From Mobula hypostoma (Eukaryota), in assembly GCF_963921235.1 (NCBI RefSeq), contig NC_086097.1, forward strand, positions 136,278,001 to 136,342,000: DNA of 64,000 nt. Reading direction: 5' to 3'. The notes under the pieces were generated by a model, which saw only the letters and a program-made list of their open reading frames with translations, searched no databases and was not told the origin of the DNA. Below are positions 1-64,000 of this stretch, one piece after another. The translations under genes were made by a program, and so were the position numbers. The number at the start of each line of letters is the position of its first letter. Positions within the stretch are counted from its first letter, which is position 1.

Positions 1-657
1 AAAGGCGAACGGTATGCTGGCATTTATAGCGAGAGGATTCGAGTACAGGAGCAGGGAGGTACTACTGCAGTTGTACAAGGCCTTGGTGAGACCACACCTG
101 GAGTATTGTGTGCAGTTTTGGTCCCCTAATCTGAGGAAAGACATCTTTGCCATAGAGGGAGTACAAAGAAGGTTCACCAGATTGATTCCTGGGATGGCAG
201 GTCTTTCATATGAAGAAAGACTGGATGAACTGGGCTTGTACTCGTTGGAATTTAGAAGATTGAGGGGGGATCTGATTGAAACGTATAAGATCCTAAAGGG
301 ATTGGACAGGCTAGATGCAGGAAGATTGTTCCCGATGTTGGGGAGGTCTAGAACGAGGGGTCACAGTTTGAGGATAGAGGGGAAGCCTTTTAGGACCGAG
401 GTTAGGAAAAACTTCTTCACACAGAGAGTGGTGAATCTGTGGAATTCTCTGCCACAGCAAACTGTTGAGGCCAGTTCATTAGCTATGTTTAAAAGGAAGT
501 TAGATATGGCCCTTGTGGCTACAGGGGTCAGGGGGTATGGAGGGAAGGCTGGGTTCTGAGTTGGATGATCAGCCATGATCATAATAAATGGCGGTGCAGG
601 CTCGAAGGGCCGAATGGCCTACTCCTGCACCTATTTTCTATGTTTCTATGTTTCTAT
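1..657 (+). mobile_element. CR1-clade LINE (HER1-like), 3' part of ORF2 plus 3' UTR; relatively young copy
   Basis: ORF 14-559 has the CR1 C-terminal motifs LYKALVRPHLEYCVQFWSP, RRLRGDLIETYKI and RTRGHSL. It ends in a (TTTCTATG)n tail. Confidence 0.95.
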
Positions 658-729
658 ATAACCTAGAGCCCAATGTTCCCTTTTTACCCACAGTCAACAT
701 TGATTCCTTGAATCAATGAATACCCACAG

Positions 730-1192
730 TCAACAAGGAATGGAAGGGTTATCATATGAGGAACCTTTGATGGCTCTGGGTCTGTTCTCGCTGGAATTTA
801 GAAGGATGAGGGGGGATCTCATTCAAACCTTTCAAATGTTGAAAGGCCTGGACAGAATAGATGTGGAAAGGACGTTTCCAATGGTGGGAGAGTCTAGGAC
901 AAGAGGACACAGCTTCTGGATAGAGGGGCGTCCATTCAAAACAGAAATGCGGAGAAATTTCTTTATCCAGAGGGTGGTGAATTTGTGGAATTTGTTGCCA
1001 CATGCAGCTGTGGAGGCCAGGTCGTTGAGCATATATAAGGCAGAGATTAACAGGTTCTTGATTGGACATGGCATCAAAGGTTGGGAAATGGGGTTGAGGA
1101 GGAGAACAAAAAGGATCAGCCATGATTGATTGGTAGAGCAGACTTGATGGGCCAAATGGTCTAATTCTGCTCCTTTCTCCTATGGTCTTGTG
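730..1192 (+). mobile_element. CR1 LINE 3' fragment
   Basis: ORF 716-1129 has RRMRGDLIQTFQMLKG...RTRGHS, followed by the CR1 3' UTR (gatcagccatgat...gggccaaatgg). Confidence 0.9.
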
Positions 1193-2069
1193 ATTCGGAA
1201 TGTGGGAGCTTTCTGAGTGTGCACTTCGATCATTACGGGTTGGCTATGTTCTCATGGTACAGCAAGGACCATAAGGCAATTAGAACAGGAGTAGCAATAC
1301 AGAAATGAAAGTTTTCTTTTCATTCGGAATTCTCAGAAGACTCCTGAACCATGACCTTTCACCTGCATAAATCTTAATTCTAAGACAATATCTCTTTCAG
1401 AATATATTTGTCGTGGTCACTTATTGCATGAGTAATTTCTTAATAAAAGTTTCAAATAAGGCCAGTGTCATTGTGAAAGGCTGTTCCTTTGATGTGGAGT
1501 GGTAAGGATATTGACGTGAGTGCCTCCTTTGTGTGAGAGCTTTCTCGTGAGTGCCATTAGAAACATGAAAGCAAAACTAAATATTCTCTTGTTTCCTGTA
1601 CAAGTCCCACTCCGACTCCCTTTCCCCTGCCTGTGTGCACTGACCAGCTCAAGGAAGTCACTGGCCGGAGACAGAAGGTGGTATATCAAACTTCAGGACA
1701 TTTCCAGGGATATGAAGTCGATGTCCTTAACAAGGCCATAGACTGACTAGTAAGGCTGCTTTCGTGTCTGCAGAGAATGTGGAGTTTAGCAAGACCACAC
1801 AGGCTGTAGCCACCAGCCATTCACAGATACGCAGTAATAAAGGACATGAGTTACTCACTTTACAAAATGTTCATGTTTGACAATTCATCAGAGCTATTAG
1901 TGGGAGCCTGACCTTGTTCTGGCTGACTCTGGGAATCAATCTCCAGGGCCCTGACACTCAGTCTAATCTCCCCCAACCTCAGAAAGTGATGGCCGTGCAC
2001 TTATCAATGAATCACTGTGGGGGAGGATTCCTTTCTGTAACTTTGAGAGGGCTCCTCATGATTTGGATT

Positions 2070-2530
2070 CATAGATTCGCAGTGTAATGTAGTTCAGAAA
2101 CAGCCGTTTGTCCCAACTTGTCCATGCCAACCAAAGCGCCAATCTAAGATAGTCCCATCCGCCCGCATTTGGCCCACATCCCTCTAATCCTTTCCTATCC
2201 ATATATTTATCCAAATGCCTTTTAATTTTGTTATTTTACCTACCCCAGCAGCTCCCTCTAGCAGCTTGTTCCACGGATGAAATTTCTGCATGATGAAGTT
2301 TCTCCAGAGGTCCCTTTTAAATGTTTCCTCCCTCAACTTAAACCTATGCCCTTTAGTTTCAGGTTTCGCTGAGAAAAGGGACTGTGTGCATTCAACCTAT
2401 CTATGCCCCTAATGATTTTATAAACCTCTATAAGTTTACCCCTTGGTGTCCTACGCGCTGAGGAATAAAATCCCAGCCTGCCCAACCTCTCCCTATAACT
2501 CAGCTCCTCAAGTCTTGACGAAGTCCTGGA
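2070..2530 (-). mobile_element. Degraded CR1 3' fragment
   Basis: Reverse complement resembles the CR1 ORF2 end and 3' UTR (ggcatggacaagttgggac). Confidence 0.7.
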
Positions 2531-3024
2531 TGCTTAAGGAAGGAAAAACTCCTTTTCATCCCCGTGGATCATAAATTGAATGTTGCACTGACAGAATTTC
2601 CAGACAGATGCTTACAAAGGAACCCTTGGAACCAGGCAGCCATATCGGTAAAGGGTAATGTTACGTGCCTGGCAAATGACAAGCAGCAGCTCTCTCTCCT
2701 GCAGCAGTGTTTGGTCAGCTGACACTAAGCAAACACTAATAGGACGAGGAGTGGCCCATTTGGTTCAAGCATGTTCAGACTCTTCAGCCGATCTGGTTTA
2801 TGTCTACCACTCCACTCAATTTTCCAGCAATGTTATCTTCCATCACTGAAACTGAGGTATACATCCACTTATGCATCCAACCCTTTCTGATTCTTAGTTC
2901 TCGATGGTGCCAGATGGCAGACAAATGCATCCGTTATCTACCAGGTGAAAGGGAGTCTAACAATCCATCCATATCAATCTTGAACATAAACAACTACAGA
3001 ACATGTGGATCCCTCTGGGGAAAT

Positions 3025-3445
3025 ATTGCCTGGGGCTTGAGGGACTGAATTACAGAGAAAGGTTGAGCAGTTTGGGATTTTATTCACTGGAGTGTAGGAG
3101 AATGAGGAATGATCTTACAGAGATGTATAAAATCACAAGGAGCATAGTTAGGGCCAATGTGCACACTCTTCATCGCAGGTGTAAGGAATCAAGAACTAGA
3201 GGTCATAGGTTTAATGTGAATGGGAAAAGATATAACAGGAACCTCAGGGGTGACTTTTTCACCAGAGGATGGTCAGTATATGGAAGGAGCTGCTTGAGAA
3301 AGTGGTTAGGGCAGGTATGTTAACAACATTTAAATATAGCATTGACAGGTACATGGATAGAAAGGAGTAAATAGAAATAGGAGTCTTGGTTGGCATGGAC
3401 AATTTAGTCCAACGGGTTGAATGCATGCTATATAACTCTATGACC
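3025..3445 (+). mobile_element. Degraded CR1 3' fragment
   Basis: ORF 3003-3323 has RRMRNDLTEMYKI...RTRGHRF. Confidence 0.85.
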
Positions 3446-3759
3446 CTAATGTCTCTTAAGTCTCCATTTAGACCTCTCTGTGCAAAGGAGAACAATCTTA
3501 GTTTACCCACAGAGCCAAAAGTCCTTATTCCTTGGATTTTTTTTCAATCATTCCTACAGTTACAGTATATGGATTCAATGAAGTAGTTTATAATCTGACT
3601 GTTCCTTTCAGAAGGGACTGCATTATTGTTATTGGTATTGATTTATTATTACCACATCTGCTGAAATACAGTGAAAAGCTAGTCTTGTTCAATCACAGAT
3701 CAAATCATTGCACAGTGTATTGAGGTAGAACAAGGAATGTGAACCCTCTCAACCCTCTC

Positions 3760-4790
3760 AACCTCAACACTTTTGATGTTGATAGCAGCATGTGCACCAT
3801 CCCCCTTCCTAATGTCAATGACTTAGTCTTCTGTTTTGCTGACGTCGAGAGAAAGATTGTGGTTACTAAGCTCTATCCCTATCTCCCTATCTCCTTCTGA
3901 CTCACTGTTATTTGAGATATCGCCCACTATGGTGGTATCATCTGCAGACCTGTAGATGGAGTTAGAGCAGAGCCTAGCCACACAGCCACGAGTGCACAAG
4001 GAGTAAAGGACTGAGGATGCAACCCTGTAGAGTCCCAGGGTTCAAACAATCATGGAGGAGGTTTCGCAGTCTATCCTTTCTGATTGTGGTCAGGAAGACA
4101 ATGATCCATTTGCAGAGGTAGGTGTTGAATCCCAAGGTCTGGAATTTTGGTGAGGAACTTGTTTGGATTTATAGTTTGTTTGGAACTATTGAAGGCAGAG
4201 TTGTAGTCAATAAACAATAGTCTGATTTAGTTATCTTTATAGTCCAGACACCCCAGAGGTGAGCTTGGGGCCAGGAAGATAGTATCTAAAGCCGACCTGA
4301 CTTGGCAGTAAGCAAATTGCACTGAATTGAGGGTATCTAGAAGGCTGGATTTAGTGTGTGCCACCATGACTAGCCTCTCGAGGTCAGAGCCACCAGGTGG
4401 TACTTGTTAAGGCATATCATCTGTTTTTTTTTACAGTATGTACTGAGATGATAGTGGTCTTCTTAAAGTGGGTGAGAACCACAGATTGAAGCAGGGAAAA
4501 ATTATAAATATCTGCAAATACCACCCTGCCCCCCCGCCCCCCGCACAAGATCCAAGAACACGGCCAGGGGGATATTTAGGCCAGATGCTTTCTGCGGCTT
4601 CACTTTCCGGAAGACTGACCTTATTTTCACGATGGTGACTGTAGATTGAGGTGCACTGGAGGTTGTTGGGTAGGTGGTGATATACCCATTCCCTTCTGTT
4701 CAAAGCGTGCACAGAAAGCATTAAGTTCATTAGGAGGGGATGTGCTGTTGTTGGCAATACTGCCTGACTTTCGTGCTGTATTATAGTTGT
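3760..4790 (-). mobile_element. Degraded Rex1/Babar-like LINE RT fragment
   Basis: ELNAFCARFEQK (ORF 4627-4923) matches ELNAFHACFERE in the element at 30466-33207. Confidence 0.65.
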
Positions 4791-5059
4791 CCAATTTTTT
4801 GTAATGTTTATGCAGTGTGATTATTGTAATGTTATTTTTATGGTTGCTAAGTAAATCAAAGTTGATTGGCCCAAGGCACATGGAAATTTTCTGAGACGTA
4901 ACAGCAATAATTTGGCCTGGCAATATTGCTTCTACTTTCTAACTGAGGAAATCAGCCTCCGATAAACACTTAGTAGAGCCTTCCGTTGCCTTGATAAGTT
5001 AACAATGTTCACATAAATCATCACTTCAAGGTTTTAGTCATGATATAAAAATAAGTCAA

Positions 5060-6730
5060 TTTTCCTCTTTCAATATTTTTATTAATATTATATAAATTGC
5101 ATGAACACAAATACAAAATTCATAAGGATACAAGTAATATGAATTACATTACATTTAAATCACAATAATATGATCACAGTATCCCATATTCCAAATCAAT
5201 CATGTAGAAAAAAAGATTGAATTCTGAAATGAAATAAAATAAAATAATTTTATTTTATTAAAAAAAATCTACCCTCACTACCAAAATGAGCTGGTTGGTA
5301 AAAAAAAAGAAGGAAAAAAATACTTTACCATATAATATTATAATAATAATGGCTCAGATCCATACTTTAATAACTGTTCAAAGATTATGAAAATAACTCA
5401 GAAAGCGTCCCCATAACATTAGAAAATCATGTTTAGAATCAGAAATCGAACACCGAATCTTCTGTAGGTCAAGGCACAGCATAACGTCAGATAGCCATTG
5501 AACATGAGTGGGTGGGGCGGCCTCCTTCCACTTGAGCAAGATCACTCTCCTGGCCATAAGAGACATAAAGGCCAATACCCGCAAATCAAATGGCTTCAGT
5601 TTTGTAGCACTATCCTCAACAATACTAAACATAGCAGTCAAGGGATTGGGCTTAAAACTAACATTGAAAAGTACAGAAAAAGTTTGAAATACATCTTTCC
5701 AAAATTTTTCAAGGCTTGGACATGTCCAAAACATATGAATTAGTGTGGCCACTCCATTAGTACATCTATCACAGTAAGGGGAAATATCTACGTAGAAACA
5801 AGAGAGCTTGTCTTTAGACATATGAACTCTATGTACCACTTTGAATCGTAATAAAGAATGACGAGCACATAATAATGAAGAATTAATCAATTTTAAAATA
5901 ATCTTCCGGCTCTCTTCAGATATGAAAATCTGTGAATGCTTTTCCCAGTCTCCTTTAATCTTACCTAAAGAGGCCTTTTTCAGTCCCACAGCAACCCGTA
6001 AATGTAAGATATAGAACCGTTGTCAAAGGGTTTCAGATTAAAAATTGTATCTATTATATTCTTATCTAGACTTGTAGGAAATGTATGTAATTGAGATCTT
6101 AAAAAATCTCTAATCTGTAAGTATGGAAAAAAGTGGGTATTGGAAAGGTTAAATTTCGTTGAAAGTTGCACAAAAGAAGCGAGATTCCCTCCATCAAACA
6201 AATCCTGAAATCGTTTAATACCCAATCTATCCCATTCTTTAAAAGATAAGTCAATTATAGATGGTTTAAAAAACAATTGGAAAAGATGGGACTCGAGAGG
6301 GAGAGTCTCAATAAACCAAAATGTTTTCTAAACTGTAAACAAATCCTCAAAGTATGGTTGACCACCACATTGTCAGTTAGTTTATTTAAAGATAAAGTAT
6401 GTGAGGATCCAGGTCAAGAAATAATGGAAAATTTCATAACAGAGTTGACTTCCAAAGAGACCCATATAGGACAATTCTCATGGTTAATGTAATATATCCA
6501 GATCGTAATATTTTGTATATTAACTGCCCAATAATATAACCTAAAATTGGGTAAGGCAAAGCCTTCATTCTGTTTGGTTTTTTGAAGGTGTTCTTTATTT
6601 ATTCGAGGTTTTTTATTCTTCCATACATAGGAAGAAAGAATTGAATCCAAGGTGTCAAAAAAAAAGATTTAGGAATAAAAACAGGCATAGCTTGAAAAAG
6701 GAATATACATTTAGGTAAAATATTCACTCT
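5060..6730 (-). mobile_element. L1/Tx1-clade LINE, 5'-truncated ORF2 C-terminus plus AT-rich 3' UTR
   Basis: ORFs 6414-6650 (GFALPNFRLYYWA), 5980-6276 and 5378-5989 (CDRC...HMFWTC zinc knuckle). Confidence 0.9.
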
Positions 6731-8439
6731 TAATGTCCGTACAATCTGCACACTGTGTGAAATAACATGTTACTTCAGGATGAGAATAACGTAGAGACTT
6801 TAGTACTGGATCCATTGTGAATGCTCTTTGTAACAGTCAAGCAAATGTAGCACTAGGCTCCCTCTCAGCTCAAACTCAGTAAGTCACAGGCTTGTCTCAA
6901 GGATTTAACCCAGGCTGATCCTCTGAGCGGGTTTCTGAGATAACACTCTCAGCAAGATCTGACAACTTCAGCTGAGATGTCAAACTGCCTAATCTCAAGT
7001 AGGTTGAAGTGACAGGTACATTCTCCCAGATGTTCTGGCCAATACTTGTCCTCCAGTCAACATGACCATGTTACTACAAGAACAGAGACTACTGTTTCTT
7101 AAGTCATGATCACACTGTGTATATGGCCATAGAGGGCTTGTGACCTCCTGAGATGGTAAACATGACTGGGAAAATGAATGTTCTTCCTTCTCTTCATCTT
7201 CTGAAGCCATTCCCTGATCTTAGTGAACATAGAGATGTAAGTCCCAACTCATCACACAATTCTCTCATCAACTAGATCTCCATCTGCCCAACATTCCAAC
7301 GTGAACAGAGGTCTTTCCATAGTTCCTACAAAAAGTAGATGTAGTTAGATGTGAATGACAGAAACAACAATGTTATCTTGCCCAAGCACAAACAGTATGT
7401 TATTATTAAAACACTGTGATGTGGTGGTCCCAGTCACACTGGGTGGCTGGAGTCGAAATGGTTCTGGACAAAGGGACAGACATGGTCTACAGCAACCCAC
7501 AAGGCAAGGCTATCTATTTGTATTGTGATACTGGGCACTGATGGGATCATTGCCCATATCACCAGGACCCTGAAAACAAACAGATGCTTGTGTGAAATGT
7601 TTGGAAAGAAGAATATTCCCACCCGCAGGAAGCTTGTTGTACTTCTAACACCATTCAGAAGTTTCAGAATGTTCCAAAATGCTTCTCAGTCAATGAAGTG
7701 CAGTAATGTAGGAAAACAATGTCGTAGTGTTGGACATCAGATTTAAGATGACTGGTAACAGTGTAGTGATGTAGGAAACCAAATTTGAGATGGTTGGTAA
7801 AGAGCTAGAGGAAAGACATATTATAAAAACCGGAGGTTGACAAGAGAAGGAATTGGGCCTCAATCCTGTTTCCCCATTCACTGAGATTATGGCTGCTCTA
7901 ATTTCCCTCACAACCCTTCAATCTCTCATGGACCAATACTCATTCAGCCTCAGGCCCGAATATGCTCAGAGATTCAGATTCCACAGTTCCTTGGGGTAGA
8001 CAAAGGTTCATCATCTTCTGAGACCTTTAGTAAGATTTGCATGTCTATGAAGAAAGAGTAGGGCAGTGGGACTAATTGGGGAAATTGAGCAGTCAGCTAA
8101 CACAAGCATGATGGGCCCAGTGGTCTCTTTCTGCCCTGAATGCGCTGTGGATCCGGGATTGCTTGATTGGATATTTCCATGATCCTGAATGGTTTGATTT
8201 TTGGTTGTGCTGCACCCTTTGGTACAAGATTCCTTCACATAGCTCATCTTCCACCCTCCCCATGACCCCCCCTTCTCTGTTCATGAGCTCTGCTTCTGCA
8301 GCCCACACTGTCAAATGACTTGTCATCCCTCACAGCTGCTCGGTTTGTCCATTCTCCACTTCAACTGGATTATCAGTCAGTACAGTGAAAATCTACAATC
8401 TGTATTCCAATTTCAAGTGCTTTGGGACCCAGACCATCA

Positions 8440-8750
8440 GGTGCTAGTTTCTGCATTCTTTAACATACCAGAGCCCTTCTTACCAAGATTCTTTTAACAC
8501 ACGAGGGCCCTGACTGCCCCGTTCCCTTTAACACACCAGGCCTGGGTTCCCACACTTACTCTAACACAGTTCCTATGCTGCCTTTACTAATGAGAGCCCA
8601 GGTTCTTAAATTCCCTTTAAGACCTGAGGCTCTGGTTCCCACAGTCCCTTTAACACACCAGAGTCCATGTTCCCAAGCTCCCTCTAACACACTAGGGCCC
8701 CAGCTCCCCTATTTCTTTTAACACACCAGACTCCCTTTCACAGACAGGGC
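8440..8750. repeat. Degenerate minisatellite, unit about 33 bp
   Basis: The motif ccctttaacacaccag...ttccc recurs at roughly regular spacing. Confidence 0.55.
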
Positions 8751-9329
8751 TCCAATTTCAGCCCATCCTAGTAACTCACTTTTCCACATTCCCCTTGCAA
8801 AATCTTTGTAAAATAGTACCTTAAAGCTGTGTTGGAATATTAATCAACCCTCTGGAACATCTGCCAGCCCAGCACCACTGAAGTCCCAAGTGTACCAGAT
8901 AAATGGAGTTTTACTGTTTTTTTAAATTATTTTTTCAGATCGGTCATCTGACAAGGCCCATCCTCAATTGCTGTAACTGTGACAAGCTGCTGACTGTCTC
9001 TCTCTGTACTATTGGAAATATATTTAAACTTTGCAATATCCTGATATTCCAGCGTGTTCATTGTCAGCTGTGAAATCTATTTAAGAAATTTTGCCAAATG
9101 GCTTTTGGTTAGCAAAAATATGTCAGGTTCTTGTCTAAAATTACCAGTCAATTCTCCATGAATTGGAATGTGCAGAGTCCATTCCAAACCTCTCCCATCT
9201 CTGTGTGTAGAACTATTTCCAATTTGGTACACCTCAACAGTACATTCAAATTTAAATTCTATGAAATTTATGTACTACAAACTATGTACTTCGATAATAA
9301 ATTTACTTTGAACTTTGAATAATATTGCG

Positions 9330-9715
9330 ACAAGTTTTCTGAGCAGTGCCTGAGAAAGGCAGAGTCCATTTTAAGGACCCGCATCACCCAGGACATGCCC
9401 TCTTCTCACTGTTACCATGAGGAAGGAGGTACAGAAGCCGGAAGGCACACACTCAGCGATTCAGGAACAGCTTCCTCCCCTCTGCCATCTGACTTCTAAA
9501 TGGTCATTGAACCCACGAAAACTACCTCTCTTTCTTTCTCAATTATTTCTGTTTTTGCACTATTTTAAATTTATCTATTTAATATACATATACAGTTTAT
9601 ACTTACTGTAATTCATTTCATTTATTCTTTTTTCTATATTTTATGATGTATTGCATTGTGCTGCTGCCACTGAGTTAACAAATTTCAGAATATATTAAAT
9701 CTCATTCTGATTCTG
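9330..9715 (+). mobile_element. Rex1/L2-type LINE 3' end
   Basis: aaggacccgcatcacccaggacatgccctcttctca...aggaacagcttc, ending in a ttctga-type tail. Confidence 0.7.
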
Positions 9716-10249
9716 AAGTTTTTTAGGCAGAGGAAGCAGAGCTTTGGATTTTTGTGTCTAGTTACAATTTATGGTCAATGTGTTTGACGTTTTTTACATC
9801 TTTGTAATTCTATAATTAAAAGCTTTTACAGAGAGCTGTTGATAACTGGGTCACACCCTTGTCTCTGCTTCTGAAGGCTTTGAGTTCAAATGTTACACTA
9901 GGGAATTGAACACAAAACCCTGGACTGTCTATCCGACCTCTAATCCTAATTGATTGATGTGACTCAGTAATCCACACAAAAAAATCCTTAGCACATTTTG
10001 GCAATCTACAAATGCTATTCTTATTCGAGGATAACAATGGCCCATTTAAACAAATATTGGCTATGAAGATTATGCTTTTCTCTGTCAGCAAGAAACAGTC
10101 AGTCAGTTTAAGAACAAAAGAGAAACACTCTGATTGGCGGAAGGGAACCAGGGTCCCCGTTGTGATAAGGGGCACAGGAATCGAGGAATAAAGTAGTCTT
10201 GAGGATGGACAATATAAGATGATGAGACCATCACCTATCTCTTTGTTCA

Positions 10250-11585
10250 AAGTTCAAAATAAATTTATTATCAAAGTACGTATATGTCACCATATTCAAC
10301 CCAGAGATTCACTTTCTTGCGGGCATTCATTGTTGAACAAAAAAATGCAATGAACAACTACACACAAACAAAGACTGACAACCAATTTGCAAAAGGAAAC
10401 AAACTGTTCAGATACAAAAAGGAACAAATAATAAAAATAATGAATGAATGAATAAATAAATAAACAGACAAACAAACAAACAAACAAATAAATGGATAAT
10501 ACTGAGAAGATAAGTTGCAGAGTGCTTGAAAGTGAGTCCATAGGTTATGGAACCAGTTTTGTGTTGAGGTGAGTGAGGCTATCCCTGCTGTTTCAGGAGC
10601 CTGATAGTTGAAGGGGAATAGCTGTTCCTGAACTTGGTGGTGTGAAAACTAAAGGCTGATTTATACTTGTGCGTACTAGCTTGTGCCGTAGCCTACGCAA
10701 GTGGGCTATACCGTTGTGAGCATTTATATTCGTGCATTGGTGTGTCTGTGTCTTTCTGCAATTCACCGCCAAAACACTAGTCGGCGGTGGGGTTTTTATG
10801 CCACTGTGTTGAGTTTCTTCGTGTTGAAACTCAACATGAAGAAACTCAAACTTCAAACAATGGCGACTGAAACTGAAGGAGGGTGAATTTTCTGTGCTTG
10901 TCCGGCCACTGAGAGACATGGATGAGGAAATGCATTTCAAATATTTTCGAATGTCGGCAGGTAGATTTGATAATTTGGTTCATCGTCTCCAACCACTCAT
11001 TTCGCATCAGTGTATGCACAGTATACTCAGAGACTGGCAATTACCATTCGAGTTTTAGCTTCAGGTGGAAGTCAACAGGCTGTAGCAGCTAGCTACAATC
11101 TGGTGTCAAGCACAGGGTCCCCCATAATTTTGGAGGTCTGTAAAGCTTTATGGAAAGCATTGCAGCCAGAGTTCCTTCCCTGCCCTTCAGTCGCCCAGTG
11201 GGAAGCTATTGCAACGTAGGAGGAAATGCGATGCTACCAAACCAACCAATGACAGTTTTTGGTCTGTGTCGCAGGGTTGGCGTAGAGTACAGCGTAGGGT
11301 ACGCGGTAGTACATGTACCTGCGGCGCACATTTGACGTACAAGTATAAATCAGCCTTAAGACTCCAGTTCCTCCTTCCTGGTGGCAGCAGTGAGAAAAGA
11401 GCATGGCTTGGATAATGGGGGCCCTTTCCTGTGACAGCGCTCCATGCAGATATGCTCAGTGGTAGTGAGGGCTTTACCCATGATGGACTGGGCTGTATCA
11501 AGTACGTTTTGTAACCTTTACCATCTCCATACCAGGCACTGATAAAGTTAATCAGGATACTCTCCACTGTGCATCTGTCAAAGTT
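10250..11585 (-). mobile_element. Rex1/L2-type LINE 3' end, interrupted by a Harbinger derivative
   Basis: caaagttcaaa tail at about 10250. The host sequence resumes after the TAA TSD at 11357. Similar to the copy at 50900-52760. Confidence 0.7.
10653..11356 (+). mobile_element. PIF/Harbinger non-autonomous deletion derivative
   Basis: TIRs AGGCTGATTTATACTTGT / ACAAGTATAAATCAGCCT. TAA TSD at 10650-10652 and 11357-11359. Internal transposase N-terminal remnant [13 protein letters not shown]...[15 protein letters not shown]...[16 protein letters not shown]. Confidence 0.92.
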
Positions 11586-12889
11586 TTTGTTTTGAAAGGT
11601 TTGTGGGGTGTGAATTTGCCAAGAGGCTATGGAAAACGATGCAAGGCTCCTTAATATGGTTCACCTCAAGCAGCTGTTAATTTTGGAACTAAAATTGACA
11701 GCTCTTTATTAAGCAAAGACACTAAAGGCGAGAAGGTGAGATCACATCTCAGCCATAACCTCACTGAATGACAACAGGTTCAAGAGACTGCAGGGTTGTC
11801 TCCAGTTCTATGTTTCTTATTTATATATAAACGTTTATTCGCAAATTTGCAAAATATATATTTCCACCAGAATATGCACATATATCGAATTCAAATTAAA
11901 ACATAACCATCCTGGTCCAGGCACTCTCTAGCCTCTACAGTGCCCAATAATCCTGCGGACATCAAGTGCTCCCTCTCCAAGGACACCTGGACACTGTTGT
12001 ATTCTCAGAAAATTGGCAGGCGCTAGCTCAGCTGGAACCCCTACAGCCTATTGCCCGAACCTGTGAACAGCTACCTTGGCAAAGCTCAGGAGAAGACTGA
12101 CAGAGAGGTCCCCTGGCCAACTTGCCCTCCTCCACACTGGGTGGACAAGGATCCGGAGTGGGGCTGAGGTGCGATCAGAACTTGAGGAGCAGTCCCTTCA
12201 AACACTCAAAGAAAGGCAGCAACCTCTCGTGCTCAGTGTGAACACGAGACTCCACCAAGCCAGAGGAAGAGCAGCTGGCAAGTCCGTAGATGAGAGTGTG
12301 AGGATGGACCTACCGCTGGGACAAAGTCAGGAGTTAAAACCTGCAGGAATAACCAACCAGATATGGCAGCCTTAAGTCAGAGCACAGGCTCCATAACACC
12401 TAATGCATGTCGGGTCACTGTTAACACTGCAGGAATCTGTCATTCCTTGTCTGGGTCCCACCCTCTATTTCTTGCTATTGTCAAGAGGCTGAATGCATCA
12501 ACGGCTAGTTGTTGGGTGTTAATGGTCAGTATTTTAATTTAGTGACAAAAATAGTGACTTCATTTCCAGTTCCAGACTGTCAGTGGTGGGTGAAATTTCC
12601 ACCTGTCAGACAATGAAGCAAGAAGTGAGTCAAAGAGGTTTTTAAATCATCCTTTCAGTCAATGGTCAATCAAGTTTGCTCCTGTGTCTGACATGAAGAC
12701 TGACCGCAGCTGCTCCCATAATTACTGAAAACCCCAAGGGCCATGCTTCCTGGGGCTGGTATTTAGGGGATATAATGAGGTGGTTTTGAATTCTGCCAAC
12801 ATACTGTTGGAAAATGACTTTGACAGTATATGAATAGAAAGAAGGAGGTGTACTTTATCTTATTTTCACTTATTAATTTAGATTAGAGA

Positions 12890-13122
12890 TACAACATGGT
12901 AACAGGCCCTACCATCCCAAAGAGCTCACACTGCCCAGTTACACCAATGTGACCAATTAACCTTATTACCGGTACGTCTTTGGACTGTGGGAGGAAACCA
13001 GAGCACCCGGAGGAAACGCACACAGAGCTGAGGAGAACGTACAAACTCCTTAGAGACGGCAGTGGGAATTGAACCCGGGTCGTTGGTGCTCTTACACTAA
13101 CTGCTACCCTACCGTGCCATCC
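12890..13122 (-). mobile_element. V-SINE (HE1-like)
   Basis: The reverse complement has a tRNA-like B box (ggttcaattc) and the V-domain gagtttgtacgttctcc...gtttcctccgggtgctctggtttcctcccacagtccaaagacgta. Confidence 0.85.
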
Positions 13123-14869
13123 CAGCAACAGTAACAAAACAGGAGAAGGCAACAGCAGCAAAACAACCTTTTCACATTCCTCCCACCCATCCCCTCACAC
13201 ACCCAGACAGGCCTTTAACCCCAGGCCAGGGCTCCTCCGGGCCTCCAGTCTTTGCCCTGAATTTATAAGTTCTACTGTATATGTCCTGAGTAAAGTGTAT
13301 TATTGTGAGCGGGGTTGGAGGATCTGGTTCATTATAATTCATTGAGTTTGGTGGGGTATATTTTTTAGATTTGCCGGTAGCACCGTGAACTCTCTCTATA
13401 CTCACTGTCTAGGTAAAATAGCCAACAAATCAAAGACCCCAGCCCCCGAACATTCTCTCTTCTCCGCCCTCCCACTGGGCAGGAGATTCAAAAGCCTGAA
13501 AGCACATACCATCAGGTGCAAAGACAGCTTCTACCTTGCTGTTATAAGACAACTGAATGGGCCCCAAGTACAGTAAGATGCACTCTTGACCTCACAATGT
13601 TCCTCGTTATGGCCTTGCACTCTTTGTCTGACTGGACCGCACTTTGTCTGTAACTATAGTACTTGCACTTTGAATGCATGGATGTGAGGAGTTGATTGGT
13701 AGGGATGGCATGGCATGAGATACAAGATAGCCTGTAGATGCTGGAAATCTGGAGCCACACACAAAGACCCCGGAGGAACCCAGTGGATCAGAGAAGTGAA
13801 CAGTGTTGTCTGATCTGCTGAGGTCCCCCAGCTCGTTTATGCATTGCTCATTTTTCATTAGGGTTCCGTTGCCTTCGCTGCGCTGTTCCCGGTTCGCCAT
13901 GCTGCACGGTTGCGTGCAAAGGGGAGGAGTGAAGGAAATAGCAAACTTCGGACAAGCTGGGTCACTGCTTTTCAAAGAGTTGAGGAAGGGGGATTGCATC
14001 AGACAGAAGATACAAGAGCATAACATGTTACCACTAGGCCTATGGACATCAACTATCCCATGTAATCAGACTCTTGAATGGACATAAGATGGACCCTTGT
14101 CTGCTCAGTCTGGCTTGTCCTAGACGTTGCACCTTATTGGTTCTACATTGTTTTGTCACTGTTGTTCCTTCCATGCACTTCTGTTTAGAATGACTTGTCT
14201 GGATGGCATACAAACAAAATCTTCTCACTGTACCTCAGTACATGCTACAATAAACCTACTACCAATTACCAGCTTCTGTTTTCCACTCTGACAAAAAGCA
14301 TCATTTTATTCATTTTATTAAATTTCCTAGTAGATAGTATAAACATTTACAGCACAGGACTGATTCTTGATTTATTCAGATGTAATCCCTTTGTTTTAAG
14401 AATTTAGGGATTAAAAATGGATTGTTCACGGCACAGAATGTAATGTCATCACTGGGTAATCCCACAACGCATGCTATGAGTGTCCTGTTCCAGTAGCTCA
14501 ATTAACAAGTTAACATAGTCTCACCAAGGTAACATCTTCTGGGAACAACTAAGGAAACATTTTTGAACATTCAGCGAGGGAGTAGAGTTGTTAGGCTTCA
14601 TTAGAATCCAAACTACCAGTCTTAAATCATCTTATGACCATGTTGCAGAACTGCTCATTCACAAAATGATGAAAGGATTGTGCACTCAACACAGCCAGTA
14701 ACACTAACAAGTTGTATTTATAGAACACAGTAAAGTATCCCACAGTGCTTCATAGGAATGCTTTCAAGCAAAATATAATGAACATATGAAGATGAACTGG
14801 AGCAGCTGAGTGAGAGCCAAGCCTGGCTGGAAGATTTTGTGGAGATTTTTTCTTGACATTGAGAAAGAG

Positions 14870-15395
14870 AGTTTCAGAGCTGTACAGCATAGAATTAGAT
14901 TCTTCAGCCAATCACATCAATGCTAACTTTTCTCCCCCATTCCTTTTACCTGCATATATATACCTTATCTATTTCAGTGACTGTCTAAATGTCTGGTAGA
15001 CATAGTGATTGTCTCTGATTCATCACCTCCCCAGCAGTGAGTTCTAGATACCAACCAATCAAAATTCTTTCCCTTCAAATCCCTTTTATTGATCTATCCT
15101 TTCACCTTAAACCTATACTGTCTTGCTTTTGATACCCTTGCTGTGGGGTAAATTATTCTTACTATTTCTCCTGTTAAAATTCTGTGTAATTGTGTAAGGT
15201 TGCTCCTCAGTCCCCTTTGCTCCAGGATAAACGAGCCCAGTCCATTCTCCCTTTTTCATTTTCTCCCCATAACTAAAGTCCACCAATCCAGGCAGCACCC
15301 TGGTGAATCTCTTCTGCACTCTGTCCAGTGTCACCACTTTCTTCCTGTTGTCTGGTGACCAGAATTGCATGCAGTACACAGTGTGTGGTCTCAAG
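14870..15395 (-). mobile_element. Old CR1 3' fragment, host of the next CR1
   Basis: ORF 15113-15406 has YCMQFWSP...RVQKRFTR. The element appears to continue at about 16500-16550 and 16785-16850. Confidence 0.7.
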
Positions 15396-15397
15396 CA

Positions 15398-16492
15398 TAA
15401 GACCATAAGACATCACAGTAGAATTAGGCCATTTGGCCCGTCAAGTCTGCTCCACCTTTTAATCATGGCTGATCCTTCTTTTCCCTCCTCAGCCCCACTC
15501 CTCAGCCTTCCCCCTGTAACCTTTGATACCGTGTCCAATCAAGAACATATCAAGCTGTGCCTTAATACACCCAAAGACCTGGCCTGCACACTGCCTGTGG
15601 TAATAAATTCCACAAATTCAGCATCTTCTGGCTAAAGAAACTTCTCCGCATCTCTGTTTTAAATGGATGCCCCTCTATCCTGAGGCTGTGCTCTCTTTTC
15701 CTAGACTCCCTCACCATCCTTTCCACATCTACTCTGTCTAGGCCTTTCAGCATTTGAAAGGTTTCAATGCGATCCCCTGTCATCCTTCTAAATTTCAGCA
15801 AGTACAGACCTAGAGCCATCAAATATTCCTCATATGATAACCCTTTTGTTCCCAGAATTATCTTTGTAAACCTCTTCTGGATCCTCTCCAATGCCAGCAC
15901 ATCTTTTCTAAGATGAGGGGCCCAAAACTGTTCACAATACTGAAAGTAAGGCCTCACCAGTGCGTAATAAAGTCTCAGCATCACATCCTTGCTCTTGTAT
16001 TCTAGACCTCTTGAAATGAATACTCACATGGCATTTGCCTTCCTCACCACCAACTCAACCTACAAGTTAATCTTCAGGGTGTTCTGCACAAGGACTCCCA
16101 AGTCCCTCTGCATCTCAGATTCCTGGATTTTCTCCCCATTTAGAAAATAGTCCGCACATTTATTTCTACTACTGAAGTACACGACCATGCATTTTCCAAC
16201 ATTGTATTTCATTTGCCATTTTCTTGCTGATTCTCATAATCTGTCTAAGTCCTTCTGCAGCCTTCCTGTTTCCTCAACACGATCAACCCCTCCACCAATC
16301 TTTGCATCATCTGCAAACTTGGCCACAAAGCTATCTACTCCATCATCTAAATCATTGACATACAGTATAAAAAGAAGCAGTCCCACCACTGACCCCTGCG
16401 GAACACCACTAGTAACTGGCAGCCAACTGAAAAGGATTCTTTTGTTTTCACTTGCTGCCTCCTACCAATCAACCTATGCTCTAACCATGGCA
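15398..16492 (-). mobile_element. CR1 LINE, RT C-terminal half and 3' UTR
   Basis: ORF 15562-15984 has LYYALVRPYFQYCEQFWAP. The reverse strand also encodes VTSGVPQGS and KFADD. (tatggtct)n tail. Confidence 0.9.
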
Positions 16493-16551
16493 GTCTAATC
16501 AGTGGTTTGGAAATTTGGAACATAACACTCCAACTCTTATATTCTTATATT

Positions 16552-16784
16552 GGGTTGGGCACGTGGCCAAGTGGTTAAGGCATTTGTCTAGTGATCTGAA
16601 GGTCGCTAGTTTGAGCCTCAGCTGTGGCAGCGTGTTTGTGCTCTTGAGCAAGGCACTTAACCACACATTGCTCTAGTGTCTGTGTGAGGAGTGACGCCCC
16701 ACACAGACTTCCAATCTGCACCTTGTAAGGCATGAAAATGCCCGATGCAGGCCTCTCATGGTCTGAGTCGACGTTCCCTCCCTC
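16552..16784 (+). mobile_element. tRNA-derived SINE with a CORE-like motif
   Basis: A box TGGCCAAGTGG, B-box-like GTTTGAGCC, motif CTTGAGCAAGGCACTTAACC. Flanked by the CTTATATT direct repeat (16544-16551 and 16785-16792). Confidence 0.8.
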
Positions 16785-17379
16785 CTTATATTCTAAGCCC
16801 CAACCTATGAAGGTAAATGTACCATAAAACTATTTTACCACTTATTACAGCAACTGAGATCATAAAGCTAGCATATTTAAACCTGGCAGTGCTGAAGCAT
16901 TAAATGAGGGCAGAGATCTTCGAAGGTTGTAGGTGGGTTGAAAACAACTGCAGAGAAGCAGCGTTGTGACTTCGAATGAGCTACATAAATGTTAAGTATG
17001 ACTTTATTCAGCTGAAGCAGTTGTTCAGGATGATATCTGGTAGAAAAATCTCTTGGGAGAGTCTCTCTGAACCTAGGGTACAATGAGTTTATACTCTTAA
17101 AGCATAAAAGTAGCAGCACATGATTAAATAGAGTTTCAGTTTCATTGATGCACTACAGAAAGCATCCTATCTGAATGCACAAGTGCTTGGTATGGCAACT
17201 GCAAGAAGCTGCAGAGAGTTGTAAACACACTCGGCACAACGCTTCCATGGACTCTGTCTGCTTTTCTCAAAGCAGTCACCATCAGACATACGCCTGAAAG
17301 CGTATACCACTAGGATCAAGGGCAGCTTCTATCCTATAGTTACAAGACTATTGAATGGACTTACTTATGTATTGAGATG

Positions 17380-17635
17380 CAGCCCGGAACAGGTCCTTCC
17401 AGCTCTTCAAGCTGCACCACTGAGCAAGCCCCCAATTTAATCCTAGCCTAATTACAGTGACCAATTAACCTAGCAACCGGTATGCCTTTGGACTGTGGGA
17501 GGAAACCGGAGCACCCAGAGGAAACCCACATGGTCGTGGGGAGAACATACAAACTTCTTACAGACAGTAGCAGAACTGAACCTATGTTGCTGGCGCTGTA
17601 ATTGCATTTTGCTAGTCACTACACTACCTTGCCAC
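17380..17635 (-). mobile_element. V-SINE (HE1-like)
   Basis: tttggactgtgggaggaaaccggagcacccagaggaaaccca is the reverse complement of the V-domain. Confidence 0.8.
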
Positions 17636-17789
17636 CCGAGTAAGGAGAGAAGAAAAAAAAGGTTTCAAGGAGAACCAGGGTAAAACTAGAAATGTCTTAT
17701 TTTCATCTATGTTGTTGTCTTGCCGTATATATTGTAGTTAAAATTAGTTGCCATTGCTTACAAATTGTGAAAATAACAGGAATTAGGAG

Positions 17790-18472
17790 GAGGAGGAGAA
17801 GATGGCGGTGCGACGCAGCACGTGCGGCCTCTCCGGTGAATGATATCTGTTATCTGTCAAGTAGGGGACCGTGCACAATTCTGCTTTGATGGAGACGGAT
17901 GTGAGAGTACGGAGGAACATCTGGAGAAACTTCTGAAATGCCCGCTTCGCTGCCGCTGTTACTGTGTGGTAAGCAGAATCTCCGGAGCAGAAGGCCCCGA
18001 ATCCTCAGCTTTGCTTGTTTCAGCGGCCGGGGCAAGGTCGAAGGTGCTCAGCAGAGGATGGCGCTCGGGAGGCTGTATTGGAGGGGCTGGTCGGAGGCTC
18101 GAAGTTTTCGGATGGACGGACTTGGTGTCGGCTGTGGTCGGGTGCTTCCAATGCATTGGCAGTTGTCAGTGCCTTGGAGGTTTATGGCAGGGAGTTTCTC
18201 CCTTTTGCTGCCTGCTATCGGGGACTCAGGAGTCGGTCGGGACTTGAGACTTTTTCTTACCTTGCCCATGGTCTGTTCTTTATCAAATTATAGTATTGTT
18301 TTGCACTTCTGTAACTATATGTTATAGTTATGTGGTTCTGTCAGCGTTAGTCTTTGGTTTGTCCTGTTTTCTGTGATATCACTCTGGAGGAACATTTGTA
18401 TCATTTCTTAATGCATGTATGCATTTCTAAATGACAATAAAAGAGAACTGAGTGTTCTCATAATCTAATCTA
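17790..18472 (+). mobile_element. About 680-bp non-autonomous retroposon (GGAGAAGATGGCG head, TAATC tail), copy 1
   Basis: Similar along its length to the reverse complements of 42581-43263 and 51783-52405. GC-rich body, (TAATC)n tail, no tRNA head. Confidence 0.85.
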
Positions 18473-18904
18473 AAAAAAATTCGGAAAATCTTCTCAAATG
18501 AGATGTGCTCCCTTTGCAACTATGTAATTCCACTTGCCAACACGAAAAATTATTGAAGTAAACTCTGCAAATTTGACTACTTTCTAAATTGCTAAACTGG
18601 TTTATTTTCATGTACCAAGGTACAGTGAAAAACTTTGTTTTGCAAGCCATCCATGCAGGTCAAATCATTACGCAGTATGTTGAGGTAGTACAAAGGAAAA
18701 CAATAACAGAATGCAGAATCAAGTGTAACAATTCCAGAGGAAGCACAGTGCAGGCAGACAATGAGGTGCAAAGCCATAGCCAGGTAGAGTGTGTCTTGTC
18801 TCAGGAAGAGGGAAGTTTAAATGACACTTGGACAACGAGAGAAGATTATTAACACAGGCAATTGGAAAGATTGAGAAGTGCTGTTTTTGAAGTTTCGGGA
18901 TATG

Positions 18905-19087
18905 AAGGAAGACTGATAGGATATGGAGGAAGAATGAAAGAGAGAGAAAGACAGGAGGACAAAGAGGCAGTGATAGAAAAAGACAGACAGACATAGAGAT
19001 AGAGAAAGATTCAGATACAGGCAGATGGAGAGACCGAGACAATGGTATACGGGGGAACAGAGAGAGACAGGGAGAGAGAGAGAGAGC
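18905..19087. repeat. AG-rich low-complexity tract / degenerate microsatellite
   Basis: Runs of gagagaga and gacagaca. Confidence 0.7.
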
Positions 19088-20924
19088 ATCTATTTCCACT
19101 GGTCAGGAGTTGCAGATCAGGTAAGGTCTCATTAACTGACAGAGAGGCTGAATGGCTTCTTCCTGTTCCTCCATCAAGGAGTTTTTCATTTTGGGTTTGT
19201 GTTGAAGATGTCAATACCTTGACTCTCCTGCTTCCTGTGATGTAAGGGATCAATTCCTTTCTCCCACCCTGTTACGTCTTCGTTTCCTGGGCATCTAGTG
19301 TGACACGATACCGAAGCTGGGATTGTCTGGAACTGGAATTGGAACTGGTTTATTATGTCACATGTACTGACATACAGTAAAAGGTTTGCTGTACATACTG
19401 TCTGCCACCTTCCACGGCCAGACAAGGTTCTGTGAATACCACTCATGGCTTGGATTTCGAAACAGTGTGGGCGCAAGTCCCACTCTGTAACTCGAGCATC
19501 TAACTTTAAGTTAGCGTTGTCAATATATTGCAGAGAGAGGGTGGCTCTGTGGCACATTATAGTTGAAACATTAAACTAAGACCCCACATATCCACATAGT
19601 ATGGAGTCAAGTAGTTCATAATAGGACAGTTCTCCTTTGTCTTCTGGGCAAATTATGCAGACTTCACTAAAACAAAGCAAAGTAACTACCTTGTCGCTGT
19701 TTTCAGGAGGTTGCTGTACATAAACTGCCCATGCTTTACTGAGTGTTTTGGAATATCCAATGTTTACCTGTCTGAAACTTTGCAGAAGACGTCAGTGTTT
19801 AAACTGTCCACCATCCATGATTCCAGGTTGCCTGCCTTACCTCTGGAGAATCTGACACAGTCTCCGGCTGTCACGTTCCTCCATTGTTCTCCACAGTCCA
19901 TGTGTCAGGCTGAGCAGCTGGAGATCGGTTCTCTTCCTGTAATGATGCAACGATTGCTGGCAGAACAAAGAAGCGCTTCTTTCAAGCGAAGGGCATGGCT
20001 GGGAGAAATAAACCCCGCATTTTGAGATGGTGTGCTGTCAGTAGACGTACTTCATCCCACAAATATGCCCCTTTCTACAGCTCTCTTGTGCAGCGTTAGA
20101 CCAGAAATCAGGCTCCTGATTTTCTGCTTTATAAGCCTCCAGTATTCCATCCCAGCTCTGGTCAGGCCCAGATGTGGAGGGTGGACCTCACTAACGCTTC
20201 TCTCTACCTACTTTTGCTTTTATACACAGTCTGCTTTGCTTGCAGAAGCGGTGATACCCAGAGTCCAAGAAGTGGATGGATTGCCAGTCAGCAGGAGCAG
20301 CTAGTACAGTGGTTACGTTACCAGAAGCTTAAACTATAGGCATGTGTTCAAATCCTGCAGCAGCAGTGGAATTTAAATAAATCAGTAATACCCATGGAAT
20401 TAGTGGACTGTCACCAAGCCTGCATCTGCTTTTCCAATGAACACAGGAAAACAGGAGCATGAGGAGGCTGCCCATCTCCTCAAGGCTACCCACCATTCAT
20501 TGAGTTAGACAGCATTCCCTGTGACCTACTCTCCTTCACACACGCCTGCTGGCGGGTTAGCAAGAGTGTTTCATGGTTGGGGAGGTCAGTGAGGCATGGC
20601 TGAGGAACAAAGTGGAGGAGGGAGCTCCAGCATTTCAGGTTCCAAATACTAAGATGAGAACCAGAGGTGTGCTGGTGGTTTATCTTCCCCACTGTCTTGC
20701 CCAAAATTGTCCAATAAACATGTCGAATATACAGTACTGTACTGATAAGCTTGTCCTTGTTTTTGTGGGAGCTTGTTGTGCACGTTGCTTCCTACATCAG
20801 TGTCCCATTCCGATTTGATTTTATTTGCATTCATTATCCCTTGGCTTCCTTCTCCTCCATTGGAACGTCAGGTGGAATTCCCTAAGAGAGAACGGCCAGT
20901 TGCTTCTAAAGACGGAGAAGTCTG

Positions 20925-21255
20925 GGAAATTACGAGGGGTATAGATAGAGCAAATGCAAGCAGGTGTTTTCCACTGAGGTTGGGTGAGAGTAGAGCTGGA
21001 GGTCAATAGTTAAGGGTGAAAGGTGAAATATTTAAGCAGAACTTCTTCACTCAGAGGATGGAGCGAGTGTAGAACAGGCTGCCATCAGCAGAATGGTGGG
21101 TGTGGGTTCAATTGCAACATTTAATAGAAGTTTGGATAAGTACCCGAATGGAAGGAGAATGGAGGGCTTTGGTCCAGGTGAGGGTCGATGGGACTGGGCA
21201 GAATTACTCTTTGGCATAGACTAGCTGAGTTGATGTTTTGTAGTGCTCTATGACT
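20925..21255 (+). mobile_element. Degraded CR1 3' fragment
   Basis: ITRGIDRANASRCFPLRLGESRAGG, then aacttcttcactcagagg. Confidence 0.75.
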
Positions 21256-22982
21256 CAGAGTGATCTGAAAAGTCAATCGAATTTACCGTCATGCATCATG
21301 TACAAGTATGCTGAGTTACAGATACAATGAAAATGTTACTTGCAACAGCATCATGGCACACAGGTAAGGACAACAAACGGAATATTAATAACACATAAAT
21401 ATTACACTATACACTAAGCAAAAGACTGAGCAAGAGGAAGATCTTAGTGCAATAAAACAATGCAACATCACAGACAAGTCCATGGTCAGGCGAAGATGAT
21501 TAGTAATATTCTGTTGCTGAGATGGGGTTAGGACTGTTCAGGCCGGTTTAAGAACCTGAAAGCTGTGAAACTCAAGTTCATTCTCATGCACGATGACATG
21601 TTTGCACAAGTGCAATGAAACACCTCCAGCAACAACACAGGCACATGGAATCGTATAAGCAGCATTCACAAGAAAAACATTAGTAATACACAATTTCTTA
21701 CAACAAAACACAATTAGAGCAATGAAGTCCATTTTAGTGCAAAATGTTCATAGCATTACTAAAACGTGGTGATTAGGACTCTGCTGGTCGGTTCAAGAGC
21801 TGAATGGTTGAAGGAAAGCAGCGGTTCTTGAAACTGGTTGTGTGGGATTGGATCTGCAAAGGCCTGACTGGGAACAGAGTGATTGGCTGCAGTGTGTGGT
21901 AAGCTCCCAGTAGACCAGCCTTGCTGGAAGCTACCCAGTTCAAGCTCTGCTTCTGCACCCTCTCAGCAACACAGAAGGGCACTGTAGAGTCTCCAGCCTG
22001 AATGAAAGGGTCTGGCACAGCTGGGCTCTCCACTGGTTGGGTTAAATGTGTCGGTGTTCTGGTCTGACCTCATTCCGGAATCAAAGCACAACTGCTGCCA
22101 GGTCACTGTGTCTCTGTGAGGATGGCAACTGTACATGGAACCAGTTGAGTTGCCAGGGTTTAACTTCTTTCTCACACAAAGACTCTGATCTCTCCAACCC
22201 TTGTAACTTCACAATTCATTGGAGGTACTTTTATGTGTTTTTTAGAAACTGAACTCATGGCTCATGAGGCTGACATTTATTACCTATCTCTAATTGTCCC
22301 CTTAAGAAGAAGGCAGTGAGCTCTATGTCTCGTTGGACCTTCTCACAGGTGGTTAAACGTCGTCCACCTTGATGGGCCTGGAGTTCCAAGTTGGCCGGGA
22401 GGTGGGGAGGGTGTGGTGGGGGGGAAGGAGATCAGCTGATTCAATTTCCTGAAGAAACTGAACGAACAGCTGGGTTTTGATAAAACTCCGATAGTTTCAT
22501 GGTCCTGTCACGGAGGCTTTGCTTTTACGATCCAAATGTTTTAATTAGCTTAAATTTAAATTCCACAGCTACCATGGTGGGATTTAAGTTCATGCCTCAT
22601 GCCTTCCTCGTAACTGAAACCTCATTATGCTGCCAATAGAGCTGTCCCAAACTCACAGCACAGAGTAGACCAGTCTGACCCACCCCTCCATGCCTTTGCT
22701 TCTGCCCCTCATACTCTTCCTCCTACCATCTCCACCGCCCCATCACTGTCTCCGCCCCCTCTCCCTCCTGTGGGCTTTTTGTTCCTTTCAATCCCCACTG
22801 CTCACCTCAAGCCTTCACTGTGGGAGAGAGCTTTACATTCCCCTCCCCTTCTCACCACCGCACCCCCCCTCACCCCATACTCTGAGAGAGAAGACTGTTC
22901 CAAACTTCCCTTTAGAGATCGTCTTACATTTATAATCCCTGGCTCCAGATTTCCCACATCTGGTAACTTCCTCATGCTTTAG

Positions 22983-23310
22983 GGCAGCACCGTGGCACTG
23001 CATCACAGCTCCGAATCCTCATTTTAGGTTCTGTCTGAGTGGTGTTTGCATGTTCTCCTTATGGGCGTGTAGCTTTGCCCCAGGTGCTCCAGTTTCCTCC
23101 CTCATCCCAAAAGCATGCAGGTTGGGAGATTAATTGGCCATTGTAAATTGCCCCTGATGTATAGGTGAGTGGAAGAATCTGGGGGGGGGGGTAGTTAATG
23201 GGAATATGGGAAATAATGTGTCACAGGGAAATAAGTGGGGAAGGGGACTGGTGGAATTGCTCAGACCTGGCACTGATGGGCTGAAAGGCCTCCTGTGTCC
23301 TGGGAAAATA
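22983..23310 (+). mobile_element. Degraded V-SINE
   Basis: tttgcatgttctcc...caggtgctccagtttcctccctcatcccaaaagcatgcagg. Confidence 0.75.
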
Positions 23311-24590
23311 TGAAAGATTTATAAAATAAGATGTTAAAATACCTTGCACAGTTCTGGTCACCAACTCACAACACACAAAGCTGAGGAGCTAATGAGATCA
23401 CAATCTTTGTGTCTCTGCCAACTCTGGAATGTTGCTGGCAAAATGCCATGCAATAAATTATCCATTAGTTACATCTGGCAAATTTAATCCTGATGTAGGA
23501 AATGCTAATTTTGACTTGCTCTACAGAACACAAGAATATAAGAACAGGAGAAGGCCACTCAACCCGTCAAACCTGCCTCATCACCCAAGGTGATCTATAC
23601 TGGTCTCAACTCCTCTCTGGGCTGCGTGGCTGAATATTGGGAAGAGCAATACAATTATACAGCACAGTAACAGCCCCTTCAGCCCGACTCATGCATGCTA
23701 GCCAAAAGAGATGGGCGTGACCAGATTGAATGGTCATAAATGCCTGATGACATTAATATATTTAAGTAGGATCTCAGGGGAAACTCCCTGGAAATTAGTT
23801 AATGCATCTCAGCTGTGATCCCAGCCCATGCCTACCATTTTCAGCTGGCATGCTCATTCAGATACAATTTGTATCTTTGTGCCAAAAGAGGATGCCTGTG
23901 ACAATCAGAACCAAGTCCTTAATCTGGGTAGAGAACCAACCACAATTCCTCTCCCAGTAATGAGCCCTGGAATGTGGATCTCCTTTCTGGCTTGTCCCAG
24001 GAGGAGCGACGTTCAGGTGAGGAGCACCCATTTGTAGATGTTCTCACAGCTGGACCTGAGAAGCAGGTCGAGCAGGGAGTCTTGCCCAGATCTAATTGCT
24101 CACACTGTCTCCTCTGTCACAGGGGCCAAGGGCAGACTCAGCGAAAAACACCACTATAAAAGCAGGAAACAACAGCGATGCTCAGCAGGTCAGCAGCTGA
24201 GAGAGAAACAGCTCTTCAGAGCCTCAGAACCCCCAGCGATTTTATTTCCCATCTCAAGCATCTACAGATAATTGCTTTGCTCAAAAATATTGTTTGTCAG
24301 GGTAGCCACACAAATAAATGCTGTTGTTTTACCAAAGGTCTACAGCCTAAAATGATAGCCCTGTCCTGCTGAGCTTCTCCAGCATTATCTTTCCTTATTT
24401 TGTCAAATTCAAGTTCAAGTTTATTGTCATGGGCAGCCATACAAAGAGGGTATAAATGCCATAAAAATTAGCTTTTTACAGCGGCATTAAAAACATGACA
24501 AACATAAGATAACATAAACTTAAATTAACGCATCACACACAAAATGCTGGTGAATGCAGCAGGCCAGGCAGCATCTATAGGAAGAGGTAC

Positions 24591-24626
24591 AGTCGACGTT
24601 TCAGGCCAAGACCCTTCATCAGGACT
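24591..24626 (-). ncRNA. Minimal type-I hammerhead ribozyme motif in a Penelope-derived short insert (24533-24626)
   Basis: The minus strand reads AGTC-CTGATGA-AGG-gtcttgg-CCT-GAAA-CGTC-GACT: intact core, stem I AGTC/GACT, stem II, and a palindromic ACGT stem III with a GUC site. Confidence 0.7.
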
Positions 24627-24889
24627 TAACACAATTTATACACAAATTAACACAAGTTATACACAATTTAAACATGCATAAATAAATAACAAGGTCGTGC
24701 AAAATTGCTAGAGAAAGAAATATAGCCTGAGACAATGTTAGGGTTTCTCCAATTTGTTCGAGAATCTGATGGCTGTGTGGAAGAAGGTGTTGTTGAACGT
24801 GGAGGTGAGGGCATTCAGGCTGCTGTACCTCCTGCTTTATGACAGCATCAAGAAGACGGTATGACCCAGACGGTGGGCGGGTCCCTGAT

Positions 24890-25143
24890 GGACGTTGCCA
24901 CGAGATGCAACACAGAGCGTCATAGGAAGTCATTCCTGCCTGTGGCCATCAAACTTTACAACTCCTCCCTTGGAGGGTCAGACACCCTGAGCCAATAGGC
25001 TGGTCCTGGACTTATTTCCTGGCATAATTTACATATTACTATTTAACTATTTATGGTTTTATTACTATTTATTATTTATGGTGCAACTGTAACGAAAACC
25101 AATTTCCCCCAGGATCAATAAAGTATGACTATGACTATGACTA
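24890..25143 (+). mobile_element. Rex1/Babar LINE, extreme 3' end
   Basis: Encodes RCNTERHRKSFLPVAIKLYNSS. AATAAA followed by a (TATGAC)n tail. Confidence 0.75.
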
Positions 25144-25169
25144 AGACGTCACCTCTTGTAGATGTCCTT

Positions 25170-26400
25170 GAATGTGGGGAAAAGGCATAACATGTTTTCG
25201 TGACTTATTTCTGGATAACTGTTTTATGTCTTTTGAGCAGTTATCTAAGAAATTTGATTTGCCTAGATCCCATTTTTTTAGATACTTACAAATAAGAAAT
25301 TTTTTAAATACTACGTTGCCTGCCTTTCCGACTTCATATCCTACTGATATCATTGATAAAATGTTAGGCTTAAATCCTTTTCAGAAGGGATTAATAGCAG
25401 TTATCTATGATATAATTATGAAATTACAGCCAGGTATATCTGATAAAATTAAAAATGAATGGGAAAGGGAACTTCAACTTTGTCTACCTATAGAGAAATG
25501 GGATAAAATTTTTCAATTAGTTAGTACTTCTATATGTGCTAAACATACATTAATACAATTTAAAGTAGTGCATAGAGCCTATATGTCTAAAGATAAATTA
25601 GCCCATTTTTATCCCCATATAAACCCTATTTGTGATAGATGTCACTCTGAGGTGGCTTCTTTAACTCATAAGCTTTGGTCCTATCCTCTTTTGGAAAAAT
25701 ATTGGAAAGATATTTTTGATATTATCTCAACAGTTCTATGTTTTGATTTACAACCCCATCCTATTACAGGCAATTTTTGGATTGCCAATGGTAGAACATA
25801 GATCTTTGCCTTCTTCAGCCTGTTGGATGATAGCATTTGTTACCGTAATGACCAGAAGATCTATTTTATTGAACTGGAAGGAAACCAATCCTCCTACTAC
25901 ATTCCAGTGGTTTTCACAAACTATATTAAGTTTAAATTTAGAAAAAATTAGAAGTGATATTTTTGATCCTTTGGTTAAATTGGAAGAAACTTGGAAACCT
26001 TTCATGCAACATTTTCATATGATGTAATTTGACCTTTCCGAATCTTCTTTATTAACTTAAAATATACAAATAGAGGAGCGGAGTTGACAACATTACTGAA
26101 CGTGTCTGGTTCAAGATATTGATCTAGCCCTGTTTTGTTCTGTTTGCTTTTTTTTGGCGTTTAGTATTTAGTTTTTTTTTTCTTTTGGGGTTTTTCTTTG
26201 TTTATATATATATTTTTTTCTTTTTATTTCTTTTTTCTCTTTATGACTAATTTCATTATGAGTTTGGAAGTCTATTATACCTATGTTACTTAAAATCTTT
26301 TTTGTATATGTTTATTAAGATTATTCCAATCTCTTTGTATCAACATTGTTACTGTGTTTATAATTCTGAAAATTAATCAAAAGATTTAAAAAGAAAGAAA
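25170..26400 (+). mobile_element. L1/Tx1-clade LINE, 5'-truncated
   Basis: ORFs 25172-25801 (FFRYLQIR, QFKVVHR, CDRC) and 25716-26027. A-rich tail at 26400. Homologous to 5060-6730. Confidence 0.9.
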
Positions 26401-26699
26401 GGATGTGCAGAAAGCTGAAACCATGGTGGAGCTCGCTGAGTCCACTATTTTCTCCACCCTCTTGCATTCCTGTGCACTGGAGTCTCTATCCCAGGCTGTA
26501 ATGTAACCAGTCAGAACCTACTCTCTGCACATCTGCAGAAGTTTGCCAGAGTCTTTGAGGATGTGCTACATGTCCTTAAACTTCTGAGAAAGTAGCTGGC
26601 ATGGGTGCACCTATGTCTCCAGTTTAGGTCCTCCAAGATGTTGACACCAAGGAGGTCGAAGTTGCTCCTTCTTTCCACTGCAGTTCCTTCAGAGAGGAC

Positions 26700-29160
26700 T
26701 GTCATGTCTTACTTAGTTTGCCTGCCATTTCGTTGTCCCCATTACTGCCGCTCCAGCAATGTTTTCCAGCATTCCAATATCCACTCTCACCTCTTTTTTA
26801 CACTTTATGTACCTAAAGAAACTTCTGGTATCCTCTTTATTATTATTCTTGGCTGACTTACCTTCCTATTCCATTTTTACCTTCTTAATGACTTTTTTAG
26901 TTGCTTTCTCTTGGTATTTAAAAGCTTCCCAATCCACTAACTTCCACTAATTTTTGGCTTTTATGTTGGCTTTGATTTATCTTGTTAGCCACAGTTGAGT
27001 CATCTTTCCTTCAGAATACTTCCTCTTTGGGATGTAATTATCCTGTGCCTTCACAATTGCTTCCAGAAATTCCAGCCATTGCTACTCTGTCGTCATCCCT
27101 GCCAGTGTTCTTTTCCAATCAATTCTGGCCAACTTCTCTTTCATCCCTCTGTAATTCCCTTTACTCCACTGTAATGCTGATACATCTGACTTTAACTTCT
27201 CCTTCTTACATTTCGGGGTGAATTTGATCATATTATGCTCACTTGCCCCAGAGGGTTCTTTCATCTTAATCTCTCTAATTAATTCTGGTTCATAGCACAA
27301 CACTCAATCCAGAGTATCTAAGCCCCAAGTGGGCTCAACCAAGAGCCGCTCTAAAATGCCATCTCATAGGCACTCTAGAAATTCCTTTTCCAGGAATCAA
27401 GCACCAACCTGATTTTCCCAAACTACCTGCATGTTGAAATCCCCCATGTCTATTGTAAAATTACCCTTTTGGTATGCATTCTCTATCTTCCATTGTAATT
27501 TGTAGACCACATCCTTACTACTGTTTGGGTCTGTATACAACTCCCATCAAGATTTTTTTTTTACTTTTGCAGTTCCTTAGTTCTATCCACTATGATTCAA
27601 CACCTTTCAACCCTATGTCACCTCTTTCTAATGATTTGATTTCATTTTTTTACCAACAGAGCAAAACCACCCCCTCTGCCTTCCTGCCTGCCTGTCCTTT
27701 TGATACAATGTGTATCCTTGGACATTCAGCTCCCAACGATAATCTTCTTTCATTCGTGACTCAGTGATGTCTACAACATTTTACCTGCCAGTCTGCAACT
27801 GTGATTCAAAATCATCTACCTCATTCCGTATATTGCGCACATTCAATAATAGCTTCAGTCCTGTACTCACCCTTTTCAATTTTGTCTGGCTTTTACATTT
27901 TACATTGCAACTCATCCTGATGCCTGAAATTTGCCCTGTCAACAGCCTCTCCTCTCTACACATTGCCTTTTTTTGTTAACCAGCTACGCCATCTCATTCG
28001 CCTTTCCGAGGATACTTCTAGCATTGAAATATACGCAGCTCAGGACACTAGGTGCACCATGCTCAACCATTCGATTCTTAACTATGTCTGAGGTCTTACC
28101 AACATCTGCCTCCACAACCTGTCCACTAACTGTACTGGCGCAATTCTAGTTTAAACCACACCGTGCAGCATTAACAAACCATCCTGCTAGGAAATTAGTC
28201 CCCCTCTAGTTCATCTGCAAACCTTCCCATCTGTACAGATCCCACCTTCCCTGGAAGAGAGCCCAGTGATCCAAAAATCTTATGCCCTCCCTCCTATACC
28301 AACTCCTTAGACATGTATTAAACTTCCAAGTTCTGGTCTCACTAGCACGTGGCATGAGTAGCAATCCTGAGATCGCAACCCTGGAGGTCCTGTCCTTTAA
28401 CTTAGCAGCTAACTCCCTGACTCCCTATGCAGAACCTTGTCACTCTTCCTACCCATGTCATTGGTATCGACATGGACCACAACTTCTGAATGTTCACCCT
28501 CCCATTTAAGAATGCTGAGAACTCGGTCTGAAACATCCCAGACCCTGGCACCCAGGAGGCAACAAACCATCTGGGAATCTCATTCTCGCCCACAGAGCCT
28601 CCTGTCTGTTCCCCAGCTAACAAGTCCATATCAACACAGCGTGCCTCTTCTCCCTCTTCCCAGACTCCCAGACTCCGTGCCAGAGACCTGACCACTGTGA
28701 TTTTTCTCTGTTAGGTCAACCCTGCCCCCCCCCACCCCCCCAGACATTATCCAAAGTGATATACCTGTTGTAGAGGGGGACAGCACAGGGGTACTCCATA
28801 TTGGCTCCTTTCCTCCTCCTGACTATCACCTAGTCTCCTGTGTCCTGCACCTTGGGTGTTACTACTTCTCTCTATGTCCCACCCATCACCCCCTCAGCCT
28901 CCTGAATGATCTGGAGTTCATCTAGTTCCAGCTAAAACTCCTTAATGCAGATTGTTAGAAGCTACAGCTGGATGCACTTCTCACAGCTGTAGTTGTGAGG
29001 GACACTAGGGGTCTCCCTGCCTTCCCTCATCCCGCCAGAGGAAATTCCACTATCCTGCCTGGCATCACTACCATCCTGGCTGAGCAGGTATAAAGAAGGG
29101 AAGGGAAAAAAAATCTAACCTTGAGCTTTTCTTTGCTTTCTCTGACTGAAGCCTCTCTTC
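26700..29160 (-). mobile_element. CR1 LINE 5' half (ORF1 zinc-finger/esterase and ORF2 APE endonuclease), degraded
   Basis: The reverse strand encodes YSCEKCIQL, PGARVWDVSDRV...EVVVHVDTNDMGR (ORF1 esterase), LLNVRNIRNEVDD and SEHNMIKF (APE). Confidence 0.85.
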
Positions 29161-29679
29161 ACTGTTCTGAGTGCTGAGGGTGAGAATTTTAAAATATCAC
29201 ATTAAACATTCGATGGTTTAATTGTGTCTTCAAAAAGCCACGTCTGCGTTCCTGAAGACTGATCCCTTCACTTGGTGGGGCTTCAAGACAATCCTGTCTG
29301 CGGAGGATGGATTGTGTTGTGTAACCACATTTGCACTGAGACTTGCTTGGATCCCACATGAAAAGGAGTTGTGGTAGTGATGAGTCTCGGCTCAGTCACT
29401 CTGCAATGCACACCCATTTCTAGGGGTTACATTTTTGGCCTGACATTTCAGACATAGGAATATTGAGCAAGATAAATCTGCATTATTAAAGGGTATGAAA
29501 AATTGGGACTACAGCACTCATTTCTGAGGCCATTTTCAGAAAACACAAAAGAAGTTGGCGCAAACTAACAACGCCACCAAGGGTGACATCCTTCAGACAG
29601 TTCACAATATTACTTCCTTTGCTTCTTCTTTCAGATATAGATCTGCCGCCATTGCAGTCTGTGAGCTACATTTTGATGG

Positions 29680-30400
29680 CATGTTTTCGGGCCGACTGAG
29701 CGATCTGGTACTTTGCTGCCTCTGAGGGAGGTGGTGAGGTTTCAAGCAAAGTGTGTGGCCTGGAGACTGGGCACAAGCCCATGGTTGACTCCATTTCTCA
29801 GGAATTTCACTGATTAAAGCATCGAGGAAGACTGAAGTCAACAAGAACAAGAGCGGAAGACGAATAGGTGTTCAGAGCCGTCTGCCTCGCAGTGGCCGGT
29901 TTCTCTCTTGCTGCTCCTGGAAGGTGTCTGCATTCTATTGGCCTCTCTCTCTCCCTCTCGCTCATAACTGCTGGAGGAAGATTCTGGAGTCTTGGGGCTT
30001 GGGCACGATTTAATCAAAGCAATTTATGGATTAGACACTGTAGTTTATGTTATGATGTGTTTCTAGTTTCTGGTTGCTCCTTTTTTGTGGCTAATTTGTG
30101 CAATTTTGATTGGGGCAGACTGTCTCTACGACTAGTAGTCAACGAACTACACAGCACTAGATTGAACTGAACTGAGCTGAAACTGAACATTCCTGGTCTG
30201 TTTCATTGGCTTTGTGGTTTGTTGTTTTATATTCTGTGTTTTTTCACTTTTTTTTTGCTGTTTGTGTGATTTGTTCTTTTTTTTTGCACTTTGGGGGGTT
30301 TGATGTTTTTCTTTGTTTCGTGGGTGTCTGTGGGAAGACGAATTTCAGGGTTGCAAACTGTACACACACTTTGATAATAAATGTACTTTGAACCTTTGAT
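29680..30400 (+). mobile_element. Probable non-autonomous retroposon with a Rex/L2-type 3' tail
   Basis: T-rich 3' part ending in ataataaatgtactttgaacctttga, the same tail type as at 9295-9320. The 5' boundary is uncertain. Confidence 0.5.
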
Positions 30401-30465
30401 TGAATCTTGAAGGTTGAAAATATATACCACCAGGCTCAAGGACAGTTTCTATCCCACTTTTATAA

Positions 30466-33207
30466 TCAGAATCAGGTTTATTATCACTGGCATGTGTTGT
30501 GAAATTTGTTAATGTAGCAACAGCAATTCAATGCAATACATGATAATAAAGAAAGAAAAATAAACAAGTAAATCAATTACAGTAAGTATATACATGTTAA
30601 ATAGCTAGATTAAAAATAGTGCAAAAACAGAAATAATGTATATGTAAAAAAGTAAGATAGTGTTCATGGGTTTAATGTCCACTTAGGAATCGGATGGCAG
30701 AGGGGAAAAAGTTGTTCCTGAGTGTGAGCCTTCAGGCTTCTCTACCTCCTTCCTGACAGGAACAACGAGAGGAGGGCATGTCCTTAGTGATGGGGGTCCT
30801 TAATAAAGAACACCGGAGGCACTGCTCCTAAAAGATGTTTTGAATACTGCGGAGCCAAATACCTAAGATATCAGTGAGCTGACTAATTTTACAACTTTCT
30901 GTAGATTCTTTTGGTCCTGTGCAGTAGCCCACAAACACCTCCCCCCCCCACCAGACAGTGATGCAGCCTGTCAGAATGCTCTTCATGGCACATCTATATA
31001 AATTTTTGAGTGTTTTAGGTGACAAACCAAATTTCTTCAAACTCCTAATGAAATATATCTGGGCATGGAGGGAGTAGAGCAGTGGGCTAAACATACATCC
31101 TGAGATGTGTCAGGGTTGATCATCAGTGAGGAGGAGATATTATTACCAATCTGCACAGATTGTGGTCCTCTGGTTAGGAAGTCAAGGATCCAATTGCACA
31201 GGGACGTACAGAGGCCCAGGTTCTGTAGCTTATCATCAGGACTGTGAGAATGATAGTGTTAAACGCTGAGCTATAGACATGAACAGCATCCTGACGTAGG
31301 TGTTTGTATTGTCCAGGTGGTCTAAGGCCATGTGAAGAGCCATTGAAGTTGTGTCTGTCGTAGACCTATTGTGGTGATCAGCAAGTTGCAGTGGGTCCAG
31401 GTCCTTGCTGAGACAGGAGTTGATTCTAGCCATGACCAACCTCGCAAATTATCTCATCACTGTATATGTGAGTGCTACTGGACAATAGTCATTAAGGCAG
31501 CTCACACTACTCTTGTTAGGTACTGGTATGATTGCTGCCTTTTTGAAGCAGGTGGGAACTTCTGACTGTAGTAGTGAGAGTTTGAAAATATACTTGAATG
31601 CCAGTTGGTTGGCACAAGTTTTCAGAGCCTTACCAGTTACTCCACTGGGGCCTGCTGCCTTGTGAGAGTTCAGCCTCTGAAAGACAGCCTGATGTTGGCC
31701 TCTGAGACAGAGATCATGGGGTCGCTGTGTGCAGCCGGGATCTTCACAGCTGTAGTTGTGTTCTCCCTTTCAAAGCAGGCATGGAAGGCGTTGAGCTCAC
31801 CTGGTAGTGGAGTATTGCTGTCATTCATGCTATTGGGTTTCACTTTGTAGGCAGTAATGTCCTGCAAACCCTGCCAGAGTTGACATGCATCCGATGTTAC
31901 CTCCAACCTTGCTTGGAATAGTTTTCTCGCTCTTGAAATAGCCCTCCGCAAGTCATACCTGCTTTTCTTTTTCTGTGAGTCGCCAGACTTAAATGCCACA
32001 AATCTCGCCCTCAGCAGACAACAAACCTCCTGGTTCATCTACGGCCTTCGGCTCGAGAATGTGCAGCAAGTTTTTGTGGGCACACACTCATCCACACAGG
32101 TTTTAATGAAGTCAGTAACAACTGCAGCATACTCATCCAGATTCAAAGATGAATCCCTGAATACAGTCCAGTCCACCGATTCAAAGCAGTCCTGTAGGCG
32201 CTCCTGTGCTTCCCTTGTCCAAACCTTCTTGGTCCTCGCTGCTGGTACTGCGGTCTTCAGTCTCTGCCTGTACTCAGGGAGTAGAAGTACAACCAGGTGA
32301 TCAGACTTTCTGGTGAGGGCATGGAATAACATGGTAGGTATTCTTGATGGAAGTGTAACAGTGGCCCAGTGTGTTGCTTCCACTGGTAATACAAGTGATT
32401 TGTTGATGGTAATTATTTAGTGACCTTTTTCAAGCTGGCCTGGTTAAAATCCCCCAAAATGGCAAAATGATGGTGAAGGCATCAGGGTGTGTTGTTTCAT
32501 GCATGTTGATCCCATTGCTCAGATCATCTACAGCCTGCTTGGCATTGGCCTGAAGTGGGATGTACCCCACTACCAAAACAACCGCAGAAATGTCCCACAG
32601 CAGATAAAATAGTTGGCACTTTACTGCTAGATATTCTAGGTCTGGAGAGCAGAATCGGGACAACACCGATACATTTGTGCACCAAGGGGAGTTGGTCATG
32701 AGGCATACGCCTCCACCTCTGCTTTTGAGAGATTCGACAGTCCTATCCTGATGGTGCATCGTGAACCCGTCAATCTGAATTGCTCTGTCCATCACAGAAG
32801 GGGTTAACCCGGATTCCATGAAGCAGAGGACACAAGCGGTCCTAACGACGCTCTGATACAGCTCCCTAGCTCTGAGATCTTCGATTTTATTTACTAGATT
32901 CTGTACATTTGCCAGCAAGATAGTCGGTCTTGGGAGCTGAAAACCCAATTTTCTTAAACCCACCTGTATCCCTGATCGGCAGCCATGTTTCCCATGAGGA
33001 CTCCAACGAGAAGTATGGCCACAACCACCATTGTTTCCATCGGTTTTAAGCAGCGACAGATTAGTCAATCATATGAAGACATCTTTATTAACTGTACAGA
33101 CCTTGGAAGCCGTCGTGATTCTCAGCTGTGTATCAGGCGGAACCAGGAATATTTAATCGTATCCATCAAGCTGGGCTGCACGAGATCGCCTCCAGGCACC
33201 CTGGAAG
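30466..33207 (-). mobile_element. Rex1/Babar LINE with both ends present, frameshifted and internally deleted
   Basis: APE motifs ILLANVQNLVNK, CVLCFMES, RGGGVC (ORF 32430-33068). RT motifs LDPLQL...NRST...YVRMLF (31236-31439). (TCTGAT)n tail. TATAA TSD at 30461-30465 and 33208-33212. Confidence 0.88.
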
Positions 33208-33789
33208 TATAAGACTCTTGAATGGACCTTTAGTATGTTAAAAACAAACTTGTCTTCACAATCTATCTTGTTGTGGTCTTTGCATCTTATTGTCTAGCTG
33301 TACAGCACTTTCCCTGCAACTGCAACACTACATTCTGATTCTGTTTTTGCTTTACCTTTGTACTACCTTGATGTACTGATATTTTGAAAGAGATGGCTTT
33401 CAAAACTAAGTTTTCACTGTACCTTTGACGATAATAAACCAGTACCAACACCAGTTTAATCAGAGGATCTCCTAACCGCTGCATGAAATCCACAGACTTG
33501 TATATTTTAAATGCCAGTTTTATTTTTGGCTTTTCCAGTAACAAGTTTACCTGATTATTTTTTTCTGGGTTAGTCCAGGGATGCTTTTGTGTTGGACAGT
33601 TCATTGAGTGAACAGGAAGGATCAGAGAAGAAGGCATTTTGAGGCTTGTTTCAGAGACCTGGCTGTCTCCTTAGTTGAAGTATAGGGGAAAGGGAGAGGT
33701 CTATAGAGATGGGTGTCAGTTCAGCCATAACATTAGCGAACGGCAGAGGAGAATGGTCTCTTTCACATTCAGTGGTTTTCAGTAAATAC

Positions 33790-33980
33790 TTTAGTATTTT
33801 TTTCTATTTATGATTTATAATTTGAATTTTTAATATTTACTAATTTTTACTATTTTTAATATTTTAAATATTTAATATTTGTAATCCAGGGAGCGGGCAG
33901 TGCAGAATCAAATATCGCTGTGACGATTGTACGTTCTAGTATCAATTGTTTGGTGACAGTAAAGTATAAAGTAAAGTAAA
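33790..33980 (+). mobile_element. LINE 3' end with (AAAGT)n tail
   Basis: AT-rich 3' UTR ending in gtaaagtataaagtaaagtaaaa. Confidence 0.5.
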
Positions 33981-33994
33981 ATAGGGAAGTGAGA

Positions 33995-34553
33995 GCAGCT
34001 GAGGCCTCCGTAGGTCAGGGTGGACCAGGGATGTTGTGTTCTAGCTGTCTAAATACACAAGCCAGGGCATTACAATATGGAGAGCAAGCTCCCCCTCTCC
34101 ATGCATCTGATGAACCCAAAGACAGCCACAGTTTGACATTGGCAGCATCGCAGGAGTTGCCAGTCGGCATTGAACTCAACATAGGACTGCCTTAGGGACT
34201 CCAGCTCTGGATTTTTTGCCTCGAGGTTCATGCCCGAAGCCTTCCCCGTGAGTGGGTATAGCCGCAAGGCAGCGGAGGTTTGAGATCAGAGTTTTCTTTC
34301 TCCTAGATGAGCTGCCAACCATGGCTGATAAGCCCCATCTGCCCAAAGTGACTGGTTTTAAGGTGCCAGTCACCCACTTTTGCCCCTTCTCCTCTCCGTA
34401 GAAACGGCTCTGTCTTAGTAGCTAAGCCACACGTGAAGTCCAGGAGCTGGAGGTGGTTGCCTGGAAGAGACTATTTGAGTCATATGCCATTGGGAACATT
34501 TAATAAGAGTTTATACCCATTACCACCCCCTGCTATAACAACCTTAAGGAACC
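33995..34553 (-). mobile_element. RTE-clade non-autonomous element derived from a 5' UTR
   Basis: The reverse strand carries ggggcttatcagccatggttggcagctcatctaggagaaagaaaactctgatctcaaacc, a motif I recognise from RTE 5' UTRs. No RTE ORF follows. Confidence 0.6.
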
Positions 34554-35339
34554 AGGTGAAAAGGCATCATGGGGATAACAGAAGTGAGGAGAGCTTGGAC
34601 AGGCAGGCAGGCTTGGGAATGTTTGGCTATCAACAGCAGAGGTTTACAGGGGGTTGGAGGATCTCAGATCCGACCAGCAGACAGCAGAAATCATCAGGAC
34701 TAGAAGGAACACAGTCTTCAGTTTGTGTACTTCAAACAGGCAGTGCCTCCTATTGCAGTTCCTCAATATTGCAGCGGGTGTGCGCCTGGATTCTGGTGCT
34801 CAATCTCCAAAACTGTTAGAAGAACACTTAAACTGAAGACAGTGTCCCTCCTAGTCCTGATTTACTGAGAATCGATGAATGTAGAAGGGCCCATTGTGTT
34901 CTGCCGTTCACTAATGTTATGGCTGAACTGTCACCCAACTCCACAGAACGATCCTTTTCCCCTATATTTTGATCGAAAAGACAGCCATGTCAATGAAACA
35001 AGCCTCGAAGTGCTCTCTTCAGTGATTTTTCTTGTTCTCTCAGTGGACTGACTGGCCCTATAACATTTCCAGTCTACTCCCCAGAATGTTCGGGAGTGGG
35101 ACTTGAAGTCACAACTGTCTTAGTCAGAGGCAGGAATGAACCCCCAGAACTACAGCCCACATTGCTACCATTTGAATTGCATTCCTTAGGGACTGGCCTG
35201 GTTAGGTGAGGTTGTGAGTATCGCAGAGGCAAGAGGCAGATCACATTGAACAGAACACCAGGCTCAAGAAGTTCAACTGCTGCTGCTCTGAAGGCTCAAA
35301 GTAAAATATTACACACACTATTCCAAGCTTACGATGGGA

Positions 35340-36095
35340 TCCTCACAAGTCTGATTGAATTCTTTGAGGAAGTGACAAAACAAATTGATGAACTTGGAGA
35401 AGTGGATGTGGTGCATATGAATTTTAATAAGGTGCTTGATAAGTTTCCCCATAGTAAGCTCATTCAGAAAGTCAGGAGGCGTGCATCCAGGGAAACCTGG
35501 CTGTGTGGATTCAGAATTGTCTTGCCCACAGAAGGCCAAGTGCGGTAGTAGACGGAGCACATTCTGACTGGAGATCGGTGACCAGTGGTGTCCTGCAAGG
35601 AGCTGTTCTGGGACCCCTGCCCTTTGTGATTTTTATAAATGACTTGGCTGAGGAAATGGTGTAATGGGTTAGTAAGTTTGCCAATGACACAAAGGTTGGT
35701 GGAGTTGTGGATAGTGTCGAAGGTTGTCATAGGTTACCATGGGATATTGACAGGATGCAGAAGTGGCAGATGGAGTTTAATCCAGAAAAGTATGAAGTGA
35801 TTCACTTTGGAAATTTGAAGGCAGAGTACAGGGTTAATAGCATGATTCTTAGCACTATGGAGGAACAGAGGTGACTTAGAATCCATATCCATACATCACT
35901 CAAAGTTGCCATGCAATTTGAAAGAGTTATTAAGCAGGCATATGATGTGTTGGCCTTCATTAGTTGGCGGAATGAGTTGTCAGAGGTAGTTTTTTTGCAC
36001 AGAGAATGGTGGGTGTGTGGAATGCCACAGGTGGTGGGAGAGGTAGATACATTAGGAACACTAAAGAGGCTCTTAGATAGGCACATGGATGAAAA
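35340..36095 (+). mobile_element. CR1 RT fragment with internal deletion
   Basis: LTSLIEFFEEVTKQID...[29 protein letters not shown]. Confidence 0.85.
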
Positions 36096-36099
36096 AAAA

Positions 36100-36570
36100 T
36101 TGAATTGAATTGACTTTATTACTTACATCTAAATACATGATGAGTAAAAATCTTTATGTTACGTCTCTATCTAAGTGTGCAGTGTGCAATTTATAGTCAT
36201 TTATAGTAAATAGTATGTCAATATAACATAGAAGTACAGTTGTGTAAGCATGAATTAATCAGTCTGATGGCCTGGTGGAAGAAGCTGTCCTGGAGCCTGT
36301 TGGTTTTGGCCTTTATGCTGCGGTACTGTTTTCCAGTTGATAGCAACTGGAACAGTTTGTGGTTGGGTGACTGGGGTCCCCAGTGATCCTTTGGGCCCTT
36401 TTTACACACCTGTCTTTGTAAATGTCCTGAATAGTGGGACGTTCACATCTACAGATACGCTAGGCTGTCGGCACCACTCTCTGCAGAGACCTGCGATTGA
36501 GGAAAGTACAGTTTCCATACCAGGCAGTGATACAGCCGGTCAGGATGTTCTCAGTCATGCCCCTATAGAA
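36100..36570 (-). mobile_element. Rex1-type LINE 3' end
   Basis: ORF 36218-36409 has KAKTNRLQDSFFHQAIRLINS. (ttcaa)n tail. A sister copy lies at about 40005-40290. Confidence 0.8.
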
Positions 36571-39500
36571 ATGAAGGTGTATTTTAGAGGGAAGTGTTGC
36601 ATTGATCTAGCAGTAGGTTGGAAGATCAGTACAACATTGTGGGCTGAAGGGCCTGTACTGTGCACAGAGAAGACAAAGATACAACACAAAAGCGAATTCA
36701 GAGAAAGTGATTGATTTGTAAATGGTCATGATTGGCCGTGGTCAGGTTGGACCAGGATAGGACCGGGAGTGGTTAGCTCGAGTGCATTTTGTAGATGTAC
36801 ACATTCCAGCGCTGTGCACTGGTAGTAGAGGGAATGGATATTCAGGATGGTGGATGGGATACATCAAACAGATCCTTTGCTCTGTGGATAGTGTCAAGCT
36901 TCTTGGGAGCTGTTGGAGCTGCAGTCATACAGACAAGTGGAGAATGTTTCATCACACTTCTGGCTTATGCCTTGTAAGATGGTGGAAATGCCTTGGGGCA
37001 TCCTGAGATGAGTTGCATGCTGCAGGATATCGAACCCTTGTAACCATGGTGTTTATGTACCTAGTCATGTTGAGTTGCTGATCGATGGTGTAAGTTATTT
37101 GTCACGTATCAGCCCATGCCTGAGTGTTGGTCAGATCTTGCTGAATATAGGCACGGACTGCTTCACTTGCATCTGGATTTGAGCATTGTGTAACTTACAA
37201 CGAATTTGCTAATGAAACAGGAGAAATCTATCAACCCACAAACCTGTCCTACCATTTAAAAGGATCATTGCAAATCCTCTATTTCAAGCCCCTTTCTGAC
37301 CATTTCCAGTGTCCCCTGATCATCCACCAATCCCAGTTTTGAATATACTCACAGTGACAGCTCCTCAGCTTCTAAAAAATGGCCTTCTTCTCAGTCCTAA
37401 AAGGCAAATAAGTCATTTTGTGACCCACCTCTACTTTGCAACACATTCAGAATCGGCACTCCCCACCACCCTGCAAACCTTCAGGAATTTTATTTCTGTC
37501 AGTGTGATCATCTCACAATGCCCAAATTCCAGAAAGTGAAGGCCCCTCCTACTAACACTTCCCACTGAATCTCCAACAAATTCAACTTCCACTTAGGTTG
37601 TAGCCTTGGAAACGATTAACAAATAGAATTTTGGGTCAATGGCAGGACAATTGGCCACTGTACTTTGTCCATACTGTGTAGATTGGGACAATTTAGTAGG
37701 AATTAATGGGAATGTAGGAAGAATAAAGTGAGATTAGTGTAAATGGGTCAGCCCAGACTCATGTTTCTATGTTGTTTCTCTCTATGAGGGAGATTTCAAC
37801 ATTGAGACACTTACTATTGCTAATGAATACGAGTGGTTGTTTCGAAGATGTGTTTTAGAGGAGGACAAATAGAGGTGAGGAGGTCTAGGAGAGAGCTCTG
37901 CAGCTCAGGAGCACTGGTGAAGTGAAGCATAGATGTTAGTGAAACACACAGATATGGGAAGGCTTCACTGTGCAAGGAGCTTACGGATATTAGAAGGCCA
38001 GGGAAAGGGATTTGAAAAGAAGAGTAATAACATTAAAGTAGAATTACTGGTTATCTTGAGGTCAGGGGTGGTGCGTGAAAGGGACCTGGTGGGAGTTAGG
38101 ATAACAGTAGCAGAGCTTAGGGATACAGAAAGTAGAAATAACGAGTCTTCCTTCTGAGAACCAGACTGGGCTGCCATGGGCACAATGGGCCAAATGGCCT
38201 TCCTGGCATGCTGCATCACTGTGTAGATCTATGACAGTAATATCCCACATGCTGTAATTAAGTTGGCTAGGAATCCAGCAGGATTGTTAATGAAAATAGA
38301 GGCAAACAAAGGCGATTCTTATTAAGAAATTGGAATATTTATAATGGATTAGGCCCAGATGGCCGGCATTCAAATTTACAAGAGGAAGTGAAAGCGGAAG
38401 TCAGGGAGCTCTGGATAAAATCCTGTGCAGTTTATTGAAAGCAGGGAGACTGGAATGGAACAATGTGATCCTGACCTTGGTGGAAACTCGGGAAGGCAGA
38501 CTTCGAGTGTTACAGCTTGACACTGCGGCTTGAAAGAACAATTACACCTCTCTCCGCTGAGGACCTTTATCAACTTATTGATAAATAAATTTAGCTGGCA
38601 CAATAAGATAAGAAGGATATATAATTGATAACCGTCCCTGTATCAGGAATAGAGTGATTGAACTAGACAACATGGAAACGGGACCTGTGGTCCTCAGAGT
38701 TCATGCTGACTATCAACCCACCCATTACACTAATCCCACATGTTATTGACACCACTTTCTTATCAACTCTTCCAGAATCTACCACTTACCCACACACTCC
38801 GGGAAATTATTAAGGACCCTCACCATCCAGGAGCCTGAAGACCCACATTCAATCTTCAGCAACAGCTTCTTCCCTTCTGTATAAATGACTGTGAACCCAA
38901 TAACTCTACCTCACTATTCCTCTCTTGCACTATTTATTTATTTATTCGTTGTAACTCACTGTGTTTTTATGTCGTGCCACTAAACAACAAGTTTCATGCC
39001 ATACAGTATGTCGGTGCTAATAAACCTAAAAACAAAATAACCTCCCAGCCTGCATGCCTTTGAGATGTGGGAGGGAACAGAGGGAACCTGAGGACCTGGA
39101 GACTATGCAGTCACAGTGAAAGCTTGCGAACTCCACACGGACAGCGCCTGAGGTCAGGGTTGAGCCCAGGTCTTTGCCATGCAAGGCAGTGTCTCCATCA
39201 GCCTCGACACACTGCTTCCTTGTATTCAGCCATGTATTATACCCTGATATCAGTCCCTTATGCACAAATTATCAGGGTTAGCAGAACACTAATGGTCAGG
39301 CAAGCCCCACCAGGCAAATAAATGCACCTTATTTGGGCAACGTACTTGGAAATCTTATCCCCCTCTTCTTGCTATTCACAGCACCATTGCGGAAGTTTAA
39401 ACGTAACCAGAGGACACAGGTCAGTGGGACTAGCAGAAGAAACAGAGTTGAGTTGCCATCAAAGTCAAAGTCCAGTTTCTTGTCATGTACACAAGTACAT

Positions 39501-41439
39501 GTGTGCAGAGGGACAATGAAATAATTTACTTACAGCTGCATCACAGGCATATGTTGTTGGTTGCTTGTCATTTCCGATGGTGAGGTAACCTGTGTGGGAG
39601 GAGTTTGTAGTGAAAAAGCCATTGCAATGAGGCAGTTCCACTCTCTCAGCCTCAAAAATCTTGGTCCACTGGTCATCACGACTGGGGACTTCCTCGGCTG
39701 CAGCGGATAGCCATGATGCATTCTGTGCCTTGACATGCCCTTCGTTCTCCATGAAGCCATGCAGCACCGCCTTCTTGGCTGTTGGCTCCTGTAGTTGATC
39801 TCATCGGCCCAGTCCACCGGAATGCTGGGGTATATCACAGGCACCTAGTATCAAATAAGCAGCATTCTCAAGAAAAAAAAAACTTAGATTGAACATAAAT
39901 ACAAATAATTTTTACAAGAAAGAACACAATTAGACCAAAAACCATAAGTCCATTCTAGTGCTGAGTGAGAATACTGGTCAAGGTGTTGCTAAACTGCAGT
40001 GATTATTGAATTGACTTTATTTCTTACATCCTTGAGGAGTAAAAATCTTTACGTTACTCTCCATCTAAATGTGCGGTGTGCAATCATAGTAATTTATAAT
40101 AAATTATAATAAATAGAACAGTCAATGTCATATAGAGTACACTCAAGTCAGCGTGAGTTCATCAGTCTGATGGCCTGTTGGAAGACGCTGTCCCGGAGCC
40201 TGTTGGTCCTGGCTTTTATGCTGTGTTACCATTTCCCAGATGGTAGCAGCTGGAATAGATTGTGGTTGGGATGGCTTGGGTCCCCAATGATCCTGTGCCA
40301 ACTGGTTCAAGAACCCAGTGGTTGAAGGGAAGTAGCTGAAGGAGGATGGAAGTAGGTTCAATGCTGGCTCATGAGAGGGAATTATAAGCAGCCTGCTGGA
40401 AGCACTCAGCCAGTTGAGCAGCATCTGTTGGTGGGGGGTGGTGGGAGGAAGGAATTATTGATGTTTCACGTCCAATCCCTACATCAGAACCAAAGATAAG
40501 TACTGAGGAAGGATTCATGGCTTTAGTAGTGAGACTTGGTAGGAATGTGGTGGAAGAGCGAGAGAGCATTAGAAAGCACAGGAGGGGAGCAGTGAGAGAG
40601 GGTCTCTCAGAACGGCCCCATTGGAAGGAGGAGGAGGAAAGCTTACTCAGTGTCAACGTACAGTTGAAGGGACTCCACCGTGGAGCAGTAAGATGGAGAC
40701 ACAAGAGACTCCAGGTGCTGGAACCTGGAGCAGCACACAATCTGCTGGAGGAACGTTGAACGGCTTCAGCGGGGCAAAAAGAACTGTTGACGTTTCAGTC
40801 GAAACCCTGCCCCAGGACTTGTGCTTTTGAAAGAGAGTCTGATGTGTATCTGAAGGGAAAATTTTGCAGACTACATTCCAAGAGTAGGACTTATTGGAAA
40901 ACTCTTTCAAGGGTAGTGCAGATAGAATGGGTGGAATGTCCTTGTGCTATAGTGCACTCTGTATATTCCAAACATGGCCTTGTTTTACACTTCAAGGTTA
41001 ACTGATCTATTTTCTCAGGAAGAGGAATCACACACACCTAGTAAATGCACAGTTCATTTCATATTCCCAAACTAAACCAGGAAATACTGGAAACACACAG
41101 CAGTTCACGCAGCCTTTTTGTTTGGCGGTTCTTCCAAAAAGTTAGCGAGTGTGTTGAGAATTTCACTGTAAAAGTATTGGATCATCCTGGGCCAGTATCA
41201 AAAATCTTTCTTCAGCATCAAAATTATACTCCTTGTGATTCTACAATCAATCCAGATGTGTTATGAAAAATCCGTTCCCAAGGTCCCAATGACTGCTCAC
41301 AGAAGTTGTCTCATGGGGCTTGGAACATGAACTAATTCGAGGTAGTGATCTGGCATTTAGGTTTTCATTCTACCAACAGACCATGGCTGCTAGGGAAAAG
41401 CTGGGAAGCAAAGTCCAAAACAAAAATTTGGATATATGC

Positions 41440-41740
41440 CTGCTATTACTAGAGGACATCTTTTTTTGCTGAGTGGAGGAAATTTTAGGGGAGACGACAG
41501 AGGTGGGTTTTTCACATGAGTATTGGGTGCCTGGAATGCACTGCCAGGGGTGTTTGTACAGGCTGGTATGTTAGGGACATTTGAAAGACTCTTAGGTAGG
41601 CACACGGATTTAAGAAAAACAAAGGACTATGAGCTACATAGGAGGGAAAGGTCAGATTGATCATGCAATAGGTTAAAAGGTCATCAAAACATCACAAACC
41701 AATGGGCTTATATCATGCTGTAGTGTTCTACCTTTAATGT
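41440..41740 (+). mobile_element. Degraded CR1 3' end
   Basis: actagaggacat...gcctggaatgcactgccagggg...agactcttaggtaggcac. Confidence 0.7.
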
Positions 41741-42289
41741 TCTCAGTATGTTCTCTGTTAAAATCAGAAAAACACACAACAGGGCAGACAGCATCTGTGG
41801 ACAGAGAGAGGGAGAGAATAAATATTTCAGGTGTGAGATGCTTTATCTGTATTTTCCAAAGTTGCACAGAAACCCTCGACAGATCCAATGCTTCTTCCAA
41901 ATTCTGAATCACAAGCTTGTATGTCATCATAAAACCTGCCGCAGTTTTAGTCTCAAGAAAATCCAAAGCTACCTCAAGATTTTCAATAAACAATTGGCGC
42001 TGCTCTTCTAAAATAAAAACCATCAGTTCATGGGCCTGGATGGAAAGAGAATCATTTATTGTCCATCCCAACTTGTCTGTAAGAAGGTGGGAGTGAGTTG
42101 CCTCCTTCAACAGACATGGCCCCTCTGTAAAGGCACTCCCCATAGGACTGTTTGGGAAGGAGTTGCTGGATTTTGGCCCAGGTACAATCATATTTTTCCA
42201 AAAGTAATTGAAAATCAAAAAGCTTCAGCTGCTGGAAACACCCAGCAGGCCAGGCAGATTCTGTGGAGAGAGAGAGACAGAATTATAAA

Positions 42290-43410
42290 GATAGACTGGA
42301 TGGGCTGGGGCTATTTTCCCTGGAGTAAAGGAGGTTGAGGGATGAAATTATAGAGATTCATAAAATCCTGAGGGACAAAGATAAGGCGAATTGTTACAGT
42401 TCTTTTTCCCCCAAGGTAATGGAGTCAAAAACTAGGGAAGCATAGATTTAAGGAGGGAAGGGAAAGACTCAATGGGGATCTAAAGGGCAACCTTCTCAGA
42501 GTGAGAATGATGCATACATGGAGTGAGCTGTCAGAGGTGGATACAATTGCAATGTTCAAAAGACATTAGACTGGTTCATAGTTAGATTAGATTAGATTAT
42601 GAGGACACTCGGTCCTCGTTCATTGTCATTTAGAAATGCATGCATTAAAAAATGATACAATGTTCCTCCAGAATGATGTCACAAGAAACACAGGACAAAC
42701 CAAGACTAAACTAACAAAACCGCATAATTATAATATATAGTTACAACAGTGCAAAGCAATACCATAATTTGATAAAGAGCAGACCATGGGCACGGTAAAA
42801 AAAAGTCTCAAAGTTCCGATAGCCTCATCATCTCACGCAGACGGTAGAAGGGAGAAACTCTCCCTGCCATGAACCTCCAAGTGCCGCAAACTTGCCGATG
42901 CTGCACCATTGGAAGCACCCAACCGCAGCCGACTCTGAGTCTGTCAAAAAACTTCGAGCCTCCGACCAGCCCTCCGACACTGAGCACCGAGCACCATCTC
43001 TGCTGAGCGCTTCGACCCCGCCCCTGGCCGCCGAGCAACAAGCAAAGCCGAGGACTCGAGGCCGTCCCCTCCAGAGATTCTGGATCACACAGTAGCGGCG
43101 GTAGCGAAGCAGGCATTTCAGAAGTTTCACCAGATGTTCCTCCGTGCTCTCACATCTGCCTCCATCAAATCAGGATTGTGCACAGCACCCTACTTGACAG
43201 ATAACAGACATCACCACCGGAGTGGCTGCTGCGAGCTGCGTCGCGCCGTCATCTTCTCCTCCCACCGTTGAAAAGTTAGGTGAGGTTTAGAGTGGTACAG
43301 GCCAAATGCAAGCAAATGGGACTAGCCCAGATGGACACTTTGGTTAGCACGGGATGAATTGGGCTGAAGGGCCTGTTTCCATGTTGTATAACTCTGGGGC
43401 TCTCTGACTC
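42290..43410 (+). mobile_element. Degraded CR1 3' end interrupted by the 680-bp retroposon
   Basis: CR1 3' sequence lies on both sides of 42581-43263. Confidence 0.7.
42581..43263 (-). mobile_element. About 680-bp non-autonomous retroposon, copy 2
   Basis: Reverse complement of 17790-18472. (TTAGA)n at the left end and catcttctcctccc at the right end. Confidence 0.85.
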
Positions 43411-44857
43411 CAATTTCTGAGGATGCCTTTGCAAAAGGAGGGTCCTGTCTCCATGAATATCAGGAAGGGGAGAGGCAGAAGGGGAAGAAAAAGGGGTAGG
43501 GGAGTGCAGGCAACAACAAGAGACAGCACGAGGCTTTCGAATTCTCCTCCTGAATCAGGTCACGTGTTTGTTCGGAAGAGCCAGAACGGGTCTCTGCTCT
43601 GCAGGCAAATCTGATCTTCTGCAGTTGGAATATGATAAAAGACCCAGACTTGAAATGCACGTTAGGACCATACGGCATTGATTAGAGTTAAAAAGGACCG
43701 GCAATGAGATGTGAGAAACACTACCGGCTGTAAGACTAAATTATAACTTACAAGTGACAAAATCCACTGTAGGTTGTCCAATCAGCTTTCCTTGTGGAAA
43801 TATTTATCAGATCACAGATCTCACTGCTGTTTCTAAGATAAATCCTTTTTATCCACCCAGATTAATTAAATCCATGCCGCAGTTTCTCAGCAACATTACT
43901 AAATTACAAGCATGTGACATGATGGTCCAGATGTTGATTCCGAAGGTCTCAATCAAAGGGGCACATTGAAGTGTTTGTACTCAGTCACAACATAACCTTT
44001 TTAGATCTCACTCTTTCTGCTTTTTTATTTAAAAATGACAAAAAAAAATGCACATGGGAACAGCCAGCAAGTCAGGGGCCCAGAGGACTAACACTGATAG
44101 ATCAAGTTAATTGGAGACACAAAAGACTGCAGATGCTGGCAATCTGGAGCATCACACAAAAGAGCTGGTGGAACTCAATGCGTCAGGTGGAAACGAACAG
44201 TGAACATTTTGGGTTGAGGCCCTGATCTGAAATGCCAACTGTCCATTTCTCCCCATAGATGCTGCTTGATCCGTTGAGTTTCTCCAGCTCCTTTGTGTGT
44301 TTCTCTGCATCAAGTGTATTGACAGCTTGACTGTCCACAACAGTCACCGGTGAAGCCCGCTAAGGAAATAGGCACGGGGACAGCACATGATTGAGGGACC
44401 GAAGGGCCTGATCCTGCCCTGTACTGTTCAATGTTCTATGTTCTATCTAGAGGGAGGTGACCATCTCACGGCTCCAAATAGGAGATCTTTGTTCTGTACT
44501 GATGAATTGTCTGTGGCCTAAGGCCAGGCCACTGCCTGTGAAGCATCATGCACCAGTCAGTGTGTTACAACTTCCTTCAAACGAGGCAACGTTGCCAATG
44601 CTTCCTGAAAAGGGTGTCCTGAGATACAGTGAAAAACATCTGTCTTGCATGCTTTCGAGGAAGATCATGCCATAAATAAGCACATCAAGAGAGTTCAAAG
44701 GAAAACATTGTAGAATGTAATGTTACACTGATAGAGAACGTGCAGTGCAGGTAGATAAGATGCAAGATCCACGATGAGGTAGATTGGTCGATCAAATGGT
44801 CATTTGTAGTGTAATGAGATGTCCGTGCAAGGGTCTGACAACAGTGGGATAAGATCT

Positions 44858-44970
44858 GTCCTGATGAAGGGTCTCAGCCCGAAACATTTCCACAGATGTT
44901 GCCTGACCTGCTGAGTTTCTCCAGCATTTTGTGTGGATTTCCAGCATTTACAGACTTTCTCATGTTTGTA
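44858..44970 (+). mobile_element. Penelope-derived short insert with a decayed hammerhead motif
   Basis: GTC-CTGATGA-AGGGTCTCAGCCC-GAAA-C, then agatgttgcctgacctgctgagtttctccagcattttgtgtg. The region after GAAAC is shortened relative to the other copies. Confidence 0.7.
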
Positions 44971-45635
44971 AAAGCTGTCCTTGAGCTTTGTGGTACATGT
45001 TCTTAAGCTTTTCTGTCTTCTGCCTGACAGGACTGCAGACGGAGGTGCCCTTGATTGTGGTGAATATTTTGACTTTGATTGTGTCGGATCAATTTTTCTG
45101 GAAGGGCAAGAGCACAGGAAGGGATAGGCCAGTCAGCCCCTCTAGCCCTACTACCCCATTCAATAAGAACATTGCTGATCCTGTGCCTGAATCCAAACCC
45201 ACCTGATCTTCAAATACTCTGATCCTTGAGCCTCTAAACCTGCATCAGTCCCAGTCCTGAATGTACACATTACTCTGAGGTCCACCAGTTGAAATGAAGT
45301 ATAATGGCAACATCCACTATTAAAGATCCCCATCTTCCAGGCCATGCCATCTCCTTGCAACTACCACTGGGCAGGAGGTACAGAATCCTGAAGTCCCATG
45401 CCATAATTACTTCCTTTCAACCATTTGGTTGTTGAACCAACTGGCACAACCCTAATCACAAGGGTTTAGCTACACTATGACTGTTTTGATCACTTTGCAG
45501 TAAAATGGATTTTTAAAAATATTCTAATTCTGGTCTTTCTTCTAAAGTTTATGTATAATATATGTTTAATGTTCTTGCAAATGCTGCTTATATGATGCTA
45601 TGTGTCTGTAATGCTGTCTAATTTTTTCATCTGTG

Positions 45636-46310
45636 TGTAAGGAGTTTTTTCTTTTATGTTACTGCGAAGGCTAACAAAATGCTTCTTTGTTATGTTATAA
45701 TTAAAATGGCTTTTCTGTAATAATAACTGCGATGTAGGGAGTTCTCTCTCTCTCTGCTTGTTTGGGTTATATTATTGATAAGAGGAAGAATGAACCAATT
45801 GGGATAGATGTTACTCTTTCTTGTGTGTCTGTAAGCTCTTGTTTTCGCGGGCGTTGAGGCAGAAGGCGCGATGGGGACAGAGAGAGTGGACACGATGCTG
45901 TAAGCTGGCCGACGGGACGGACCCCGAGCGGGAGTCCGAGGCCCAGGGTCTTCGGCGAGGAGAGGAGACAAGAACAGACTTGTGTGGAGCGTCTGGTCAA
46001 CCACCATGGTTGGTCCCAGGCAGCGGGTCAAGGGGGCAGGGGATCGAATGGTGGAAAGGAGACTTCGCTACTTGAACTTTGATAAGTTTGGCACCTTTTA
46101 TTTTCCTTTCATATTTTAACTCTATTAATTACATAGTTCCAGTAAAATCTATAAAGTGTAATCATTTAATCGCATATGGTGTATTGTCTGTTATTTGGCG
46201 GGATCACACAGCATCCACACAAACTTGATTACCCAGTTTGGCGGGGCCGAAGGATGCTCCCCCTTGACGAAAGCGAGTTGAGTCAGCCTGAGGCTTACCA
46301 GGGAGCTACA
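45636..46310 (+). repeat. 5' LTR (675 bp)
   Basis: Direct repeat of 48873-49577 with TG...CA ends. Lacks an approximately 30-bp segment present in the 3' LTR. Confidence 0.95.
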
Positions 46311-46312
46311 TT

Positions 46313-46331
46313 TGGGGGCTTTGTCCGAGAC
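46313..46331 (+). promoter_or_regulatory. Primer-binding site, tRNA-Pro-like
   Basis: TGGGGGCTTTGTCCGAGAC, 2 nt after the LTR end, resembles the tRNA-Pro PBS TGGGGGCTCGTCCGGGAT. Confidence 0.75.
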
Positions 46332-46355
46332 TGGATTCAGTGGGGTGCTGTGTGA

Positions 46356-47174
46356 TTGCCCTGTTTAAATCGGTGCTGCTGTGTCTCTGTGGGATTGCGG
46401 TTAGTAATGTGTGTCTCTGTGGGATTGCTGGTTATTGCTGCATGCGTGTTGGGTGGGGTGGCTGTTGGTACCCCGGAGGTCTTTGTTCGAGTTCAGACGA
46501 GTGCTGACGAGTTGGTGGTGGGACTGCCAGTGTCTATTTGTGCCCCAGGTGAGGTGGGGCCATGGGCTGTCCATACCGTTAGGAGAGAGAGGAAAGAGTG
46601 GTCTGATTCGGAGGTAGAGTCTGTGAATAAATGTTCCAGCTATGGCAGGCTCCGCCTGGCTTTTGGGATATTGTCCACCCCTAAATGGGCGGAGGCGTAC
46701 GAGACATGGGCGGAGCGGATCTCTCAGTTAGATGAGTGGCAGTGCTCGGTTGAGGGAGAGCGACAGGGATTGGTTGAAAGTTTGAGTAGGCGGGCTGTTG
46801 ATGGTGTTAGAACTGTCAGGTTCAATTACACCATAGTGACAGCTGCCAGTTATCTGAAAGCAGGGGAAAATGCGTCTGGTTCGACTGGAAGAAAAATGCA
46901 GCGCCTGGGGGGCTTTCCATACCTGTGTCAGGAGATTGGGGAAAAGCTTTCAGTGTATCTTCTCTGGCTAGGAGGGCAGCTAATTTGCTTGCAGTGCCAG
47001 GGGGATCATTTAAGGGGATCTGCCTCCCCCTCAGTCGTTCAGCTGATCAGAGAGGTGTCGGGAAACTTTGTGGAGGCCCAGTGGGGGAACGGTTTGGGGT
47101 CTCTGGGGCAGCACGTTCCCAGCAATGTACCAAGGAACTTCCGAAAGGAAAAGATCCTATTCCTGAAGGCTTAG
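46356..47174 (+). pseudogene. Gypsy gag remnant (PNMA-type capsid)
   Basis: YGRLRLAFG...YETWAERISQLDEWQCS...LVESL, plus MHR-like [11 protein letters not shown]. Confidence 0.8.
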
Positions 47175-47175
47175 A

Positions 47176-47400
47176 GGGACCACGCCCCCGTGTGTTGTTA
47201 CGGATAGATGGAAGCTATGCTAAAGCCATCCTCGACACTGGGGAGCAGGTCAAGTTGTCAGTTCATTTTACAACTGGTTTCTGAAGCATTTACCCTTGAC
47301 AACATTAAAGGCACTGGAGATTTGGGGTACCAGTGCCAGTGATTATCCAGAAGACGATTATTGGTCAGTGAAACTGGAGTTCATGGGGGCGTTGTCTGTG
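47176..47400 (+). pseudogene. Gypsy aspartic protease remnant
   Basis: [25 protein letters not shown] contains the LDTG catalytic motif. Frameshifted downstream. Confidence 0.8.
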
Positions 47401-47604
47401 CACCCAGTGTTTCGAGCTGCTTGTCTGGACTTGTGTAGCAGCCTTGGGCCGGTACTGAGTTTAAATGAGAGCCGATTGTGGTACGGCCTGGGGGAAGTAT
47501 CTGAGGGTCAGACCCTCTTAGTAGACACTCCGAAATACCACGAGGGAGGGGAGTTGACTGCTGAAGACACTTCGGTGAGAGAGAGGTTGGAGTGACTGTA
47601 CCCT

Positions 47605-48597
47605 GTGGTCGTGGAAGACGTAGGCATCGTGTGTGTGAATTATAGGACTTTGAACAGGCGCACTGTCATTGACCAGAATACGGCCCTGAGGGCCAAAGAC
47701 GCAATGGTCTGTCTGAATGGTGTGAGGTGGTTTGATGTGCTGGATCTGAGGAGTGGATGTTGCCAGAACACAATGAGTGAGGTCGACAAGGAGAAGACGG
47801 CCATTATAGGTCCCCTAGGATTCTTCCGATCCAAAAAGATGCCACAGGGCATATCCGGATCCCCTGCAACCTTCCTGAGGGGCATGGGTAAGACCATGGG
47901 GGATGTGGAGGTGTTTGGAGTTTTGGCGTATGTGGATGATTGCTTAGGGTTTGGATTCGCCTTGGGGGACGATGATGTGAGGCGAGTGCCGGAGCCCCGG
48001 ACAACCAATGAAGACTTGGAGTTCACGCTCGTCAAAGTGCAGACAGGGAAACAGAATTCCAAGCTGAAACTGTGGTCATGTAATGATGAATTAATCCAGA
48101 GAGATGAAACAATGACCAGCCTTCAAAAGGATGAGCAGAAACTCAAGACATCGATCCAGAACAGATTGGAAGAAGCTGGTGGTGTAACTGCATCCCAGAT
48201 GGAGATGGACATGAAGCGTGGGTCAGAACTGCTGAGACTGGGGCGAGAGTTGGAGGAGTCAGAGAAGAGGCTGACGTCTCGACTGCAGGAGGCTGAAGAG
48301 ACTGCAGAGGCAGCCCAGGCTAAGTGCTTCAGTTTGGAGAAAATCAAACAGCAGCTACCGATCGAGAGAATGTGGAAGAATATGGCATCGAAGGATGATG
48401 TGCGGGATGTGTGGTACATGCTGCCTCTTGCTAACTTCTCCTTGATTGAGGAACAGACCGTTCGCCCTTCCCTCACTGAGTCAGGTGCAGTGGGGAGGTC
48501 TGGCTGTGGGCAGCCTGGGTTACAGCAGGACTCTGAAGGAAAAGAAGCGGGGCCCCGGACACGGGACAGGGGGCTCCAAGTTGCAGTGGGGACATGA
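47605..48597 (+). pseudogene. Chimeric ORF: partial Gypsy RT, then myosin-rod coiled coil, then Gypsy pol tail
   Basis: RT motifs CVNYRTLN, LDLRSG, KEKTA, MPQG and YVDD (47929-47940). Myosin-like peptides follow from about 47984 to 48366. No RNase H or integrase motifs. Confidence 0.85.
47984..48366 (+). pseudogene. Captured sarcomeric myosin heavy-chain (class II) rod fragments
   Basis: DLEFTLVKV..K...K....E....DET...L.K resembles MYH [63 protein letters not shown].RELEE resembles [59 protein letters not shown].L resembles [37 protein letters not shown]. MYH sequences are quoted from memory. Confidence 0.88.
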
Positions 48598-48859
48598 GTG
48601 AGAGATTGAGAGAGGAGTTGGCAAGCAGATCCGAGGTATCCCCAGTAGTGTCTGAGCCTGAAGGGATTAGGTGAGGGGGTATGGAGGTCTCAGAGGATTA
48701 GGAAACTCCCAGATAGGTTGGCCTATGTAGCGCCCATGGAACAGGGCGTAAGGTCCACTGTTTGGTGAGCAATGTGACTGTTTATACCTGGATTGGGTTT
48801 TTGTGTCTGCCGGAAGGGTTAGCGAGTTACTTAGAAGTCATGAGGACAGGACTTTATTT

Positions 48860-48872
48860 GGTGGGGAGAGAG
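48860..48872 (+). promoter_or_regulatory. Polypurine tract
   Basis: GGTGGGGAGAGAG immediately precedes the 3' LTR. Confidence 0.85.
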
Positions 48873-49577
48873 TGTAAGGGGTTTCTTCTTTTATGTTACT
48901 GCGAAGGCTAACAAAATGGCTTTTTGTTATGTTATAATTAAAATGGCTTTTCTGTAATAATAACTGAGAAGTAAGTTCTCTCTCTCTCTCTGCTTGTTTG
49001 GGTTATATTATTGATAAGAAAAGAATGAACCAATTGGGATAAATGTTACTCTTTCTTGTGTGTCTGTAAGCTCTTGTTTTCGCGGGCATTGAGGCAGAAG
49101 GCGCGATGGAGACAGAGAAAGGAGACGCGATGCTGTAAGCTGGCCGATGGGACGGACCCCGAGCGGGAGTCCGAGGCCCAGGGTCTTTGGCGAGGAGAGG
49201 AGATGAGGACAGACTCGTGTGGAGTGTCTGATCGACAGCCGTGGTTGGTCCCAGGCGGCAGGTCAAGGGGGTCGGAGGGGATCGCATGGTGGAAAGGAGA
49301 CTCCGTTCCTTGAGCTCTAACTGTTGTGCACGAAGTCGTTGAACTTTGATAAGTTTGGCGCTTTTTATTTTCCTTTTATATTTTATCTCTCTTAACTACA
49401 TAGTTCCAGTAAGATCTATAAAGTGTAATCATTTAATCACATATGGCGTATTGTCTGTTATTTGGCAGGATCACATGGCATCCACACACACTTGATTACC
49501 CAGTTTGGTGGGGTGGAAGTCTGCTCCCCGTAGACAAAAGGGAGTTGAGTGAGCCTGAGGCTTACCAGGAAGCTACA
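48873..49577 (+). repeat. 3' LTR (705 bp)
   Basis: Direct repeat of 45636-46310, ending AGCTACA and followed by TGTG. Confidence 0.95.
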
Positions 49578-50899
49578 TGTGCATTCATGTGCTTGTGCAT
49601 ATGACAACAAATTTTACTCTGGTTCTTCCCCCCCACCAACAATTGCTGCCTGACTTGGAGGGTATTTCCACCATTTTCTGCTTTTACTCATGACTGATGG
49701 AGAAAGTGAATCTTATTGAATTTAGTTTGTGAGCTGAGGAAAGCCAAAGGAAAGAGACACTTGCTTCTCTTTTCTCCTTATAGAGGGATGGAGATGAGGT
49801 ACCTGTCTGAGTTCAAACTAATAGCCTCGACACCTCTTGAGTAGGACAGCTTAGTGAGAACTCTACCGCAGGGAAATGGCTCAAGAATATTCCTCCATGA
49901 GGTAGGAGGAACCATTGAAAGACTAATGGCAGCTGATACACTAGACCCCCTCCAGCTGGCTGGGTCTGTGAGATGGAACAACACAATATTCTTATGCCTT
50001 TTTCTGCAGTCTGTGGGAGGGACTTTCCAGGCTGAGTTCCAACAAGCCTCAAGGCTCTCAATGTTATGTCATTAACTAAGCCCTTTGTTTCAGAAGATTC
50101 TCTTGAGTCTGACGCTCACATAATAAAGTATATTAGCATCTTAGATGCTCACGGGAGCCCACGTAAAAAAAAATCTGGGCCCGGTTGTTGAAGCTGTGGT
50201 TTCCACTCTGCAATTATCTCAGCTATAGTGTTTCGTTACATGTGAAATGGTCCAAAGTGAATGCTGGGCTTTCATTGGAAAGATTGTTTAAGCGTGAGTA
50301 ATTCCACTTCGCACTGCATCATCAAAAGGTCAGAGAAGGAATAAGGAATTTTTTTCATGGAACTTTCCCATTTTAACGTCCTATGGCAATCCAAACTGTG
50401 AAGTGGGTTCACTACCGTCACATTGAATCTTGTGAGCAATTTTTGCACAGTGTGTTGACAGTAACTTGTTAGTGATGACGTGAGGAGTAGGGACTGCCCT
50501 GGACATATAGAAAGTTTAGATTATTTTATTGTTATATTCACCAGGGTGCAATGAAATTCCTAGCTCGCTTGAAGCCCAGAGTAAACAGATACTTAGTAAA
50601 ATTAACAATAGGTCTGATGATAAGTGCAAGACGGCAGAATGGTGCAACTATTGTGGGTCACTCTGAAGCACACAGAGCAGGGAACAATAGAGCACAGGAA
50701 ATAGCCCTTCAGCCCAGGATGTTGTGCCTAACTAATTAAGGGAAAGATGCCTAATTACAGTAATCCTTTCCATGGTCCACACCTCTCTGTTCTTTGCATA
50801 TTCAAGTACCTACCTAAGAGCCTCTTAAAGGTCTCCATCGTATCTGCCTGTATTCCAGGCCCCCAAAGAAATGCTGAAGTGACGATAATGGATTACGAA

Positions 50900-52760
50900 G
50901 TCCAAAGTTCAAAGGAAGTTCATTATCAAAGTACACATATGTCACCATGTGCAACCTTGAGATTCATTTTCTTGTGGGCTTACTCAGTAAATCCAAGAGC
51001 CGTGATAGAATCAACAAAGGACTGCATATAATAAGACGGACAGGGAACTAATGTGCAAAAGACAACAAACAGTTCAAATGCAAAATAAAAAAATAGTAAT
51101 TTTAAAAAAACAATAAATATGGAGAACATGAGATGAAGAGTCCTTGAAAGTCAGTCCATAGATTGTGGGAACAGTTCAGTGATGAGACAAGTGCCACTGT
51201 GTGAAGATATGCCCTCTGGTTGAAGGGCATGGTGATTCAGGGGTAATAAGTTTCCCTGAACCTGGTGGTGCAAGTCTTGACACTTCTCTACCTTCTTTTT
51301 GATGGCAGCAGCGAGCAGGGGCCGTGACCTGGTGATGGGGGTCCCTGAAGATGGATGCGGCCTTCTTGCGACCCCACTCCATGTAGATGTGCTCAGTGGT
51401 GGGGGAGGGCTTTACCCATGGTGAACTGGGCCGAATCTATTACTTTTTGTAGGATTTTCCGTTCAAGGGCATTGGTGTTTCCATACCAGGCTGTGATGCA
51501 ACCAATGAATATACTCTCCACCACACATCTATAGAAGTTTGTCAAAGTTTTAGATGTCATGCTGAATCCTCGTCAACTTTTAAGGACATGGAGGCACTGT
51601 TGTGCTTTCTTCATAATTGTACCTATGTGCTGGGCCCAGGACAGATACTCTGCAATGATAACACTGAGGAATTTAAAGTTGCTGACCCTCTCTACCTCTG
51701 ATCCCCCAATGAGGACTGGCTCATGGACCTACGGTTTCCTTCTGAAGTGAATATTCAGCTCCTTGTTTTTAATGAATTTTTTTTAGATTATGAAGACACG
51801 TAGTCCTCTCTTATTGTCATTTAGTAATGCATGCATTAAGAAATGATACAATATTTTCTCCGGTGTGATATCACAAAACACAGGACAGACCAAGACTGAA
51901 AAAACTCCTGACAAAACCACGTAATTATAACATATAGTTACAACAGTGCAACAATACCATAACTTGATGAAGAAGTCCATGAGCACAGTAAAGTTCAAAG
52001 TCTCTCAAATGTCCCACATCTCACACAGACAGGAGAAGGAAGAAAAACTCTCCCTGCCATGCCGACCACAATCCGACTCTAGGTCATCTGAAAACTTCGA
52101 GCTCTGATCAGCTCTCCGACACCGAGTACTGAGCACCATCTCTGTCCAAACGATTCAACCTCCTTCTCGGTCGCCAAAAGCAGGCAAGGCCGGGGATTTT
52201 GAGGCCTACCCTCCGAAAGATTCCCGACCACGCAGTAATGACAGCAGCGAACGAGCGTTTCAGAAATTTCTCCAGATGTTCCTTTGTGCTTTCAAGTCCA
52301 TTCTCCATCAAATCAGAATTGTCCACGGCCCCTATTTAACAGATAAGATATCATTTTTCACCGGAGGGCTGCGCACGCGCAGGTGCGCTGTCATCTTCTC
52401 CTCCCGAATTTAAGAGAGAAGTTGTTGTTGGGGCACCGCTCAGCCAGATTTTCCCTCCTATATGCTGATTCAGCCAACTACAGTGACGTCATCAGCAAAC
52501 ATAAATATGGCATTAGAGCTGTGCTTAGCCAAACAATCATAAAGTGAGTGGACCGAGGGCTAAGCACACAGCCTTGTGGTGCAGCTGTGCTGATGGAAAT
52601 TGTAGAGGAGATGTCGCTGCCAATCCAAACTGACTGAGGTCTGCAATTGGGGAAATTGAGGACCCAATTGCAGAAAGAGATATTGAGGCCAAGGTCTTGA
52701 AACTTATTGATTAGTTTTGAGGGGATATAATATTGAATGCTGATCTATAGTCAATTAACT
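50900..52760 (-). mobile_element. Rex1/L2-type LINE 3' part, interrupted by the 680-bp retroposon
   Basis: caaagttcaaa tail and KAASIFRDPHH in ORF 51176-51382. RT-like sequence resumes after 52411. Confidence 0.75.
51783..52405 (-). mobile_element. About 620-bp non-autonomous retroposon, copy 3 (divergent subfamily)
   Basis: Same head (catcttctcctccc) and tail architecture as copies 1 and 2. Flanked by a GAATTT direct repeat. Confidence 0.8.
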
Positions 52761-53334
52761 TAAAGAGGTGGAGTTAAGAGTCCGAGAATGTGGCAGCATG
52801 ACTAGGAAGGGGATATGAAGGAGCTGCTTAGTTCAGAAGTCCGATTGCGGTTAGGAAGAAGTTGCTCTTGAGCGTGATGCTCCAGGATCTAGTGACATAA
52901 TATATGTGGCAGAATCCATTTACTGAGGAGGCAGGCAGAGCCTGGGTTTGAGATCTCACAATCGTTCCAACACTGTGGCACTTCCTCAGTGCTGCTTGTT
53001 TCCCTTCTCTGGAGGGAGTAACAAATCCACACCTAGAGATCGAGTAGCTTGGGCCTCTGCTGTCTGCACTTCGGAGGAACGAGAGAACAGGATTGCTGTA
53101 CTAGAGGGACAGCAGGTACTGCTGTTTACTTTGCTTCATGGAAAAGTGGCTACCACTGCCATTTCAGACATTGCGCTGCAGCTCGATGACTTCACCATTC
53201 ACAGTATTTTAAAGGCTGAGAAGCTGGAGTATGATTTAAGATTAACTCATCATAGTGCAGAAATGTGGCAGTTCTATCTCAGTTCTGCTCACCTTACCTG
53301 GAACATCTAACAATCAATTGACGTCCATTTTTTT

Positions 53335-53527
53335 AAAGGTGGGAGAGCGGAAACCAAATTGGATGACAACTAACCAATCAGGAAGGATGAACAATCTGGT
53401 GTAAATAACTGCAGAACAGACATGCCCCATGCAATATCCCTGATGAAGATGGCAAAGATTGTCATCGAAATATTAGTTAAAATTGATACCTGTAATGGCT
53501 GGAGGCCCCAGAAGAATTTATAAGAAG
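53335..53527 (+). mobile_element. Penelope-like element terminal fragment with a hammerhead motif
   Basis: CCAATCA...CTGATGA-A-GATGGCAA-aga-TTGTCATC-GAAA at 53440-53470, with an 8-bp stem II. Confidence 0.65.
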
Positions 53528-53624
53528 ATGTGCGGTGCACTTCTGCTATCAGTCCTTTGCCTCGGAGAATGAATGAGGCCCACATTTAATATCTCAATTT
53601 GCAGGAAGCACCTCAACAGTCATA

Positions 53625-54980
53625 CACCCTCCATACTGCTCCCACAATGTGACACACATTCAGCACCACCTCTCCCACGGTGTGATTCGCCCTCAGTACT
53701 GTCCCTCCCACAGTGTGACACTCCCTCAGTACTGTCCATCTCACAGCGTGACACTCCCTCAGTACTGTCTGTCCCACAGCGTGACACTCCCTCAGTACTG
53801 TCCATCCCACAGTTTGACACTCCCTGTACTGTCCATCCCACAGTGTGACACTCCCTCAGTACTGTCCATCCAACAGTGCGACCCTCCCTCAGTCCTGTCC
53901 ATCCCACAGAGTGACACTCCCTCAGTACCGTCCATCCCACAGTGTGACACTCTCTCAGTACCGTCCATCCCACAGTGTGACACTCCCTCAGTACTGTCCA
54001 TCCCACAGTTTGACACTCCCTGTACTGTCCATCCCACAGTGTGACACTCCCTCAGTACTGTCCATCCAACAGTGCGACCCTTCCTCAGTCCTGTCCATCC
54101 CACAGTGTGACACTCTGTCAGTACTGTCCATCCCACAGTGTGACACTCCCTCAGTACTGTCCATCATACTGTGTGACACTCCCTCAGTACCCTCCATTCC
54201 ACAGTGTGACACTCTCTCAGTACTGTCCATCCCACAGTGTGACACTCTCTCAGTACTGTCCATCCCACTGTGTGACACTCCCTCAGTACTGTCCATCCCA
54301 CAGCGTGACACTCTCTCAGTACTGTCCATCCCACAGTGTGAGACTCCCTCAGTACTGTCCATCTCTCAGTGTGAGACTCCCTCAGTACTGTCCATCCCAC
54401 AGTGTGACACTCCCTCAGTACTGTCCATCCCACAGTGTGACAGTCCCTCAGTACTGTCCATCCCACAGTGTGACACTCTCTCAGTACTGTCCATTCCACA
54501 GTGTGACAGTCCCTCAGTACTGTCCATCCCACAGTGTGACACTCTCTCAGTACTGTCTATCCCCCAGTGTGACACTCCCTCAGTACCGTCCATCCCACAG
54601 TGTGACACTCCCTCAGTACCGTCCACACACAGTGTGACACCCCCTCAGTACTGTCCATCCCACAGTGTGACACTCCCTCAGTACCGTCCATTCCACAGTG
54701 TGACACACTCTCAGTACTGTCCATCCCACAGTGTGACACTCCCTCAGTACTGTCCATCCCGCAGTGTGACACTCTCTCAGTACTGTCCATCCCACAGTGT
54801 GACACTCTCTCAGTACTGCCCGTCAGACAATGTGACACCCCCTCAGTACTGCCCGTCACACAGTGTGACACCCCCTCAGTACTGTCCGTCCCACAGTGTG
54901 ACATTCCCTCAGTACTGCCCGTCACACAGTGTGACACTCCCTCAGTACTGCCCGTCACACAGTGTGACACTCCCTCAGTA
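53625..54980. repeat. 33-bp minisatellite, about 40 units
   Basis: Unit CACAGTGTGACACTCCCTCAGTACTGTCCATCC. It produces 11-aa periodic ORFs on both strands. Confidence 0.97.
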
Positions 54981-56572
54981 ATCACCCCTTTGACAATCTC
55001 CTATCATCAAACATCGCATAAGGAGGTCATCTAGCCTCTCAAGCCTGTGGTGGATCTGAGAGCAAACCCATCAGTGTCAATTCCTTATTTGTCTTCCTGT
55101 CACCTATTCTCCCTGTCTTTGCATCAACTCTCTTAATTTCAGTTATTCTCCTGCGGTTTCCAGGGGCTAATTGTCTTACCAATTTTCCCTCGGGTCAAGT
55201 GCAACTGGACAAAACTCTTGGAGTCCCAGGGAGAATGTACAAACTCCACACAGGCAGCTCGCGAGGTCGGAACCAAAATTGGGTCTCTGTTGCCGCGAGG
55301 CAGCAGTTCTATTTCTCCACTGTTGTGCTGGCCAACGACTGCCCCCCAGTGTGACCGTCCCCTGTGGAGGGATGATCTGGTACCCAGAGTCTGAAGTGGA
55401 AGACTGGAACCAATGATTTTCAGTCTCTGTGGTGGGATTACAGTCTCCTCCCAGAACCCATACACGAGAGGAACGGTGAATAATGGAAGACAAATGTACC
55501 AGCGGTCCGCTCACTCTCTGCACTCAGTCTAAATATTATCCTGATTCATTGGTTCTCTACAATTGTGTCTGTGTTTTACTTGAGAGAAAACAGCAAATGT
55601 TCCCAGCCTACAGATTTGATGACTCCAGCGAAATGTCACGTCCCACCAGCAGAATCAGCTTGCTGATAATGTTGTCCTTCAGAAGGAATGTGATCCAATT
55701 CCTTCCAGTTGCAGTTCAAATTCATCTAATTTTGACCTCCCATTGCTGCTCAAATCAACAAGGGTAAAATTCCCAGCAGATCTCGATCCCTCCAAACCTT
55801 TATATCCCTGCAAGATCTCTGAATCTCTACATCCCTGCATCCTGACTTTCTCTGTGTGTGTCTCTCTCTCCCCCTTTCACATCTTCCTCCACACCTGATC
55901 TTCTGATAGTTTCTTTTAGCAGCTCTTTATGTGACTCAGTGGCAAACTTTGAACGTGAACCTGTGAAGTGCCTGGGGGGATGCAGCATAAAGGCAGGTTC
56001 TGGTTGTTGTTCGGCTGCTGTGTACCCGGCTGCATGGTTGGTTCTCATGCAAGGAACTTCCAATTAGCCTTAACGAATTATGCAAATAGACCATGAAGCC
56101 TGCAAAGGAGCCTCACTGGGATGGAGCTTGTGAAGTTCTGGCAGAGACCCAACCTGTAATTTTCCTCCCATTAAAATATCCCAGCTAAAGGTTATACCTC
56201 AGGATGCTGAAGTGTTGCTCCTGTGTCACTGGGAAATGGAGCAGCCTGGACAACTGCCCCCAGTGACTGTTCCTACACAAAATAAACCTGTGAAAGGCGG
56301 GTGTCCATCTGGCTCTGATTCAATATTACTAACAGACCATAAAACCATTCGACCCATTGAGTCTGCTTCACCAATCATGGCTGTAACATTTAACTCCACC
56401 CCCCTTAACAGTGAAGAACCCATCAGTCTCTACCTTAAATATACCGAATGCTTTATCCGCCACGGCCCTCTCTAGCAACAGGTTCACCATCCTCTGGCTG
56501 AAGATACGTCACACCAGCAGCTTTACTTTATTAGGGATTTGAAGGAAATCAGTACGTCTCCAAAGACTCCAG

Positions 56573-57366
56573 AACATAGAAACCTAGAAAACCTACAGCA
56601 CAATACAGGCCCTTCGGCCCACAAAGCTGTGCCGAACATGTCCTTCCCTGAGAAATTACCTAGGGTTACCCATAACCCTCTATTTTTCTGAGCTCCATAT
56701 GCCCGTCCTTAAAAAACCCTATCGTATCTACCTCCACCACCGTTGCCGGCAGCCGATTCCACGCACTCACCACTCTGCATAAAAAACTTACCCCTGACAT
56801 CTCCACTGTACCTACTTCCAAACACCATAAAACTGCGTCCTCTCACGTTAGCCATTTCAGCCCTGGGTAAAAGCCTCTGACTATCCACATGATCAATGCT
56901 TCTCATCATCTTATACACCTCTATCAGGTCACCTCTCATCCTCTGTCGCTCCAAGGAAAAAAAGCCGAGTTCACTCAATTTATTCTCAGGAGGCATGCTC
57001 CCCAATCCAGGTAACATCCTTGTAAATCTTCTCTGTACGCTTTCTATGGTTTCCACATCCTTCCTATAGTGAGGCGACCAGAACTGAGAACAGTACTCCA
57101 AGTGGGGTCTGACCAGGGTCCTATATTGCTGCAACATTACCTCTCGGCTCCTAAACTCAATCACATGATTGATGAAGGCCAATGCACCGTATGCCTTCTT
57201 AACCACAGAGTCAACCTACGCAGCAGCTTTGAGTGTCCTATGAACTCGGACCCCAAGATCCCTCTGGTCCTCCATGCTGCCAAGAGTCTTACCATTAATA
57301 CATTATTCTGCAATCATATTTGACCTACCAAAATGAACCACCTCACACTTATCTGGGTTGAACTCT
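56573..57366 (-). mobile_element. CR1 LINE 3' fragment
   Basis: ORF 56709-57206 has YRTLVRPHLEYCSQFWSP. (tttctagg/tttctatg) tail. Confidence 0.92.
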
Positions 57367-57369
57367 AGT

Positions 57370-58030
57370 AAGTTTCTACAGATGTCTATTTGAGAGCATT
57401 CTGACTGGTTGCATCAATGCCTGGTATGGAAGTTCCAATGCACAGGACAGAGAGAGGCTGCAAGGCATTGCATATTCAATCAGCACCATCACGGACGCAA
57501 CCTCCCTACCATCGAGGACATCTTCAAAAGGCAGTACCTCAAGAAGATGGCATCCATCAAAAAGGATTTTCACCATCCGGTAGGAGGTATAGGAGCCTGA
57601 AAATGCACATTCAATGTTTCAGGAATGGCTTCTTCCTCTCTGCCATCAGATCTCTGAACCATCACTGAACCCATGAACACTACAATTCCTCTTTAGCACT
57701 ATTCATTTATTTTATTTCTTATTGGATCTTCACCGTATCTTGGTATATGTGACAATACTAGACCAATTCCATTAATTTATAAATCTGTAGTCTTTGTTTT
57801 TTCCTATTTCCTTCTATTTTTTCTTTTTACTGTTTTTCTACATTTTTTTCTTACGAAGGACCTTATGCACCATCTTTGTTTCTGCACGGCTTTTTTTCTG
57901 TCTTGTCTACTTTATGCATAATTTATGATTTGTGTGTGATCTGTACCGATGGACCTGAGGTGCTGCTGCAAGCACCTTTTTCTTGTACTCCACCGTCCAT
58001 GTGCACGTGACCAGAAACTTGACTTGACTT
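57370..58030 (+). mobile_element. Rex1/L2-type LINE 3' fragments
   Basis: LPTIEDIFKRQYLKKMASIKKDFHHP and RNGFFLSAIRSLN, with a (acttg)n tail. Confidence 0.7.
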
Positions 58031-58996
58031 GAGATGCCCGTTTATAAGGACAGACATTGAATAAGTTGGGAGTTGTAGTCTATAACTACTGTCTGTGTTG
58101 TTGAGATACTGCGATCACTGAGACTGCCTAGATCGAAGATTTCTTGCCCAGTGTCTGGAAAATAATGAACTGGCTCTGCCACTTCCCAATATCGAGTTCA
58201 CACACCGTACAAAGATTTATGTTTTCAGGTTACACGTCCCTGTTTAACTCAGGCAGAAATTCATTGTGAAACGATTTCCTTTGTCACAAAGGGAAACCTG
58301 CCCTATAATTAAGTTCCCTCAGCTGAATTGTTTGATAAATTAACACCATATTTTCTCTGCCAACAGAGGGAAAGTCAACAAAGGGAAAGTATTGAGTCCT
58401 GCTCAATGTTCCTAACCACAATCAAGCCACCCCTCCCGAAATTTCGGTAATTGTACTGTAGAAGCCCACATCGTCATAGGGAGAACTTCCAAACTCTACA
58501 TAAACAGAGCCAGAGGCTGGGATTGAACCTGGCTTGCTGGAGCCGAAAGACAATAGTAAATATTTTGGGAGTTTATGTCAATAATCAGCAATCAGTTCCA
58601 TGTTGAATTAATGGTTTCTACTATCACTGCATTCCAGTATTTAGCACCCATGTGTGCATCTGACCACCTACCGCTTCCCCTCCAGGTCGCACACCACCCT
58701 CACCTGGTAACACATTACTTTTCTTTGATCGTCACCGAATCTAGATCTGCAGCTCTGTGGGAGCACCTTCACCAGAAGGGGTCAAGAGGGTGAAGGCCTT
58801 CACAGTTGCCAGTGCAGTTTGAGCCAAGGAATAAATGCCCACCAGCATGAAAGATCGCCACCAGTTATTGGACCTGAGGTTGTATCATCCACAGTGGACA
58901 GATATATTATCTTCAGCTTGGCACCATCAACAAGGAGTCAGACTTTCCATTTTCCTGCATTGATTCCCAAGGAAAAGATGACAAAATCTGAATGGA

Positions 58997-59114
58997 AACA
59001 CGAGAAAATCTGCAGATGCCTGACGAAGGGTCTCGGCCCGAAACATTGACTGTACTTCTTCCTATAGATGCTGCCCGGCCTGCTGCGTTCCACCAGCATT
59101 TTGTGTGTGTTGCT
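58997..59114 (+). mobile_element. Penelope-derived short insert with an inverted 5' segment and a hammerhead motif
   Basis: 14-bp direct repeat AAAATCTGAATGGA at 58983-58996 and 59115-59128. CTGACGA-AGGGTCTCGGCCC-GAAAC at 59020-59044. Confidence 0.8.
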
Positions 59115-59299
59115 AAAATCTGAATGGACTCACTCTCCCCCGTGTATGGTCAATCTACACCATCTCATTCCACAAAATCCCTCAAGGTCTCTTAATGGGA
59201 AGTGCATCCATGTGCTACTCCTGCCAGACCAGATTAATGAACTGGAACTGAATCTGAAATCACCCAGGAAGCCAACTGCTTCAGGTTGAAACTTTTACT

Positions 59300-60053
59300 G
59301 AGGTGGTCACAGCCAAGGTACAGCTTTCAGATAAGTGAGTGACCACCAGAAAAAGTAAGGGGAGTAGGCGGTCAGTGCGGCGTTCCCATGTGGCCATTCA
59401 CTAGCAATAACTATGGCCCTTTGGATATTAGTTAGTTCGAGGTTCTGGCTGGAGATTCTTTGGCTGTGAAAAAGTGTTGCCTCCTCAGTGCCAGGGTCAA
59501 GGATGTCTTTTGGCAGCTGCAGAAAAATTCTTGAAGGGGAGATCATACAGTCAGAGGTCGTTGTACAGATTAGTACAAACAACATAACAAGAACAATGGA
59601 TGAGGTCCTGCAGAATGTTATAGGGAGTCGGGAGCATAGGGTAAGAAATTAAAATACAGGACCTCGAGGGTTGTGATGTCTAGATTACTCCCAGTGCCAT
59701 GTGTTTGTGAGTCCAGAGATAGAAGATAGGCCAGATGAATCTGTGGCTGAAGAGCTGAGCAGGGGGCAGGGAGTGAAGTTCTTAGATCACTGGGATCTCT
59801 CCTTGGGTCATGGTGACCTGTAGAAGAGGGGCGGGTGGCACTTGAACCAGAGAGGGAGCAATATCCTAAAAGGAAAATTTACTTTTGTCACCAGGGAGGG
59901 TTTAGGCCAAATTGTCTGAGGGGTGGGATTCGAGAGAGTTAAGTCAGTAAGAAGATGGAGGTTAATACAGGAATCTAAGTATATAAGTCTAACAATCGGG
60001 ATAGCCATGTTTACAGTAAAAAGGCAGATACTTCTGATGCTTTAAATTGCAAC
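59300..60053 (+). mobile_element. Old CR1, ORF1 esterase remnant; continues at 62746
   Basis: CCLLSARVKDV and EVVVQISTNNITR-like peptides, running into an ORF2 start (LNCNY). Confidence 0.7.
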
Positions 60054-60126
60054 TACACCCGGTGGCCACTTTATTATGCTGTAGCCCATCTAAGTCAAGG
60101 GTTGACATGAGGTGCACTCAGACATG

Positions 60127-62299
60127 TGGTACTATCTGAATGGTGTCAAGTTAGGAAAAGGGGAAGTACAATGAGATCTAGGTGTCCTTGTTCATCAGTC
60201 ACTGAAAGTAAGCATGCAGGTACAGCAGCCAGTGAAAAAAGCTAATGGCAGGTTGGCCTTCATAACAAGGGGAGTTGAGTGCAGGAGCAAAGTGTCACAG
60301 TGGGGCACTGGGAACAGACCCAAATGTGAGACACAGACACCGAAGTACAAGGAACAGAACTTGACTGGAGTAGGGACGTGACAGGATAGAGGCAAGGAGC
60401 AGGGACAAGAACGCAGACTTGGGCTAGGGAAAGCAGGACCAGGACTAGGAACCATGGACGAGGAGACAAGGCTTGGACTCCGAGTCCGAGACTGGACAAG
60501 GGCCCAGAACCTGGGTCTTGCCTCAGGGGCGGACCCCAGAACCAGGCAAGGACATGACATGGCTTCCGGACAGGACGTGGCTGGGGTCTAGAGGCCTGAG
60601 CTTGGAGACAGGCTGGGGTCTTGGGTCTTGAGGCTTGAGTCTGAGCTTGGAGGCCGGCTGAGGCTTGGGTTCGTGAAACTCGGCTGCAGGATCTTCGAGG
60701 CTTAGGTTCGTGGAGCTCGGTCGCGGGATCGTTGAGGCTTGGGGTCTTGGAGCTCGGCCGCAGGATCATCGAGGCTTGGGTTCTTGGAGCTTAGAGACAG
60801 ACTGGGAACCGAACATCAACACAGAGCTGGGACTTATCCTTCGACAAGCCGGGACTCATCTTTAACACAACACTAACATGAGACAGGACAGCACATAGGC
60901 ATAGAGCCGGGACTTATCCTAAGACAAGACAGGACTCAACTTCATCTCCACACCAAGGTGGGACAAGTCCCTCTGTCAGGTAACAGCAGAACAGCTGGAC
61001 TTACCCAACAGAGGCAAGGACAAGACAAGACAAGACAGATCCCCCCACAGGGCAACAGCAAAACAGCCTGACTTACCCACAGAGGCAAGGACAAAACAAG
61101 ACAAGACAGGACCCTCCACAGGGCAACAGCAGAACAGCCTGACTTACCCCACAGAGGTGAGGTGAGGACAAGACAGATCCCCCCATGGGGCAACAGCAAA
61201 ACAGCCTGGCTTACCCCACAGAGGCAAGGACAAGAAGAGACAAACATCAAAGAACAGACAGTTCCATCTCTGCTCCGGGGAAGCTCCAAGTCTCAGTTCG
61301 ACCAGCAACCTCAGCTGGCTACAGAAACAGCCAGATCCCTACCTAGCTCAGAGTGGCTGGCAGCCACTCAGCTGGCCCAGGAAACAGCCAAATCCATACT
61401 GCAAAGACAGCCCCAACTACCAACAGCAAGGCTCCATGAAGCAATGGTTCTCCAACACGGCCTAAAGATGACAATTGGCCGCTCTAGCCTTCCACCAGCC
61501 GGTTGCTCCAAGGGGGACTGACAAGACAAACCAGCAGCCCACACACAACCCTAAGGCTACTTATATTCCAAGCCCAAGATGGGAATCAGGTGCCTATGAT
61601 TAACTCACCCAAACAAGGGACAGCTGGAAGACACAGAGTCCTGAGTCCATGGACCGGACCATGAACCGAAATGTGGACATCATGGACTGGAACATGATAC
61701 AAAGAGGTCCTTCTGCAGTTGTACAGGGCCCTGGTGAGACCACACCTGGAGTATTGTGTGCAGTTTTGGTCTCCAAGTTTGAGGAAGGACATTCTTGCTA
61801 TTGAGGGAGTGCAGCATAGGTTCATGAGGTTAATTCCCAGGATGGCGGGACTGTCCTATGTTGAAAGATTGGAGTGACTGGGCTTGTATACACTGGAATT
61901 TAGAAGAATGAGAGGGGATCTGATTGAAACATATAATATTATTAAGGAATTGGACACGCTAGAGGCAGGAAACATGTTTCCGATGTTGGGGGGGGGTCCA
62001 GAACCAGAGGCCACAGTTTGAGATTAAGGGGTAGGCCATTTAGAATGGAGCTGAGGAAAAACTTTTTCACACAGAGAGCTGTGGATCTGTGGAATGCTCT
62101 GCCTCAGAAGGCAGTGGAGATCAATTCTCTGGATGCTTTCAAGAAAGAGTTAGATAGAGCTTTTAAAGATAGTGGAGTCAAGGGATATGGGGAGAAGGCA
62201 GGAACGGGGTACTGATTGTGGATGATCAGCCATGATCACAGTGAATGGTGGTGCTGGCTCAAAGGGCCGAATGGCCTACTCCTGCACCTATTGTCTATT
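60127..62299 (+). mobile_element. CR1 LINE 3' part, nested in the Tc1 element and interrupted by a solo LTR
   Basis: GACATG direct repeat at 60121-60126 and 62300-62305. The coding trace E.RSK|EVLLQLYRALVRPHLEYC spans the LTR. Confidence 0.9.
60293..61699 (-). mobile_element. Solo LTR (Gypsy-type, about 1.4 kb) with internal tandem repeats
   Basis: Ends TGTCAC...ATGATA (imperfect inverted termini). 5-bp TSD CAAAG at 60288-60292 and 61700-61704. CACCTG and TATAA near the minus-strand 5' end. No internal coding domains. Confidence 0.8.
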
Positions 62300-62745
62300 G
62301 ACATGCGCTCCTGCATATCACTGTTGTAATACGTGGTTATATGAGTTAATGTTGCCTTCCCGTCAGTCTGAAACAGTCTGGCCGTTCTCCTCTGACCTCT
62401 CTCATTAACAAGGCATTTTTGCCCACAGAACTGCCACTCACTGGATTTTTTTGTGTTCTTGCACAATTCTCTGTAAACTCTAAACATACTTGTGTGTAAA
62501 TCCAAGGAGGTCAGCGGTTTCTGAGATACATAAACCACTCCCTCTAGCAACAACAATCATTCCATGGTCAAAGTCACTTAGATCACATTTCTTTTCCTTT
62601 CAGATGTTTGGTCTGAACTTCGACTGAACCTCTTAAATATGTCTGCATGATCTTATGCATTGAGTTGCTGCCGTATGATTGGCCAATTAGACATACGCAT
62701 TAATGAGTAGGTGTGCAGGTGTACCTAATAAAGTGTCACTGAGTG

Positions 62746-64000
62746 TTTGCACGTAGCCTAACAGGTAAGGCAGACAAGCTGAGGGTGTGGATTGATTCGA
62801 GGGACTGGGATATTGTAACCAGAACAGAAATGTGGCTGAGAGGAGGGCAGGACTGGAAGAGCTATGTCCCAGGATACCACTACTTAAAGGCTGATTTATA
62901 CTTCTGCGTCAACTTGACGCCGTAACCTACGCAAGTAGCCTACGCGCGTTGTGAGCATTTATACTTGTGCGTTGGTGTGTCTGCGTCGCTCTGCAATTCA
63001 TGTACGTCACGCATGCGCACACACCTGCCCGTGCAAGGCTTTATGGTCATGGTAGTCTTTCTCAGTGTAAACAAGAAGTGAGCATCTTTTTTCGTAAAAG
63101 CAAAATGTATCCTCCATAATTTCGGAGGTCTATAAAGTTTTATGGAAAGCATTGCAGCCAGAGTTCCTTCCCTGCCCTTCAGTCGTCCAATGGGAAGCTA
63201 TTGCAGCGTAGGATGAAATGCGATGCTACTAAGTGGACCAATCACAGCTGTTGCGTTCTGCGTTGCCACGACGCGTAGTTACATTTTGGGAGAGGTGCGC
63301 GCCAGGCTATGGCGTAGGGATCCACGTAGGCTCTGCGTAGGGTTCGTGACGACGCTGCATGTACGGCATTGATTTGATGCAGAAGTATAAATCAGTCTTT
63401 AGTGTGACGAAAGAACAGGTAAGGGGGGAAAACATTACAGCGCTGTTTAAAGAGATAGTCAAGTCTAAGGAGGATATTGGGTTGAAGTTAAAAGTAAGAA
63501 GGGGATGGTCACCTTGGTAGGGCTATATTACTGATACACCCAATAATCAGCAGGAATTTGAAGTGTAGATGTGTTGAGAAATGCACATAGTTGTGAGAAT
63601 AGTAGGGTAGTGTTAGTGGGAGATTTCAATTTCCCGGTATCAAACAGGGTCACCCACAGTGCAAAGGGCCTGGAATGGCAAAGCCTGTTCAGTGTATCCA
63701 AGACAGTTTCCTCACTCAATGCAGAGACAAACCTACACAGGAAGGAGCAGTGCTGGATCTCCTGTCAAGGGGCAAGGTGAGCCAAGTAACTGAGGTGGCA
63801 GTCGGGGCACACTTTGGGCCCGGTGATTATATATAGCAATTAGAAAAGATAAAGTCCACAGGTTAAAGTCCTGAACTGGAGCAGGGATGACTTTTGAGGG
63901 CATTAGGCAAGATCTAGTTGGGGTTAACAGGATGAATTTATTTAAAGGCAAAGGTACAAATAACAAGTAGGGGACTTGCAAAAGGGTCATTTCAAGGTGC
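62746..64000 (+). mobile_element. Old CR1 ORF2 endonuclease remnant
   Basis: ARSLTGKADKLRVWI...DIV..TEMWL and RVVLVGDFNFP. Confidence 0.85.
62888..63398 (+). mobile_element. PIF/Harbinger MITE-like derivative, second copy
   Basis: TIRs AGGCTGATTTATACTTCTGC / GCAGAAGTATAAATCAGTCT with TAA and TTA flanks. Shares the 3' block (tttatggaaagcattgcagccagagttccttccc...) with 10653-11356. Confidence 0.88.

What the first reader, a model, noticed from the sequence alone, without database searches (positions are those of the whole stretch)
47929..48366. Gypsy LTR element has captured myosin heavy-chain rod sequence in place of RNase H and integrase
Seen: about 15 codons after the RT YVDD motif the sequence stops being RT and becomes about 125 codons of coiled coil. 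It then returns to Gypsy-like tail sequence, with RSQRIRKLPDRLAY at about 48683-48725, then the PPT and 3' LTR. Knowledge: the peptides match recognisable class II sarcomeric myosin rod motifs ([43 protein letters not shown].K). ELLRL.RELEE and EAEETAEAAQA look closer to the MYH16/MYH7B group than to fast skeletal MYH, judged from memory. Inference: the cargo lies between intact LTRs with a clean TGTG TSD, so the chimera integrated as a unit. That would be retrovirus-style transduction of a host muscle gene by a non-autonomous element, possibly a multi-copy family.
Basis: partly seen in the sequence, partly recalled or inferred. Interest (0 to 1): 0.92.

Follow-up and report, generated by a model that had tools for sequence, protein, structure and literature searches.

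The report
Ray retrotransposon carrying captured myosin rod
This is one dead copy of a very abundant crippled jumping gene of rays that long ago swallowed an intron-free piece of a host myosin messenger RNA and spread it around the genome, and the host gene it came from looks like an unusual myosin that has a tail but no motor.

Summary
Confirmed. A 3.94-kb Gypsy element (LTRs 92% identical, TGTG TSD) carries 47999-48366, three collinear myosin-rod pieces in frame with a truncated RT. It belongs to a family: 40 of 40 scored hits share the junction (1056 candidates), a longer-cargo subfamily exists, TSDs differ between loci, and Mobula proteins and other organisms' runs hold it.

Two corrections. 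(1) Less-deleted copies show the myosin replaced about 55 bp of the RNase H-integrase linker, upstream of an integrase-deletion scar shared with cargo-free sisters; RNase H was lost later. (2) The donor is not MYH16 itself but a second, diverged MYH16-clade gene (C68:14.52-14.74 Mb; 87-96% DNA identity, four introns removed; a whale-shark exon 93% identical). Three searches found no motor exon for it but did for 15 other class II loci; its first rod exon has an in-frame ATG extension in CpG-rich DNA, so it may be motor-less.

The cargo looks like a passenger (dN/dS near neutral; frame cut off from gag). A Copia-type element independently captured a non-muscle myosin. The mechanism is known (LTR-mediated retroposition), and this scan found the family three times before on other DNA.

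The parts
45632..45635 (+). left target-site duplication TGTG
45636..46310 (+). 5' LTR (TG...CA)
   Evidence: 92% identical to the 3' LTR
46311..46330 (+). degenerate primer-binding site (tRNA-Pro type; assignment recalled, not tested)
   Evidence: same position in other copies
46356..47174 (+). gag remnant, PNMA-like; zinc-knuckle region deleted and the junction to pol is out of frame
   Evidence: Pfam PNMA E 4e-10; anchor spacing 119 nt in 20 of 27 short-cargo and 12 of 15 long-cargo copies; a relative has gag-pol as one frame
47153..47634 (+). protease and linker remnants with internal deletions
47635..47998 (+). truncated reverse transcriptase, YVDD at 47929
   Evidence: Pfam RVT_1 E 1.7e-7
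47999..48173 (+). myosin rod piece 1 (about residues 947-1005); first 56 nt are 87.5% identical to the donor's first rod exon
48163..48258 (+). myosin rod piece 2 (residues 1141-1173); donor exon-exon junction at 48198/48199, 2.7-kb intron absent
   Evidence: 89% to both donor exons
48259..48366 (+). myosin rod piece 3 (residues about 1378-1416)
   Evidence: the same piece of copy L071 is 96% identical to donor exon C68:14707348-14707448, its best non-self hit
48364..48381 (+). end of the RNase H-integrase linker and the integrase-deletion scar (at 48378/48379)
48379..48859 (+). post-integrase Gypsy tail, with the RSQRIRKLPDRLAY motif at 48685-48726
   Evidence: matches the tail of integrase-bearing relative L097
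48860..48872 (+). polypurine tract
48873..49577 (+). 3' LTR (TG...CA)
49578..49581 (+). right target-site duplication TGTG

Best explanation
A non-autonomous Gypsy lineage that had lost its integrase co-packaged a spliced host mRNA from a diverged MYH16-clade gene. Reverse transcriptase switched template onto the mRNA and back, and about 530 codons' span of rod sequence (residues 885-1416) replaced about 55 bp of the RNase H-integrase linker. The chimera kept LTRs, primer site and polypurine tract and was copied in trans by integrase-bearing relatives. Further microhomology deletions produced nested subfamilies; two of them amplified to hundreds of copies or more. The window copy is the most deleted type. 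The myosin is a passenger and the copies now decay. Shown: structure, splicing, donor locus, junction positions, multiple insertions, nested deletions. Inferred: template switching, mobilisation in trans, capture after integrase loss, germ-line expression of the donor, lack of function.
For: Family: 40 of 40 scored matches cover the RT-myosin-tail stretch at 90-100% (1056 candidates); 30 of 30 fetched copies show the fusion; the longer-cargo type gave 148 matches from 141 scored of 1325 candidates. TSDs: 14 copies examined, 10 readable, 6 exact and 4 with 3 of 4 bases, all different (read by eye). Splicing: four successive donor introns (3.0, 35.7, 12.4, 2.7 kb) are absent at their GT-AG borders in less-deleted copies. 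Donor: best of 8 host myosin loci in 52 of 52 copies, mean 0.87-0.95 against 0.73-0.76 for the MYH16 orthologue. The 5' junction has a 12-of-13-nt match between Gypsy linker and donor exon, and deletion junctions overlap by 4-11 nt, as Tan et al. 2016 describe (PMC5131818, passages). Order: the same integrase scar is in cargo copies and in 2 of 2 cargo-free sisters that reach it, while 7 of 10 relatives sampled continue into the pre-integrase linker at that point. Passenger: net dN/dS between subfamilies is 0.33-1.17 on the cargo, 0.44-1.51 on RT and 1.04-1.66 on the tail; the cargo frame is out of frame with gag, and 35 of 44 copies measured have no Met upstream of the protease anchor in that frame.
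Against: The frame from protease remnant to tail is open in the source elements of both big subfamilies: no stop is shared by more than 30% of copies in 470 and 443 codon columns, against about 3.2 expected (P about 0.04), and modal spacings are multiples of three. That is more order than a pure passenger needs, although microhomologies are themselves in frame 40-60% of the time and more often in myosin, and some copies were found by protein search. A tail tree does not place cargo-free copies outside cargo-bearing ones, so the order of events rests on the scar alone. Integrase was verified by Pfam only in L097; the 7 linker relatives were not read as far as integrase. Donor exons for residues 962-1024 were not located (40 of 763 scored).
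Confidence: 0.8

Rival explanations
1. The fused frame (protease/RT remnant, coiled coil, tail) was translated and helped the element, for example as a scaffold or by protecting its RNA from decay; selection acted on an open frame rather than on residues.
For: No fixed stop in either subfamily (P about 0.04); in-frame modal spacings across the cargo junctions in 26-28 of 29 and 16-20 of 18-20 copies; the cargo survived several deletions that removed RNase H and parts of RT; piece 2+3 has the lowest ratios (0.40-0.55 within subfamilies, 0.33-0.45 against the least-deleted type).
Against: The gag-pol junction is out of frame and most copies lack an upstream Met; RT and tail give similar ratios, uncorrected for transition bias; catalytic domains are ruined; earlier notes of this scan report unrelated cargos (SUDS3, USP35, RBM25) in the same genome, so myosin is not singled out (unchecked).
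Confidence: 0.12
3. A locus-specific retrocopy insertion or an assembly chimera.
For: None found.
Against: Identical junctions at 40 of 40 scored loci on many contigs; no poly-A or own TSD at the cargo edges; contigs from 3 of 4 runs laid bridge the RT-myosin junction; related fusions are annotated in two Mobula species.
Confidence: 0.01

Closest known systems
LTR-mediated retrocopies of animals (Tan et al. 2016, PMC5131818; passages)
   Same: Partial spliced mRNA between LTRs, part of the internal region replaced, microsimilarity at the switch points, sense orientation, often in frame, further rounds of retroposition as non-autonomous elements.
   Different: The passages read describe single young retrocopies. 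Here the chimera amplified to at least about 180 verified loci and over 1000 candidates, left a nested deletion series, and is old (LTR pairs differ by 5-13%).
Crocodilian ERVs with captured KIT-ligand and nectin3 mRNA (PMC4299795; passages)
   Same: Old vertebrate LTR elements that multiplied with a captured host mRNA; deletion derivatives exist.
   Different: Those are retroviral, have 6-9 copies and near-complete cargo under purifying selection. This one is Gypsy, far more numerous, and its cargo is fragmentary and near neutral.
Drosophila myosin rod protein and molluscan catchin (PMC3912159; passages) - for the donor gene
   Same: Myosin rod without motor; the Drosophila protein starts by a 5' extension of the first exon after the motor and light-chain region, the arrangement seen at the donor's first rod exon.
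   Different: Those are alternative transcripts of a full Mhc gene in invertebrates. The donor would be a separate vertebrate gene that lost its head exons; its transcript start is not shown.
GalEa-like Copia elements (PMC3587641; passages) - for the second capture
   Same: LTR of about 190 bp with TG...CA and a primer site matching 11 of 12 bases of the GalEa site.
   Different: No RT, RNase H or integrase was seen in the copies read, so clade membership was not tested by phylogeny; they carry spliced non-muscle myosin rod.

Membership tests
Ty3/Gypsy LTR retrotransposon | Paired LTRs with TG...CA, primer site, polypurine tract, short TSD | tested here: met
   4-bp TSD
Ty3/Gypsy LTR retrotransposon | Domain order gag-PR-RT-RH-IN | tested here: met
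   gag-PR-RT in the window; RNase H in L082 and integrase after RNase H in relative L097. The window copy itself lacks RH and IN.
Ty3/Gypsy LTR retrotransposon | Placement in a named Gypsy clade by RT phylogeny | not tested
   no reference RT set held
LTR-mediated retrocopy (Tan et al. 2016) | Cargo is spliced host mRNA | tested here: met
   four donor introns absent; one junction retained in the window copy
LTR-mediated retrocopy (Tan et al. 2016) | Internal LTR-element sequence replaced, with microsimilarity at the switch points | tested here: met
   about 55 bp replaced; 12 of 13 nt at the 5' switch; the 3' switch was placed only to a few bases
LTR-mediated retrocopy (Tan et al. 2016) | No poly-A tail or own TSD on the cargo; further retroposition | tested here: met
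MYH16 orthologue (as donor) | Cargo closest to the locus that groups with shark MYH16 | tested here: not met
   C36:112.7 Mb groups with Chiloscyllium myosin-16-like (87/66) but is second best in DNA; C68:14.66 Mb is best in 52 of 52 copies
MYH16 clade (donor) | Falls on the MYH16 side of the sarcomeric tree and shares the split exon structure | tested here: met
   96/100 split on 113 residues, long branch; same exon split as C36
Class II myosin heavy chain (donor) | Motor domain and neck | tested here: not met
   no hit near the locus (98 of 276 candidates scored; 108 of 155; 65 of 487, stricter first look), while the conserved motor exon is found at 15 other class II loci; an assembly gap is not excluded
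Motor-less myosin rod gene (donor) | Transcript starts at the first rod exon | not testable with these tools
   in-frame ATG 20 codons upstream and CpG o/e 1.28 in the 138 bp upstream against 0.25-0.33 in introns; the ancestral acceptor AG is also still there
Copia / GalEa (second element) | Short LTR, 5-bp TSD, GalEa-type primer site | tested here: met
   L051: TSD CAATG, LTR about 190 bp, primer site 11 of 12
Copia / GalEa (second element) | Integrase before RT; RT phylogeny | not tested
   no such domains in the copies read; Pfam gave no gag or protease hit

The most novel reading that the evidence does not exclude
The donor is an undescribed motor-less MYH16 paralogue conserved between rays and whale shark: a stand-alone vertebrate counterpart of the invertebrate myosin rod protein, catchin or paramyosin. 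It starts at a CpG island on the first rod exon and is expressed in the germ line or early embryo, which is how a Gypsy element could capture it and spread it to more than a thousand loci.
Probability: 0.5. Interest if true: 0.8.

Novelty: new variant of a known kind. Interest (0 to 1): 0.6.

Why it matters
It is an unusually complete record of retrovirus-style gene capture in a vertebrate germ line: the cargo-free sister, the least-deleted chimera, nested derivatives, the donor and integrase-bearing relatives are all in one genome, so the order of events and the forces on captured sequence can be measured on hundreds of copies. The copies also contaminate annotation: one Mobula copy is named 'myosin heavy chain, skeletal muscle-like'. 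The cargo points to a host gene that may be a vertebrate motor-less myosin rod, which my searches did not find described; that would be of real interest to muscle and cytoskeleton biology and is easy to test.

Tried and rejected
Donor = fast skeletal, MYH7-like or MYH7B-like genes: rejected, mean DNA identity 0.64-0.73. Donor = MYH16 orthologue at C36: rejected.

'All deletions are in frame, so the whole element is one selected ORF': rejected; the gag-pol deletion is out of frame and one linker piece is read in a frame other than the relative's.

Purifying selection on the cargo: not shown (14 short-cargo, 12 long-cargo and 5 least-deleted copies of the 55 held; Nei-Gojobori, no transition correction).

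Protein databases for the donor: one search returned no full myosin for the long cargo; (148-2000 residues) returned nothing above 65% identity among the 120 of 2002 hits listed, which is unexplained if the gene is annotated in rays; one search gave one close hit, a single whale-shark exon prediction. The ESM Atlas gave only generic myosin-like clusters. A 75-bp query missed the donor's first rod exon that a 217-bp query then found, so negative genome searches need care.

The tail tree was unresolved. The identity list at the end is offset by one residue for database proteins and was not used. Expression: no RNA holder listed; runs X11 and X20 are only guessed to be RNA. Run X20 covered 11 of 30 bins only. 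The DNA between the donor's exons and upstream of them was mostly not read, so a gap there is untested.

Literature: no paper for myosin with retrotransposon in shark or batoid (0 hits); the Mobula genome preprint 10.64898/2026.10.27.761883 has no occurrence of 'myosin' in its main text (passages; supplements not seen). Passages of PMC11050549, PMC6402096 and 10.1101/2025.10.28.684953 (supplements with its gene list not seen) did not mention a second shark MYH16.

Full report
OBSERVATION. The window holds a 3,942-bp LTR element at 45636-49577 with TG...CA LTRs that differ at 54 of 668 aligned bases and a TGTG duplication on both sides. Inside are a PNMA-like gag remnant and an RT remnant (Pfam E 4e-10 and 1.7e-7). 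After YVDD (47929) RT-like sequence continues to about 47998; 47999-48366 is myosin rod in the same frame; then comes the Gypsy tail, the polypurine tract and the 3' LTR. All 10 PDB hits of the cargo are class II myosin chains or a MYH7 chimera, and 100 shuffles score at most 34 bits against 55 for the real cargo. The cargo is three collinear pieces, about residues 947-1005, 1141-1173 and 1378-1413 of a shark myosin-16-like protein.

FAMILY. A DNA search of the own genome (3.48 Gb, 200 contigs) with the junction region gave 1056 candidates; all 40 scored cover it nearly end to end at 90-100%, and 30 of 30 fetched copies show the same fusion. Five related fusions are annotated in Mobula hypostoma and M. 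birostris, one named as a myosin heavy chain. One of these retrieved a second subfamily with a longer cargo: 148 matches from 141 scored of 1325 candidates. Rarer, less-deleted copies (L071, L072, L077-L079) turned up. Verified loci are thus about 180 or more; candidates suggest over a thousand. Of 14 copies whose ends I examined, 10 were readable: 6 have an exact 4-bp TSD, 4 match at 3 of 4 bases, and all differ; LTR pairs differ by 5-13% in 12 fetched copies and 8% in the window. No rate was measured, so I give no date; slow shark and ray rates (recalled) would make this tens of millions of years. Public runs with six organism labels and a skin metagenome hold part of the words; contigs of 3 of 4 runs laid (X6, X10, X11) bridge the RT-myosin junction. 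Ray ancestry of the genome is inferred from the Mobula hits.

ORDER OF EVENTS. In L072 and L077-L079 RNase H is present and the cargo begins just after it, at residue about 885. Two cargo-free sisters (L080, L082) run RNase H, linker, tail with no integrase. In 7 of 10 further relatives the same linker continues as in L096 and L097, where integrase follows (Pfam for L097); the other 3 are of the L097 subtype. The last linker codons before the integrase deletion lie downstream of the myosin in cargo copies, and the scar is the same as in the cargo-free sisters. So the myosin replaced only about 55 bp of linker in a lineage that lacked integrase, and the window's subfamily lost RNase H and most of the cargo later. 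The 5' switch has a 12-of-13-nt match between linker and donor exon; later deletions overlap by 4-11 nt. A tail tree of 20 rows did not resolve the order independently.

DONOR. A search with a host exon found two genes with a split exon structure, at C36:112.7 Mb and C68:14.66 Mb. Over a 96-nt exon junction, 52 of 52 copies are closest to C68:14.66 among 8 host loci. Less-deleted copies match its exons at 80-96%, mostly above 88%, and lack four successive introns of 3.0, 35.7, 12.4 and 2.7 kb exactly at GT-AG borders. All three window pieces trace to this locus. Exons for residues 962-1024 were not located. On 113 residues the C36 gene groups with shark MYH16, and the donor falls on the MYH16 side on a long branch. 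Its rod exons run from 14,524,968 to 14,737,159 in order; the eight exons I read have no stop. A whale-shark prediction is 93% identical to one exon, which argues for a conserved gene.

Three searches for motor and neck exons found none near the donor, while the most conserved motor exon was found at 15 other class II loci. Upstream of the first rod exon the frame stays open to an ATG 20 codons away, in DNA with CpG o/e 1.28 against 0.25-0.33 in the introns read. Drosophila myosin rod protein starts in this way (PMC3912159, passages). Against this: the ancestral acceptor AG is still in place; only part of the candidates were scored in each search; one short DNA query missed an exon that is present; another donor exon is also CpG-rich (0.83); I could not read the upstream DNA for gaps; and no full-length orthologue appeared. 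I put the motor-less reading at about 0.5-0.6, and germ-line expression is inference.

FUNCTION OF THE CARGO. Net dN/dS between subfamilies is 0.33-1.17 on the cargo and 0.44-1.66 on RT and tail, with no clear purifying signal. Yet neither big subfamily has a shared stop in about 450 codons (3.2 expected, P about 0.04), and junction spacings are modally in frame. Microhomologies alone are in frame 40-60% of the time. The frame is also cut off from gag: a relative has gag-pol as one frame, the deletion here shifts it, and 35 of 44 copies have no Met upstream of the protease anchor. A passenger is the best reading; a translated chimera is a minority rival.

SECOND CAPTURE. The myosin-tail search exposed an unrelated element (no DNA match to this one) that carries four joined exons of the non-muscle myosin at C45:100.2 Mb at 82-92%. 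L051 has LTRs of about 190 bp, a 5-bp TSD and a primer site like that of GalEa Copia elements. Six of 40 scored hits span its junction, two pairs of them near-duplicates, and two or three further loci carry the cargo. I found it because I searched for myosin, and earlier notes of this scan report SUDS3, USP35, RBM25 and RNF213 cargos in the same genome (unchecked), so two myosin captures do not show a preference.

COMPARISON AND NOVELTY. It works like, and meets the tested features of, LTR-mediated retroposition (Tan et al. 2016, PMC5131818, passages); crocodilian ERV captures are the nearest old vertebrate case (PMC4299795, passages). What differs is the scale of amplification and the preserved series of intermediates. 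Searches found no paper on this family, and searches none on a second or motor-less shark MYH16; subscription journals and preprint supplements were not seen. This scan reported the family three times before on other DNA; those notes say integrase was swapped for the cargo or name MYH16 as donor, which my junction and identity data correct. Verdict: real, new variant of a known kind, interest 0.6; 0.8 if the donor proves motor-less.

Noticed in passing
G000:C68:14524968-14737159 (L111, L110, L109, L069, L070, L076): Second MYH16-clade gene with a full series of rod exons, very long introns and no detectable motor exons; in-frame ATG extension in CpG-rich DNA at the first rod exon; whale-shark exon 93% identical.
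   Followed up: partly
L051 (G000:C18:48.745 Mb), L052-L055, L058, L066: Copia/GalEa-type LTR element carrying spliced non-muscle myosin rod from C45:100.2 Mb; about 7-9 loci, 77-81% alike; L058 has an inverted piece of the cargo.
   Followed up: partly
L080, L082 and one search hits: Cargo-free, integrase-deleted Gypsy family related to the element; many copies.
   Followed up: partly
L096:1780-2800, L097:1780-2450: Integrase-bearing relatives have a 33-bp tandem array in the post-integrase tail that keeps all three frames open for long stretches.
   Followed up: no
G000:C68:15.30-15.91 Mb: Tandem cluster of eight fast-type myosin heavy chain genes, plus fragments at 15.78 and 16.03 Mb; two genes (15.46, 15.53 Mb) give identical scores.
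   Followed up: no
G000:C149:137169 and C148:350598: 43-bp matches (88%) to one donor exon on two small contigs; possible extra fragments of donor or element.
   Followed up: no
window 53511-54828: Tandem array of a 33-bp unit, 38 overlapping copies reported, giving long low-complexity open frames on both strands.
   Followed up: no
window 42571-43290 and 51762-52400: Two copies, 79-91% alike in pieces, of a repeat of about 700 bp, 9.2 kb apart, one on each side of the element.
   Followed up: no
P0009, P0010 (Natator depressus): Predicted proteins made of tandem repeats of one myosin rod exon; probably an annotation or assembly artefact.
   Followed up: no
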